Shown: positions 1 through 4,903 of the stretch, piece by piece
Position numbering within the stretch: the first letter of the stretch is position 1
Layout of the letters: each line of letters opens with the position of its first letter
IMG/VR virus record: IMGVR_UViG_2663762857_000011
Location: 1 to 4,903 of that record
Source: a virus
Lineage: Duplodnaviria; Heunggongvirae; Uroviricota; Caudoviricetes
Reading direction: 5' to 3' (one strand)
Length of the DNA stretch: 4,903 bases
The notes under the pieces: model-generated
Told to the model about the DNA's origin: nothing
Seen by the model: the letters and a program-made list of their open reading frames with translations, nothing else
Databases searched by the model: none
Program-made: the position numbers and the translations under genes

Positions 1-144
1 ACCGGGTTCTCCTTTCCATTTTTGGCAAACAAAAACTCCTGTTAAATTGCCGTGCTGGTTAACAGATGTATGCCCTACGATGTAGCTTCCTTTAGTTGCT
101 TTCTCTGCCTTTTCACGCAGTGCCTGATAGTTAATTTGGGTCAC
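1..144 (-). CDS. Hypothetical protein, partial: N-terminal 48 codons, continues past the left edge of the window
   Basis: GTG at 144..142 overlaps the upstream TGA stop (GTGA). GGAGG lies 7 nt upstream. The frame is open for 48 codons to position 1 (VTQINYQALREKAEKATKGSYIVGHTSVNQHGNLTGVFVCQKWKGEPG). Absent from the ORF track, presumably because it is truncated. No homology recognised. Confidence 0.4.
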   Translation of the reverse strand, partial: MTQINYQALREKAEKATKGSYIVGHTSVNQHGNLTGVFVCQKWKGEPG

Positions 145-365
145 TCTTCATCCTCCAAGTCGGCAACGGCGTCCATCACATCAGAACCGCGAATAACCTC
201 AAAAGCACGGCAGGCCATTTGAAATACCAGTTGCTCTTGCGGATGCGGTGATTCCCAATATTTGAATCCAGGGCGATGCGCGTACCCCATCATTGAATAA
301 AAATCACCAGCAAGCTTAATCGCGGCATCAACAAGCTCTCTGTTAGTCATTCTTTTTCCGCTCAC
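141..365 (-). CDS. Small hypothetical protein with acidic C-terminus (about 75 aa from GTG; ORF track gives 85 aa from an upstream start at 398)
   Basis: ORF track 141..398. The preferred start is GTG at 365..363, preceded by AAGGAGG at 6 nt spacing and overlapping the upstream stop as GTGA. C-terminus ...VMDAVADLEDEE. Leftward early operon context. No recognised domain. Confidence 0.55.
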   Translation of the reverse strand: MSGKRMTNRELVDAAIKLAGDFYSMMGYAHRPGFKYWESPHPQEQLVFQMACRAFEVIRGSDVMDAVADLEDEE

Positions 366-973
366 TGGTTGCCTCCTTTGCGAATCTGTTCCGCCCATTC
401 TTCTAGGGATTTCTCCGCATATTCACCGGACAGGCCATCAATCGGGTGTGGTTCATTAGCCAACTCTTCTTTCGCTGACAGAATCATGCGTGTAACGTCG
501 AAAACTTCACGTAAAGACTTATTGATAAATCCGTGATTGAAAGCAGCAGCAAGACGGCTTGCGGTATAGTTAATCCCCTCGTTGCGTGCTTCCGCACGAA
601 TTTCAGCCAGGAAATCATCGGTGGCTGGAGTTTCGCTGTGGTGCAGGGCATCGTTGATAATCATTGCAGCAACACCAGCCTGCCCTGCATCCGTGACCGA
701 CACATGCTCAAGAGTTACGGCCATTGCGTGTTTCAGCCCCGCATTCTCCGCCGCCAGCGCCGAAAACTTCTCGTGTGCCAACTTAACAGCTGCATCAGCC
801 TGCTTAATTGACTCAATCGCTTTCTGTTGGTCTTCGGACAGAGCCAAAATCTTGGCCTCCGCTTCAGCAAATTTACGCACCAGATATTCAGCATTTGTTT
901 CATTCACTTTCAGATCTCGTGGTACACATTTCCCGCGAAGAAACCCTTCCATTTCGAAAACATTCATGCGCAT
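362..973 (-). CDS. Hypothetical Ala-rich, probably alpha-helical protein (203 aa), early-left operon
   Basis: ORF track 362..973. ATG at 973 has GGAG 8 nt upstream and overlaps the upstream gene end by 10 nt. An alternative ATG at 967 forms an ATGA overlap with the upstream stop. The stop overlaps the next start (GTGA). No family recognised from sequence alone. Confidence 0.7.
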   Translation of the reverse strand: MRMNVFEMEGFLRGKCVPRDLKVNETNAEYLVRKFAEAEAKILALSEDQQKAIESIKQADAAVKLAHEKFSALAAENAGLKHAMAVTLEHVSVTDAGQAGVAAMIINDALHHSETPATDDFLAEIRAEARNEGINYTASRLAAAFNHGFINKSLREVFDVTRMILSAKEELANEPHPIDGLSGEYAEKSLEEWAEQIRKGGNQ

Positions 974-1500
974 GTGCGTAACTCCGATAACTCGTTAAAG
1001 CGCTCCATAAACATCCCGTAGGCATGGCTCGGAGCCAGTGGAATAACTTTGAACATTTCTGTTGCCGGGATACCTTCCAGTACTGGCCAGAAAGAGCCAT
1101 CATCAAGCCCGAGATCGCGACGTTCGGTTGCCAGCATAATGAGATCGGCATATTTCACTGGCGTGCTCATAACAGGAGGTAACCCGTATTTCTCACGGAT
1201 TACGGCGTCTATTTTTTCTTCCATCCGTTTATAGTCAGGAAGAAGGCGTTTCAGTGGCGCGGGGATGTCCTGGCAATACGCTTCTGTTGCATCATGCATT
1301 AATGCTTCAAAAGCAAATTCCTGCGGTACCAGCTGGCTGCAAAGCACCGCATGTTGGGCGACGCTGTAGAAATGAGAAAGATGACCGGCAAAGCGGCAGA
1401 TATTTGAAAGGGAAACCGCGATATCGTTAATCACGATGTCGTCTTTATTTATCTTGTCATAATAAAAATGCTTCCCGGAAAAAGTTTTAATAAATGACAT
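964..1500 (-). CDS. yfdR: HD-domain phosphohydrolase, YfdR-like 5'-deoxynucleotidase (178 aa)
   Basis: Start trimmed from the ORF-track 964..1569 to ATG at 1500..1498 (MSFIKTF...), which has GGAG about 7 nt upstream. HD signature: H...H (RFAGHLSHFYSVAQHA) followed by ALMHDATEAYCQDIPAPLKR, resembling the YfbR/YfdR pattern recalled from memory. Length equals the 178 aa recalled for prophage YfdR. The symbol is a family-level assignment, not a verified ortholog. Confidence 0.75.
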   Translation of the reverse strand: MSFIKTFSGKHFYYDKINKDDIVINDIAVSLSNICRFAGHLSHFYSVAQHAVLCSQLVPQEFAFEALMHDATEAYCQDIPAPLKRLLPDYKRMEEKIDAVIREKYGLPPVMSTPVKYADLIMLATERRDLGLDDGSFWPVLEGIPATEMFKVIPLAPSHAYGMFMERFNELSELRTCA

Positions 1501-1541
1501 TTTGTTCTCCACGTTATATGCGCTGCACCGCTCTGAATTTT

Positions 1542-1592
1542 GATTGCAGCAATCCAGCCCATTTGACATGGGATGATTGCTGCAATTTTTTT
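1542..1592 (+). terminator. Terminator-like extended hairpin on the plus strand (12 bp perfect stem, inner 5 bp stem, then T-run), opposing the minus-strand operon
   Basis: attgcagcaatc (1543..1554) pairs with gattgctgcaat (1575..1586). The loop holds a nested palindrome cccat-ttgac-atggg. Six to seven T follow (1586..1592) on the plus strand only. Lies between the RdgC-like stop (1591..1593) and the HD gene start (1500). Confidence 0.45.
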
Positions 1593-2508
1593 AAGTTGTT
1601 GGATTTTGGCTTTTATCTTCTTTGTAAGAAAGAAGGTCACACATCAAATTAACTACCTTGCTGAATTGGAAAAGGTCAGCGCCAGTCTGATGACGCCACT
1701 GGAATGCTTTATCATCTTCATCATTAAATGTCTGAGATTGAGTATTGATGCGCGAAAAATGGAAATTTTCGGTAAGAATGAAGGTCACACCGCAACCGGA
1801 TAACTCCATTTTATCAGCAGTGAAACTACTACTAAGGCTATCGGCCAGTTCGCTTTGAATTGACTCATGCTCAGCTGAGTAGCGAATAATTTCCTTTTGA
1901 TCTGCGTAGCGTGATAGCTGAATATAATTTCCGACAGTGAATCCTTCAAATGCATTGGCTGCACCATTGATGTAGTTATTCAGGCGTGTAGTCAGTCCAT
2001 TCTTGATATCACTGATGTTGATTGTTTCTGTTTTCACTGAACCGACAACCTTAATCAGCATTGCGCATACCATACCGGCTATTATTTTATTGGTTGTGTT
2101 GATTACCAATAATTTCTCATCAGTGCTGTACAATGCAAGAATCAGCGTAGACTTAACAAATGCCTGTTTGCATAGATCTACTCGTACGTTATCAATAATG
2201 GTCAGTCGTTCGGCACGCTTTAATTTATTCCCGGACATATTTTCGATTGTTTGGATTCGAGAATTAGCTTCTTTCATGACGACATGTCGGGGAATTATTT
2301 TCTGATCATGACGGATTACCATTGCGTACCCACCAGATATCGGAGTTACCAGTTCACCAGTGACAGGATTCTCTACAAAAGAGGACCGTGAAAGTTCTGT
2401 TTCCCCGATTTCAGAATAAGGGAGTTCGAGAAGATGACCTTCAATAGCCTGTATACTAGGTAATGTTGCTCGGTACACAATTGCGTTACGAAATTTTGGT
2501 AATTTCAT
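1591..2508 (-). CDS. rdgC: RdgC-like recombination-associated protein (306 aa)
   Basis: Start trimmed from the ORF-track 1591..2658 to ATG at 2508..2506 (MKLPKFRNAIVYR...), preceded by GAGGA at 7 nt. The N-terminal motif FRNAIVYR resembles RdgC FKNLMVYR. Further blocks (GYAMVIRHDQKIIPRHVVMK; KLKRAERLTIIDNVRVDLCKQAF) align with E. coli RdgC as recalled from memory. The upstream in-frame extension is a TTG-initiated read-through of the structured leader with no RBS. Confidence 0.75.
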   Translation of the reverse strand: MKLPKFRNAIVYRATLPSIQAIEGHLLELPYSEIGETELSRSSFVENPVTGELVTPISGGYAMVIRHDQKIIPRHVVMKEANSRIQTIENMSGNKLKRAERLTIIDNVRVDLCKQAFVKSTLILALYSTDEKLLVINTTNKIIAGMVCAMLIKVVGSVKTETINISDIKNGLTTRLNNYINGAANAFEGFTVGNYIQLSRYADQKEIIRYSAEHESIQSELADSLSSSFTADKMELSGCGVTFILTENFHFSRINTQSQTFNDEDDKAFQWRHQTGADLFQFSKVVNLMCDLLSYKEDKSQNPTT

Positions 2509-3107
2509 TCTATTTTCCTCTGCACAAGATATTAGTTTCTCCACAAAACAGAGAAGAACACCTGCGGTGGCAGCCGCCCGGGTGGATTGGGTTATGAGCC
2601 CGTCGTCCGGTGATGCTCTTCTCTGTTTTGTAAAAAGAGCGGTACCAGCCGGAAGCAAGTGTACAAACTGGTACCGCCAAAGCAGTGGCTGCTGTGGTGA
2701 CCGATGCTGATCTCCGGCTTGCGGTTATTTCAGACTCTCACGGGCGTTTAATTGCCCCGCCGAACAGCTCTTTTCCGCAATAGCTGCAATGTCTTTCGTG
2801 CATCAGCCTGCGCATTCACCACAACGCTGAGAGCACTTAGCCAGTTACGGCACCACACTTTGTCGCGGTTCCATAAATGCCCTCATCGTTGCACCCTGGT
2901 CTCTTCCCAGGTGTCAAACCGAACCGCCACGCTGGTTAGGCGTCTTATCAGCATCCTCATTGACTTGCACATTCCGGCTACCTGGTTTGTTTGCCCGAGC
3001 AAGGAGTGGATTGTCCCCTTTAACGTCCCCAGACCGCTAACGACGCATGTGCCATACGCCGTGTTACAACCAAATTTTGTTTAATCTTGCCTGTGACATG
3101 TTTCTTT
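2509..3107 (-). other. Long (~590 nt) untranslated, GC-enriched, inverted-repeat-rich leader between the pL-like promoter and the first leftward gene; candidate structured RNA or regulatory element
   Basis: No minus-strand ORF of 60 aa or more. All three minus frames are interrupted by stops (one frame has stops at 3066, 3039, 2916, 2847, 2805 and 2727). Local GC is about 55-57% against roughly 40-45% in flanking genes (estimated by eye). Multiple hairpins, including the 18 bp inverted repeat at 2543..2631 and GGTACCAG/CTGGTACC at 2641..2675. Confidence 0.4.
2543..2631 (-). repeat. 18 bp inverted repeat flanking a 53 nt GC-rich loop (89 nt hairpin) just upstream of the RdgC-like RBS
   Basis: Plus acaaaacagagaagaaca (2543..2560) against tgctcttctctgttttgt (2614..2631). 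The single mismatch is A/C on the plus strand but a G.U wobble on the minus-strand RNA, so the stem is fully paired only in the leftward transcript. Confidence 0.6.
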
Positions 3108-3142
3108 TAGATACATTATGTATCTCAAGGGTACATTGTCAA
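3108..3142 (-). promoter_or_regulatory. pL-like early leftward promoter (-35 TTGACA, 16 nt spacer, -10 CATAAT)
   Basis: On the minus strand, TTGACA at 3142..3137 and CATAAT at 3120..3115. Sits immediately downstream of the cI terminator and upstream of the leader. The -10 is overlapped by the 17 bp palindrome. Confidence 0.5.
3109..3125. promoter_or_regulatory. Operator-like 17 bp perfect palindrome (agatacat-t-atgtatct) overlapping the -10 of the pL-like promoter (oL candidate)
   Basis: Perfect 8 bp arms around a single central base. The position overlapping a promoter -10 is typical of a repressor operator. Confidence 0.45.
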
Positions 3143-3146
3143 GTAT

Positions 3147-3169
3147 AAAAAAACCTGCCGAAGCAGGTT
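3147..3169 (-). terminator. Rho-independent terminator downstream of the repressor gene
   Basis: Minus-strand RNA: AACCUGC-UUCG-GCAGGUU followed by five or more U. That is a 7 bp stem with a UUCG tetraloop, starting 12 nt after the cI stop at 3181..3183. Confidence 0.7.
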
Positions 3170-3180
3170 ATAAATATTGA

Positions 3181-3855
3181 TTAGGCCTTTATTTTGTATC
3201 TTCTTGGTTTTCCTGAGAAAATTACTGTGCCAATTATAGAGCAATTACCGTTGATCTTAATGTAAGGTTCAGGCCAGTTTGGGTTTAATGCTTTGAGGTA
3301 ACGCTGTGTTCCATCTTCTATCAACCGCTTAAAGGTGGTTTCGCCTGTATCGTGCATCAATGCAATAACGTCGTCACCGTGGCAGGCAGGGACTTCAGGA
3401 TCTACAAAAATCATGTCTCCCGGGCGGTACTCATCAATCATTGAATCACCAATCACCCGCAAGATATAAGTCATTTCGCCACAGGGTACAGGGCAGGGAT
3501 AAGTTTCTGCTGTGCTCAAATCAACCTCAGAATAGCCAACTTCTTTCCATGCTCCGGCCTGTACCCATGATATGACAGGGACTAACGTTATTTGTTTGTT
3601 AGTAATTGAAACATCAGGTTTTTTTGTGATGTTTGTTGTCTGGTGTTCTTGATCAAGCCATCCGACAGGCAGGTCGAAACATTTTTCGATGTGCCGTGCC
3701 ATGCTGTCACCGATATTTTTAGTAGCACCATCTCCCATAAACCTGCTGGTCTGGGTTGGCTCGCGATCAATCATGGTGGCAAAGGAAGAATTCCCGCCAA
3801 CACCATCTCTCAGTTTTCTGGCGTTAGACCGCCGGATGTCATGGACTGTTTTCAT
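3181..3855 (-). CDS. Prophage repressor, CI/LexA family (N-terminal HTH plus C-terminal S24 autopeptidase), 224 aa
   Basis: ORF track 3181..3855. The C-terminal domain has the S24 signature: GDSM with Ser138, FKRL with Lys176 (38 residues apart), and a candidate Ala100-Gly101 autocleavage site (VQAGAW). The N-terminal 70 aa is HTH-like. Divergent from the Cro-like gene and followed by a terminator. Confidence 0.9.
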   Translation of the reverse strand: MKTVHDIRRSNARKLRDGVGGNSSFATMIDREPTQTSRFMGDGATKNIGDSMARHIEKCFDLPVGWLDQEHQTTNITKKPDVSITNKQITLVPVISWVQAGAWKEVGYSEVDLSTAETYPCPVPCGEMTYILRVIGDSMIDEYRPGDMIFVDPEVPACHGDDVIALMHDTGETTFKRLIEDGTQRYLKALNPNWPEPYIKINGNCSIIGTVIFSGKPRRYKIKA

Positions 3856-3871
3856 AACGAAATTAAAACCT

Positions 3872-3890
3872 TTGTACCGATAGGGTACAA
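3872..3890. promoter_or_regulatory. Operator-like 19 bp perfect palindrome TTGTACC-gatag-GGTACAA in the cI/cro intergenic region (oR candidate)
   Basis: Perfect 7 bp arms with a 5 bp spacer. Located 17 bp from the cI start codon and about 55 bp upstream of the cro start. GTAC-containing half-site-like motifs recur at 3934..3948 and 3131..3136. Confidence 0.45.
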
Positions 3891-3945
3891 GTATCTTTAA
3901 GGTTCATCTCAATCATGTAGTATGTATATTGGAGGTACATATTGT

Positions 3946-4146
3946 ATGAAAGCGTATTGGGACTCTTTAACCAAAGAACAGCAGGGCGAGTTGGCCGGAA
4001 AAGTTGGCTCAACACCAGGCTACTTACGGCTGGTTTTCAATGGTTATAAAAAAGCCAGTTTTGTGCTGGCTAAAAAACTTGAGCAATGCACGTCAGGTGC
4101 AATTACGAAATCTGACTTAAGACCGGATATCTATCCGAAAGATTAA
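3946..4146 (+). CDS. Cro-like small HTH regulator (YdaS/Cro family), 66 aa
   Basis: Start trimmed from the ORF-track 3922..4146 to ATG at 3946, which has GGAGG at 3931..3935. The upstream ATG at 3922 has no RBS and would translate the SD itself. The C-terminal motif ...SGAITKSDLRPDIY resembles the YdaS-type Cro pattern (...G.V....LRPD). Divergent from the repressor. Confidence 0.75.
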   Translation: MKAYWDSLTKEQQGELAGKVGSTPGYLRLVFNGYKKASFVLAKKLEQCTSGAITKSDLRPDIYPKD

Positions 4147-4177
4147 CAGAACACCTTCAATTTTTAACCACAGAACG

Positions 4178-4747
4178 ATGAGGCTAACCGTGGGTAAGCA
4201 TCACTGGAAAGTAGAAAAACAGCCTGAGTGGTACGTGAAAGCTGTCAGAAAAACTATCGCGGCGTTGCCGGGGGGTTACGCTGAAGCTGCTGAGTGGCTG
4301 GATGTAACAGAGAACGCTTTATTCAATCGCCTTCGTGCCGATGGCGATCAGATTTTCCCGCTGGGATGGGCAATGATTTTACAACGTGCTGGTGGAACTC
4401 ACTTCATTGCTGACGCTGTGGCGCAGTCTGCAAATGGCGTCTTTGTGTCTCTTCCTGACGTCGAGGATGTGGACAACGCCGATATTAACCAGCGTCTGCT
4501 GGAAGTCATCGAACAGATCGGGAGTTACTCAAAGCAGATTCGTTCGGCAATCGAAGATGGGGTAGTGGAACCGCATGAGAAAACAGCAATTAACGACGAA
4601 CTGTATCTTTCAATTTCGAAGCTCCAGGAGCATGCAGCACTGGTCTACAAAATCTTCTGCGCTCCAGAAAAGAGTAACGCCCGCGAGTGTGCAGCTCCGG
4701 GCGTCGTGGCGTCGATTGCTTCTGGTTGTGGAGAAACTAACGCATGA
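4178..4747 (+). CDS. CII-like / YdaT-family early regulatory protein (189 aa; possible GTG start at 4190 giving 185 aa)
   Basis: ORF track 4178..4747. Sits directly after cro, the position that CII or YdaT occupies in lambdoid prophages. GAGG lies 6 nt before the in-frame GTG at 4190, whereas no clear SD precedes ATG 4178. The family assignment is by position and general resemblance only. Confidence 0.6.
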   Translation: MRLTVGKHHWKVEKQPEWYVKAVRKTIAALPGGYAEAAEWLDVTENALFNRLRADGDQIFPLGWAMILQRAGGTHFIADAVAQSANGVFVSLPDVEDVDNADINQRLLEVIEQIGSYSKQIRSAIEDGVVEPHEKTAINDELYLSISKLQEHAALVYKIFCAPEKSNARECAAPGVVASIASGCGETNA

Positions 4748-4903
4748 ATAGTTTAACGGCAAATAACCGTTTGCATATTGATTCTGCAATTCCGGGACGT
4801 TACACTGCTCAGGCACCTTATAAAGCGGGGGCCGGGCGTGGAAACCCGAAATTCAATATAGAGCACAACCGCGCTCATGCGGTTTTTTCGTGTCATGAGC
4901 ATC
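4744..4903 (+). CDS. Hypothetical protein, partial: N-terminal 53 codons, continues past the right edge; occupies the position of a replication or early gene
   Basis: ATG at 4744 overlaps the upstream TGA (ATGA). GGAG lies about 10 nt upstream. The frame is open to the window end (MNSLTANNRLHIDSAIPGRYTAQAPYKAGAGRGNPKFNIEHNRAHAVFSCHEH). No family recognised. Confidence 0.4.
   Translation, partial: MNSLTANNRLHIDSAIPGRYTAQAPYKAGAGRGNPKFNIEHNRAHAVFSCHEH

Follow-up and report, generated by a model that had tools for sequence, protein, structure and literature searches.

At one end of a 4,903-nt stretch of Caudoviricetes DNA (positions 1 to 4,903 of IMG/VR record IMGVR_UViG_2663762857_000011; hereafter the window), four minus-strand genes follow one another with overlapping stop and start codons, the first of them encoding a YfdR-like HD hydrolase. 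The question raised by this arrangement is whether the four products form a dedicated machine, as proposed in a first-pass annotation that took the overlaps to imply a stoichiometric complex, or whether the genes are neighbours that have been brought together by recombination. The reading favoured here, with a probability of about 80%, is that the four are independently shuffled accessory genes as opposed to a dedicated four-protein machine. The genes, and the modules of the second of them, are as follows.

964..1500, minus strand: yfdR, HD-domain 5'-deoxynucleotidase, 178 aa, 98% identical to K-12 YfdR
362..973, minus strand: 203-aa EaE/Oad2-family gene, overlapping yfdR by 10 nt
866-973, minus strand: N-cap, residues 1-36, of which the first 35 are identical to YfdS
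725-865, minus strand: coiled coil, residues 37-83, common to PF13935 proteins such as P0023
629-724, minus strand: variable cassette, residues 84-115
365-628, minus strand: conserved C-module, residues 116-203, dN/dS 0.10
141..365, minus strand: gene for a 74-aa acidic three-helix protein, phrog_4132, E 1.8e-42
1..144, minus strand: Ead/Ea22-like gene, N-terminal 48 codons, PF13935 at 34.6 bits against a cut-off of 27

The overlapping minus-strand genes, each with its own SD sequence, can be read directly from the sequence, as first described, and the same four gene calls are present in phage record MT225100. The yfdR gene extends from ATG 1500 (SD GGAG, 1510-1507) to TGA 966-964, and the 203-aa gene from ATG 973 (GGAG at 985-982, 8-nt spacing) to TGA 364-362; ATG 973 is favoured over ATG 967, which would give an ATGA overlap, because homologues begin MRM or MKQM. 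The 74-aa gene starts at GTG 365, in a GTGA overlap with the upstream stop codon (SD AAGGAGG, 378-372), and ends at TGA 143-141. PGAP prefers a start at ATG 352, giving 69 aa; in the Citrobacter and Leclercia homologues, however, the start codon is a true ATG that aligns with GTG 365 and has its own SD. The partial gene starts at GTG 144, again within a GTGA overlap (SD GGAGG, 156-152), and runs off the window.

Setting of the genes in an early operon

The window is best read as the middle of the early-left, pL-type operon in a lambdoid E. coli prophage that lacks N and has the mosaic character of e14, CPS-53, SfV and Stx phages. The location of the four genes, a phage early operon, is one in which genes for host manipulation and anti-defence are known to accumulate. 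To the right are a cI-like repressor gene, cro, a cII-like gene and isrK; to the left are RdgC and YfdR, with integrase and excisionase further left in full loci. The elements upstream of yfdR are as follows.

3181..3855, minus strand: cI-like LexA-family (S24 peptidase) repressor gene, ymfK type, PF00717, E 1.5e-26
3152-3169: intrinsic terminator after the repressor gene, from a terminator scan
3115..3142, minus strand: pL-like early-left promoter, TTGACA-16-CATAAT, 11 of 12 consensus positions
2509..3108, minus strand: untranslated structured leader of ~600 nt, from the pL-like promoter to rdgC, fold z = -4.1
1591..2508, minus strand: RdgC-like gene, 305 aa, PF04381, E 5e-31; phrog_724, E 1.7e-76
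1543..1586, minus strand: rdgC-yfdR intergenic hairpin, 12-bp perfect stem and inner 5-bp stem, without a U-tract

The repressor gene is annotated as LexA family or ymfK. The promoter has an annotated counterpart in phage Ayreon. The palindrome AGATACATTATGTATCT overlaps it, as does a GGTACA half-site, a hexamer that occurs eight times against 1.35 expected and is clustered at both early promoter regions. The leader contains a 25-nt inverted repeat (2543-2567 and 2607-2631) and was found in 2690 of 5426 complete E. coli genomes, in which nothing is annotated on it. No credible ORF, N-like or otherwise, was found within it, and an Rfam search of the leader returned no match; a boxA-like motif, CGCTCTTTTTAC, was discarded as not significant (one match against 0.65 expected). 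Neither an N gene nor a proven antitermination element was found for this operon. Downstream of the leader, rdgC fills the slot occupied by yfdP-yfdQ in CPS-53-type prophages, the latter cassette being present in loci L002, L004, L005 and L016. The hairpin that follows (-29.6 kcal/mol, z = -3.1) is regarded as part of the rdgC cassette because homology with yfdQ-type loci stops at ~1540. Annotators of phage Ayreon place a terminator at the equivalent spot, and without antitermination the strong hairpin could therefore partly shield yfdR and the later genes from upstream transcription.

Inactivation of the LexA-like repressor would be expected to permit transcription from the promoter at 3142-3115, with the transcript crossing the leader before proceeding through rdgC, yfdR, the EaE-like gene, orf74 and the Ead/Ea22-like gene towards xis and int. 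Co-transcription of the set from this promoter is suggested by consensus scans and synteny.

Overlapping junctions as the default in early operons

The three junctions comprise a 10-nt overlap between yfdR and the 203-aa gene, and GTGA overlaps between the 203-aa and 74-aa genes and between the latter and the partial gene. The proposal that such overlaps denote a stoichiometric complex does not withstand comparison with the rest of the same prophages, in which overlaps of 1-10 nt are present at five of nine left-operon junctions and at all eight right-operon junctions. The partners also change from phage to phage. Coupling of this kind is accordingly found at most early-operon junctions, as opposed to being specific to the four-gene set. 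Stop/start overlaps, with SD sequences inside the last codons of the upstream gene, represent the normal compact packing of such operons, and would ensure co-expression without marking a protein complex. In lambdoid early operons, then, overlap is the default packing and is uninformative with respect to complex formation, which corrects a tempting inference.

YfdR and the yfdQRST cluster

The gene described as encoding a YfdR-like HD hydrolase proved to be yfdR itself: 174 of 178 residues are identical to the K-12 protein (dN/dS 0.06), the match to phrog_318 has an E value of 1.7e-109, and yfdR is the RefSeq name. The Pfam matches, to YfbR-like and HD_3 (residues 41-104), are below the gathering cut-off (24.3 against 25.9), and the HD dipeptide, in ALMHDATEAY, is located within the aligned region. 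A PDB sequence search with YfdR returned Atu1052 as the sole match. The literature invoked in the first-pass annotation was also accurate, in that K-12 YfdR is a dNMP phosphatase that binds DnaA domain I (Phe46) (PMC4776307), and multicopy yfdQRST inhibits replication initiation (Noguchi & Katayama 2016; PMC4776307). The minimal set for the K-12 phenotype is yfdQ and yfdR together with either yfdS or yfdT, and the effect was observed only on overexpression of YfdR with these partners (PMC4776307). By extension from the K-12 protein, the YfdR of the window would act as an HD-type dNMP phosphohydrolase, bind domain I of DnaA and be able to contribute to damping host replication initiation.

Comparison with the CPS-53 yfdQ-yfdR-yfdS-yfdT cluster of K-12 revealed that, aside from the orthologous yfdR, the gene that follows opens with the identical 35-residue YfdS N-cap at the same 10-nt overlap, and that both loci lie at the same point of a prophage early-left operon, with a LexA-like repressor gene upstream. 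The resemblance ends there. An RdgC-like gene stands in place of yfdP-yfdQ, such that yfdQ (DUF2303) is encountered only in other loci; the match to YfdS is confined to residues 1-35, with a coiled coil, a variable cassette and a C-module of EaE type where YfdS has its DUF551 domain; and yfdT is absent. The 74-aa protein was considered as a YfdT homologue and rejected (E 0.18). With yfdQ, the DUF551 portion of YfdS and yfdT all missing, the window therefore lacks the published minimal set, and the suggestion that the partners are new members of such a module was not upheld. YfdR is the only partner that has been characterised biochemically, and in this lineage it has become separated from those that its published phenotype requires.

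The 203-aa gene belongs to the EaE/Oad2 family

The second gene encodes a helical protein, as originally described, with recognisable relatives. P22 eaE aligns with it at 35% identity (tblastn, E 6e-14), and HK446 gp27 (Oad2) at E 5e-33; full-length matches were obtained to phrog_14548 and phrog_614 (E ~1e-90), and the gene is annotated 'Eae protein' in MT225100, with Eae or EaE being used in several phage records. Homologues are numerous: no fewer than 7998 proteins scored, and P0001, one of the close clusters, comprises 113 members. The N-cap, the LAAENAG coiled-coil anchor, the ETPATDAFLAE anchor (ETPATDxFLAE) and the RKGGNQ terminus are common to gp27 and the 203-aa protein, and in both P22 and HK446 the gene likewise lies upstream of an eaD-type gene. 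The 203-aa protein differs from both relatives in its central cassette and in a longer, different C-module, and its gene follows yfdR as opposed to a DUF2737 gene. No Pfam match to PF13935 was obtained at E <= 0.01, although the coiled coil and C-module recur in PF13935-bearing chimeras such as P0023.

The central cassette is the most variable part of the protein, with 12 unrelated versions among the top 120 homologues, all located between invariant anchors, a length range of 28-94 aa in proteins of this type, and a dN/dS of ~1.1 as against 0.10 for the C-module. The gene after yfdR was found with three architectures and one common N-cap, and the YfdS-type N-cap always adjoins yfdR downstream, with the 10-nt overlap, whatever the C-terminal part. 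Given this constant adjacency, YfdR and the N-cap may be functionally linked, a point that counts against the favoured reading. The AlphaFold2 model is all-helical, with a helix spanning residues 27-93, and has a pLDDT of 54 and a pTM of 0.30, and is therefore too poor for a fold search; a PDB sequence search returned nothing meaningful. The protein is probably an obligate coiled-coil oligomer, and may function as an EaE/Oad2-family coiled-coil adaptor in which the swappable central cassette probably sets which host or defence protein is bound.

The 74-aa protein and the Ead/Ea22-like gene

The small acidic protein was correctly described as such (pI 4.87, net charge about -5), but is 74 aa in length and not 75. 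The ORF is under constraint (pN 0.12-0.16 against pS ~0.85); 87 close clusters, mostly of 74 aa, were identified, and a deep profile search extended the domain, which carries an HPxE motif, to 389 clusters at 50% identity. Searches of Pfam, NCBIfam and PADLOC with the 74-aa protein gave no match, a PDB sequence search nothing meaningful, and a Pfam scan of 20 longer proteins containing the domain revealed no domain in any. The AlphaFold2 model (pLDDT 91) had no match in a fold search of PDB structures, and a single match in BFVD, to U5PW22 of Acinetobacter phage Presley (TM 0.86). In Citrobacter the homologue is located between TraR-like and NinX-like genes and in Leclercia among unrelated genes, and it overlaps the unrelated gene before it by TGATG or ATGA; a 178-aa gene near the Citrobacter homologue was considered as a possible yfdR and is not YfdR. 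Speculatively, this small acidic helical protein probably acts by binding or inhibiting a protein of the host.

The partial gene encodes a sequence identical to the N-terminal part of an Ead/Ea22-like protein of 182 aa in RM8385, and the full-length 182-aa homologue matches PF13935 at 119 bits. The statement that the three partners are without recognisable domains consequently stands for the 74-aa protein, which is the only truly anonymous member of the four, and falls for the partial (PF13935) and 203-aa (EaE/Oad2) genes.

Two of the three partners are thereby placed in named families, the kind of assignment that the first-pass annotation had set against its own proposal; the families are poorly characterised.

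Ead/Ea22 proteins constitute a pro-lysogenic coiled-coil family. In lambda and Stx phages, early transcription from pL covers the exo-xis/ea region, and Ea22 has a modular structure (PMC10834534, PMC7093339). The present locus is similarly an early, pL-driven accessory region lying between recombination genes and xis/int, its fourth gene encodes a PF13935 protein, and PF13935 proteins also share the coiled coil found in the 203-aa product. As in Ea22, the layout is modular, with an N-terminal region followed by a coiled coil and a C-terminal domain that varies. Conversely, the 203-aa protein itself lacks a PF13935 match, the orf60a/61/63/73 set is absent from the window, and the C-terminal domain fold of lambda Ea22 is not represented there.

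Mosaic distribution of the genes

Co-occurrence and order of the four genes are not conserved, with neighbours varying between loci. Among 5426 complete E. coli genomes, positions 1-1000 survive intact in just 9, whereas pieces are present in 3417, and breakpoints are evident at ~103-113, 360, 629, 865-870 and 1540. Each gene, and each sub-gene module, forms its own mosaic block with other neighbours elsewhere. The EaE cousin P0108, for example, is found in N-cIII-kil-abc2-DUF2737-[EaE]-Ead operons without YfdR, and in P22 the order is eaE ... eaD. The four genes would thus appear to be separate accessory cassettes, joined through recombination at conserved linkers. The closest relatives of the block are in the Stx1a phage Lys8385Vzw (MT225100; PMC7946995) and approximately nine STEC chromosomes, in which the yfdR/203-aa/74-aa/Ead block is 98.8-99.8% identical, with identical gene calls and overlaps; these differ in having yfdP-yfdQ and another repressor, where the window has rdgC and the ymfK-type repressor. 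The exact combination in the window was found in none of the 5426 complete E. coli genomes.

Alternative interpretations

Several features could be reconciled with a variant of yfdQRST in which the four proteins, including new subunits, assemble stoichiometrically round YfdR and stop DnaA-dependent host replication. YfdR here is all but the same as the DnaA-binding K-12 protein, the K-12 phenotype required partner genes in addition to yfdR, the N-cap is always retained after yfdR, and the junctions are tightly coupled. However, the gene that is needed in K-12, yfdQ, is replaced by rdgC, DUF551 and YfdT are absent, the overlaps are generic across operons, and other phages do not preserve synteny between the partners and YfdR. 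Furthermore, pull-downs with the K-12 proteins revealed no high-affinity binding of YfdQ, YfdS or YfdT to YfdR or to DnaA, and the same study warns that the effect of overexpression could be artefactual (PMC4776307). A complex of this type is accordingly considered quite improbable. Still harder to sustain is a pseudogene interpretation, in which the 203-aa ORF would be the remnant of a decayed yfdS joined by chance to the sequence after it, leaving two or three real genes. In RM8385, PGAP annotates only a 45-codon pseudogene at the N-cap ('incomplete, missing C-terminus'), with the rest unannotated, but the ORF is intact, its full-length homologues are abundant and include both PHROG families, the N-cap and C-module are under purifying selection, an intact Eae protein is annotated in MT225100, and the architecture is that of the functional HK446 Oad2. 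The dN/dS values and the abundance of full-length homologues effectively refute the pseudogene interpretation, and indicate that an EaE-family gene that is intact and under selection has been reduced to a YfdS fragment in the RefSeq annotation.

An anti-defence role independent of YfdR, in which the 203-aa and possibly the 74-aa protein would directly inhibit immune effectors such as OLD-family ABC-ATPase/TOPRIM proteins, is less easily dismissed, and is entertained here as a tentative possibility. HK446 gp27 (Oad2), with which the 203-aa protein shares homology and architecture, has been shown experimentally to inhibit OLD directly, in a 2026 preprint that also refers to this type of locus as an anti-defence hotspot (bioRxiv 10.64898/2026.07.10.737580). 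The diversity of the central cassettes and their elevated dN/dS point in the same direction, as does the presence of the Leclercia 74-aa homologue in one operon with a Tad2/Sequestin-like gene; the small protein is, in addition, acidic and predicted to be well folded, as is typical of phage inhibitor proteins. Against this, the 203-aa protein is only 35% identical to Oad2 and differs in its C-module, and the inhibition is highly sequence-specific, in that an HK75 homologue with 54% identity fails to inhibit OLD (bioRxiv 10.64898/2026.07.10.737580), such that OLD inhibition cannot be transferred to the 203-aa protein. PADLOC defence-system models had no match among five window proteins, other functional matches and structural analogues were likewise lacking, related Ea22 proteins are tied to lysogeny control and not to anti-defence (PMC10834534, PMC7093339), and the evidence comes from a single preprint. 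Were the anti-defence role correct, the hypervariable central cassette would set target specificity.

A bolder and rather doubtful extension is that the 203-aa protein belongs to a large, unrecognised class of polymorphic adaptor-inhibitors comprising a conserved N-cap, a coiled coil, a hypervariable cassette and a C-module, in which the cassette would determine specificity and the N-cap would act as a tether to YfdR/DnaA, with the 74-aa HPxE-motif domain constituting a second inhibitor family. If so, HK446 Oad2 (anti-OLD) would be the first characterised member, and the cassettes would target different host immune or replication proteins. With its Oad2 architecture and hypervariable cassette, the EaE family could reasonably be included when Stx phages are screened for anti-defence genes. 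Lys8385Vzw, a mitomycin-C-inducible and plaque-forming Stx1 phage (PMC7946995) that carries the four-gene block, provides a ready experimental system.

Organisation of the immunity and early-left region

The 4.9-kb window derives from an E. coli lambdoid prophage, of which it is the immunity and early-left region. The stretch constitutes a repressor-controlled early-left operon, its genes packed together through stop/start codon overlaps.

Features of the window (coordinates, strand, description)
4813-4889, plus: isrK Hfq-binding sRNA (Rfam RF01394; 57.7 bits, gathering score 50)
after the cII-like gene, plus: Rha-family gene, start only
4178-4747, plus: CII/YmfL-like gene
3946-4146, plus: Cro-like gene
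3181-3855, minus: LexA-family S24-peptidase repressor, ymfK type
3169-3152, minus: intrinsic terminator
3142-3115, minus: near-consensus pL-like promoter (TTGACA-16-CATAAT)
2509-3108, minus: leader of ~600 nt lacking an ORF, separating the pL-like promoter from the first early-left gene
1591-2508, minus: RdgC-like gene
1500 (ATG) to 966-964 (TGA), minus: yfdR; SD GGAG 1510-1507; 90-nt gap after rdgC
973 (ATG) to 364-362 (TGA), minus: 203-aa gene; SD GGAG 985-982; 10-nt overlap with yfdR
365 (GTG) to 143-141 (TGA), minus: 74-aa gene; SD AAGGAGG 378-372; GTGA junction
144 (GTG) to beyond the window, minus: partial gene; SD GGAGG 156-152; GTGA junction

Candidate operators comprise a 17-bp perfect palindrome, AGATACATTATGTATCT, which overlaps the -10 element of the pL-like promoter, and a palindrome, TTGTACC-N5-GGTACAA, in the cI-cro intergenic region (candidate sites at 3098-3136, 3873-3889 and 3934-3939); the GGTACA half-site occurs eight times in the window against 1.35 expected. 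The isrK match lies just within the start of the Rha-family gene and is followed by a terminator-like hairpin (4867-4884). Megablast against 5426 complete E. coli genomes located pieces of the window in 3797, and coverage of at least 80% in one record only, in which the gene after yfdR differs; the window thus combines common parts into a new mosaic. Public phage and STEC records already contain its sequence, and the kind of region is well known, the window being another mosaic member of the lambdoid exo-xis or P22 'ea' accessory region.

Gene calls and overlapping junctions

Direct reading of the minus strand bore out the first-pass observation of four overlapping genes, each with its own SD sequence, and the same four calls are made exactly in MT225100, the record of Stx1a phage Lys8385Vzw. 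An alternative start of the 203-aa gene at ATG 967 would give an ATGA junction with yfdR. The small acidic protein was correctly described except in length, which is 74 rather than 75 residues; PGAP starts this gene at a later ATG (352), but homologues are mostly of 73-74 aa, and prophages of Citrobacter and Leclercia carry the long form with a genuine ATG that is served by an SD of its own and overlaps the stop codon of an unrelated gene upstream, making GTG 365 the better start. The ORFs are genuine genes, as indicated by a pN of 0.12-0.16 against a saturated pS of ~0.85 for the 74-aa ORF, a pN of 0.14 against a pS of 0.78 for the N-terminal cap (N-cap) of the 203-aa protein, and dN/dS values of 0.10 for the C-terminal module (C-module) of that protein and 0.06 for yfdR.

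The overlaps had been taken to imply stoichiometric co-expression, as for a complex. However, overlaps are found at most junctions of both early operons: the left operon of Lys8385Vzw has overlaps of 1-10 nt at five of nine junctions and a 1-nt gap at one more, and all eight junctions in the right operon of strain SW070917 overlap, by 1-4 nt. The last codons of the upstream gene form each SD (...K-G-G-N-Q*, ...L-E-D-E-E*, ...R-I-K-G-E*). Stop/start overlap is therefore how lambdoid early operons are normally compacted, and cannot by itself be read as a sign of a protein complex. Sites at which upstream codons supply the SD lie at 372-378 and 152-156 in the window and at 5594-5610 in comparison locus L005. 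The Ead/Ea22 gene ends in ATCAAAGGAGAGTGATATG (...R-I-K-G-E*), and the C-terminal K/R-G-E tripeptide conserved in Ea22 proteins, the significance of which was described as unknown (PMC7093339), falls on the AAGGAG SD of the following gene; its conservation may reflect a nucleotide-level rather than protein-level constraint.

Module or mosaic

Three agreeing lines of evidence indicate that the four genes do not form one dedicated module. Mosaic breakpoints at ~103-113, 360, 629 (the boundary of the variable cassette and C-module of the 203-aa protein), 865-870 (the end of its N-cap) and 1540 (upstream of yfdR) match gene or sub-gene boundaries. Neighbours change, the 74-aa gene being flanked by TraR-like and NinX-like genes in Citrobacter, and its Leclercia homologue lying amid unrelated small genes. 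Lastly, the commonest EaE cousin (P0108, more than 1000 contigs) occurs without YfdR, in operons of the order N-cIII-kil-abc2-DUF2737-[EaE]-Ead; the P22 order is abc2-orf56-eaE-orf45-eaF-eaD. The block 1-1000 is intact in nine complete genomes, O103 and O157 among them, and in Lys8385Vzw, which is mitomycin-C-inducible and plaque-forming. As a description of the neighbourhood, host takeover or anti-defence is fair; the specific YfdR-centred four-protein complex is unsupported; the first-pass annotation stands as to observation, and in part only as to interpretation. In Leclercia sp. (L009 1548-2423, JALDYA010000004.1), a 291-aa gene matched by the Tad2-like and Sequestin Pfam families, which are anti-Thoeris/anti-CBASS sponge families, shares an early operon with the 74-aa homologue, an example of how operons of this type gather anti-defence genes.

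Induction or infection would give rise to one pL-type transcript encoding a set of independent accessory proteins. The RdgC-like protein would act as a recombination modulator, YfdR, as a dNMP hydrolase and DnaA domain I binder, could help to damp host initiation, and the EaE/Oad2-family protein would serve as an adaptor whose cassette has a host or defence protein as its probable partner. The 74-aa acidic protein and Ead/Ea22 would complete the set; Ead/Ea22 is pro-lysogenic in lambda and Stx phages (PMC7093339, PMC10834534).

YfdR and the yfdQRST precedent

YfdR of the window is identical to K-12 YfdR at 174 of 178 residues. The first-pass account of the literature was accurate: YfdR binds DnaA in a Phe46-dependent manner, and multicopy yfdQRST inhibits initiation (Noguchi & Katayama, PMC4776307). 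The minimal inhibiting set is yfdQ and yfdR with yfdS or yfdT; YfdQ, YfdS and YfdT show no high affinity for YfdR or DnaA, deletion has no phenotype, and the authors allow that the effect of overexpression could be an artefact (PMC4776307). Compared with K-12, the window has rdgC in place of yfdQ and keeps only the first 35 residues of YfdS, and it lacks YfdT. A suggestion that the 'HD family hydrolase' of Lys8385Vzw disrupts the bacterial cell wall, aiding DNA injection (PMC7946995), is unsupported by sequence, the gene being yfdR, which encodes a cytoplasmic early-operon nucleotidase and DnaA binder.

The partner proteins

The three partners of YfdR had been considered devoid of recognisable domains. 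This is not so for the 203-aa protein, which is homologous to P22 EaE (35% identity, E 6e-14), is named Eae/EaE in several phage records, and is homologous to HK446 gp27 (E 5e-33), with which it shares the N-cap, the ...LAAENAG(L/M)K and ETPATDxFLAE(I/V)RA anchors and the ...RKGGNQ terminus.

Segments of the 203-aa protein (residues, description)
1-36: N-cap, identical to YfdS
37-83: coiled coil, shared with PF13935 proteins
84-115: variable segment (cassette), window 629-724
116-203: C-module, nearly invariant

Architectures of the post-yfdR gene in different prophages, with one common N-cap
1: N-cap and DUF551 (YfdS)
2: N-cap and C-module (116 aa)
3: N-cap, coiled coil, cassette and C-module (window)

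Gp27 has been identified as Oad2, which directly inhibits the P2 OLD nuclease and is described as a relative of P22 EaE that is in some cases fused to EaD/Ea22 (July 2026 preprint, bioRxiv 10.64898/2026.07.10.737580). Since a 54%-identical Oad2 homologue was inactive in the same work, anti-OLD activity is not transferable to a 35%-identical protein. The cassette is hypervariable: the invariant anchors FSALAAEN and ETPATDAF enclose 12 unrelated central sequences, 28-94 aa in length, in the top 120 homologues. It has a dN/dS of ~1.1 and 20% identity against 85-95% in its flanks, and a mosaic breakpoint falls exactly at its edge (629). The AF2 model, which is low-confidence and all-helical with one helix at 27-93, fits an oligomeric coiled coil. 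In E. coli O103 RM8385 (L004 7351-7973, NZ_CP028112.1), PGAP calls a 45-codon 'incomplete' YfdS-like pseudogene, leaving ~490 nt unannotated, and shortens the 74-aa gene to 69 aa by choosing a downstream ATG; both calls look like annotation artefacts, and the truncated pseudogene was rejected as under-annotation given the intact ORF, its homology and the selection evidence.

For the 74-aa protein (pI 4.9) the description held, there being no match in Pfam, NCBIfam or PADLOC. Its AF2 fold, predicted with confidence (pLDDT 91), has three helices; a PDB structural search returned no relative, and the sole viral structural match was an uncharacterised protein of Acinetobacter phage Presley, in its C-terminal half. 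A full profile search gave 389 clusters at 50% identity, 104 with E <= 1e-10, in which an HPxE motif and W48 are nearly invariant. The domain stands alone or is C-terminal in proteins of 110-300 aa (window 141-365; proteins P0208-P0350), and no known domain was seen in 20 longer relatives, making this a candidate new, broad domain family without a Pfam entry. The fourth gene encodes the N-terminus of a 182-aa Ead/Ea22-family protein with a PF13935 match above threshold, and so does have a recognisable domain. Of the uncharacterised parts, two are of some interest: the polymorphic cassette of the EaE family and the orphan family to which the 74-aa domain belongs.

Leader and intergenic hairpin

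The leader (2509-3108, minus) is GC-richer and strongly structured (z = -4.1), and a 25-nt inverted repeat (2543-2567/2607-2631) forms a long hairpin directly upstream of rdgC. Copies at 95-99% identity occur in 2690 of the 5426 complete E. coli genomes, at 487 plasmid locations, and in Stx2c phages and phages mEp460, cdtI and Ayreon; nothing meaningful is annotated across these occurrences, an Rfam search gave no match, and a boxA-like motif was not statistically significant. Because carrier phages are without an N gene, the leader could act in cis as an antitermination or regulatory RNA. A second, strong hairpin lies between rdgC and yfdR (1543-1586, minus; -29.6 kcal/mol, z = -3.1), with a 12-bp perfect stem and an inner stem and no U-tract, and may function in attenuation, processing or mRNA stability; the phage Ayreon annotation marks a terminator at the equivalent yfdQ-yfdR gap.

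Follow-up and report, generated by a model that had tools for sequence, protein, structure and literature searches.

In characterized DNA mimics negative charge is packed densely over an extended surface, and the protein studied here resembles Ocr, ArdA and Arn in being an early, small, acidic phage protein. DinI, a small protein of alpha/beta fold, has an acidic C-terminal helix that is thought to imitate single-stranded DNA and to bind RecA, and the SSB-type tails of E. coli SSB (...DDDIPF) and T7 gp2.5 place an acidic cluster at the C-terminal end, as does the present protein. HK446 gp27 (Oad2), a relative of P22 EaE, is reported in a 2026 preprint to bind the P2 OLD abortive tRNase and to inhibit it directly (bioRxiv 10.64898/2026.07.10.737580), and the same preprint describes the region in which such genes lie as an anti-defence gene hotspot. 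From the exo-xis region of lambda, Ea22 is reported to favour lysogeny (PMC10834534). The gene described here occupies the same hotspot and operon as the Oad2/EaE genes and its coupled upstream gene is itself an Oad2/EaE homolog, whereas its own product shows no sequence similarity to Oad2 (BLASTP E=4.6).

The gene lies on the minus strand at positions 141-365 (stop included) of a 4,903-nt window, the whole stretch of DNA analysed, which comes from an E. coli phage or prophage of the lambdoid type and spans its immunity and early-left region. The left 1.5 kb of the window has its best public match in phage Lys8385Vzw at 98.8% identity. Translation of the minus strand from 365 to 141, from the GTG at 365-363 to the TGA at 143-141, yields the 74-residue protein VSGKRMTNRELVDAAIKLAGDFYSMMGYAHRPGFKYWESPHPQEQLVFQMACRAFEVIRGSDVMDAVADLEDEE followed by the stop, and the hypothetical protein QIW91708.1 of Lys8385Vzw is the same coding sequence with identical bounds. 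The preliminary description had assigned the gene to an early-left operon, and the surroundings bear this out: the window contains a cI-like LexA/S24 repressor gene (3181-3855, minus strand), a divergent YdaS/Cro-like gene (3946-4146, plus strand), a YmfL/CII-like gene (4178-4747, plus strand), a predicted pL-like promoter and a series of leftward genes that are all on the minus strand. The promoter element, a strong sigma-70-like TTGACA-16-CATAAT (3115-3142, minus strand), comes after the terminator-like hairpin at the end of the repressor gene; identified by its consensus alone, with agreement at 11 of 12 positions, it is the likely promoter of the leftward operon. The minus-strand genes comprise an RdgC homolog (1591-2508; Pfam PF04381, E=5e-31), an HD-domain YfdR-like 5'-deoxynucleotidase (964-1500; PHROG 318, E=1.7e-109), the 203-aa EaE-family protein directly upstream of our gene (362-973; PHROGs 14548 and 614) and, downstream of it, the N-terminus of an Ead/Ea22-like gene (1-144; Pfam PF13935, E=3.4e-8) that is cut by the window edge and whose full length is 182 aa in Lys8385Vzw and in strain SW070917. 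The RdgC and YfdR-like genes share one early operon, and their products could modulate the host nucleotide pool or RecA.

Coupling to both neighbours, which had been proposed from the letters of the sequence, is evident at either end of the gene. The TGA of the EaE-family gene (364-362) overlaps the GTG start as GTGA (365-362), and the TGA of our gene (143-141) overlaps the GTG of the Ead/Ea22-like gene (144-142) in a second GTGA (144-141). The GTG start and the near-perfect Shine-Dalgarno (SD) sequence are likewise as described, with AAGGAGG at 372-378 on the minus strand, within the codons (K-G-G) that close the upstream gene and separated from the GTG by a 6-nt spacer. In strand, overlaps and SD the gene therefore has the appearance of a translationally coupled lambdoid early leftward gene.

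A second start must be weighed, for RefSeq/PGAP annotates the protein as a 69-aa form (WP_001350881.1) that begins at the ATG of Met6 (348-350, minus strand) and is found on 889 contigs, versus at least 1000 contigs for the exact 74-aa protein. In the alignment of close relatives Met6 is nearly invariant and residues 1-5 are variable, and the leader codons 2-5 (SGKR; 351-362, minus strand) have a fixed length under relaxed constraint (pN/pS=0.51, compared with 0.09 for the core). A start codon nevertheless lies exactly 15 nt 5' of Met6 in 83 of 83 close loci, either as GTG after AGGAGG or as ATG after AGGAGA, and the three different leader sequences present among these loci all keep the SD and the start position; one of the leader variants, ACAGAACAGACG, has no SD-like motif before the inner ATG. 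The block of SD, GTG and leader also accompanies the gene where Lar or DUF2737 takes the place of EaE upstream. These alignments favour the upstream, 74-aa start over Met6, and it is possible that both starts are in use. In our reading the leader would serve as a short spacer peptide, positioning the start over the preceding stop.

The gene is real, conserved and under purifying selection. Its core has a pN/pS of 0.09 over 33 distinct alleles drawn from 82 loci, many phage records annotate the gene as a CDS, and an exhaustive profile search places it in a family of 393 clusters at 50% identity (E<=1e-3), of which 111 are retained at the stricter threshold of E<=1e-10. A word-indexed search returned 87 close relatives, all of them enterobacterial and all unnamed proteins. 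It is present in 161 of 5426 complete E. coli genomes, at 68 chromosomal and 98 plasmid places, and since it is found in only this fraction of genomes it must be dispensable. E. coli O103 RM8385 carries a copy that is 100% identical.

By a full-length profile match the protein belongs to PHROG 4132 (E=1.8e-42, 146 bits; residues 1-74 on profile positions 105-178 of 179), a family that carries no functional annotation and that includes phiV10 gp47 (YP_512302.1), HK629 gp34 (YP_007111808.1), D6 orf95 and U5PW22 of phage Presley; the phiV10 and HK629 proteins are 96-99% identical to ours. The earlier statement that no known family could be recognised holds apart from this assignment: Pfam-A and NCBIfam gave zero families for the protein even at E<=0.1, PADLOC gave zero families for it and its four neighbours, and the family search that had been recommended matched no structural or unrelated characterized family. 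Literature searches by accession, PHROG identifier and peptide strings found no mention of the protein, and it is absent from the searchable supplements of accessory-gene and anti-defence screening papers. Existing catalogues list the protein as hypothetical, with no assigned function, curated family or structural relative, and it is filed among the small phage accessory proteins; as things stand it is one among very many conserved small phage proteins without an assigned function.

The structure prediction that had also been recommended gave an AlphaFold2 model of three helices with a mean pLDDT of 91.4 and a pTM of 0.80. All elements are encoded on the minus strand. Helix 1 (residues 8-25, positions 291-344) carries the motif AAIxLAGxFY that stands out in the alignment, and helix 2 (residues 42-59, positions 189-242) carries PxExxxFxMAxxAFE. 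A long, conserved stretch that is non-helical in the model, the aromatic loop (residues 26-41, positions 243-290; GYxHRPGFKYWESPH), connects these two helices, and helix 3 (residues 63-73, positions 147-179; DVMDAVADLEDE) is predicted to be acidic and amphipathic, the last block of the model having a mean pLDDT of 81. Within the loop and at its end G27, G33, F34, Y36, S39 and H41 are invariant among close relatives, and the wide family retains the loop pattern G[YC]...G[FY][RK]F...HPxE together with the helix 1 consensus NxLARxFY. An alignment of 68 diverse members has the consensus TxxEIVxxxNxLARxFYxxxGYxVxxGxxFxxAxHPQExxxWxMAxxAxExIxGTDVxDALxxLE, in which E44, A51 and A54 are nearly invariant. 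Conservation among these members is highest at core positions that are mostly small or hydrophobic (L18, A19, G27, A51, A54) and in the HPxE motif, and the surface varies, a pattern that suits a binder better than an enzyme. Sequence profiles of the close and the wide family matched PDB entries by chance only (E>=0.34), and a Foldseek comparison of the model with the PDB found no solved structure alike (best E=1.5). Among viral models (BFVD) there was a single match, to the uncharacterized U5PW22 of Acinetobacter phage Presley, with a TM-score of 0.83 over the query. The fold is thus confidently predicted and, as modelled, unlike any solved structure.

Loci collected with the alignment of close relatives show the gene to behave as an autonomous cassette that moves through a hotspot with known anti-defence genes. 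Lambdoid phages carry it, as do epsilon15-like (phiV10) and P1-like (D6) ones, and with its junctions unchanged it is found beside at least six unrelated upstream and at least four unrelated downstream genes. The upstream neighbours are EaE (here and in phiV10), an HK620p08-like gene (HK629), DUF4752 (D6 and phage-plasmids), Lar (strain CAVp367), DUF2737 (strain E10) and a 548-aa ORF (Klebsiella RCIP0047); downstream are several Ead/Ea22 variants plus unrelated genes. In lambdoid phages the gene sits between the recombination genes and int/xis, near Abc2 (anti-RecBCD) and Lar (restriction alleviation), a location that fits an accessory or anti-host role. Its plasmid matches are nearly all P1/D6-like phage-plasmids of about 90 kb that are non-mobilizable, and for this reason the leading region of conjugative plasmids was rejected as the plasmid context. 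More distant relatives are surrounded by small hypothetical genes alone, whether in phages of Acinetobacter and Vibrio, on phage contigs from metagenomes or on megaplasmids of Ralstonia and Vibrio. The two junctions of the gene, AAAGGAGGCAACCAGTGA (362-378) and GGAGGATGAAGAGTGA (141-161, both on the minus strand), are conserved and recur between different gene pairs; each joins an SD to a GTGA overlap through a 6-nt spacer, and together they look like shared boundaries for module exchange in the hotspot.

The upstream EaE-family protein is homologous to P22 EaE and is 35% identical to HK446 gp27 (Oad2) at E=5e-33. Both it and Oad2 end in ...RKGGNQ, the ending that encodes the AAGGAGG junction. 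HK446 itself has no homolog of our protein, gp27 being there the last gene before xis, so that the two genes do not form an obligate pair.

We propose, with a probability of roughly 40%, that the protein binds stoichiometrically to a protein of the host or of a defence system, or inhibits it; the suggestion of an inhibitor in the preliminary description is plausible. Soluble, compact and built of three helices, this small protein of about 8 kDa would be made early from the pL-type operon through translational coupling and, having neither a catalytic motif nor DNA-binding character, would act alone as a stoichiometric protein-binding module that binds and blocks, or re-targets, its partner. The contact surface would comprise the acidic helix 3 with its C-terminal end, together with the aromatic loop (GYxHRPGFKYWESPHP), probably set against a basic, nucleic-acid-binding patch of the partner. 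We infer each of these elements, that is, protein binding as such, a host or immunity partner, and a role of the acidic end in binding. Consistent with the proposal, no enzyme or defence family was detected by Pfam, NCBIfam or PADLOC, and the neighbours include Lar and Abc2 across loci and the coupled Oad2-like EaE here. Against it, the protein has no homology to any characterized inhibitor, the acidity of the tail in its subfamily is confounded by an embedded GGAGGA, and location in the hotspot is only a prior, as the region also holds genes for the phage's own development such as Ea22.

We also considered the more specific idea that PHROG 4132, with about 400 clusters at 50% identity among the phages and megaplasmids of Proteobacteria, is a new-fold class of anti-defence inhibitors, which would block a nucleic-acid-binding immune effector via helix 3 and the aromatic loop, the effector possibly being an OLD-, Gabija- or RecBCD-linked nuclease, and perhaps jointly with the adjacent Oad2-like EaE; in this specific form the idea is doubtful. 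If the protein is a true inhibitor, the family would be a widespread one of new fold, spanning lambdoid, epsilon15-like, P1-like, Acinetobacter and Vibrio phages and megaplasmids, and would back the view of the lambdoid region from recombination genes to int/xis as a store of counter-defence genes.

It is unlikely, although there are real grounds for considering it, that the protein instead modulates the phage's own development (lysis-lysogeny, recombination or replication) via protein contacts in the manner of small lambda exo-xis proteins such as Ea22, Orf63 and Ea8.5. The position of the gene corresponds to the exo-xis region, from which the reported lysogeny-favouring Ea22 also comes; most close loci have a coupled Ead/Ea22-like gene directly downstream; and the operon also carries RdgC and recombination functions. 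The wider distribution of the family fits such a role less well, as evidenced by members in phages BS46 (Acinetobacter) and K478 (Vibrio) and on megaplasmids. No integrase or repressor is annotated within the 6-kb stretches analysed in BS46 and K478, and on this account a lysogeny role is less sensible in these phages and on the megaplasmids. In D6-type phage-plasmids and Klebsiella phages, moreover, the Ea22-type neighbour is swapped for unrelated genes.

The acidic end that the proposed binder would use in contact with its partner had been presented in the preliminary description as a strongly acidic C-terminal tail. That wording holds for the end itself, where five of the last six residues are acidic (D69-E74, DLEDEE; 144-161, minus strand), a composition with a chance probability of about 9e-4 (binomial, at the protein's own D/E content of 17.6%), but it does not extend to the whole protein, whose net charge is only -5.3 and becomes -2.3 without the last six residues. 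Nor is the acidic stretch predicted to be a disordered tail; because the AlphaFold2 model puts residues 63-73 in a helix, it would be the end of helix 3.

The DNA of this stretch has a second content, which raises the alternative that the acidic end has no protein role and is a by-product of the ribosome-binding site and GTGA overlap of the downstream gene as its sole cause. The tail codons TTG GAG GAT GAA GAG TGA contain GGAGGA (151-156, minus strand), read in our frame as E-D and positioned as an SD for the downstream gene, with 6 nt between it and the GTG (144-142), and the final GAG TGA supplies the GTGA overlap. The 16-nt junction GGAGGATGAAGAGTGA recurs without change ahead of at least four unrelated downstream genes (83 loci), and synonymous divergence in the tail (pS=0.17) is half that of the core (pS=0.34), which indicates selection on the nucleotides themselves. 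The GGAGGA, the shared junction and the low pS together argue that the tail DNA doubles as the ribosome-binding site of the next gene and as a module junction.

As a sole cause, however, this arrangement is quite improbable in view of the wider family. Members whose downstream gene begins 25, 118 or 302 nt away keep an acidic end (P0263, ...ILEDE; P0317, ...NLDE; P0293, ...NLE). Among 143 distant representatives that share <50% identity, the eight residues after profile position 66 are 40% D/E versus 2% K/R, compared with 19% D/E over the whole family domain, and Asp codons are also enriched, although an SD does not require them. From these comparisons the acidic C-terminus is a family trait selected at the protein level, and our reading is that protein-level and nucleotide-level constraints act jointly on the tail in the subfamily to which the gene belongs. 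A smaller but solid point of method follows: where genes are tightly packed in an operon, an acidic C-terminus can owe part of its composition to the ribosome-binding site of the gene that follows, and such an embedded site warrants caution when acidic tails are called from raw sequence.

A further suggestion of the preliminary description was that small early proteins of this kind may be DNA mimics. A true mimic like Ocr, ArdA or Arn would use surface carboxylates to imitate the phosphate backbone and thereby block DNA-binding enzymes. The protein is acidic overall (pI 4.6-4.9, 13 D/E), it is encoded by an early gene in an anti-restriction neighbourhood with Lar adjacent in strain CAVp367, and its acidic end is conserved family-wide. 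We nevertheless consider true mimicry very improbable, because the net charge of about -5 lies almost entirely in the tail. The protein is far less charged than Ocr, ArdA and Arn, its charge is confined to six residues, it has no sequence or fold match to these or to any other known mimic, Pfam mimic families included, and a 65-residue three-helix domain could imitate only a few base pairs unless it were oligomeric.

The remaining acidic systems are instructive chiefly by their differences. The protein is similar in size to DinI and, in the model, likewise ends in an acidic C-terminal helix, and the operon here encodes the RecA modulator RdgC; it lacks a Pfam DinI match, however, and is modelled as all-helical, and the analogy is one of concept only. 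Membership among the SSB-type acidic tails was also rejected: the protein ends in ...DLEDEE, with EE at the terminus in place of a hydrophobic tip, and its end, with residues 63-73 modelled as helix, is predicted to pack onto the domain with no flexible linker; there is no OB fold.

That the reading frame is not a gene at all, but a chance ORF or a signal from the overlapping plus-strand ORF at 52-222, has only short length and a non-ATG start to speak for it and is refuted by the 393 family clusters and the pN/pS of 0.09 in the frame of the gene, in keeping with the confident fold prediction and the CDS annotation in many phage records.

Domain architecture was surveyed in the top 143 family representatives, of which 75 are stand-alone domains; the others include extensions and a few tandem duplications. 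The extensions of 60 extended members are mutually unrelated, and the 20 longest have no Pfam domain above threshold, with weak hints of wHTH and zinc ribbons; many may be gene-calling artefacts. Since the extensions are unrelated and without Pfam domains, fusion partners give no functional clue and were rejected as functional evidence. In a few members (P0088, P0133 and P0214) the domain is duplicated in tandem, a hint of possible self-association; a single-sequence model of P0088 was poor (pLDDT 66).

Two further elements of the window lie outside its protein-coding genes. Between the pL-like promoter and rdgC, about 600 nt (2509-3108, minus strand) contain no credible ORF and no N gene. This segment has a folding energy of -220.9 kcal/mol (z=-4.1 versus shuffled controls) and an inverted repeat with 25-nt arms (2543-2567 and 2607-2631), it has no match in Rfam, and mEp460, cdtI, Ayreon and Stx2c phages share it at 97-99% identity. 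A structured leader RNA may be encoded here, and that it might act as an N-independent antitermination element is only an idea. On the plus strand, directly 3' of the YmfL/CII-like gene, positions 4813-4889 match the full model of the isrK Hfq-binding sRNA (Rfam RF01394) with 57.7 bits, compared with a gathering score of 50 (E=7e-11), and a terminator-like hairpin is located at 4867-4884.

Follow-up and report, generated by a model that had tools for sequence, protein, structure and literature searches.

Between two minus-strand genes of a lambdoid prophage, a stable hairpin is followed on the plus strand by a run of seven T residues, which raises the question of which strand this structure serves and in what capacity. 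The sequence-only reading of the 4,903-nucleotide stretch analysed here (the window) had proposed that the hairpin could be a plus-strand terminator, either forming the 3' end of an antisense RNA of the lambda OOP type or acting as a convergent terminator, and had named an internal processing or stability element of the minus-strand mRNA as the other option. The antisense terminator is a tempting reading of a T-run that lies on the wrong strand, and the pattern of wobble pairs among relatives corrects it in favour of the mRNA strand. The prophage from which the window comes is lambdoid, with SfV, cdtI, Ayreon and several Stx phages among its relatives. The window takes in its immunity and early-left region, where the relevant features, in the direction of minus-strand transcription, are as follows.

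3181..3855, minus strand: LexA/S24-type repressor gene (cI-like)
3115..3142, minus strand: near-consensus pL-like promoter, TTGACA-16-CATAAT (promoter scan)
1591..2508, minus strand: rdgC-family gene of 305 amino acids, the upstream cistron (Pfam PF04381, 5e-31)
1586..1593, minus strand: UAA stop codon of rdgC (1593-1591) running into A7 (1592-1586), the complement of the plus-strand T7
1575..1586, minus strand: 5' arm of the lower stem on the mRNA (AUUGCAGCAAUC, read from 1586 to 1575; inverted repeat and fold)
1558..1572, minus strand: upper stem CCCAU/AUGGG (1572-1568 with 1562-1558) with loop GUCAA (1567-1563; fold)
1543..1554, minus strand: 3' arm of the lower stem on the mRNA (GAUUGCUGCAAU, read from 1554 to 1543; inverted repeat)
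1532..1542, minus strand: A/U-rich single-stranded linker CAAAAUUCAGA, the conserved (C/U)AAAUU flank (sequence comparison) and possibly an RNase E-type site
1520..1531, minus strand: second small hairpin, GCG-GUGCAG-CGC, upstream of the yfdR ribosome-binding site (fold)
1498..1510, minus strand: Shine-Dalgarno GGAGAA (1510-1505) and yfdR start codon AUG (1500-1498), the start being that of RefSeq relatives
964..1500, minus strand: yfdR, HD-domain 5'-deoxynucleotidase, the downstream cistron (Pfam search and RefSeq relatives)

The identities that had been given to the two neighbouring genes, an RdgC-like protein and an HD hydrolase, are confirmed by the Pfam matches and by RefSeq annotation. 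An rdgC annotation is present in relatives L003 and L004, and the HD hydrolase, which matches the YfbR-like family at 2.8e-5, slightly below the curated cut-off, is annotated in RefSeq relatives as yfdR or 5'-deoxynucleotidase. The gap between the two genes is indeed 90 nucleotides, from the stop at 1591 to the start at 1500. According to a recent survey, some lambdoid phages have an RdgC homologue, possibly RexA-like, immediately to the left of cI (PMC12315714); in the window, pL/oL separates cI from rdgC. YfdR has been reported to bind DnaA (PMC4776307). An operator-like palindrome (3118-3136) lies inside the pL spacer, and a perfect operator copy, TTGTACCGATAGGGTACAA, is found at 3872-3890 between the cI-like repressor and cro-like genes, so that the palindrome TTGTACC-N5-GGTACAA is matched twice, at oL and oR, against 0.17 matches expected by chance. 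A canonical terminator-like hairpin (3169-3152) comes after the repressor gene. The genes rdgC and yfdR and the hairpin between them are on the same strand as pL and downstream of it, the hairpin about 1.5 kb from pL/oL, and pL at 3115..3142 is presumed to be the source of the hairpin-bearing transcript.

Several further features of this region were noted. The approximately 600 nucleotides between pL and rdgC (2508-3115, minus strand) contain no convincing open reading frame and no N-like gene that we could see, but only short reading frames such as that of a 25-amino-acid CxxC peptide (2738..2815). The part of this leader just upstream of rdgC (2500-2700, minus strand) is very strongly structured (-77.7 kcal/mol, z -5.7), with a 12-bp hairpin (2677-2639) followed by UCUUUUU, the whole (2677-2630) resembling a sense-strand terminator, and a 25-bp hairpin (2631-2543) whose 3' foot abuts the rdgC ribosome-binding site. 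Such a leader suggests a need for antitermination in the pL operon, or else gating of rdgC translation. Inside rdgC, two promoter-like sites directed toward yfdR (1921-1949 and 2081-2109, minus strand; 9 of 12 matches each) recall the internal promoter of lambda rexA, and the number of promoter-like sites in the window is not above chance. Elsewhere in the window, a match to the Rfam family isrK, an Hfq-binding prophage sRNA, was found at 4813-4889 on the plus strand (57.7 bits against a gathering score of 50), ending in a terminator-like hairpin (4867-4884) followed by TTTT.

The hairpin itself has the shape that had been described for it. The repeat search yielded a perfect inverted repeat of 12 nucleotides, 100% complementary, formed by 1543-1554 (ATTGCAGCAATC) and 1575-1586 (GATTGCTGCAAT), and within the 20 nucleotides separating the arms lies an inner 5-bp stem, CCCAT at 1558-1562 with ATGGG at 1568-1572, closed on the plus strand by a TTGAC loop. 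The T-run is confined to the plus strand, where T7 occupies 1586-1592 and its first T pairs with A1543; on the minus strand, A7 precedes the stem, as had been pointed out, and CAAAAUUCAG follows it, leaving the sense strand without a U-tract. As for the claimed overlap with the rdgC stop codon, the T-run is overlapped by the stop (1593-1591) and the stem is not. Folding energies were -25.6 kcal/mol for the plus strand (z -4.7) and -25.3 kcal/mol for the minus strand (z -5.3), and none of 200 shuffled sequences equalled either value. On the mRNA, the structure comprises 17 pairs with a 2x3 internal loop. The terminator scan of the window did not list the site (1543-1586), a miss that we attribute to the limit of 3-8 nucleotides on the loop, which the two-tier hairpin exceeds. 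As all pairs of the stem in the window lineage are Watson-Crick, the stem carries no strand information by itself, and comparing the energies of the two strands is uninformative for lineages of this kind, namely the window group and that of Klebsiella.

The relatives of this locus show how far the hairpin extends beyond the window. A protein search anchored on the window RdgC gave 80 viral contigs with RdgC identities of 61-100%, nearly all of which carry the two-tier hairpin after the stop codon, including Klebsiella phages in which RdgC is only 67% identical and the downstream gene is a different one. A search with a DNA pattern located the same element in two more contexts, the first being behind canonical RdgC genes only about 22% identical to the RdgC of the window. 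When a canonical phage RdgC protein was used for the search, the hairpin turned up in nearly every relative with 80% identity or more, apart from L226 alone, where the region examined was read from a premature in-frame stop codon; among the canonical-RdgC relatives of 67% identity or less it is absent, and one of these has an ordinary sense-strand terminator instead. In the second context, that of 11 loci (L097-type), the element lies about 300 nucleotides after the repressor gene, in the pL leader and without rdgC. In these, namely L097 (3298-3344, minus strand) and ten similar loci, it is directly ahead of a 99-amino-acid gene and a ParB-like gene. The genes downstream of the element are varied across the family, being yfdR-like or beginning MAKTAKQLIKQAY, MNHLEFIEKNV and others.

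A covariance model built from 16 copies matches the window at 1542..1589 on the minus strand (30.6 bits, E ~1e-6) and finds exactly one good match per locus; the sole candidate for a second copy in the same phages, an 18-bit match inside a coding region, was judged to be due to chance. In addition, the exact 18-nucleotide 3' arm was found in the genomes of 27 species, 11 of them Enterobacteriaceae (Kosakonia, Kluyvera, Atlantibacter, Enterobacter, Leclercia, Raoultella and Phytobacter among them) and 16 belonging to unrelated phyla, for which about 17 matches would be expected by chance according to our own estimate. The complementary 5' arm accompanies all 11 of the former and 0 of the 16 latter. 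The element is spread over lambdoid prophages of at least 10 genera of Enterobacteriaceae with its pairing kept. It is present in 20-50 of 5426 complete E. coli genomes, the version with rdgC being rare (20 of 5426), and no K-12 record is among the E. coli matches listed. A search of the window against Rfam gave no match overlapping 1500-1600 even at E values up to 10, and no earlier description of the hairpin was found in the literature.

Its layout on the mRNA is consistent across the family. An upstream stop codon or leader is followed by an A/U-rich stretch, a hairpin of 14-17 bp with a variable loop, the (C/U)AAAUU linker, usually a second small hairpin, and then the Shine-Dalgarno sequence of the next gene, with the stem starting 5-12 nucleotides after the upstream stop codon. 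The second hairpin keeps its K-UGCAG loop among relatives while its stem covaries (ACGCG/CGCGU, GGCGCG/CGCGCC), and it is also common to the yfdQ-type phages (SfV, Ayreon and ST64B-like). Its loop is complementary over 6 nucleotides to the 3' arm of the main hairpin. Most relatives of the prophage have yfdQ in place of rdgC, and homology with the SfV, Ayreon and Stx-phage relatives is interrupted from the foot of the stem (1542) to about 2532, which is 24 nucleotides upstream of the rdgC start; a cassette of rdgC plus hairpin therefore replaces yfdQ and its own hairpins. The junction in these sister yfdQ phages is occupied by different sense-strand hairpins, also stable, of which one bears a terminator annotation in phage Ayreon. 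Comparison of the flanking genes shows that the element travels as a unit between different neighbours.

In order to determine on which strand the helix is maintained, the pairing of the copies was compared. A single consensus alignment made with MAFFT was dropped, as two helix registers coexist in the family, in favour of the covariance model and folds of each sequence. On the mRNA the G/U-rich 3' arm (AUGGGUUGGGUUGCUGC) hardly varies, a constancy that is partly by construction at the many loci found with a DNA pattern fixing the 3' arm and CCCAT, only the two protein-based sets being unbiased in this respect. The A/C-rich 5' arm does vary between lineages, through changes that are nearly all C to U or A to G. 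These are the only single steps away from a Watson-Crick pair that keep the pairing, and they can arise in the A/C-rich arm alone, so that the lopsided conservation of the arms follows from wobble geometry and a sequence-specific reader is not needed to explain it. Minimum-energy folding of 51 distinct copies gave 746 pairs, 119 of them G.U, and at every variable pair the 3' arm supplies an unchanging G or U. When these 51 copies are aligned by the model, in an alignment that was fitted to the structure and leans toward the model, 96.2% of cells pair, compared with 25-44% when the partners are slid, and 8 of the 16 pairs alternate between Watson-Crick and wobble forms (C-G with U.G, A-U with G.U). 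Most of the variation is one-sided, from Watson-Crick to wobble, and no pair in this alignment has changes on both sides.

The two strands differ in what this variation does to the helix, since wobbles on the sense strand become A.C mismatches on the opposite one. In 16 copies, which were chosen for a continuous helix on the sense strand, 91.9% of cells pair on the sense strand; the antisense figure is 71.3%, and nine pairs there deviate solely through cells left unpaired. Antisense folds are weaker by up to 11 kcal/mol, as in L165 (-12.1 versus -23.4 kcal/mol for the sense strand). The rare changes in the 3' arm keep the pairing as well: the window group has U-A where its relatives have C-G or U.G, and in L231 and L235 a U-A pair replaces the U.G of their relatives. 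The upper stem is invariant among relatives, and the loop varies in both sequence and length (3-5 nucleotides; UCUC, GUCA, CGCA, AAGC, GCA, GUCAA and others). The helices of L154 and L165 are continuous, the internal loop thus not being conserved, and in L027-L030 (RdgC identity 86-90%) the lower stem is weak or formed with another partner. Judged by this pattern of substitution, selection is shown to keep the helix on the sense (minus-strand) RNA. In L154 (8444-8491) the copy is a perfect 17-bp palindrome of -33.9 kcal/mol, and the search pattern is matched by either of its strands; this copy may resemble the state ancestral to the drifted, wobble-bearing 5' arms.

If the hairpin and its U7 were instead an intrinsic terminator of plus-strand transcription, ending an OOP-like antisense RNA over the yfdR start or stopping antisense transcription that heads for the immunity region, the form seen in the window would fit well, with a stem of -24 to -25 kcal/mol and U7 directly after it. 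Runs of 5-8 A residues after the stop codon also recur in L118, L120, L125, L154, L183 and L188, lineages with few G.U pairs in which the antisense hairpin is about as stable as the sense one. Conservation in related prophages, to which the sequence-only reading had looked for a check, nevertheless divides the structure: the hairpin is kept, and the T-run that a plus-strand terminator needs is not. Only about 13 of 77 distinct variants have six or more A residues just upstream of the stem, the equivalent of the plus-strand T-run. In place of the T-run, Klebsiella phages have GTTCTAATCA, with UGAUUAGAAC just upstream of the stem on the mRNA; other relatives have a T-run on the other side, and in L052 and L205 a U-run stands just upstream of the stem on the mRNA. 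Moreover, the runs of A8 and A7 in L165 and L176 stand before a hairpin that falls apart when folded as antisense RNA (-12.1 kcal/mol, against -23.4 for the sense strand), which suggests that antisense termination is not what the A-run is for. The T-run of the window is the complement of UAA and five further A residues, so it is the A-run after the stop codon in this lineage that gives the hairpin its terminator look. The three pairs adjoining the U-tract are A-U or U-A, and such pairs next to a U-tract are weak for termination. A source of plus-strand transcripts is likewise hard to find. All six promoter-like sites in the scan of the whole window are on the minus strand, in agreement with the earlier dismissal of a promoter-like plus-strand motif as unconvincing, and the search for extended -10 elements gave a single match, TGTCATAAT at 1455-1463, with 0.94 expected by chance. 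The plus strand has no plausible gene upstream, the reading frames there overlapping minus-strand genes, and the promoter of an OOP-like RNA, to be expected 50-150 nucleotides upstream, would fall in the downstream genes, which differ among family members. With the helix kept through G.U wobbles that are A.C on the plus strand and the T-run not kept, neither the OOP-like antisense RNA nor the convergent terminator gains support from the comparison. We consider plus-strand termination unlikely, and equally so as a possible second function, specific to some lineages, on top of a role on the sense strand.

The remaining alternatives would place the function in protein binding, in translation or in the DNA. 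A site for a phage or host protein on the nascent transcript, whether for antitermination of the nut/boxB or put kind or for a translational repressor, would accord with two stem-loops over about 75 nucleotides in the pL transcript, with the terminator-like leader hairpin (2677-2630), owing to which the operon probably needs antitermination, with the lack of an evident N-like gene, and with the position of the element about 300 nucleotides from the repressor gene in L097-type phages. It is nonetheless very unlikely, given a loop that, unlike boxB, is free in sequence and length, no boxA-like motif seen in the flanks, a second hairpin replaced by unrelated ones in some members, a position downstream of the terminator-like leader hairpin, and a near-invariant 3' arm that wobble geometry alone explains. 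The covariance model found nothing better than E = 0.2 in positions 22000-33000 of HK022, a span comprising the immunity and replication region, in which the put sites were assumed to lie without being located. Scarcely more than a slim chance is left for a DNA-level element (a repressor operator, a palindrome serving as recombination linker at a mosaic joint, or a hairpin formed in the DNA as a cruciform or from a single strand) or a neutral relic, although the homology with yfdQ-type phages breaks exactly at the stem foot at 1542 and the element is common to otherwise unrelated flanking genes. The strand-specific changes of the G.U type would weaken a cruciform in duplex DNA, the arms are unlike the oL/oR palindrome, and pairing kept across at least 10 genera argues against a relic; a hairpin in the non-template DNA strand is possible. 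The idea that the AUGs of the upper stem open a leader reading frame (MGW(V/I)AA...) or an extended YfdR, coupling translation of rdgC and yfdR, appears the most remote. The AUG at 1567-1569 is in frame with yfdR (964..1569, 201 amino acids), that at 1560-1562 opens a frame of 37 codons, and a stem starting 5-12 nucleotides past the stop is within reach of a terminating ribosome. Yet both AUGs lack a Shine-Dalgarno sequence, the reading frame from AUGGG varies from 7 to 66 codons across the family with only the six stem-encoded residues in common, and the element persists where there is no upstream reading frame. A MGWVAA leader peptide was rejected on account of this variable length, the conservation being at the nucleotide and not the peptide level, as was an N-terminal extension of YfdR from 1569, since most relatives have no such AUG and some close ones carry a 1-nucleotide indel. 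Two other candidates were also set aside: a sense-strand intrinsic terminator, because no copy has a sense U-tract, and a captured terminator of host rdgC, as the K-12 rdgC gene is followed by an unrelated REP-like palindrome when read from its sequence.

The hairpin is therefore best seen as what it probably is, a cis-acting stem-loop of the minus-strand early-left (pL) transcript that forms a conserved single-copy element of lambdoid prophages in Enterobacteriaceae. Of the options that the sequence-only reading had named, the internal mRNA processing or stability element fits best with selection on the sense RNA structure, and a processing or stability determinant of the pL message is its most likely role, the mechanism being putative. 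The hairpin may serve as a double-stranded target of RNase III, or as a nuclease barrier flanked by A/U-rich RNase E-type sites; after cuts in these flanks it would provide the upstream segment with a 3' barrier and the downstream segment with a 5' cap-like structure. In either case, yfdR and the genes after it would be free to meet a different fate from the leader or rdgC segment. When RNase III sites were mapped across the E. coli transcriptome, they proved to be enriched in intergenic regions within transcripts and in 5' untranslated regions (PMC6212723). The element is found in both settings, between rdgC and yfdR and, in L097-type loci, in the pL leader, and its occurrence without an upstream reading frame indicates that it is not tied to termination of rdgC translation. 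The helix is 14-17 bp long in relatives, compared with about 20 bp in classical RNase III substrates.

A wider role for the roughly 90-nucleotide unit of two hairpins, linker and ribosome-binding site is also conceivable, if quite unlikely: it might be a portable RNA cassette that marks and perhaps promotes mosaic joints, maybe with an activity beyond nuclease processing. Such a cassette could act as a two-way RNA insulator, combining a sense-strand processing site with an antisense terminator in the A-run lineages, or could represent a new class of cis-acting elongation or antitermination signal, and would then be a functional version of the 'linker' in modular phage evolution. What the comparison defines more directly is a compact structured RNA motif at the junction of rdgC, a RexA-like or recombination-modulating gene, and yfdR, one that prophages of E. 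coli, Klebsiella, Salmonella and further enterobacteria have conserved and that Rfam lacks. If this motif controls the relative expression of rdgC and yfdR, this has a bearing on the way in which such prophages tune their early-left functions. Among the RNA motifs of enterobacterial lambdoid prophages it is apparently an uncatalogued one, and it is an ordinary element of a familiar kind; as intercistronic stem-loops of mRNA are well known, its general significance is modest.

Among known systems, the RNase III sites of phages are exemplified by those of the T7 early mRNA, such as R1.1, and by the lambda N-leader hairpin. The element resembles them as a stable stem-loop with a variable loop, located between cistrons or in the leader of a polycistronic early transcript, and in the window copy also by its internal loop; it is unlike them in having a helix of only 14-17 bp and an unconserved internal loop. 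Intercistronic stabiliser hairpins include the malE-malF REP hairpins, those of papBA processing and the Rhodobacter puf stem-loops. With these the element shares a stem-loop a few nucleotides past a stop codon, the lack of a U-tract, A/U-rich flanks and an operon whose cistrons may need different levels of expression, while differing from them by its single copy per prophage and its presence in a leader without an upstream gene. Dispersal of the REP/BIME type is not seen, as the element occupies one or two places per genome and the matches listed are all next to rdgC. The likeness to lambda OOP, a hairpin and U-run opposite an early operon that overlaps a gene end near a translation start, belongs to the window copy, and the element is unlike OOP in that no promoter was found, its U-run is unconserved and its pairing is maintained on the other strand.

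The antitermination sites of lambdoid phages are also structured RNAs. The put RNA is a two-stem RNA of about 70 nucleotides and conserved sequence just downstream of pL or pR, and a nut site consists of a short stem with a conserved purine-rich pentaloop together with boxA. Like HK022 put and the nut sites of lambda and P22, the element is a structured RNA of an early lambdoid transcript, with two stem-loops over about 75 nucleotides (PMC9378689); unlike them, it lies 1.5 kb from pL, past the terminator-like leader hairpin, its loops are unconserved and its second hairpin is interchangeable. The counterparts at the same location are the junction hairpins of the yfdQ phages. Whereas theirs are G+C-rich with U-rich tails on the sense strand and the rdgC type never has a sense U-tract, both stand after the first large gene of the pL operon and before yfdR, and the AACCAAAAUUCAG linker and the second hairpin are common to the two.

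Follow-up and report, generated by a model that had tools for sequence, protein, structure and literature searches.

The stretch of viral DNA that was analysed (4,903 nt, referred to as the window) carries an rdgC-like gene that is preceded by a cI-like repressor gene, a pL-like promoter with operators and a long leader, and is followed by yfdR. The features are the following:

964-1500, minus strand: yfdR, the next gene after rdgC, encoding an HD-domain 5'-deoxynucleotidase of 178 aa (PHROG 318, E 1.9e-111; RefSeq yfdR)
1543-1586, minus strand: 12-bp hairpin directly past the rdgC stop, with A7 before it (fold -29.6 kcal/mol, z -3.1)
1546-2531, minus strand: limits of the 986-bp rdgC cassette relative to relatives that bear yfdP/yfdQ (blastn)
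1591-2508, minus strand: rdgC-like coding sequence, 305 aa, from ATG 2508 to the end of the stop codon at 1591
2516-2520, minus strand: Shine-Dalgarno sequence GAGGA, 7 nt 5' of ATG 2508 (read from the sequence)
2538-2636, minus strand: long hairpin with a 25-bp stem (arms 2636-2612 and 2562-2538), directly 5' of the Shine-Dalgarno sequence (-49.2 kcal/mol, z -6.05)
2632-2678, minus strand: intrinsic-terminator-like hairpin between pL and rdgC, GGCGGTACCAG..CTGGTACCGC and then TCTTTTT (13-bp stem, about -20 kcal/mol)
2819-3062, minus strand: conserved structured RNA element of 244 nt and seven helices in the pL leader (RNAalifold)
3098-3136, no strand assigned: two oL operators (3118-3136 and 3098-3116), 19-bp ATGTAYC-N5-GRTACAT (repeat families D1/I2, pattern search)
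3115-3142, minus strand: pL-like sigma-70 promoter TTGACA-16-CATAAT (11/12, promoter scan)
3152-3169, minus strand: intrinsic terminator of the cI transcript (7-bp stem, TTCG loop, T7; terminator scan)
3181-3855, minus strand: cI-like LexA-family repressor (Pfam Peptidase_S24, 1.5e-26; PHROG 4)
3872-3940, no strand assigned: three oR operators of the same 19-bp type (3872-3890, 3889-3907 and 3922-3940) in the cI-cro interval and adjoining it

The initial annotation had placed an RdgC-like gene at 1591-2508, and a minus-strand open reading frame of 305 aa has exactly these limits. A longer mechanical frame starting at TTG 2658 was rejected as the gene, because the Shine-Dalgarno sequence before ATG 2508 and the starts of the homologues argue otherwise; the latter are nearly all 301-313 aa long and begin at the same MK. 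Upstream of rdgC, TGCAGAGG is invariant across nine genera (alignment A6). The assignment to the RdgC family was borne out by profile and structure comparisons that lie far above chance. Pfam RdgC (PF04381) matched with E 5e-31 and 108.5 bits against a cut-off of 25, over positions 3-278 of the 298 in the profile, PHROG 724 matched with E 1.7e-76, and phmmer against E. coli RdgC (2OWL) gave E 1.4e-9. The AlphaFold model of the product (pLDDT 88.8) shows the three-domain J-shaped fold of RdgC, consisting of base, centre and tip or finger, and was aligned by Foldseek to 2OWL_A with TM 0.81/0.82 and E 3.9e-19. In E. coli SW070917 the corresponding gene, which is 99% identical, bears the name rdgC in RefSeq.

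Homologues of the 305-aa protein come from more than 15 genera and share 22 invariant columns, and compared with the Kluyvera copy the protein (87% identity) is more conserved than the DNA (77%). This indicates that rdgC is under purifying selection. The frame is a genuine and intact phage-type RdgC. When the NCBIfam RdgC models (PRK00321) were applied, the best of them scored 91 bits against a cut-off of 227 and the others remained further below their own cut-offs. Because of this failure at all NCBIfam cut-offs and an identity of about 19% to E. coli RdgC, the protein is to be regarded as a separate phage subfamily and not as an orthologue of the housekeeping rdgC, and its function may have changed. 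The clade has a conserved motif of its own, GSVKTxTIxISDIKNGLTTRL. Some members of the clade are fused to an FtsK-gamma DNA-binding domain.

The residues of chromosomal RdgC were mapped on the phage protein by pairwise alignments to 2OWL and 2OWY and set against the published mutational data. The biochemistry of the chromosomal protein was taken from Briggs 2010 and Ha 2007 and, as far as a citing paper relates it, from Drees 2006. Fingertip residues R97, K98, K100 and K101 of E. coli correspond to N94, K95, K97 and R98, so that three of the four positions are basic, N94 stands for R97, and R101 is an extra basic residue. According to the mutational data (Briggs 2010; Ha 2007), E. coli RdgC needs its basic fingertip to load on circular DNA, and needs its finger domain for nothing but this loading. 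Of the gate, F120 is kept as F117; in the pairwise alignment R118 is not conserved but stands opposite Q115, with K114 adjacent. Pore residues R4, R122 and R208 are R7, K119 and R209. In the horseshoe network, which falls in a part of the alignment of low confidence, E218 alone is kept (E220), Q212, H222 and K227 being replaced by H214, S224 and F229.

Homology to Ayreon, cdtI and similar phages ends at 1545 and restarts at 2532 (blastn blocks 870-1545 and 2532-4773). In the closest relatives yfdP/yfdQ occupy the exact slot, upstream of yfdR, that is filled here by rdgC. The cassette is rare (24/5,426 E. coli genomes). It includes the hairpin behind the rdgC stop, which reads on the plus strand as a hairpin followed by T7 and is consequently terminator-like in both directions. 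The slot had been described as one where lambdoid phages usually carry recombination functions. This could not be upheld, since such genes sit in the middle of the operon and the relatives carry yfdP/yfdQ at this position.

The repressor translation shows a VQAG cleavage site, the GDSM serine and the FKRL lysine. Together with the S24 domain, these motifs predict a repressor of the RecA-cleavable type, as had been proposed, and its operators were found both at pL and at oR. The two oL operators overlap the spacer, the -10 and the start region of pL. As the cI terminator and then pL and oL all lie upstream of rdgC, this layout places rdgC under repressor control and outside the cI transcript. 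A scan for consensus promoters between the leader terminator and the ATG did not reveal a separate rdgC promoter. The same logic is present in Klebsiella relatives, where operator repeats surround a TTGACC promoter between cI and rdgC. In Klebsiella prophages a terminator between cI and rdgC is absent, and some expression in the lysogen is therefore possible there. Among the 28 loci of the tblastn panel, 22 have an S24 repressor upstream of rdgC on the same strand within 3.1 kb, and at least six immunity types are represented. The initial annotation stated that rdgC is the first leftward gene and is expressed first from pL. It is indeed the first protein gene past the pL-like promoter and its two operators, whereas a structured leader of about 600 nt, ending in a conserved intrinsic terminator, intervenes between promoter and gene.

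This leader, which covers the distance from pL to rdgC, is non-coding. On the minus strand no open reading frame of more than 39 aa lies wholly inside it; a 56-aa frame (TTG, 2680-2510) extends across both the terminator and the long hairpin as far as the Shine-Dalgarno sequence, in which it ends, and for a 110-aa frame on the plus strand (2752-3084) Pfam, PHROG and PADLOC gave no match. Furthermore, the length differences between homologous copies (229, 231, 236, 237, 240, 241, 244, 245 and 250 nt, among others) are not multiples of three, which argues against a coding leader. In the RNAalifold structure of the 244-nt element 47 pairs are formed, seven of which show compensatory changes; 97.6% of the cells are paired as against 29-49% when the partners were slid, and the covariation score is 0.173 as against at most 0.064. 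For searching only, a model (R1) was built from the first RNAalifold structure, of which helix 1 differs from the better-supported structure.

The element is present in more than 120 viral contigs and in 1,833 of the 5,426 E. coli genomes, that is, in about a third of the complete E. coli genomes, and it also adjoins tRNA genes in P1-like and epsilon15-like phages. An obligate link with rdgC was rejected, because among 30 rdgC loci R1 matched in this phage lineage only, apart from one weak match in a Serratia MAG. Rfam 15 contained no match with E of 1 or lower when the window was searched and none better than E 1 for the leader alone, ARAGORN was negative on the leader, and R1 did not match HK022 (put) or lambda. 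A literature search with a conserved 19-mer of the leader found nothing, and a 2025 review of phage sRNAs contains nothing that resembles the element. Phage RdgC homologues, on the other hand, are already known (P1 HrdC, PHROG 724, RefSeq annotation), and the leader RNA is more novel than rdgC itself.

The terminator is kept upstream of rdgC in Atlantibacter, Raoultella, Enterobacter and Shigella, and epsilon15-like phages have the same GGCGG..CCGCC plus CUUUUUACA motif 3' of the RNA element. The possibility that CGCUCUUUUUACAA, which follows the terminator stem, is boxA-like was discarded, since GCCCUUUUU in the relatives better fits the U-tract of a terminator. Because a conserved terminator lies between pL and rdgC, expression of rdgC would depend on read-through. 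Other genera likewise keep the long hairpin before rdgC and show compensatory changes in it; the lambda N leader makes it, by analogy, a candidate for processing by RNase III. It is conceivable, with a low probability, that rdgC and the whole early-left operon of these N-less lambdoid phages are reached only through read-through of the terminator and that the 244-nt RNA, the first product of pL, represents a new class of phage regulatory RNA that gates RdgC and its neighbours. Such an RNA might act as a put-like, protein-independent antiterminator on its own RNA polymerase or be a stable early non-coding RNA. The leader RNA is common, un-annotated and accessible to experiment, and could explain early-left transcription in lambdoid phages without N.

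That a Red or Erf-type recombinase is lacking, which had been noted for the visible part of the operon, holds on a larger scale: homologues of Red, Erf, RecT, Gam or Abc2 were found neither in the window, nor anywhere in the leftward operon, annotated from rdgC to int, of a prophage with 98.7% identity, nor beside rdgC in 27 other loci. A Rec module (Red Exo/Bet/Gam, Erf/Abc2 or RecE/RecT) was also absent from the Pfam-labelled neighbours at six lambdoid loci and gave no tblastn match over the 28 loci; very divergent annealases could escape these searches. Over about 22 kb of a near-identical prophage 13 Chi sites are present on one strand and three on the other. Lacking a Rec module and being rich in Chi, the phage agrees with the 'no Rec module, high Chi' class of Zheng et al. 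2025 (PMC12315714), who describe an apparent dependence of lambdoid phages without recombination genes of their own on host RecBCD, Chi and RecA. This phage, too, appears to depend on RecBCD-Chi-RecA recombination of the host, and a wholesale inhibition of RecA would therefore be less obviously useful to it.

The explanation that accounts best for the whole is that of a repressor-controlled phage RdgC that coats DNA, limits RecA and acts together with YfdR; we give it an even chance. According to this explanation, rdgC is a 986-bp accessory cassette that stands, in an N-less lambdoid prophage, between yfdR and a pL leader that many phages share. In the lysogen, cI at oL would shut off rdgC. 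Upon derepression pL would first produce the structured leader RNA, after which the conserved intrinsic terminator would have to be passed, and the transcripts that read through would carry the 25-bp hairpin, the probable RNase III site, immediately before the ribosome-binding site of rdgC. The J-shaped fold dimerises into a DNA-encircling ring in the RdgC of E. coli and P. aeruginosa. Judged from homology, the phage protein may form such a dimer ring and most likely binds duplex DNA without sequence preference, like its chromosomal counterpart. On DNA coated in this way the activity of the RecA filament, in strand exchange and as co-protease, would be limited. With YfdR, which binds DnaA (PMC4776307), it might constitute an early cassette through which the phage adjusts DNA replication and recombination in its host. 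Several points stand against this explanation. In the pairwise alignment gate R118 is not conserved, nor are Q212, H222 and K227 of the horseshoe interface; the identity to E. coli RdgC is low; a general inhibitor of RecA would hardly suit a phage that relies on RecBCD-Chi-RecA; the distant homologue P1 hrdC is non-essential; the leader contains a terminator; and in Klebsiella none lies between cI and rdgC. If correct, it makes an early, repressor-controlled phage RdgC a candidate tuner of the host recombination pathway or of the inducing RecA signal. The control by pL instead of co-transcription with cI, the full RdgC fold and the pairing with YfdR render this role testable.

An alternative that we consider unlikely is that RdgC has replaced YfdQ as the partner of YfdR and helps to shut down replication of the host chromosome, YfdR blocking initiation by DnaA and RdgC blocking restart by RecA/PriA or SOS-induced stable replication. 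It would agree with the position of rdgC exactly in the yfdP/yfdQ place of the relatives, with the genetic interaction between chromosomal rdgC and priA, and with the inhibition of initiation by over-expressed yfdQRS/T (PMC4776307). Directly downstream of rdgC, yfdR was found in 10 of the 28 loci of the tblastn panel, down to 36% RdgC identity; the remaining 18 lack an adjacent yfdR, and the interchange of YfdQ and RdgC is a purely positional reading.

Rather improbable is a RexA-like role, as suggested by Zheng et al. 2025 (PMC12315714) from the structural resemblance of RexA and RdgC, in which the protein would be made in the lysogen within the cI transcript and serve superinfection exclusion or bias the choice between lysis and lysogeny. 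RexA shares the centre and base domains of RdgC (Adams 2024), the position of rdgC just left of cI in 22 of the 28 loci is that of lambda rexA, and the Klebsiella prophages lack a terminator after cI. In the window, however, the cI terminator and pL separate the two genes. A relationship with RexA was rejected as well, as hhalign gave a probability of 0.1% and RexA was absent from the matches of two fold searches; tblastn with RexA and RexB over the 28 rdgC loci yielded no match.

We also think it improbable that rdgC is a dispensable passenger, acquired recently and contributing little or nothing to the life cycle of the phage. The rarity of the cassette, the terminator upstream of rdgC and P1 hrdC, a distant homologue that is non-essential in a CRISPRi screen, would fit this. 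Yet the frame is intact across many genera, the protein is more conserved than the DNA, the Shine-Dalgarno sequence and the flanking hairpins are kept, and the position beside the repressor is strongly conserved across the immunity types. The gene is situated directly behind pL, a place where genes for host takeover and anti-restriction are common in lambdoid phages, and the finger of E. coli RdgC, being needed only for loading onto circular DNA, can be read as pointing to end-threading on linear DNA; but that the ring threads linear phage DNA and shields it, like Gam or Ku, from nucleases or DNA-sensing defence is highly improbable, because a Chi-rich phage without a RecBCD inhibitor would use RecBCD and not block it, the literature searched offers no support, and PADLOC gave no match for RdgC, YfdR or the downstream frames, on which ground a defence or anti-defence assignment was rejected.

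Comparison with known systems places the preferred reading, a repressor-controlled RdgC acting early, close to the RdgC homologues that Zheng, Casjens, Davidson, Amundsen and Smith 2025 (PMC12315714) already noted left of cI in lambdoid phages. As in their case, the homologue is found immediately to the left of cI, and the lambdoid phage that carries it is without a Rec module. Those authors proposed that the gene is transcribed together with cI and plays a part like that of RexA, whereas here the cI terminator and pL/oL intervene and the protein is a full RdgC and not RexA-like. From chromosomal RdgC (2OWL; P. aeruginosa 2OWY) it differs by the low identity of about 19%, by gate Arg118 and by most residues of the horseshoe interface; moreover, the chromosomal gene is a housekeeping gene, whereas this one is prophage-borne and repressor-controlled. 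Other members of PHROG 724 occur in phages of Vibrio, Pseudomonas, Klebsiella and Yersinia and as HrdC of P1/P7. The closest phage copies are those of Klebsiella phages ST101-KPC2phi6.3 and Kp4886-3 (66-67% identical) and Yersinia phage YeP2 (46.5%), whereas P1 HrdC is about 22% identical and has another genomic context. Lambda RexA also lies left of cI; it binds DNA non-specifically, and its architecture comprises centre and base domains like those of RdgC. It differs in that no sequence or profile similarity exists and the fold search did not recover it; in addition, RexA has RexB as its partner and shares a transcript with cI, and neither holds for rdgC here.

With the yfdQ-yfdR-yfdS-yfdT cluster of the cryptic prophage CPS-53 the locus shares the early-left neighbourhood, rdgC taking the yfdP/yfdQ place and being followed by yfdR. 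Nevertheless, RdgC is unrelated to YfdQ (DUF2303), and the phenotype of replication inhibition belongs to yfdQRS/T and not to rdgC. Finally, the leader resembles the RNase III hairpin of the lambda N leader and the put RNA of HK022 in having a structured RNA between pL and the first gene and a long duplex beside the ribosome-binding site, in a phage that, being without N, must pass terminators. It differs from HK022, to which the element bears no similarity, and from both systems in that the element measures 244 nt, has seven helices and is followed by a terminator of its own.

The window was found to be a lambdoid prophage immunity region of the SfV, cdtI, mEp460, Ayreon and e14 type, in which the RdgC-like gene is embedded as follows.

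Features of the immunity region (window coordinates)
3872-3890, 3889-3907 and 3922-3940: oR operators, in or next to the cI-cro interval
3855-3181, minus strand: cI-like repressor (Pfam Peptidase_S24, 1.5e-26)
3169-3152, minus strand: intrinsic terminator of cI
3142-3115, minus strand: near-consensus pL-like promoter (TTGACA-16-CATAAT)
3118-3136 and 3098-3116: oL operators, exactly over the pL spacer, -10 and start region
Minus strand: pL-rdgC leader of ~600 nt, with no ORF that matches a family
3062-2819, minus strand: conserved structured RNA of 244 nt with 7 helices, 46 nt 3' of the predicted pL start
2632-2678, minus strand: terminator-like hairpin, a 13-bp GC-rich stem followed by UCUUUUU
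2636-2538, minus strand: 25-bp hairpin (z -6.05), ending 18 nt 5' of the Shine-Dalgarno sequence
1546-2531: rdgC cassette, including the Shine-Dalgarno sequence and a hairpin 3' of the stop codon
2508-1591, minus strand: rdgC ORF, 305 aa
1500-964, minus strand: yfdR
Minus strand, after yfdR: two phage ORFs without known function
Plus strand: Cro/YdaS-like gene, then CII/YmfL-like gene, then isrK-type RNA

The ORF at 362-973 (minus strand) is a mosaic, its first 47 residues matching phrog_583 (a 120-aa family) and the remainder phrog_368/492/614; in the near-identical prophage yfdR is followed by a gene of only 120 aa. The isrK-family Hfq-binding RNA (4813-4889, plus strand; 57.7 bits against a gathering score of 50), situated just past the CII/YmfL-like gene, is overlapped by a weak match to the c4 antisense target a1/b1. 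In relatives a Rha/antirepressor gene comes next. This context suggests antisense-type control of the antirepressor.

The assignment of the ORF to the RdgC family in the initial annotation was borne out by matches to Pfam RdgC (E 5e-31, 108.5 bits, nearly the full profile) and to PHROG 724 (1.7e-76). ATG 2508 was taken as the true start because GAGGA is found 7 nt 5' of it and because nearly all homologues are 301-313 aa long with the same first residues. The confident AlphaFold model (65 homologues in the alignment; pLDDT 88.8, pTM 0.83) contains two long finger helices (74-92 and 98-115) and was matched by Foldseek over the whole chain to the RdgC crystal structures from E. coli and P. aeruginosa (TM 0.81 and 0.78, E ~1e-19). 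Pairwise alignments were used to transfer the residues examined in Briggs et al. (2010) and Ha et al. (2007). According to these, the phage protein retains three fingertip basic residues out of four, the Phe of the gate (F117) and the equivalents of pore residues R4, R122 and R208; R118 of the gate and the greater part of the network at the horseshoe interface appear not to be conserved. Identity to E. coli RdgC is ~19% and the score falls under all NCBIfam RdgC cut-offs, which makes the protein a distinct phage RdgC subfamily rather than the orthologue of the housekeeping RdgC.

A 19-bp quasi-palindrome, ATGTAYC-N5-GRTACAT, is present in five copies in the window; this operator set determines which immunity specificity the phage group has. 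Two operators over a promoter that follows the cI terminator are the signature of oL/pL. Thus, rdgC of the window phage is behind pL and insulated from the cI transcript by the terminator. A RexA-like role of the protein is weakened by this layout of promoter and terminator between cI and rdgC, as well as by the lack of detectable similarity to RexA; no tblastn match to RexA or RexB was obtained in the 28 loci of the synteny panel. The published suggestion that lambdoid rdgC may be transcribed together with cI, as rexA is (Zheng et al., 2025), is contradicted by the same layout for the window phage. The Klebsiella relatives, which form the largest cluster (1,226 member sequences), follow the same logic, with operator repeats flanking a TTGACC promoter between cI and rdgC; their cI has no terminator after it. 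That rdgC is the first gene of the pL operon, as initially proposed, is correct among the protein-coding genes only, as a structured leader RNA, a terminator and a hairpin come first. No promoter-like site was found between the leader terminator and rdgC, and expression of the gene would therefore require read-through from pL.

The leader has a GC content of 0.55 against ~0.42 in its flanks and folds better than shuffled sequence (z -4.1 for the transcribed strand, -2.1 for the opposite one). The 47 pairs of its 244-nt element are supported by 17 diverse copies, in whose alignment 97.6% of cells are paired versus 29-49% with the partners slid; 7 pairs show compensatory changes (covariation score 0.173 versus at most 0.064). 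Long single-stranded blocks are invariant, e.g. GGUAGCCGGAAUGUGCAAG and a GGAAGAG loop. Copy lengths differ by non-multiples of three, which argues against coding. The element has no family in Rfam 15 and is not the put RNA of HK022, a phage in which a model of the element gave no match. Its conserved 19-mer, which alone matches >120 viral contigs, was not found in the searchable literature. A search of 5,426 complete E. coli genomes detected the element in 1,833; among the 12 matches listed none carried an annotation over it, and one had a flanking tRNA-Arg. Three contexts were encountered. The element directly follows cI-like repressors that belong to several immunity types (31-100% identity to the window cI); in P1-like phage-plasmids it lies 15 nt past tRNA(CAU) and 5' of ban; and in epsilon15-like phages it abuts tRNA-Arg(UCU).

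By eye, the 190-nt leader 5' of rdgC in a Klebsiella prophage (L006, 5815-6000) retains GGUGUGAC and the GGAAGAGACGAG hairpin, together with a long closing helix with UUGUGUGG at its end. These features appear to resemble the 3' half of the element, which probably accounts for the weak 22.5-bit model match there. The 3' end of the element and the following spacer (2690-2838) share 94-97% identity with a segment found in P1-like phage-plasmids (L021 3466-3610, L051 11956-12104, L014 10653-10720). These phage-plasmids also have a copy of the 5' domain of the element, at a distance of ~1.5 kb from the segment and in reversed order. The match and its placement indicate recent mosaic exchange.

Atlantibacter, Raoultella, Enterobacter and Shigella have kept the leader terminator 5' of rdgC. 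It recurs in covarying form (GGCGGUGAUGG../..CUAUCACCGCC plus CUUUUUACA) after element and tRNA in epsilon15-like phages. The conserved terminator, a GGCGG..CCGCC stem followed by CUUUUUACA, likewise closes the element-tRNA unit of phiV10-like phages (L004, 2862-2905), where stem positions covary. The element, with or without a tRNA, therefore looks like an ncRNA gene with a terminator of its own. The 25-bp hairpin comes after the terminator, immediately 5' of the operon's first ribosome-binding site, and compensatory changes in other genera lend it moderate support. It may be processed by RNase III, as an analogous hairpin is in the lambda N leader.

Relatives match the window at 870-1545 and 2532-4773 with 93-99% identity and hold yfdP/yfdQ between 1545 and 2532, in place of rdgC. 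The rdgC allele of the window is rare, with 24 carriers among 5,426 E. coli genomes, and is annotated rdgC every time. Directly 3' of its stop codon, as part of the cassette, lies a 12-bp hairpin (1543-1586) with A7 on one side, which on the opposite strand reads as a hairpin plus T7 terminator; it is kept in Klebsiella and Shigella copies.

The phage RdgC clade comprised 165 detected relatives, in Citrobacter, Kluyvera, Klebsiella, Enterobacter, Cronobacter, Shigella, Hafnia, Rahnella, Edwardsiella, Proteus, Pseudomonas and others. Some clade members (P0111, P0113, P0116, P0119) carry a C-terminal FtsK-gamma (KOPS-binding winged-helix) domain, and at locus L011 (6001-7131) a clade gene is found near genes for an ERF annealase and a RecA-dependent nuclease. 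In the synteny panel (28 loci: 22 species genomes and 6 others) an S24 repressor of at least 6 immunity types is positioned 5' of rdgC, on the same strand and within 3.1 kb, in 22 loci. In 10 loci yfdR follows directly 3', and the pair (yfdR at 964-1500 in the window; loci L134-L152) persists to 36% RdgC identity in Morganella and Proteus. The absence of a Red or Erf recombinase, noted earlier for the visible operon, extended to the panel, where none of the 28 loci gave a tblastn match to lambda Exo/Bet/Gam, HK022 Erf/Abc2 or Rac RecE/RecT. Nor did six lambdoid loci with Pfam-labelled neighbourhoods show a Rec-module family between rdgC and int. In ~22 kb of the near-identical E. coli prophage (L002, 10233-32734), one strand has 13 copies of Chi (GCTGGTGG) and the other 3, where simple arithmetic gives a chance expectation of ~0.3 per strand; one copy is at window 4388, within the CII-like gene. 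This assigns the prophage to the class termed 'no Rec module, high Chi', which was proposed to depend on host RecBCD (Zheng et al., 2025).

E. coli RdgC is established to form a dimeric ring whose non-specific binding to duplex DNA hinders RecA. That the phage protein would act as its fold does, in the same manner, is the best-supported reading by analogy. Confidence in a strong, general RecA-inhibitor role was lowered, because the distant homologue hrdC of P1 is non-essential, the phage is Chi-rich and a terminator lies in the leader. YfdR, an HD-domain protein, binds DnaA and, on over-expression together with yfdQ and yfdS or yfdT, helps to inhibit initiation. As rdgC sits beside yfdR in the yfdP/yfdQ position, it is plausible that an early rdgC-yfdR cassette would retune host replication and recombination.

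Phage RdgC homologues are already a named PHROG, the annotation of P1 HrdC dates back two decades, the gene of the window itself is named rdgC in RefSeq, and RdgC homologues left of cI were explicitly noted in a few lambdoid phages (Zheng et al., 2025); the finding as first stated was therefore already known. The leader RNA merits independent follow-up. What is added to these known systems is where the cassette begins and ends, how often rdgC and yfdR are paired, that a Rec module is consistently missing and how the leader is built, along with support for pL control of rdgC rather than cI co-transcription and for a fold that is fully RdgC and not RexA-like.

Follow-up and report, generated by a model that had tools for sequence, protein, structure and literature searches.

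The described RNAs that stand closest to the locus discussed here come from prophages of Salmonella and pathogenic Escherichia coli, namely STnc100, which has been detected experimentally (PMC12370729), and PasD (PasD1 and PasD2), an Hfq-dependent sRNA with RIL-seq targets (PMC8550237), and the two were reported as related prophage sRNAs by the Storz laboratory in a 2026 preprint (bioRxiv 10.64898/2026.05.13.724894). Also to be compared is the put RNA of phage HK022, which is about 70 nt long, forms two stems and begins at +3 (PMC9378689), and put-like antitermination has been suggested for phage LLS, which lacks N and has a CI and a Cro most similar to those of mEp460_4F5 (Casjens et al., PMC12315714).

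In this article, we discuss a leader of about 600 nt that separates an early leftward promoter from its first gene in a stretch of 4,903 nt (positions 1 to 4,903 of the IMG/VR virus record IMGVR_UViG_2663762857_000011), hereafter the window. An initial annotation, made from the sequence alone, treated this leader as a single GC-rich structured region and offered three explanations for it, namely a cis-acting RNA that makes early transcription resistant to termination without N (in the manner of HK022 put), a processed or stable non-coding RNA, or a decayed or foreign insert. Reading from sequence, we consider it probable that pL drives a cluster of structured, horizontally mobile non-coding RNAs here, and that the leader is neither a decayed gene nor a put site; the cluster is best read as holding a new variant of the STnc100/PasD kind together with a second, undescribed RNA family.

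The immunity region and its leftward leader

The window corresponds to the immunity region of an SfV/cdtI/mEp460/Stx2c-type lambdoid prophage, with genes for a Peptidase_S24 repressor (cI, 3181-3855, minus strand), a Cro-like HTH protein (3946-4146, plus strand) and a CII (Phage_CP76) protein (4178-4747, plus strand), and, on its left side, a YfbR-like HD phosphohydrolase gene and an RdgC-family gene (1591..2508, minus strand; Pfam PF04381, E 5e-31), the latter being the first leftward gene and lying outside the RNA cluster. The initial annotation had this gene start at 2508 with its promoter some 600 nt upstream, and both statements hold, as the Pfam RdgC match begins at residue 6, which supports the ATG at 2508 as the start codon, and a pL-like sigma-70 promoter (TTGACA-16-CATAAT, 11 of 12 positions matching) lies on the minus strand at 3115..3142, overlapped by an operator-like inverted repeat (3098-3136). 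Directly upstream of pL is the intrinsic terminator of cI (3152..3169, minus strand), a 7-bp stem followed by TTTTTAT. Judging from the position of the promoter, transcription would start near 3108.

As had been reported, the minus strand of the intervening stretch contains no ORF of 60 aa or more; those within 2509-3107 measure 56, 39 and 36 aa, and the rdgC frame has no stop in the last ~150 nt, as far upstream as a TTG at 2658. Also in agreement with the initial annotation, no N-like ORF is present in the window, and the 31-nt spacer between cro and the CII-like gene holds no terminator. The GC enrichment that it described is real, with values of 0.50-0.55 over 2501-3100 vs 0.36-0.44 in the left gene and 0.33-0.39 around 3001-3300, and so are the GGGGAC direct repeat and all of the inverted repeats that it named (the 89-nt hairpin, GCGGTACCAG/CTGGTACCGC and CCTGG-N7-CCAGG), while folding confirms a structured minus-strand transcript (z = -3.05 for the whole leader).

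By megablast, mEp460, PhiR63_1 and others carry the block 2532-3081 with 97-99% identity, and the more sensitive blastn breaks it into pieces that each match different phages: 2532-2679 matches SfV, SfII and SfIV; 2690-2838 matches the T1-like Klebsiella phage IME207 and the P1-like phage JL22 (94-95%); 2819-3062 matches phiV10/epsilon15-like phages (82%); and 2898-3075 matches P1 and P7 (78-80%). In all of these phages the matches adjoin tRNA genes on the same strand. The leader has a mosaic build, its RNA modules being separate and each being present in unrelated phages as well. At least 80% of it is found in 462 of 5426 complete E. coli genomes and some part of it in 2689, or about half, most matches of whatever length being 95-99% identical, and the sampled records carry no RNA annotation at these places. 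Two points had escaped the initial annotation, namely that several independent and widespread modules are present here, not one leader, and that one of the hairpins is a terminator.

The R1 element

Alignment of the pieces brings out conserved 5' and 3' parts flanking a variable middle, and together these form a structured domain of the STnc100/PasD type, here called R1 (2691..2825, minus strand), that is defined by a covariance model and compensatory changes. In the window its closing stem P1 has 7 bp (2825-2819 with 2697-2691) and is followed by UGAAU, a 5' hairpin (2813-2798) with the loop GCUGAU (2807-2802), a variable insert of 79 nt between the two hairpins, and a 3' hairpin (2718-2700) with the loop AUCAGC (2711-2706), after which come CA and the 3' arm of P1. 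The consensus over the copies reads P1 (5-8 bp, or longer), UGAAU, GCRC[AGGCUGAU]GYGC, insert, AA, GCCGG[AGAUCAGCA]CCGGC, CA, P1'. Against the model built here the window copy, which itself belongs to the training alignment, scores 82.1 bits (E 3.7e-25, model positions 1-126), compared with 93-94 bits for the mEp460-type, JL22 and IME207 copies. Relative to the consensus the window copy is slightly weakened, its 5' hairpin containing one C-A mismatch and its 3' hairpin two G-U pairs.

Covariation among related leaders, which the initial annotation had proposed looking for, is found as compensatory changes in the helices of both R1 and the module C described below. Across 57 diverse R1 copies 97% of cells are paired and 12 pairs are changed on both sides, with compensatory changes at 7/7 pairs of P1 and 4/5 pairs of the 3' hairpin, and both hairpins as well as P1 covary to an extent that none of 500 shuffles reached. 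Because the P1 arms were delimited by extending the pairing, the 100% figure for P1 is inflated; with the register fixed, at least four contiguous P1 pairs are present in 94 of 97 copies. These 97 unique copies carry 72 different and unrelated inserts of ~30-170 nt. One insert, that of the copy L113, holds an entire tRNA. With 6 nt of complementarity, the loops GCUGAU and AUCAGC could contact each other, a pairing that their invariance in the sample leaves unproven by covariation, and architectural matches with non-canonical loops show no excess of complementarity (3.16 vs 2.97 in re-paired controls).

The R1 18-mer TGAATGCRCAGGCTGATG has >120 exact matches in IMG/VR, and full copies scoring >50 bits stand at 66 of 100 loci from species-representative genomes, mostly of alpha-, beta- and gamma-Proteobacteria (Enterobacterales, Pseudomonas, Burkholderiales, Xanthomonadales and Alphaproteobacteria), the remaining loci being chance 18-mer matches, of which ~35 are expected in 596 Gb. 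R1 also occurs in virulent T1-like phages and in phage P1. When contexts are counted over 162 non-redundant copies, a tRNA lies within 500 nt on the same strand in 25 and on the opposite strand in none, and 41 copies have an intrinsic terminator at most 80 nt away (vs 5% of controls), the median distance from the start of the P1 stem to the T-run being 193 nt in copies with such a terminator. R1 is an RNA of the leftward strand, as these strand-matched tRNAs and the lack of a conserved frame on the opposite strand both indicate.

The neighbours of R1 vary with its form. In a sub-family with a long P1 extension a gene starts 24-29 nt after the element, and at least four products of such genes match Pfam N_peptide; the copies directly upstream of N genes have no terminator, so that R1, being present also inside mRNA leaders, is not always a stand-alone sRNA. 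Other copies are followed by a terminator and then by holin genes. Its settings are therefore early-left N leaders, late-operon leaders and tRNA arrays and, in the window, a pL leader without N. The initial annotation had reasoned that an N-like gene at this position in homologous prophages would mark the stretch as a decayed ORF, and this holds in a changed form only, N-family genes being found elsewhere and behind R1; the window itself shows an intact RNA at this place and no trace of a former gene.

The element also behaves as a cassette. Identical flanks (P0, the P1 arms, the terminator and the 89-nt hairpin) enclose three interiors in three phage groups, which are canonical R1 in mEp460 and the window, an unrelated interior in cdtI and Ayreon, and an STnc100-like variant in SfV. 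In phiV10-like phages the same upstream leader enters tRNA-Arg, whose 5' end lies within GUUGUGG, the P1 5' arm of the window.

Several further candidates were set aside. The R1 model finds no second copy in the window, AAUGAGGAUGCUGAUAAG at 2961..2944 being part of module C. A hammerhead or other ribozyme was rejected for R1, given that its CUGAUG lies in a loop, GAAA is unconserved and the window has no Rfam ribozyme match. A promoter of its own, with a start at P1, was likewise rejected (a -10 box in 7/162 copies vs 23/810 controls, unenriched), as were the AgvB/AsxR anti-sRNAs, which measure 51-60 nt and are located 3' of pR'.

Module C and the P0 hairpin

Module C (2893..3075, minus strand) is the promoter-proximal structured RNA of the leader, recognized through RNAalifold, a conserved 19-mer and IMG/VR homologues. 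It includes the H1 hairpin (3062..3040), the invariant 19-mer GGUAGCCGGAAUGUGCAAG (2982..2964) and the hairpin CCUGG-GAAGAGA-CCAGG (2911..2895), all on the minus strand. The 19-mer GGTAGCCGGAATGTGCAAG has >120 exact matches in IMG/VR, forming 37 sequence clusters, and the RNAalifold consensus has 27 pairs, with 98% of cells paired and 9 pairs changed on both sides. By inspection H1 shows an A-U to G-C switch, and the hairpin with the GAAGAGA loop covaries among homologues (CCUGG/CCAGG, CCUCG/CGAGG, CCGG/CCGG), meaning that the CCTGG-N7-CCAGG repeat first noticed at 2895-2911 is a real hairpin with compensatory changes. No conserved reading frame was found on the opposite strand across the homologues.

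A promoter-like site stands upstream of module C in 35/129 copies (27%) vs 14/387 controls (3.6%). The cargo behind these 129 loci is R1 in 29 and a tRNA in 24, the R1 core following ~164 nt after the 19-mer (its closing stem P1 begins at ~157 nt) and the tRNA start ~165 nt after it; the phage P1 homologue lies between trnI and ban, and that of phiV10-like phages upstream of tRNA-Arg. Rfam scans covered the window and 14 related loci and gave no match to module C. The Rfam scan recommended by the initial annotation thus gave no family for canonical R1 or module C, and its only related matches were to STnc100, all sub-threshold and on the SfV/P1 variant. Motif and model searches found neither module C nor R1 in the lambda, P22 and HK022 regions, and a full-text search for the core sequences found no paper. 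Module C is a widespread RNA family without an Rfam entry or a description in the literature searched.

Between module C and R1 lies the P0 hairpin (2822..2891, minus strand; -30.8 kcal/mol, z = -4.2). Its 3' arm AGUGCUCUCAGCGUUG weakly resembles boxA and shares 4 nt with the 5' arm of the stem that closes R1, and in other phages its stem encloses a different interior. A strict boxA is present within 30 nt upstream of R1 in 29/162 copies vs 1/486 controls, and the boxA-like sequences at this place largely coincide with the conserved P0 3' arm. The exact rrn boxA UGCUCUUUAACAA occurs at a few module-C loci, and the corresponding motif of the window is the degenerate UGCUCUCAG. As a general feature after module C boxA was rejected, there being no enrichment (8/109 vs 20/545), and CGCUCUUU at 2641..2634 forms the terminator's shoulder.

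The terminator and the 89-nt hairpin

The hairpin GGTACCAG (-21.2 kcal/mol, z = -4.4), whose stem is the first-noticed repeat GCGGTACCAG/CTGGTACCGC, is followed by UCUUUUU and is on this ground an intrinsic terminator (2629..2678, minus strand). Its 13-bp stem pairs 2678-2666 with 2650-2638 around a loop of 15 nt, and its U-tract is UCUUUUUAC; the loop is over the 8-nt limit of the consensus scanner, which for that reason alone did not call the terminator. The Rfam STnc100 model's own terminator aligns to the homologous hairpin in SfV, and the window, mEp460 and cdtI have the same sequence, from which SfV departs at 3 positions. Read from its fold and sequence, this is a conserved and apparently strong terminator.

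Downstream of it the 89-nt hairpin (2542..2632, minus strand; -45.5 kcal/mol, z = -6.0) has a 21-bp stem and a three-way interior. This interior includes GGG-CUCAUAA-CCC (2601..2589, minus strand), which we take to resemble the anticodon stem-loop of initiator tRNA-Met; neither ARAGORN nor Rfam calls a tRNA at the hairpin. In the 12 commonest of 32 listed variants (72 unique upstream contexts) the hairpin is joined to the upstream terminator, and both are nearly invariant, the few stem substitutions keeping the pairing.

Interpretation and alternatives

Among the three explanations first offered, a processed or stable non-coding RNA is now the best supported, through a covarying RNA, a linker and an intrinsic terminator in the STnc100/PasD layout. 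Building on the observed modules, their covariation and distribution, and the terminator motif, we propose that a transcript from near 3108 would contain module C and the P0 hairpin first and then a unit of ~197 nt comprising the R1 domain, a linker of ~12 nt and the intrinsic terminator. This unit, as far as expression and processing can be judged from sequence, is a putative early-expressed sRNA, and by analogy with PasD it may be Hfq-dependent, with a pairing region in the linker or the variable insert. The terminator would serve both as the 3' end of the sRNA unit and as a gate to the rdgC early-left operon, so that most pL transcripts would end near 2630 as an RNA of ~475 nt and the tRNA-like 89-nt hairpin and the genes would be reached only by presumed read-through transcripts. 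An efficient terminator would oblige the phage to have some means of read-through.

The alternative that survives best, albeit one that we regard as unlikely, is that part of the leader (module C or the boxA-like P0) acts as a cis antiterminator, an analogue of put or rrn/boxA, that passes the terminator and resists Rho without N. This would suit a phage that has no N and yet has a terminator, as well as the promoter-proximal place of module C on the same strand as, and upstream of, untranslated cargo (tRNA, R1) and a terminator; the strict boxA upstream of R1 and the exact rrn boxA at a few module-C loci point the same way, and put-like antitermination has been raised for the N-less LLS (PMC12315714). 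However, the boxA-like motif of the window is degenerate and boxA is unenriched after module C, the module C of phage P1 has no annotated promoter adjoining it between trnI and ban, no second copy exists on the pR side within the window, and the leader is unlike the two-stem put RNA of 70 nt (PMC9378689) and has no similarity to the HK022 region. The HK022-like cis antiterminator of the initial annotation thus gained no support from sequence tests of similarity, copy number and architecture. While a put-like reading fails on each feature of sequence or architecture that was tested, a functional analogue may be present, and module C would be its most plausible seat.

A bolder proposal, which we would call doubtful at best, is that module C represents a new class of promoter-proximal cis RNA that modifies the polymerase, and that the R1 core is a tRNA-shaped module for protein binding or processing that is used in sRNAs, N leaders and tRNA arrays alike throughout the phages of Proteobacteria. 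If true, module C would let tRNA/R1 arrays and an N-less early-left operon escape Rho and read through the sRNA terminator, and it would be a functional put analogue with an unrelated fold.

It seems quite unlikely to us that recombination left the stretch at a mosaic junction as debris of a phage tRNA/sRNA region that is functionless here. Such debris would account for the patchwork of pieces matching different phages, for the cdtI and SfV interiors that differ between the same flanks, for the weakened pairs of the window R1 and for the tRNA-Met-like fragment in the 89-nt hairpin that no tool calls a tRNA, but compensatory changes preserve the helices among distant phages, the 462 E. coli genomes mentioned above retain at least 80% of the block, the terminator and the 89-nt hairpin hardly vary, and the promoter, the terminator and the Shine-Dalgarno sequence are all intact. 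The initial suggestion of a decayed or foreign insert stands in its second part, in the sense of a mosaic whose modules recur in P1, T1-like, epsilon15-like and other lambdoid phages, and has no support in its first. Finally, a plus-strand protein is highly improbable, for although a 110-aa ORF (2752..3084) is present and is annotated as hypothetical in mEp460 and cdtI, it has a TTG start and no Pfam match (of the short leader ORFs it was the one scanned), it runs against pL transcription, opposite-strand frames anchored on the invariant 19-mer are each stop-free in only 10-13 of 36 homologues, and the annotated ORFs vary between records while the conservation pattern is that of RNA helices.

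On the preferred reading of a mobile RNA cluster, STnc100 and PasD become linked to a much larger, Proteobacteria-wide family with a four-way-junction core and a hypervariable insert, and such RNAs would be swapped as cassettes into slots otherwise held by tRNA genes, N leaders and late-operon leaders. Passage of the early terminator in N-less phages of the SfV/cdtI/mEp460 type can now be framed with a defined terminator (2678..2629) and two named candidate RNAs, and a piece of unannotated sequence is filled in for about half of complete E. coli genomes.

Comparison with known systems

The likeness to HK022 put consists of a non-coding RNA downstream of an early promoter, in a lambdoid phage without N and with a terminator ahead. 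However, the modules of the window are multi-helix RNAs of 135-185 nt, the first conserved helix comes ~45 nt after the presumed start, behind ~45 nt that are A-rich, and there is no rightward copy in the window, the 31-nt cro-CII spacer leaving no room for one. Blastn-short of the leader against HK022 24.0-37.5 kb gave only chance matches of 15-16 nt (E >= 0.86), this region of a sparsely annotated record being compared as a whole, without putL/putR positions.

With the lambda N leader, the likeness comes from other phages, in which long-P1 copies of R1 lie 24-29 nt upstream of N-family genes, a position that we take to be the place of lambda's large RNase III hairpin. The 5' flank of that hairpin, GGCUUUGGGGUGUGUG, resembles the 5' flank of one R1 copy (L040). 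In contrast, lambda and P22 are without the R1 core, and the window has neither an N-family gene nor a boxB, and hence no boxA-boxB nut site, only the degenerate boxA-like motif already mentioned.

The likeness to tRNA is one of both place and shape. R1 and tRNA genes are alternative cargo at one junction after module C and P0, and R1 has a closing stem of 7 bp, a 4-bp hairpin with an 8-nt loop, a 5-bp hairpin and a possible loop-loop pairing, giving a cloverleaf-like four-way junction. Nevertheless, the closing stem of R1 is followed by 5 nt in place of 2 and its 3' arm is preceded by 2 nt, and R1 lacks both a T-loop sequence and CCA. ARAGORN and Rfam RF00005 find no tRNA in the window, and true tRNAs are recognized beside homologous modules in other phages.

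The closest relatives are STnc100 and PasD. Comparison of the Rfam consensus and structure line with the R1 alignment, taking the closing stem as one pair shorter than that line has it, found the same order of parts in the window unit, namely the closing stem, UGAAU, a 5' hairpin, variable hairpins, a GC-rich 3' hairpin and CA, continuing with the 3' arm of the closing stem, a short linker and an intrinsic terminator. The total length is about 170-200 nt in both, both reside on lambdoid prophages, and some R1 copies share with PasD a place between a terminator and holin genes. The Rfam model STnc100 (RF02076) has no match in the window at E <= 1, and it scores the SfV allele of the same locus at 39.5 bits, another locus (L274) at 38.4 bits and the third R1 copy of phage P1 at 33.4 bits, all below its gathering threshold of 47 bits; as the model misses the window copy, it is the architecture and the SfV allele that carry the relationship. 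The two kinds differ in that PasD1 reaches only 11.6 bits with the R1 model, that the R1 core is distinct, with its loops GCUGAU and AUCAGC, that R1 is far more widespread, extending across Proteobacteria, and that the window copy lies in a CI-repressed pL leader, not in a late region. The 5' end of PasD1 is exactly at GCAUGGUGAAU, its closing partner is CGCCAUGC, and its seed lies in the linker ahead of its terminator. It is this shared order of parts, taken together with the SfV score and PasD1, that leads us to assign the window unit at 2825..2629 as an sRNA gene of the STnc100/PasD type with a different core.

Module C and R1 in other phages

Phage P1 carries a homologue of module C, the promoter-proximal structured RNA, together with two R1-type elements in its C1-controlled ban operon (locus L005, 2501-2685, 3495-3616 and 3778-3877 for the three elements), and these are interleaved with the three tRNA genes of P1; the copy at 3778-3877 is overlapped on the opposite strand by the annotated plp ORF. 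In phages cdtI and Ayreon (L003/L001, 3161-3273), the position equivalent to window 2825..2691 is filled, within the same arms of the closing stem P1, by an unrelated structured interior of about 100 nt (UAAUCCGCGAAAUGGCGCGG...), which reaches just 10 bits against the R1 covariance model and may represent a further RNA family. On the plus strand of a further homologous locus (L297, 384-430; CUGAAGAG...CGAAAC), a hammerhead type I match, sub-threshold at 28.7 bits versus 34, lies within a P0-type hairpin about 100 nt 3' of a module C copy; the cargo carried in the slot that follows module C may also include a ribozyme. In SfV (L009, 3064-3360, minus strand), the position of the window's module C holds the 98-aa orf33, for which no Pfam family was found, and an annotated terminator.

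The conserved R1 core 18-mer was also seen within an apparent CRISPR spacer of Halomonas olivaria TYRC17 (L204, 1065-1165), with repeats GTTCCCCGCAGGCGCGGGGATGAACCG on both sides, suggesting a host spacer directed against an R1 element in a Halomonas phage. At window 792-803 on the minus strand, within a 203-aa ORF (362-973), 12 nt match the R1 loop region exactly (GCAGGCUGAUGC), probably by chance (fragment 11.9 bits, E 0.008).

Other elements of the window

Downstream of the CII-like gene is an isrK/c4-type antisense RNA (window 4813-4889, plus strand; Rfam RF01394, 57.7 bits, above threshold), which overlaps a weak c4-a1b1 target match (4800-4852) and presumably controls the antirepressor gene that comes next in relatives (e.g., cdtI orf44). 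Between the HD-phosphohydrolase and rdgC genes, a long palindrome at 1536-1590 (TTGCAGCAATC...GATTGCTGCAA) is bordered by an A-run and, at its opposite end, a T-run. It resembles a terminator that acts on rightward (plus-strand) transcription and would stop transcription of the leftward operon only weakly.

Within the 89-nt hairpin ahead of rdgC, the motif GGG-CUCAUAA-CCC (2589-2601, minus strand) has three G-C pairs and a CAU anticodon and so looks like the anticodon stem-loop of initiator tRNA-fMet; one might speculate that it is a decoy for VapC-type nucleases, which cut initiator tRNA, or a remnant of tRNA-Met.

Comparison with the lambda N leader

The R1 copy in locus L040 lies upstream of an N-like gene, and its flank and P1 arm (GGCUUUGGGGUGUGGUGAAUGCGC...) are closely similar to the 5' flank of the N-leader hairpin of lambda itself (L131, 2470-2510, minus strand; GGCUUUGGGGUGUGUG...); the lambda N leader appears to have retained the basal stem around a different interior.

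Follow-up and report, generated by a model that had tools for sequence, protein, structure and literature searches.

The window, a stretch of 4,903 nucleotides from the virus record IMGVR_UViG_2663762857_000011, carries on its minus strand what is probably the early-left (pL) leader of a lambdoid prophage that lacks N and belongs with SfV, ST64B, mEp460 and LLS. Leftward from a repressor gene, a pL-type promoter is followed by a leader of about 430 nt in which the ORF lists show no minus-strand ORF of at least 40 aa, and the first gene after it encodes RdgC (Pfam PF04381, E = 5e-31). The features to which we refer are, in the order of transcription:

3181-3855, minus strand: gene for an S24/LexA-type repressor, with the pL-type promoter just downstream
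3115..3142, minus strand: pL-type early-left promoter, TTGACA, a 16-nt spacer and CATAAT (11 of 12 matches in a promoter scan)
3098-3136: operator-like inverted repeats (I2) that enclose the pL-type promoter
2680..3108, minus strand: untranslated leader of about 430 nt, from the ORF lists
about 2892..2819, minus strand: "module B", a paralogous long-stem element inside the leader, from leader comparison across homologs
2638..2678, minus strand: terminator hairpin (inverted repeat I4), a 15-nt loop closed by the 13-bp stem GGCGGUACCAGUU / GGCUGGUACCGCU
2632..2636, minus strand: U5 tract of the terminator, from the sequence
2612..2631, minus strand: 5' arm of stem P1, ACAAAACAGAGAAGAGCAUC, from fold, inverted repeat and covariation
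2578..2610, minus strand: P2 arm, CCGG/CCGG closing GA-C-GGG-CUCAUAA-CCC-AA-UC, from fold and covariation
2564..2577, minus strand: P3 hairpin, GCGG-CUGCCA-CCGC, from fold and covariation
2543..2562, minus strand: 3' arm of stem P1, GGUGUUCUUCUCUGUUUUGU, from fold, inverted repeat and covariation
2535..2542, minus strand: 3' flank GGAGAAAC, conserved in the homolog alignment
2506..2531, minus strand: weak small hairpin UCUU-GUGCAG-AGGA (−2.3 kcal/mol), overlapping the Shine-Dalgarno sequence (SD) GAGGA at 2520..2516
2508..2506, minus strand: AUG start codon of rdgC, downstream of the SD GAGGA

The original prediction placed a long hairpin with strand-specific G.U pairing upstream of rdgC, and this was borne out: on the minus strand a 20-bp duplex joins 2631..2612 to 2562..2543, two of its pairs being G.U, so that the 18 bp and single G.U first described were right and slightly conservative. 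The underlying inverted repeat has arms of 25 nt each (2543-2567 and 2607-2631) set 39 nt apart, and the minus strand folds so that 25 bp of closing stem enclose a branched interior, with a minimum free energy (MFE) of −52.2 kcal/mol (z = −5.16) that none of 200 shuffles matched; the plus strand folds at −51.6 kcal/mol (z = −4.31) with a shorter stem only. The wobbles G2616.U2558 and U2613.G2561 of the minus-strand RNA are C/A mismatches on the plus strand. Five more wobble-rich pairs between the U-tract and GGAGA (2542..2538) can extend P1 and are part of the MFE structure.

The hairpin is the closing stem, P1, of a conserved and unannotated three-way-junction RNA (P1/P2/P3) of about 100 nt. 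Across 25 diverse homologs the structure has 34 pairs, 10 of them with compensatory changes, and 95.4% pairing, a figure that sliding the partner lowers to 38-50%, and 0 of 500 shuffles match either the observed percentage paired or the covariation score, though these statistics overstate independence because the aligned homologs are related. RNAalifold independently recovers P1, P2 and P3. Compensatory changes, proposed at the outset as the check on the hairpin, were found in P1 and in the branched interior alike: six P1 pairs show them (columns 13-32 with 108-127, 95% paired), P2 covaries both within the pL type and across classes, and P3, whose loop varies among homologs and whose length ranges from 14 to 40 nt, has them at two of its four pairs. 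Every pL-type copy keeps a P1 of 20 bp though the sequence of the stem turns over, with one or two conserved mismatches in the duplex of many homologs. The suggestion that selection acts on the RNA of the leftward transcript is backed by this covariation, by conserved wobbles (21 of the 25 homologs retain U.G at columns 31/109 of the alignment) and by a covariance model of the structure, whose score for the window is strand-asymmetric: 121.0 bits for the minus strand, 44.7 bits for the plus strand. None of the 4,227 families of Rfam 15 matches the element in the window, in the region alone or in four related loci, the only matches there being hairpin-ribozyme and miRNA models at chance level (E of about 1). 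It is likewise absent from the literature that we searched, and a full-text search for the core sequence found no paper.

The element occurs in 2,520 of 5,426 complete E. coli genomes (46%), in up to five copies each, and spans about 15 genera of Enterobacterales. In ST64B, phiNP, LLS, Kp4866-6, mEp460 and Ayreon it always lies in the sense orientation between the repressor and pL and the first early-left gene, which itself varies (rdgC here, yfdP in most relatives, also yfdR-like). Homology to most other phages ends at a mosaic boundary at 2532, just past GGAGAAAC, with Megablast matches beginning at query position 133 or 136 (window 2532 or 2535), and a break there, at the foot of P1, is in keeping with a leader cassette that is portable and insulated. 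From the end of the 20-bp stem at 2543 it is 22 nt to the SD GAGGA and 34 nt to the rdgC AUG. The equivalent of the small hairpin in this interval is strong and covarying in yfdP-type homologs (−12 to −15 kcal/mol), and in most homologs a GC-rich hairpin with a covarying stem stands 5-10 nt past P1, where it could shield a processed 5' end.

The element is also present in late operons of Klebsiella and Raoultella phages, which keep P2 and P3 on a P1 of only 5-7 bp; the conserved unit is the core, not the stem. These late copies begin 6 nt past tRNA genes; their last nucleotides are GGCC-R-CCA, and similarity does not extend beyond them, an arrangement suggesting that they are freed by tRNA-processing enzymes; a terminator, not a start codon, comes next in the Klebsiella copies. 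Further settings are upstream of holin genes, a human-gut phage lineage, and an acidobacterial prophage-like region in which the element adjoins an endolysin-type glucosaminidase and a Dam-type methylase. E. coli K-12 is without the element, its CPS-53 prophage having been checked, and so the RNase III and RNA-seq maps of K-12 do not span it.

Leaders of relatives also contain T-arm-like hairpins, as leader comparison showed. Those ending at the upstream terminator give partial Rfam matches, to STnc100 in ST64B and to the 3' end of RprA in LLS, and STnc100 is found in late-operon leaders as well; the window's own leader has no Rfam match at E below 10. The STnc100/PasD and RprA prophage small RNAs are thus neighbors of the element, which matches neither family. 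A sponge of the AgvB/GcvB kind, considered for the CA-rich and GU-rich arms, was set aside: AgvB is in Rfam and gave no match, and CACAACA occurs only in some variants.

Directly ahead of the module stands an intrinsic terminator, a hairpin at 2678..2638 (−20.8 kcal/mol, z = −4.0) followed by C-U5, in which a GC-rich stem runs straight into a U-tract and the structure is conserved. Almost all of 70 distinct upstream regions have a stem of 8-13 bp with T5-T7 1-2 nt later, in differing sequences; a simple terminator scan missed the hairpin because its loop exceeds 8 nt. The string GCUCUUUUUACAA at 2640..2628, which had been read as a boxA-like motif, is present, but it is the 3' half and U-tract of this terminator, whose 3' arm contains the "GCUC" of the motif. 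The 6-bp helix of GCUCUU with AAGAGC that had been put forward as a competitor of the long stem found no support either, being 78.0% paired in homologs against a shuffled mean of 78.7% (442 of 500 shuffles at or above the observed value).

The tip of P2 is near-invariant. Its 14 nt from C2602 to C2589, CGGGCUCAUAACCC, reproduce exactly the stretch 28-41 of E. coli tRNA-fMet, in the anticodon arm, with the three G-C pairs (GGG/CCC), the CUCAUAA loop and the "anticodon" CAU at 2596..2594; all 5,426 E. coli genomes contain the reference sequence of this tRNA at 100% identity. We estimate at about 1e-3 the probability that a 14-mer would match some E. coli tRNA by chance. A 21-nt tip segment is unchanged in the acidobacterial region. 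The "anticodon" varies to UAU, AAU, CCU or CGU in 8 viral contigs, whereas more than 120 have CAU. This near-invariance is partly built into the sample, as most homologs were gathered with a pattern that fixes the tip; the BLAST-derived matches that we inspected have the same tip. The conserved flanks, GAC...AAUCC, are not tRNA-like. The 14-nt arm identity recalls tRNA mimics such as the thrS operator, YrlA and other Y RNA-like RNAs and viral tRNA-like structures, and the late versions, whose layout is tRNA-like, finish in RCCA at the 3' side and combine an end stem of 6-7 bp with a coaxial hairpin and a long "anticodon" arm. Unlike a tRNA, the element has neither a D-arm nor a canonical T-loop, and the pL type has a closed stem of 20-25 bp and no CCA. 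Nor is it a true tRNA gene by search: ARAGORN (bacterial and mitochondrial modes, default thresholds) finds none in any class, and the Rfam tRNA model gives no match at E ≤ 10, against 64-66 bits for neighboring true tRNAs.

Several explanations compete for these observations. The layout of a boxA followed by a hairpin had prompted the view that the locus is a nut- or rrn-type antitermination site, in which the RNA, alone or with NusB/NusE, would make polymerase read through the downstream early-left terminators. The element does share with lambda nutL/nutR and rrn boxA the promoter-proximal leader (that of a lambdoid early operon) and the order of boxA-like string and hairpin, the string resembles rrn boxA at about 11 of 13 positions, and the operons have later terminators, as in Ayreon. 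These phages have no N homolog, and the authors describing phage LLS, who report none, guessed at a put-like mechanism (PMC12315714). Against this, transversions at boxA G2, C5 and U6 abolish lambda boxA function (PMC3177189), and these positions are not kept in homologs (CGUCC, CGCCC, CGACC, GCACC, CGCAU), the motif's bases being paired in the 13-bp terminator stem. What follows is not a boxB of about 15 nt with a pentaloop but a three-way junction of 89-99 nt, neither the ORF lists nor Pfam show an N-like ORF in the ~430-nt leader, and the complete mEp460 genome has a single covariance-model match, without a nutR or putR counterpart. Like the element, the put RNA of HK022 is structured, lies in the pL leader and belongs to a lambdoid phage that has no N, with no dedicated phage protein evident. 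It forms a V of two stem-loops in about 70 nt from the transcription start, upstream of terminators, in two copies, one following pL and one pR (PMC9378689), whereas the element is a single three-way junction past the first terminator, with no BLAST similarity to the HK022 immunity region and no covariance-model match in HK022. Phi80 has no such match either, and its M3 RNA, a known RNase P substrate, is an unrelated oop homolog. The same core moreover lies in late operons of phages that encode Q, where an RNA antiterminator would be redundant. We consider antitermination quite improbable. Still less likely is a new self-cleaving ribozyme or ligand-binding riboswitch, in which catalysis or a small molecule would hold the tip constant. 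In its favor are the three-way junction, with 21 nt near-invariant across phyla, and the location, intergenic in phages and sometimes beside tRNAs, which is typical of small ribozymes; but the Rfam models of ribozymes and riboswitches give no match, what is invariant is a terminal hairpin and neither a junction nor a pocket, and no expression platform responded in silico. At the far end of the scale is a DNA-level palindrome, serving recombination or protein binding, or a small protein gene. The position at a mosaic boundary, the good fold of the plus strand and the ORFs that annotators have drawn across the element on either strand would agree with it, but conserved G.U wobbles, a strand asymmetry of 76 bits and a covarying branched interior that a simple palindrome does not need make it hardly credible; the antisense ORF (MSPSSGDAL..., with a good SD) is not conserved, its length lying anywhere between 9 and over 100 aa and its C-termini being unrelated, and the minus-strand ORF is labelled frameshifted in RefSeq.

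The tRNA-like tip invites explanations of its own. Three G-C pairs with CUCAUAA are the hallmark for P-site selection of initiator tRNA, and the arm might act in cis as a translational operator or enhancer by engaging the 30S P site, IF3 or MetRS, or the 3' arm of P1 might mask the SD whenever P1 does not form. Operators of the thrS type, which mimic anticodon arms, are a precedent, in pL-type copies the first start codon follows the element by 25-46 nt, and a start codon is also close in the holin-gene and acidobacterial copies. Yet computed SD accessibility with and without the 5' arm of P1 revealed no consistent switch in 20 homologs, which speaks against masking of the SD by the pyrimidine-rich 3' arm. 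Base-pairing to 16S, 23S and 5S rRNA reached at most 8 nt, as in shuffles, and the late Klebsiella copies precede no start codon. Cis pairing of the "anticodon" with the start codon fails on the variant lineages, which show no compensatory change, those with CCU or UAU retaining an ordinary AUG downstream. We regard a cis operator as unlikely. A similar standing falls to a conjectural decoy or sponge acting in trans, in which the excised core would titrate or misdirect a factor that targets tRNA-fMet, for example a VapC-type anticodon nuclease or another toxin or defence directed at tRNA. VapC toxins of Shigella and Salmonella cleave tRNA-fMet, and both genera are among the hosts. The 14-nt identity, a tip conserved across phyla and in a phage context every time, the tRNA-sized late copy with its RCCA end among phage tRNA genes, and the T-arm-like hairpins in relatives' leaders would all accord with it, while the inefficiency of a stoichiometric decoy against an enzyme, the existing loop variants and the non-tRNA-like flanks of the tip speak against it. 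More broadly, the core RNA of temperate phages in several phyla might be a trans-acting mimic of tRNA-fMet excised by host enzymes, which we likewise think improbable. If it were, RNase III would excise the long-stem copies and tRNA-processing enzymes the RCCA-ended copies among tRNA genes, and the product could either modulate the machinery of initiation or serve as a decoy for toxins or defences directed at anticodon arms, VapC-type nucleases among them.

The reading that we tentatively favor, at a probability of about 0.4, is that the element is a post-transcriptional leader module in which P1 may serve as clamp and RNase III site and the tip as ligand of a host factor. A P1 of 20-25 bp is a plausible RNase III cleavage site: the 20 contiguous and 5 extension pairs make up at least 20 bp, about two helical turns, of near-perfect double-stranded RNA, a length kept in homologs, and natural E. 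coli RNase III substrates have roughly the same length as the 20-bp P1. In this the element resembles the RNase III hairpins of the lambda N-leader site, sib and T7 R1.1, near-perfect duplexes of about 20-25 bp in an early leader just upstream of the first cistron; it differs from those simple sites in enclosing a conserved branched core, which is found with a short stem in other operons. Transcription would begin at pL (3142..3115), cross the ~430-nt leader and meet the intrinsic terminator at 2678..2632, and polymerases that read through would then transcribe the module, the small hairpin and the ribosome-binding site of the first gene. The 20-25 bp of P1 would clamp the module, insulating the terminator-ended leader RNA from the downstream ribosome-binding site, and a cut in P1 by RNase III would part the leader from the early-left mRNA and may free the core, which would then persist as a small, stable RNA. 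Function would reside in the P2 tip of that core, and we infer that the near-invariant tip is bound by a host factor, itself conserved, whose normal target is the initiator-tRNA anticodon arm. RNase III cannot, however, account for the late copies with a short P1 or for the invariant tip.

The element is common, and it has remained unannotated or mis-annotated as hypothetical ORFs on either strand. Recognising it together with the preceding terminator corrects the reading of the early-left region in the very common N-less lambdoid prophages, a class that includes relatives of the Stx2- and Cdt-converting phages, and provides a defined RNA with which to ask how N-less phages control early-left expression. 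An exact copy of the initiator-tRNA arm that recurs from enterobacterial to acidobacterial prophages suggests that phages may practice a new kind of tRNA mimicry.

The window corresponds to a lambdoid prophage's immunity region. Over the ~600 nt of minus strand ahead of the RdgC-family gene we found no ORF of at least 40 aa, and the position of this stretch behind a repressor gene and a leftward promoter therefore places the hairpin in the early-left operon's untranslated leader. The features of the region are:

4813-4889, plus strand: isrK-family RNA
4178-4747, plus strand: CII/CP76-family gene
3946-4146, plus strand: Cro-like gene
3181-3855, minus strand: S24/LexA-type repressor gene
3142..3115, minus strand: leftward near-consensus promoter (TTGACA, 16-nt spacer, CATAAT) inside operator-like repeats
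2508..1591, minus strand: RdgC-family gene, then a YfbR/YfdR-like gene and further early-left genes

The match to isrK, an Hfq-binding RNA of Gifsy-type prophages, is full-length (57.7 bits against a gathering score of 50, E = 7e-11), directly follows the CII-like gene and overlaps a weak c4-a1b1 match (E = 0.25). At the other end, a sharp mosaic boundary lies at 2532-2535, from which most homologous phages match rightward; the gene to its left is swapped, being rdgC in the window and yfdP, yfdR-like or others elsewhere.

The hairpin itself was confirmed, both as an inverted repeat (arms 2543-2567 and 2607-2631) and as a minus-strand fold in which a 25-bp closing stem (P1) encloses a branched interior (MFE -52.2 kcal/mol, z = -5.16; 0 of 200 shuffles as good). 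Positions 2631..2612 and 2562..2543 form 20 contiguous pairs, including two G.U that are C/A mismatches on the opposite strand, and five further wobble-rich pairs are possible between the U-tract 2636..2632 and GGAGA at 2542..2538. We tested an alignment of 25 diverse pL-type copies, which lie between repressor/pL and the first early-left gene, for a three-way P1/P2/P3 junction with GGG-CUCAUAA-CCC at the P2 apex: 95.4% of alignment cells were paired, compared with 38-50% when partners were slid by 1-3 columns, and ten pairs carried compensatory changes (six in P1, two each in P2 and P3). RNAalifold independently recovered the same helices. None of 500 shuffles equaled the observed percentage paired or the covariation score, though this control overstates independence because the aligned sequences are related; more convincing support for the structure comes from sliding the partners and from the turnover of the arm sequences. 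A wobble U.G at columns 31/109 was retained in 21 of the 25 sequences, and a covariance model built from the structure scored the minus strand of the window at 121.0 bits versus 44.7 for the plus strand. Together, covariation, kept wobble and strand asymmetry show that the original prediction was correct in arguing for selection on the leftward RNA.

By megablast, phages cdtI, mEp460, Ayreon, SfV, SfII and SfIV and the Stx2c and Stx2a phages match from window 2532-2535, the base of the hairpin, with yfdP rather than rdgC usually downstream. Diverged copies occupy the interval between repressor and first early-left gene in Salmonella ST64B, Citrobacter phiNP, Klebsiella Kp4866-6 and coliphage LLS. 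The 109-nt element occurs at 3,361 places in 2,520 of 5,426 complete E. coli genomes, where it is unannotated or labeled hypothetical protein, and a scan of one genome per species recovered it in about 15 genera of Enterobacterales.

The proposed boxA-like motif has a different identity. GCUCUUUUUACAA (2640..2628) consists of the closing four bases of a GC-rich stem of 13 bp (2678..2638; -20.8 kcal/mol, z = -4.0), the U5 tract of that stem and the start of P1. Nearly all of 70 distinct upstream regions hold an 8-13 bp stem with a T5-T7 tract 1-2 nt after its end, in wholly different stem sequences (GGCGGUACCAG, GCGGCAUC, UGCCCAUC, GUCGGCGUC, CUGGCGG, GGGCGGUAAC); a stem kept while its sequence differs, followed by a T-tract, is the signature expected of a conserved intrinsic terminator. 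Transversions at G2, C5 and U6 abolish lambda boxA function (PMC3177189), and these positions vary among the homologs, close E. coli variants reading CCGUCC where the window has CCGCUC. The competing GCUCUU/AAGAGC helix did no better than shuffled columns. Neither a boxB-like hairpin nor an N-like ORF was found in the leader region (LLS is reported to lack N; PMC12315714), mEp460, whose genome is complete, has just one copy, and HK022 putL/putR have nothing in common with the element. The layout of motif and hairpin had suggested a nut- or rrn-like antitermination site, but for these reasons the reading is unsupported and we consider it distinctly unlikely.

Upstream of the terminator, the 50 nt of the LLS leader ending at it align with the 3' portion of RprA (AUUGCUGUGUGUAGUCUU plus terminator; Rfam E = 0.05), and the preceding 120 nt of the ST64B leader match STnc100 at 35 bits, under the gathering score. 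Because of these partial matches, the leader looks like an sRNA-type transcript ending at the terminator, and the element starts at the exact point where read-through transcripts continue. The RprA-like box is present in 42 of 147 pL-type loci and absent from the window, which reads CAGCAGCCACUGCUU where many relatives carry UGCUGUGUGUAGUCUU directly upstream of the terminator (L009 2370-2506; L006 2298-2416). A second long-stem unit of the leader, module B (window ~2819-2892, minus strand; CAACGAUGAGGGCA ... UGCUCUCAGCGUUGUGG), has P1-like arms and counterparts at L007 ~2190-2320 and L008 ~2170-2310; two hairpins enclosed by the phiNP and Kp4866-6 versions carry canonical T-arm sequences (GGUUCGAUUCC, GUCCGUUCAAUUCGGAC), and the covariance model gives module B only ~10 bits. 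The promoter-proximal leader (~2898-3075, minus strand) matches unrelated phage types at 78-88%, always in unannotated intergenic DNA; among them are P1-like phages, phage-plasmids, phiV10, SJ46, RCS47 and SPN9TCW (L203 2501-2685; L204 2501-2745); in the P1 record inspected the match lies upstream of a ban/DnaB-like helicase gene. This segment may likewise be a portable RNA module of the leader. Within it, ACGGCG..CAUGCGUCG..AGCGG (~3000-3050, minus strand) is, by eye, loosely similar to a portion of HK022 putL and putR, with no significant BLAST match.

The P2 tip, GA-C-GGG-CUCAUAA-CCC-AA-UC, is near-invariant, and CGGGCUCAUAACCC (2602..2589) equals positions 28-41 of E. coli initiator tRNA, a tRNA sequence present at 100% identity in 5,426 of 5,426 genomes; by our own estimate, the chance of a 14-mer matching some E. 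coli tRNA is ~1e-3. CAU is not fully fixed, since eight viral contigs carry UAU, AAU, CCU or CGU, with ordinary AUG starts kept downstream. In Klebsiella and Raoultella phages the tip and a covarying P2 recur downstream of Q, 6 nt after tRNA-Asn, tRNA-Arg or other annotated tRNA genes (L004 3007-3078; L005, L023, L025, L160 and others). These tRNA-sized late-type copies have P1 and P3 of 6-7 bp each and end in GGCC-R-CCA, past which they no longer resemble one another; tRNA finders are silent on them. Neither ARAGORN nor the Rfam tRNA model calls any class of the element a tRNA. In Raoultella, Pantoea and other Enterobacterales the tip follows a terminator and precedes a holin gene by ~55-250 nt, and tip and covarying P2 also occur in a human-gut phage lineage. 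An identical 21-nt tip, enclosed in a hairpin of 13 bp plus 9 bp, is present in an Acidobacteriaceae MAG (L152 2544-2640, minus strand) and bog metagenomes (L183, L191, L194), between small ORFs and downstream of genes for a Dam-type (D12) methylase and an endolysin-type glucosaminidase. Because tip and P2 recur with a short P1, sequence comparison indicates that the conserved unit is the P2 and P3 core and that the long P1 is peculiar to pL-type copies.

No Rfam 15 family matches the element, and the core sequence was in no searchable paper and not in the EHEC Hfq study's supplementary material. In kind, the element is comparable to known leader structures of phages and to tRNA mimics, but the family appears undescribed, as does its exact copying of the initiator anticodon arm; the element's absence from K-12 may explain why it was overlooked.

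Among possible functions, a translational operator would suit a structure just ahead of an RBS, but an SD-masking switch was tested and unsupported, and we regard this role as unlikely. In most homologs the interval between element and SD contains, 5-10 nt 3' of P1, a small hairpin whose GC stem covaries and whose loop is of the U(K)GCAG type; the window's own (2517-2530, minus strand) is weak and overlaps the SD, and similar GUGCAG-loop hairpins recur directly upstream of other SDs (e.g., L132, L133). A trans-acting decoy of tRNA-fMet, to which the copied anticodon arm lends itself, seems about equally unlikely. Pairing of the element to rRNA was tested and unsupported. A ribozyme or riboswitch could account for a conserved junction and is very unlikely. 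To read the element as a DNA palindrome or a coding gene is barely plausible given the kept wobbles, the strand asymmetry of the covariance-model score and an antisense peptide that is not conserved.

As the best match to the observed anatomy we tentatively favor, at a probability of roughly 40%, a composite post-transcriptional leader module. P1, at whose base the mosaic boundary falls, would close the module and insulate the terminator-ended leader from the RBS of whatever gene recombination had set downstream. As the original prediction proposed, P1 would also be a substrate for RNase III, offering about two turns of duplex; cleavage would part the leader from an mRNA starting near the conserved small GC-rich hairpin and would also release the core. 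For late-operon copies beside tRNAs, release could come from tRNA-processing enzymes, and the invariant tip would presumably be read by a conserved host factor for the initiator anticodon arm.

Follow-up and report, generated by a model that had tools for sequence, protein, structure and literature searches.

The window analysed here, a stretch of 4,903 nucleotides, carries two perfect palindromes, one at each control region of what appears to be a cI/cro-type switch, and the question raised by this locus is whether they represent two kinds of operator or one. The initial annotation described them as different in sequence, and proposed either two operator classes or a single protein with relaxed specificity. 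We suggest instead that a single operator class, the 17-bp symmetric sequence TGTAYC-N5-GRTACA, is present at five positions and forms the lambdoid immunity switch of the e14/SfV/cdtI/Ayreon family, a reading to which we would assign a probability of roughly 0.8.

The genes at the locus are those of a lambdoid switch, with an S24 repressor gene and a small gene for a Cro-type helix-turn-helix protein in divergent orientation. On the minus strand, positions 3181-3855 encode a cI-like repressor of the YmfK/CohE type (224 aa), with an N-terminal DNA-binding domain and an S24 self-cleaving domain; on the plus strand, positions 3946-4146 encode the Cro-like YmfT/CroE (66 aa), with a YdaS-type helix-turn-helix. 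The repressor matches Pfam Peptidase_S24 (1.5e-26), the C-terminal domain of lambda CI (1.9e-9) and PHROG transcriptional repressor families, and it carries the S24 motif residues Ala100-Gly101, Ser138 and Lys176. No Pfam helix-turn-helix was detected in its N-terminal domain at E<0.01, and the support for this being the putative DNA-binding domain consists of the PHROG families and a weak match to SPC32H Rep (PDB 5d50; 0.0026). The Cro-like protein matches PHROG_35, a transcriptional repressor family (3e-15), and Pfam YdaS_toxin at 1.5e-5, which is under the gathering score, with a weak HTH_3 match as well. In E. coli genomes the two genes are annotated as ymfK or LexA family protein and as ymfT, respectively, and the latter is annotated as cro in SfV and cdtI.

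The same genes and control DNA make up the immunity regions of e14 (ymfK/cohE, ymfT/croE, ymfL), SfV, cdtI and Ayreon. Repressor, Cro and control DNA are near-identical to those of the e14/SfV immunity type, the annotated gene names are ymfK, ymfT and ymfL, and K-12 e14, SfV and Ayreon show 94-97% mean column identity to the window across oL and oR, the leftward and rightward control regions. Against E. coli chromosomes, window region 3000-4200 reaches 99.8% identity, and it has matches in 2252 of the 5426 complete genomes of this species. Left of the leftward promoter pL, the window differs from K-12 e14 in its genes, having RdgC-like and HD-domain genes. The SfV GenBank record contains a 'putative operator region' that corresponds to window positions 3872-3940, and the Ayreon record has a promoter annotated at the position matching pL. 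The region is an ordinary lambda-style switch, of the kind carried by the e14/SfV prophages that are common in E. coli; no binding study of YmfK or YmfT was found in the searchable literature on SfV, e14, ymfK, cohE and the motif, and a Reg-Seq preprint that includes ymfT-iModulon genes reports nothing on this promoter. Our analysis leaves the general understanding of phage switches unchanged. What it provides is a map of the operators and promoters of an immunity type present in about 40% of the complete genomes of E. coli, including K-12 e14 (with its control of the SOS-inducible division inhibitor YmfM), SfV, cdtI and some Stx2c-converting phages, a map that shows which bases to mutate and that the apparent second palindrome should not be taken for a regulator site of its own.

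Both palindromes are, as first reported, perfect inverted repeats: TTGTACC-GATAG-GGTACAA at 3872-3890 in oR, and AGATACAT-T-ATGTATCT at 3109-3125 in oL. Such perfection is not enriched in the window, which holds five perfect palindromes with arms of at least 7 and loops of at most 6 (four of them distinct, the cI terminator being one), against 2.45 +/- 1.8 in dinucleotide shuffles. Because shuffles give similar numbers, we dropped the palindrome count as evidence and relied on the shared motif and its conservation instead. The count would also be compatible with the two palindromes being functionless chance occurrences, a reading that we consider extremely improbable, given that the motif that they share occurs far above expectation, lies on promoter elements and is conserved in sequence and position over about 15 genera in which the bases around it drift. 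The description of the palindromes as different in sequence does not extend to their half-sites: both are made from a single one, TGTAYC/GRTACA, set in opposite arrangements. Scanning for TGTAYC-N5-GRTACA returns five matches at 10/12 or better (0.41 expected from shuffles), every one of them inside the two control regions, and four at 11/12 or better (0.02 expected), and at neither threshold does any of 1000 shuffles reach the window's count. Even with the strict oR palindrome alone as the pattern, two of the other sites described below, OL1 (11/12) and OR1 (10/12), are still found, and across the whole 44.7-kb Ayreon genome four of the five matches at 11/12 or better are these operator sites.

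The operators could be compared across related prophages, in a set of 19 loci (17 distinct) from about 15 enterobacterial genera whose repressors are 73-100% identical; the alignments comprise 18 sequences. Throughout the 19 loci, the oR sites are centred at -26, -43 and -76 from the cI ATG. The first of these, the putative operator OR3 (3873-3889; TGTACC-GATAG-GGTACA, 12/12), is the core of the oR palindrome and overlaps the -35 element and spacer of the maintenance promoter pRM; it is seen in all the related loci compared, its two halves invariant and its spacer free to vary. The site centred at -43, OR2 (3890-3906; AGTATC-TTTAA-GGTTCA), is a weak putative operator at 10/12, with the -35 element of the rightward promoter pR inside its spacer. 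It scores at least 10/12 in 14 of the 19 loci, with the same two mismatches each time, and its half ATGAACC is nearly invariant (GTGAACC in one relative, L016). OR2 adjoins OR3 without a gap, at 17 bp from centre to centre, and since it is also only a 10/12 match, it is not certain that both would be occupied at once. The third site, OR1 (3923-3939; TGTATA-TTGGA-GGTACA, 11/12), covers the start region of pR, contains the cro Shine-Dalgarno sequence GGAGG (3931-3935) and is a putative operator that scores at least 11/12 in all 19 loci. The best and perfectly symmetric site is the one at the OR3 position, over pRM. In the OR alignment every conserved block corresponds to one of these three N5-type sites or to a promoter, and no second conserved motif is present. 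The shared motif, the conservation and the overlap with promoters all argue that the oR palindrome is, as proposed, an operator of a cI/cro-type switch. A GTAC-containing partial site had also been noted at 3934-3948; the sequence GGTACATATTGTATG is indeed there, but the cro ATG falls within its TTGTATG part, whose position is not conserved beyond the E. coli lineage.

In this region both pR and pRM stay below the threshold of a consensus promoter scan. The pRM-like maintenance promoter (3862-3890, minus strand) is weak, and consists of a -35 TTGTAC (3890-3885), lying within OR3, a 17-bp spacer and a -10 TTTAAT (3867-3862). The remark that the cI start has no Shine-Dalgarno sequence and a TTTAAT element just upstream proved accurate (TTTAAT-TTCGTT-ATG), and the element is fixed relative to the gene: nnTAAT occupies -12 to -7 from the A of the cI ATG, leaving a gap of 6 nt, in 17 of 18 sequences, and lies one base further out, with a 7-nt gap, in the remaining one (L020). 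In K-12 e14 the start of ymfK has been mapped by dRNA-seq to the A of the ATG, leaving a leader of 0 nt (PMC4681348, Table S3), and the stretch from -10 to ATG is identical between K-12 ymfK and the window. The idea of a leaderless cI mRNA consequently holds, and a transcription start at the A of the ATG (3855) is supported. For pR, we infer a promoter at 3896-3923 (plus strand), with a -35 TTTAAG (3896-3901) inside OR2, a 16-bp spacer and a -10 TAGTAT (3918-3923), and a start predicted near 3928-3931. Its -35 reads TTGnnG in 16 of 18 sequences, TTT being found in the window and in L015, and its -10 reads TAATAT or CATAAT in most relatives; the window's versions of both elements are rare changes, common to one of 80 IMG/VR loci. 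A -10-like hexamer with A at position 2 and T at position 6 is present in all 18 sequences, 16 bp downstream of a conserved TTG; its last base is the first T of the OR1 half-site, just as the -10 of pL ends on the first T of OL2, the second of the leftward sites. Analogy with pL had suggested another -10 for pR, CATATT at 3938-3943, which we rejected because the conserved -10 of the relatives sits at 3918-3923; a start from CATATT would moreover fall downstream of the cro ATG.

At the leftward control region the same kind of site recurs. The promoter pL (3115-3142, minus strand) is strong, scoring 11/12 in the consensus scan, and has a -35 TTGACA (3142-3137), a 16-bp spacer and a -10 CATAAT (3120-3115), with both hexamers invariant in the 18 sequences and a start predicted near 3108. 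Its spacer is filled by the putative operator OL1 (3119-3135; TGTATC-TCAAG-GGTACA), which also overlaps the -10 and which scores 12/12 here as in all 19 loci, its half-sites carrying 2.0 and 1.85 bits per position against 0.52 for the spacer. The other GTAC element of the initial annotation, GTACAT at 3131-3136, is present, and is the right half of the full OL1 and not a partial site. OL2 (3099-3115; TGTTTC-TTTTA-GATACA, 11/12), a weaker putative operator, spans pL from about -7 to +10 and is found at the same position, at 10/12 or better, in 11 of the 17 distinct loci. Its proximal half is almost invariant (1.90 bits per position) and its distal half only weakly conserved (0.85), to the point of being unrecognisable in 6 of the 17, and in 5 of 80 IMG/VR loci the site has the full consensus, TGTATC-CTATA-GATACA. 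In all 19 loci OL1 and OL2 are a constant 20 bp apart and downstream of the cI terminator, at 55-85 bp past the cI stop, a distance that follows the length of the terminator. Over the motif as a whole, half-sites carry 1.85-2.0 bits per position, compared with about 0.5 in the 5-bp spacers and about 0.4 in the flanks, and most of the variation among the 80 IMG/VR loci is located in the spacers.

The position of these two sites accounts for the oL palindrome, which reads GATACA-TTA-TGTATC and joins the proximal half of OL2 to the -10-proximal half of OL1, with the -10 of pL inside it. Two symmetric sites 3 bp apart always create such a junction, and, as far as sequence can tell, the oL palindrome is the seam between neighbouring OL2 and OL1 and no separate operator class. 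Its perfection is lineage-specific: the junction is imperfect in K-12 e14 and SfV (GGTACAT-T-ATGTATC), from which, as from Ayreon, the window's perfect version is separated by few base differences, and in roughly a third of the 80 IMG/VR loci. As no junction-type palindrome is conserved at oR in the 18-sequence comparison, the junction cannot be a general Cro operator class.

It is also conceivable, if unlikely, that there are two classes after all, with the N5-type sites serving the repressor and the pL junction, GRTACAT-A-ATGTAYC, bound by Cro, by another protein or by a repressor complex on three half-sites. Since the proximal half of OL2 is near-invariant despite the decay of the distal half, the junction GRTACAT-A-ATGTACC is itself conserved everywhere, both half-sites and the TAA between them being nearly invariant in 18 of 18 sequences even where the distal half has been lost. 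The E. coli lineage has a similar GGTACA-TAT-TGTATG after OR1 (3934-3948), positions 3111-3136 are 77% complementary to 3922-3947 over 26 nt, and Ayreon carries TGTACATAATGTACA upstream of int. Yet the TAA at the centre of the junction belongs to the invariant pL -10, CATAAT, and the half-site is the same as that of the N5-type sites, so that there is no second recognition sequence. Nor is the perfection of the junction kept, the R/Y variants on its two sides varying independently, and at OR no junction-type site is conserved beyond E. coli; the half at 3942-3948 holds the cro ATG and lies at a variable distance from OR1. Two operator classes would be recognised by different half-sites, each at both control regions; what we find is one half-site and one N5 geometry at oR and oL alike, which speaks equally against a single protein with relaxed specificity. 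A more restricted form of the idea is that the three-half-site block at pL, TGTACC-N5-GRTACA-TAA-TGTACC, which is kept even where the fourth half-site has decayed, might be a distinct composite site, either a Cro target formed by the outward-facing half-site pair or the seat of a non-canonical repressor complex. We regard this as unlikely; if true, a composite pL site together with the best operator over pRM would give the common e14/SfV switch a logic unlike that of lambda.

A different possibility is that the palindromes act as RNA hairpins or terminators and not as protein-binding DNA. A terminator scan does flag 3871-3891 on both strands, and the predicted folds of 3866-3900 (-9.6 kcal/mol, z = -2.5) and of the minus strand of 3100-3134 (-7.2 kcal/mol, z = -4.8) are hairpins, but the T-runs are poor, and each palindrome is located upstream of the start, or right at the start, of the transcripts that would have to carry it (pRM at 3855, pR near 3930, pL near 3108). 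In the 18 aligned sequences the arms are invariant, without compensatory changes, and the loops variable, and the imperfect symmetry of OL1, OR1 and OR2, which would weaken a hairpin, is nonetheless conserved base for base. We therefore consider an RNA role very improbable.

With a single operator class, the two regions can be read, as the initial annotation had it, as parts of a cI/cro-type switch, one controlling its leftward and the other its rightward side: related sites between cI and cro overlap the divergent promoters, and sites of the same class lie at pL, OL1 in the spacer and OL2 over the start. Computation on the sequences gives the sites with their spacing, conservation and promoter overlap, and the leaderless cI start comes from published experiment on the near-identical K-12 e14 region; which protein occupies which site, and in what order, we infer, as we do activation from OR2. 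Repressor dimers on OL1 and OL2 would block pL, and dimers on OR1 and OR2 would block pR, while binding at OR2, at -43, could stimulate pRM in the manner of lambda CI at its own OR2. With OR3 occupied, pRM would be shut off, whether by abundant repressor, by Cro in the early lytic phase or by both. Cro most likely acts on the same sites as the repressor, for which the lack of a second conserved motif at OR is an indirect argument. Self-cleavage of the S24 domain, stimulated by RecA, would release repression. The putative recognition stretch of the repressor, EPTQxSR, is invariant across the repressors, as are the half-sites, this joint invariance of recognition helix and half-site being found in a set that is 73-100% identical; a scan of viral contigs for repressors returned near-identical ones only.

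As in lambda, cI and cro are divergent and separated by three related pseudo-symmetric operators of 17 bp, and pL has further ones; the middle site is near -42/-43 of pRM and another, at the OR3 position, lies over pRM. Also shared are the leaderless cI mRNA and a repressor whose S24 C-terminal domain is homologous to that of CI. The arrangement differs from that of lambda in the half-site sequence, TGTAYC, and in the centre-to-centre spacings at OR, 17 and 33 bp here against 23-24 bp in lambda. The window has two OL sites, 20 bp apart, where lambda has three, and its closest match to the consensus occupies the OR3 position, which reverses the affinity order of lambda CI. Also unlike lambda, OR1 encloses the cro ribosome-binding site, oL and oR are separated by only about 0.75 kb, and the YdaS-type Cro is, by sequence, no relative of the lambda Cro fold. 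A likeness to LexA can be seen in the repressor, an S24 protein of the LexA family, and in a site that contains TGTA...TACA, but compared with the SOS box (CTGT-N8-ACAG) the spacing is 3 bp longer (TGT-N11-ACA), and no LexA-box-like sequence at 7/8 or better occurs in the control regions, the sole match in the window being at position 50.

The cI transcript would end at an intrinsic terminator (3152-3169, minus strand), a hairpin with an RNA fold of -10.3 kcal/mol (z = -4.7) followed by a U-run; a hairpin and T-run are found in most related loci and are not evident in L018. The report of svsR (PMC12803456) prompted the idea of a small RNA at the cI 3' end that shares this terminator, for which an internal promoter-like TTAAGA-16-TATAAT (3260-3233) was considered; it is probably a chance occurrence, because synonymous changes break the TATAAT in five relatives. 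An Rfam scan of the whole window returned nothing in 3100-3945, and an isrK-like match at 4813-4889.

The region is the known e14/SfV immunity switch, with a lambda-like architecture. The ORF list and family searches place a minus-strand repressor gene (cI; 224 aa, 3181-3855, Peptidase_S24 domain, 1.5e-26) beside plus-strand cro, encoding a Cro-like helix-turn-helix protein (66 aa, 3946-4146), followed by a gene for a CII-like Phage_CP76 family member (4178-4747); to the left of the repressor gene lie genes for an RdgC-like and an HD-domain protein. The C-terminal domain of the repressor resembles those of lambda CI with known structures (1.9e-9), residues 1-76 show a weak match to 5d50, the repressor of Salmonella phage SPC32H (0.0026), and direct reading of the sequence shows the cleavage site Ala100-Gly101, Ser138 and Lys176 to be retained. 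E. coli chromosomes match 3000-4200 at up to 99.8% identity, and this segment is matched in 2252 of 5426 complete E. coli genomes, with genes annotated ymfK (cI), ymfT (cro) and ymfL; the same immunity region is found in K-12 prophage e14 and is shared by phages cdtI, SfV, Ayreon and Stx2c-converting phages. We found no biochemical study of the e14/SfV switch operators in the searchable literature, and the five-site map proposed here is a useful prediction rather than a surprise.

The initial annotation rightly read 3100-3945 as leftward and rightward control regions, and its two perfect palindromes, at 3872-3890 (oR) and 3109-3125 (oL), are present exactly as described. Perfect palindromes are unremarkable per se, with five matches in the window (four distinct, one being the cI terminator) versus 2.45 +/- 1.8 in shuffles; one such palindrome, CTTCTTT-GTAAG-AAAGAAG, with 7-bp arms at 1617-1635 close to where the RdgC-like gene ends, bears no relation to the operator motif. 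The suggestion that the two palindromes mark distinct operator classes is unsupported, as the arms of both belong to sites of the same geometry. The repeat finder reported 3119-3135 (TGTATCTCAAGGGTACA) as a direct copy of the oR core (3873-3889), 3120-3136 as similar to 3891-3907, 3117-3136 as similar to 3921-3940, and 3098-3116 and 3118-3136 as inverted copies 1 nt apart; hence the right arm of oL is the left half of one full oR-geometry site, and its left arm the right half of another.

Scanning the window with TGTAYC-N5-GRTACA at a threshold of at least 10/12 recovered five predicted operators, all within the two control regions: OL2 (3099-3115, 11/12) and OL1 (3119-3135, 12/12) on the leftward side, and OR3 (3873-3889, 12/12), OR2 (3890-3906, 10/12) and OR1 (3923-3939, 11/12) on the rightward side. 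Shuffles gave 0.41 matches at this threshold and, at 11/12 or better, 0.02 versus four in the window. The pattern was derived partly from two of the five sites themselves; a strict pattern from the oR palindrome alone still recovers OL1 (11/12) and OR1 (10/12). An SfV GenBank feature, "putative operator region", corresponds to 3872-3940, exactly OR3 to OR1, and these switch sites account for four of the five matches at 11/12 or better across the whole 44.7-kb Ayreon genome. Ayreon also carries an operator-like TGAACCGTGTTGATACA (23054-23070, 11/12), which overlaps the beginning of a short ORF (23060-23251), and TGTACATAATGTACA (25569-25583), 40-54 nt before the integrase gene begins, with the same core as the junction of OL2 and OL1; both may be additional targets of the repressor or chance matches. 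Two GTAC-containing stretches previously taken for partial sites resolve on this map: the element at 3131-3136 is real but is the outer half of OL1, and within 3934-3948, GGTACA belongs to OR1 as its outer half while TTGTATG, whose distance to OR1 varies in other genera, holds the cro ATG.

Scanning the repressor protein against one genome per species yielded 19 loci with repressors 73-100% identical, from Escherichia, Pseudocitrobacter, Klebsiella, Leclercia, Atlantibacter, Phytobacter, Enterobacter, Pantoea, Trabulsiella, Kluyvera, Limnobaculum, Rahnella, Edwardsiella, Entomohabitans and others. This comparison of operators, which the initial annotation had proposed as a check, returned a single motif at fixed positions. 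OR centres lie 26, 43 and 76 bp upstream of the cI ATG in all loci (two are offset by one base), and two OL sites lie 20 bp apart downstream of the cI terminator in every locus; centre-to-centre spacings (OL1-OL2 20 bp, OR1-OR2 33 bp, OR2-OR3 17 bp) are constant across genera. Half-sites are near-invariant versus freely changing 5-bp spacers; in OL1 the halves carry 2.0 and 1.85 bits per position, the spacer 0.52 and flanking DNA about 0.4. Invariant arms, free centres and the lack of compensatory changes indicate protein recognition rather than RNA pairing, and RNA hairpins were also rejected on the grounds that the palindromes lie outside mapped or predicted transcripts and lack good U-runs. 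Motif statistics together with conservation exclude a chance origin, and a scan of the control regions found no LexA boxes. The putative repressor recognition stretch EPTQxSR is conserved across the set, as is the Cro segment GYLRL (DYLRL in locus L015). In the E. coli loci L004-L006 the cro frame runs on into a long downstream ORF, suggestive of a decayed prophage in which a deletion has fused cro to a gene further along.

The predicted leftward early promoter, pL (11/12), has -35 TTGACA (3142-3137), a 16-bp spacer and -10 CATAAT (3120-3115); all relatives share both hexamers unchanged, and at the equivalent position the Ayreon record has an annotated promoter. OL1 fills the pL spacer, and OL2 takes the final T of the -10 as its first base and extends over the predicted start. 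For the predicted rightward early promoter, pR, all relatives carry a -10-like hexamer (TAATAT, CATAAT, TAGAAT or TATCCT) whose final base is the first T in the OR1 half-site, with a conserved TTG 16 bp upstream of it, within the OR2 spacer; by comparison, the window's elements are TAGTAT (3918-3923) and TTTAAG (3896-3901). Among 80 IMG/VR loci, 79 have TTGAAG versus the window's TTTAAG and 79 have TAATAT versus its TAGTAT, both rare changes occurring together in only one, and the window's pR may be a weakened allele of a domesticated prophage. The conserved TCC in the OR1 spacer reflects the cro Shine-Dalgarno (GGAGG, 3931-3935) within that operator. At the predicted cI maintenance promoter, pRM, nnTAAT occupies -12 to -7 from the A of the cI ATG in nearly all relatives, and the -35, TTGTAC, 17 bp upstream of this -10, is made by an OR3 half-site. 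Six variable bases follow the -10 and, in agreement with the earlier remark, cI lacks a usable Shine-Dalgarno sequence. The leaderless cI transcript suggested there is correct and already documented: only five leaderless mRNAs are listed from dRNA-seq of E. coli MG1655, one of them being ymfK, with its start site at the gene start and a leader length of 0 (PMC4681348), and K-12 and the window are identical from the -10 to the ATG.

We propose that repressor dimers on OL1/OL2 and OR1/OR2 would occlude pL and pR. Lambda CI activates pRM from OR2 at about -42, and OR2 here, centred at -43 of pRM, would by analogy occupy the activating position. OR3, centred at -26 and overlapping the pRM -35 and spacer, should switch pRM off when filled. 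In contrast to the lambda CI affinity order, the best site here is at the OR3 position, which would be consistent with strong negative autoregulation or, alternatively, with a site that Cro prefers. Repression would be relieved when SOS induction triggers self-cleavage of the S24 domain.

The oL palindrome itself, GATACA-TTA-TGTATC, joins the inner half of OL2 to that of OL1 across the -10, and any two symmetric sites with a 3-bp gap necessarily create such an inverted repeat. Its perfection in the window is set by the R/Y variant of each half: in K-12 e14 and SfV the seam is the imperfect GGTACAT-T-ATGTATC, and it is likewise imperfect in about one-third of the 80 IMG/VR loci, which have near-identical repressors, and in 6 of 17 diverse loci. 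The main rival explanation is that a separate protein binds this outward-facing pair of half-sites, and in its favour the junction is conserved everywhere: the proximal half of OL2 is almost invariant (1.90 bits) though the distal half drifts (0.85 bits, no longer recognisable in 6 of 17 distinct loci). We instead read the proximal half as a strong half within a weak operator that is filled cooperatively, since OL2 sits at pL exactly as OR1 does at pR and is full-consensus in 5 of the 80 IMG/VR loci; in OR2, likewise, one half is invariant and the other drifts.

Beyond OL2, a different conserved block (CAGGCAGGACGCCCACGAAGTAGCCGCC...) follows in other genera. In the window, pL is separated from the RdgC-like gene by a leader of about 590 nt (2509-3108, minus strand) that is rich in GC, poor in ORFs and without an Rfam match; a long hairpin in it (25-nt arms, 2543-2567 and 2607-2631, 84% complementary) immediately precedes the ribosome-binding site of that gene. 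Within the cI 3' end, a promoter-like TTAAGA-16-TATAAT (10/12; 3233-3260, minus strand) could with the cI terminator yield an RNA of about 80 nt; it is probably chance, since synonymous changes disrupt TATAAT in five relatives. An sRNA, svsR, is described at the cI 3' end in prophage NC-SV (2026 paper, PMC12803456). Within the ORF starting at 4744, after ymfL, 4813-4889 (plus strand) matches the Rfam isrK Hfq-binding sRNA (RF01394; 57.7 bits versus a gathering score of 50, E = 7e-11) and ends in a hairpin and U-run.

Follow-up and report, generated by a model that had tools for sequence, protein, structure and literature searches.

What kind of regulator is encoded directly behind the Cro-like gene of this phage immunity region, and which signals surround the junction of the two genes? 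The stretch analysed here (the window; 4,903 nucleotides, positions 1 to 4,903 of IMG/VR record IMGVR_UViG_2663762857_000011) carries a repressor gene on the minus strand and, divergent from it, two genes on the plus strand. A first-pass annotation had read the latter as a Cro-like gene and a CII/YdaT-like gene separated by a short spacer, free of terminator or nut-like elements, and had compared the pair with YdaS/YdaT and the layout with Rac- or e14-type prophages.

Across 3100-4903, the window is 94-98% identical in DNA sequence to the annotated ymfK, ymfT and ymfL genes of E. coli and, by this near-identity, is the ymfK-ymfT-ymfL immunity region of prophage e14 and of phages SfV, cdtI and Ayreon (Table 1). 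Matches were found in 2,765 of 5,426 E. coli genomes, about half of the complete genomes, as well as in K-12 e14 and the three phages. The gene order, repressor (minus), cro (plus) and ymfL (plus), is that of e14 (ymfK/cohE, ymfT/croE, ymfL, ymfM) and SfV (cI-cro-orf36-orf37), and the identity extends to the operators, a terminator that follows the repressor gene and an ATGA overlap at the end of ymfL (ATG at 4744, TGA at 4745-4747). The e14-type layout and the overlap that the first-pass annotation had noticed are thus real, the former being the e14/SfV immunity region itself. The window differs from both relatives in lacking 291 bp, which hold most of a ymfM-like gene and a second CCACAG-N14-CTGTGG site, and from K-12 e14 in its leftward genes (RdgC, HD hydrolase). 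Homologues of the first gene are annotated as ymfK in E. coli, cI in SfV and repressor in Ayreon; those of the other two are cro and orf36 in SfV, whose annotation also labels the stretch homologous to the right operators a putative operator region. A fourth operator-like copy, at 3117-3136, overlaps a PL-like promoter; the copies in the window correspond to repeat family D1 and inverted repeats I1, I3 and I8.

Table 1. Features of the immunity region and its right flank, in window coordinates.
Feature	Position	Strand	Evidence
ymfK, cI-type repressor, LexA-like, 224 aa	3181..3855	-	Pfam Peptidase_S24, 92.8 bits
Right operator region	3871..3940		Three ~20-bp TGTAyC-N5-GGTACA-like sites: 3871-3890, 3888-3907, 3921-3940
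ymfT, Cro-like HTH protein, 66 aa from ATG 3946	3946..4146	+	PHROG, Pfam, BLASTP and PDB matches
Terminator-like hairpin inside ymfT	4053..4071	-	Terminator scan
Predicted activator-dependent promoter (pE/pRE analogue)	4140..4167	-	Conserved hexamers
Palindrome TTAACCACAG-N14-CCGTGGGTAA, candidate YmfL (CII) binding site	4164..4197		Conservation and 186 geometry
ymfL, 186-type CII-like regulator, 185 aa	4190..4747	+	Pfam, NCBIfam, PHROG, AF2 model
ATGA-coupled ORF, runs off the window	4744..4903	+	Alignment
isrK-type sRNA unit	4778..4889	+	Rfam RF01394, 57.7 bits (gathering score 50)

The arrangement of a Cro-like gene before a YmfL-family gene is not due to chance. In nearly all of 62 related loci, drawn from many Enterobacterales genera, a Cro-like ORF of 65-98 aa ends between -14 and +63 nt before the start of the YmfL-family gene; the distance from stop to start has a mode of 28 nt and reaches ~200 nt in a handful. 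The pair, Cro plus a CII-like gene, is already annotated in e14/SfV-type E. coli prophages and is in itself ordinary.

The first gene ends with a TAA at 4144-4146. Its product matches PHROG 35, 'transcriptional repressor' (E = 3e-15), K-12 YdaS by BLASTP (E = 1e-5 over 50 aa), the Cro of CP-933P in the PDB (8co2/8c7k; E = 0.01) and, below the cutoff of 30 bits, the Pfam family YdaS_toxin (PF15943; 25.1 bits). On these matches, YmfT is probably a distant YdaS-like Cro, as the first-pass annotation had proposed for it. The second gene had been given 189 aa and a spacer of ~31 nt, i.e., a start at ATG 4178. RefSeq gives ymfL a length of 558 nt, which sets the start at GTG 4190; the GTG is the conserved start in the 62 related loci, a stop just upstream of the GTG closes the frame in several of them, and a Shine-Dalgarno sequence, GAGG, lies ahead of the GTG at 4180-4183. 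For these reasons, YmfL most likely has 185 rather than 189 residues, and the spacer is corrected to 43 nt.

YmfL scores 52.1 bits against Pfam PF06892 (Phage_CP76; cutoff 26), the family on which phage 186 CII itself scores 163.6 bits, and 168.9 bits against the NCBIfam YmfL model (NF041471; cutoff 90); it also matches PHROG 101, 'CII-like transcriptional activator'. An AF2 model of medium confidence (pLDDT 71) combines an HTH domain with two long helices and ends in a disordered tail; helices lie at residues 13-80 and 96-156. The best PDB match of this model in Foldseek is 186 CII (6vli/6vpe; E = 1.6e-4, probability 1.0, TM 0.46-0.58 over 146 aligned columns). Pairwise comparison of YmfL with 186 CII by BLASTP and hhalign is not significant, and the homology rests on the Pfam HMM and the medium-confidence model. 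Both the profile matches (PF06892 and the NCBIfam model) and the predicted fold place YmfL in the family of phage 186 CII. Two other affiliations were rejected. The lambda CII family, PF05269, on which lambda CII scores 163.8 bits, gave no match to YmfL at E <= 0.1, the match being to PF06892 instead; and YdaT homology failed by every comparison made (no PF06254 match, BLASTP E = 13, hhalign probability 0.5% over 13 columns). Of the proposed 'CII/YdaT-like' gene, the first half stands and the second does not. Similarly, the likeness to YdaS/YdaT pairs probably holds for YmfT, as a distant YdaS relative, and fails for its neighbour.

The junction of the two genes carries no sign of a terminator. 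A scan of the plus strand from 3892 to 4699 found none, and the fold of 4100-4215 (-16 kcal/mol) is no better than that of shuffled sequences (z = 0.18), so that an RNA hairpin at this point was discarded. Two sequences look boxA-like, ACTCTTTAAC at 3962-3971, inside ymfT, and CGCTCTTT in the left leader. The former lies within chance (2 matches found, 0.36 expected) and in coding sequence, and neither is followed by a boxB-like hairpin. Since no terminator separates ymfT from ymfL, no antitermination is needed there, in agreement with the first reading of the spacer. More generally, no component of a lambda-type N/nut system was recognised in the window, neither a junction hairpin, nor a boxA with boxB, nor an N-like ORF; the minus strand from 2509 to 3110, left of the repressor, where an N gene might be sought, has no credible ORF. 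The annotation of the SfV genome lists Q and no N, and published analyses of phages with the same immunity report no N, CII or CIII. As for HK022 put RNA, a search by sequence similarity (blastn) with the window as query found nothing relevant in the early region of HK022. The phage may be N-independent, as the first-pass annotation considered, but some means of read-through is still needed, because an intrinsic terminator, that of an isrK-type sRNA, lies at 4867-4884, 120 nt beyond ymfL and inside the ATGA-coupled ORF, and the leftward leader also carries a conserved terminator.

Implicitly, the spacer had also been taken as featureless, which it is not. A conserved palindrome overlaps the Shine-Dalgarno sequence and the GTG start of ymfL, covering -26 to +8 of the gene. 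Its half-site cores, CCACAG (4168-4173) and CCGTGG (4188-4193), lie 20 bp apart, centre to centre, i.e., two helical turns, and as a DNA palindrome the arms extend to 10 bp. The motif occurs once in the window, against 0.01 expected. In ~50 of the 62 related loci, CCACAG-N14-CNGTGG is found at -22 from the start. A second, perfect copy (CCACAG-N14-CTGTGG) is located inside the ymfM-like genes of e14, SfV and 10 other loci, and these are the only two copies in the whole 37-kb SfV genome (0.25 expected). The motif travels with ymfL and not with the variable cro and cI genes. Both its half-sites and the predicted DNA-recognition helix of YmfL (NALFNRLR) are near-invariant, and its geometry equals that of the annotated 186 CII site. 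The direct repeats GTTCTGT (4146/4170) and AGAAAAAC (4214/4248) were also considered as CII sites and were set aside, since other loci do not conserve them.

Next to the palindrome, the minus strand carries a -35-like hexamer, TTAAAA (4167-4162), a 16-nt spacer and a -10-like hexamer, TAATCT (4145-4140). The position of the -10 was set by an offset scan over 51 loci together with the annotated end of 186 pE. In 47 of 48 distinct contexts, the minus strand has TTnnnn-N16/17-TAnnnT beside the palindrome, with TAnnnT 28 or 29 nt from the proximal half-site (background 1.7%) across more than 10 different Cro C-termini, and the TAnnnT spacing is the same at the second, ymfM-like site (12/12 loci). 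In the window itself, the -10 is poor and the spacer is 16 rather than 17 nt. Transcription from such a promoter would start near 4133, antisense to ymfT and toward ymfK. Conservation of TAnnnT could partly reflect shared coding of the Cro C-terminus, yet it comprises 24 different hexamers in different frames. The terminator-like hairpin within ymfT (4071-4053, minus strand) could end a leftward transcript at ~65-80 nt from the start; this hairpin accompanies only the e14-type ymfT and is missing from most other loci of the family.

The closest precedent is the Apl-CII-pE module of phage 186, for which the comparison draws, on the YmfL side, on sequence and predicted fold. YmfL and 186 CII have the PF06892 family and the predicted fold in common. 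The apl-cII gap is 30 nt (43 nt between ymfT and ymfL), and the 186 CII site, ATGTTTG-N13-CAAACAT, is a two-turn inverted repeat, as in the window, that begins at the cII start codon. pE points leftward, and ~25 nt separate the centre of the proximal half-site from the -10, a distance shared by the predicted promoter of the window; the next gene is a cell-division inhibitor in both cases (fil in 186, ymfM in e14), with no sequence similarity between Fil and YmfM. In contrast, the half-sites differ (ATGTTTG versus CCACAG), the 186 site lies wholly inside cII whereas ours extends from the spacer into the first ymfL codons, the Cro counterpart in 186, Apl, is a Cox-like excisionase/repressor whereas YmfT is an HTH Cro, and the phage backbone is P2-like in 186 and lambdoid for the e14/SfV-type locus. 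186 CII is the activator of pE, and FtsH and RseP degrade it.

Because the arrangement matches the geometry of 186 pE, we infer an establishment promoter activated by YmfL. It is reasonably probable, from the sequence comparisons and the analogy with 186, that YmfT acts as a Cro-type repressor and that YmfL is a CII-type establishment activator that binds the spacer palindrome and switches on a leftward promoter to ymfK. ymfT and ymfL would be transcribed from PR as one unit, and a YmfL oligomer would then bind CCACAG-N14-CCGTGG in the spacer and first ymfL codons. Bound YmfL would activate the weak leftward sigma-70 promoter TTAAAA-N16-TAATCT, and the RNA made from it would cross ymfT in antisense orientation and head for ymfK; leftward activation of this kind has precedents in 186 CII at pE and lambda CII at pRE. 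The C-terminal tail of YmfL (residues 160-185), which is highly conserved and predicted to be disordered, may make the protein short-lived, like other CII proteins. Against the identification of YmfL as a CII stand published papers on the SfV group, according to which these phages lack one.

The lambda Cro-nutR/tR1-CII-pRE region is organised along the same lines: cro and the repressor gene diverge, the second gene transcribed from PR encodes a CII-type activator, and, as predicted here, the establishment promoter lies where cro meets cII and is directed antisense to cro. In lambda, however, the cro-cII gap is 118 nt, contains rutA, nutR and rutB and requires N, whereas no nut site was found in the 43-nt spacer of the window; lambda CII belongs to the unrelated family PF05269 and binds direct TTGC repeats rather than a two-turn palindrome.

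Since the palindrome overlaps the ymfL ribosome-binding site, it may alternatively be read as an autoregulatory operator, at which YmfL, sitting on its own Shine-Dalgarno sequence and start, would block RNA polymerase coming from PR or reduce its own synthesis, with no leftward activation. The coverage of -26 to +8 fits such a role, palindromic sites within their own genes are common for regulators, and CII levels are known to be tightly limited. We regard autoregulation as the sole function as unlikely: it leaves unexplained the minus-strand TTnnnn/TAnnnT hexamers at a fixed distance in 47 of 48 contexts and the same arrangement at the second site, away from any start codon, and the homologous site in 186 is an activator site. 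Autoregulation and leftward activation by YmfL are not mutually exclusive.

The conserved sequence might instead act in RNA, where CCAC would pair with the start-codon GUGG and the resulting hairpin would restrain initiation of ymfL translation, with no DNA-binding role. CCAC and GTGG are indeed complementary and bracket the Shine-Dalgarno sequence, a GTG start suggests restrained translation, and three of the loci that lack the palindrome at -22 start with ATG, have no GTGG and also have no CCAC upstream. The stem, however, would have just 4-5 bp around an 18-nt loop, the 4100-4215 region folds no better than its shuffles, the same palindrome occurs inside ymfM-like genes where there is no start codon, and the arms reach 10 bp when considered as DNA. 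A role in RNA is, therefore, very improbable, and activation from a DNA site remains our preferred reading.

The RacR-YdaS-YdaT region of Rac and CP-933P shares the three-gene layout, with a ydaS-ydaT gap of 22 nt, and YdaT is a functional CII equivalent, in which a helical oligomerisation domain and a flexible tail accompany an HTH domain; it recognises TTGATT-N6-AATCAA, and homology between YmfL and YdaT is not detectable. That ymfT-ymfL might be a toxin-antitoxin or toxin-repressor pair of the YdaS/YdaT kind, its 185-aa toxin neutralised by the Cro-like protein or the repressor, as the first-pass annotation implied, is suggested by the Pfam names YdaS_toxin and YdaT_toxin, by the weak YdaS_toxin match of YmfT and by the reported essentiality of the e14 repressor, and is scarcely credible given that YmfL lacks similarity to YdaT, that overexpressed ymfL gave normal cell length and no filamentation in published work whereas ymfM, the toxic gene of this operon, causes filaments, that ymfL is found with many unrelated cI/cro cassettes, its partners not being co-inherited, and that YdaS and YdaT are themselves now regarded in the literature as Cro and CII analogues.

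Annotation of the gene pair is routine; what is new, modestly, is the predicted YmfL site. For ymfL, an uncharacterised K-12 gene that about half of E. coli genomes carry, we predict a binding site (CCACAG-N14-CTGTGG), target promoters at its own start and inside ymfM, and a 186-type CII role in establishing repression, where published accounts of SfV, SfII and SfIV, phages of the same immunity, state that there is no CII. If correct, a P2/186-type establishment module would have been transplanted into lambdoid phages that lack N, which would help explain the lysogeny choice of Stx2c-, Cdt-I- and O-antigen-converting phages of this immunity type.

Downstream of ymfL, the first 10 codons of the coupled ORF are those of a ymfM-like gene and continue directly into the reading frame of an Ash/Rha antirepressor. 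Relative to SfV, AHB12 and S19-141, this reflects an in-frame deletion of 291 bp with its junction at 4773/4774; in every complete E. coli genome among those listed, the match is split into two pieces. A search for the junction found none among GTDB species representatives and a single contig in IMG/VR, L009, which has the same junction and whose ORF encodes 286 aa with a Rha domain. The isrK-type unit has promoter-like hexamers, read by eye as TTGATT (4778-4783)-N17-TACACT (4801-4806), and an RNA at 4813-4889; its terminator hairpin, from the terminator scan, precedes a run of T and is included in the Rfam match. L009 and other relatives have a C4 antisense RNA ~24 nt after the isrK unit, a position outside the window here, and a Rha/antirepressor gene beyond; in L009 the C4 RNA scores 82.4 bits and the gene is the Rha-domain ORF. 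Because the 291 bp with most of the ymfM-like gene are absent, this isrK/C4/Rha antirepressor module stands directly after ymfL.

We also considered, as a rather doubtful proposal, that the coupled ORF is a read-through device, in which ribosomes leaving ymfL translate across the isrK promoter, the terminator and the C4 RNA. Translated transcripts from PR would thereby get past the isrK terminator as far as the Rha antirepressor, with no need for an N-like factor, and untranslated ones begun at the isrK promoter would end there as the sRNA. The peptides encoded by the 3' half of isrK in SfV and S19-141 are not alignable; the frame is open through ~105 codons of RNA-gene sequence in the window and L009, SfV, Ayreon, AHB12 and S19-141. 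The downstream element can be likened to isrK-orf45-anrP of Gifsy-1, c4/icd/ant of P1 and the CI RNA of P4; in Gifsy-1, isrK occupies its own locus next to antQ, whereas in the window it follows the CII-like gene in the PR operon, inside a long ORF.

The immunity region in the window is of the e14 type, and the first-pass annotation's guess to this effect is exactly right: the gene order ymfK (repressor), ymfT (Cro-like), ymfL (CII-like) is identical in K-12 e14, where the next gene is ymfM, annotated 'cell division inhibitor'. By megablast, positions 3100–4903 match 2,765 of 5,426 complete E. coli genomes, whose features beneath this segment are annotated as ymfK, ymfT, ymfL, and then a Rha-family regulator, and the same immunity region, at 95–96% identity, is common to phages cdtI, Ayreon, 2H10, and SfV and to many Stx2c phages. 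The ymfT–ymfL pair is ordinary and already annotated. The earlier reading stands for the e14-type layout, the Cro-like and CII-like genes, and the lack of a nut site, but not for a relation to YdaT, a toxin pair, or an empty spacer. The novelty is modest and comparative, namely a sequence-based prediction of a YmfL binding site and two leftward promoters with the geometry of phage 186 pE; no description of this site or of the leftward promoter prediction was found in the literature searched.

Features of the window and the evidence on which they rest
Feature	Position	Strand	Remarks
HD/YfbR-like 5'-deoxynucleotidase gene	964–1569	−	
RdgC-family gene	1591–2508	−	start probably ATG near 2508, not TTG at 2658
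Structured element, leftward early leader	2532–2680	−	also in K-12 e14 (L002 5089–5253) and 31 other loci
PL-like promoter, strong	3142–3115	−	TTGACA-16-CATAAT; overlaps an operator copy
Operator-like ~20-bp unit, four copies	3117–3136, 3871–3890, 3888–3907, 3921–3940		TGTAyC-N5-GGTACA
Terminator at end of repressor gene	3152–3169		
ymfK, repressor	3181–3855	−	224 aa; Peptidase_S24 domain; divergent from Cro-like gene
ymfT, Cro-like	3946–4146	+	ORF, 66 aa; stop 4144–4146
Palindrome, candidate YmfL site	4164–4197		1 match in the window vs 0.01 expected
ymfL, CII-like	4190 (GTG)–4747	+	ORF, 185 aa (189 aa from ATG 4178); start of RefSeq homologue
291-bp deletion junction	4773/4774		missing part: related loci L001 5675–5965, L004 8168–8458
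isrK unit	4778–4889	+	includes promoter-like TTGATT-N17-TACACT just upstream of sRNA
isrK-type Hfq-binding sRNA	4813–4889	+	Rfam RF01394, 57.7 bits vs gathering score 50
isrK terminator	4867–4884	+	terminator scan

The spacer between ymfT and ymfL had been put at 31 nt and YmfL at 189 residues; ATG 4178 does lie 31 nt past the ymfT stop, but the conserved start is the GTG at 4190. The RefSeq homologue (558 nt) begins at the equivalent GTG, which is also the conserved start in 62 related loci drawn from Escherichia, Citrobacter, Klebsiella, Enterobacter, Pantoea, Erwinia, Yersinia, and others; the frame just upstream is closed by a stop codon in several of these, and GAGG lies 6 nt ahead of the GTG. 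Therefore, YmfL is most likely 185 residues long and the spacer 43 nt. The close pairing of the two genes without a terminator or nut element between them was borne out: the fold of 4100–4215 is no better in energy than shuffled sequence (z = 0.18), a plus-strand scan found no terminator between ymfT and ymfL, and a boxA-like ACTCTTTAAC inside ymfT is within chance. With no terminator between the genes, antitermination is indeed not needed at this junction, unlike in λ, where rutA, nutR, and rutB lie in the 118-nt gap between cro and cII. The ATGA overlap at 4744–4747 is real.

The first gene was rightly called Cro-like. YmfT matches PHROG 35 ('transcriptional repressor'), K-12 YdaS (26% identity over 50 residues, E = 1e-5), and the solved Cro of CP-933P (E = 0.01), and scores 25.1 bits against Pfam YdaS_toxin, just under the cutoff of 30; on these matches, it is a distant YdaS-like Cro. 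For YmfL, proposed to be 'CII/YdaT-like', only the first half of the label holds by homology. Its sole above-cutoff Pfam match is PF06892 (Phage_CP76, 52 bits), the family of phage 186 CII, which scores 163.6 bits on it, whereas λ CII belongs to PF05269 and YdaT to PF06254. Its NCBIfam match (169 bits) is to 'YmfL family putative regulatory protein', and it falls in PHROG 101, 'CII-like transcriptional activator'. An AlphaFold model built from a 32-sequence alignment (mean pLDDT 71) has a five-helix HTH domain (13–80), two long helices (96–156), and a disordered tail (160–185), and its best solved-structure matches by Foldseek are the 186 CII crystals 6vli and 6vpe (probability 1.0, E = 1.6e-4, 146 aligned columns, TM 0.46–0.58). 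Pairwise BLASTP and shallow hhalign between YmfL and 186 CII were not significant. Together, the family and structure matches therefore support 'CII-like' in the 186 sense. YmfL has no similarity at all to YdaT, a CII equivalent in which an HTH domain is combined with a tetramerising helix and a flexible tail (PMC9986795); the label 'YdaT-like' is apt only in the sense of an analogy of function. The YmfL tail (residues 160–185, window 4667–4744; …ARECAAPG…GETNA) hardly varies between genera, although disorder is predicted for it; the analogy of λ and 186 CII suggests that it may serve in recognition by a protease.

A toxin–antitoxin pairing of ymfT and ymfL is very unlikely. Many different Cro genes and repressors precede ymfL: in nearly all of the 62 loci, the upstream ORF is 65–98 residues long, with more than 10 different C-termini and gaps of −14 to +63 nt, and in strain S19-141, ymfL is preceded by an XRE/S24 repressor and an 86-residue HTH_3 Cro, with the stop of the Cro gene overlapping the start of ymfL. 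Overexpression of ymfM causes filamentation and that of ymfL does not (bioRxiv 10.1101/2020.11.19.390815), and YdaS and YdaT are now seen as Cro and CII analogues, not toxins (PMC5917428; PMC9986795).

The spacer is not featureless: it holds a palindrome and minus-strand promoter-like hexamers conserved across loci. Alignment of the 75 nt upstream of the ymfL start across all loci revealed a near-invariant AACCACAG ~20 nt ahead of the GTG, regardless of the Cro gene. With the ymfL start, it forms the palindrome CCACAG-N14-C(C/T)GTGG, whose arms reach TTAMCCACAG, at position −22 in ~50 of the 62 loci (site 1); the three loci with an ATG start and no GTGG lack the upstream CCAC as well. A perfect second copy, CCACAG-N14-CTGTGG (site 2), lies ~118 nt past the ymfL stop inside the ymfM-like genes of K-12 e14, SfV, and ten other loci, in poorly conserved flanks, and the two sites are the only copies in the whole 37-kb SfV genome. 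Of 48 distinct contexts of site 1, 47 have TTnnnn at positions 6–11 and TAnnnT at 29–34 (28–33 in the window) of the minus strand, as counted from the first base of the proximal CTGTGG, against a background rate of 1.7%, with 24 different hexamers and differing Cro reading frames; the same arrangement recurs in all 12 site-2 contexts. These hexamers make up a predicted sigma-70 promoter, whose −35 is weak and whose spacer is 16/17 nt long, and the palindrome centre falls near its −48.

Phage 186 offers a parallel. By its record annotation, apl ends 30 nt ahead of cII, the CII binding site is the first 28 nt of cII (ATGTTTG-N13-CAAACAT, 20 bp centre to centre), and pE is a leftward promoter with its end at 23400. 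186 CII, which FtsH and RseP degrade, activates pE, leading to CI and Int (PMC8538670). If the TAAGT-type TAAAGT is the −10, the proximal half-site centre lies ~25 nt from it, compared to 25.5–26.5 nt in the YmfL family. The order apl–cII–fil in 186 (L008 2142–3180) parallels ymfT–ymfL–ymfM in e14 (L002 7025–8161), a cell-division inhibitor following cII in the one and ymfL in the other, with no sequence similarity between Fil and YmfM. From this comparison, we infer that YmfL would bind 4164–4197 and, once bound, activate a leftward promoter (TTAAAA 4167–4162, TAATCT 4145–4140, start near 4133), whose transcript would run antisense to ymfT toward ymfK. A hairpin resembling a terminator, AGCCAGCACAAAACTGGCT with TTTTT after it (4071–4053, minus strand), also lies antisense to ymfT, ~65–80 nt downstream of the predicted start, and is a caveat for such a transcript; it was seen only with the e14-type ymfT and is missing from most other YmfL-family loci.

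Of the four operator-like units, three are in the ymfK–ymfT intergenic region, and the fourth covers the PL-like promoter on the far side of the ymfK terminator, which resembles the OR/OL layout of λ. The leader of ~600–650 nt that separates the repressor from the RdgC-like gene (2509–3180) starts with this promoter, has no credible ORF, and is 95–99% conserved in ~2,700 E. coli genomes, with 486 plasmid locations among the occurrences. Its structured element (fold z = −6.5, no Rfam match) opens with an intrinsic terminator, whose stem varies in sequence between genera without any loss of the hairpin or the T run, followed directly by a long hairpin of ~25 bp with compensatory changes, one pair being GC in 17 and CG in 16 sequences. 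In K-12, this element sits under the CDS annotated ymfH, which, because of it, may not be a protein gene. The leftward early genes of K-12 e14 differ from the RdgC-family and HD/YfbR-like genes here. A search of the window found neither an N-like gene nor any nut site or put-like sequence; the SfV genome has a Q-like gene and no annotated N, and SfII, SfIV, and SfV are stated to lack CII, CIII, and N (PMC3851460). N-independence is no more than plausible, because terminators occur on both arms; rightward transcription runs into the intrinsic one at 4867–4884, 120 nt beyond ymfL.

The isrK-type sRNA begins 66 nt past ymfL, inside the ORF that is coupled to ymfL by the ATGA overlap and runs from ATG 4744 off the window. 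A weak c4-a1b1 match at 4800–4852 overlaps the isrK unit. In SfV, Ayreon, and AHB12, a C4 antisense RNA (75–82 bits) lies ~25 nt after the isrK element, and a Rha antirepressor domain follows in AHB12 and S19-141, making this a module of the type of Gifsy-1 isrK-orf45-anrP or P1 c4-icd-ant (PMC4825925). The isrK/C4 module lies wholly within the long ATGA-coupled ORF, whose frame is open through ~105 codons of the stretch in every variant seen. Pfam Phage_ASH (PF10554) matches this stretch in translation (related loci L005 5443–5734 and L004 8486–8770, homologous to the window from 4774 onward); either translated RNA genes underlie the family, or the region is dual-coding. Compared to SfV, Ayreon, and all complete E. 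coli genomes among the matches listed, the window is without 291 bp (97 codons, in frame), a loss that follows directly on codon 10 of the ATGA-coupled ORF and takes with it the body of the ymfM-like (cell-division-inhibitor-like) gene and the second palindrome. This junction is natural, because it is also found in the IMG/VR contig IMGVR_UViG_2693429642_000015, where the ORF is 286 residues long and C4 follows isrK.
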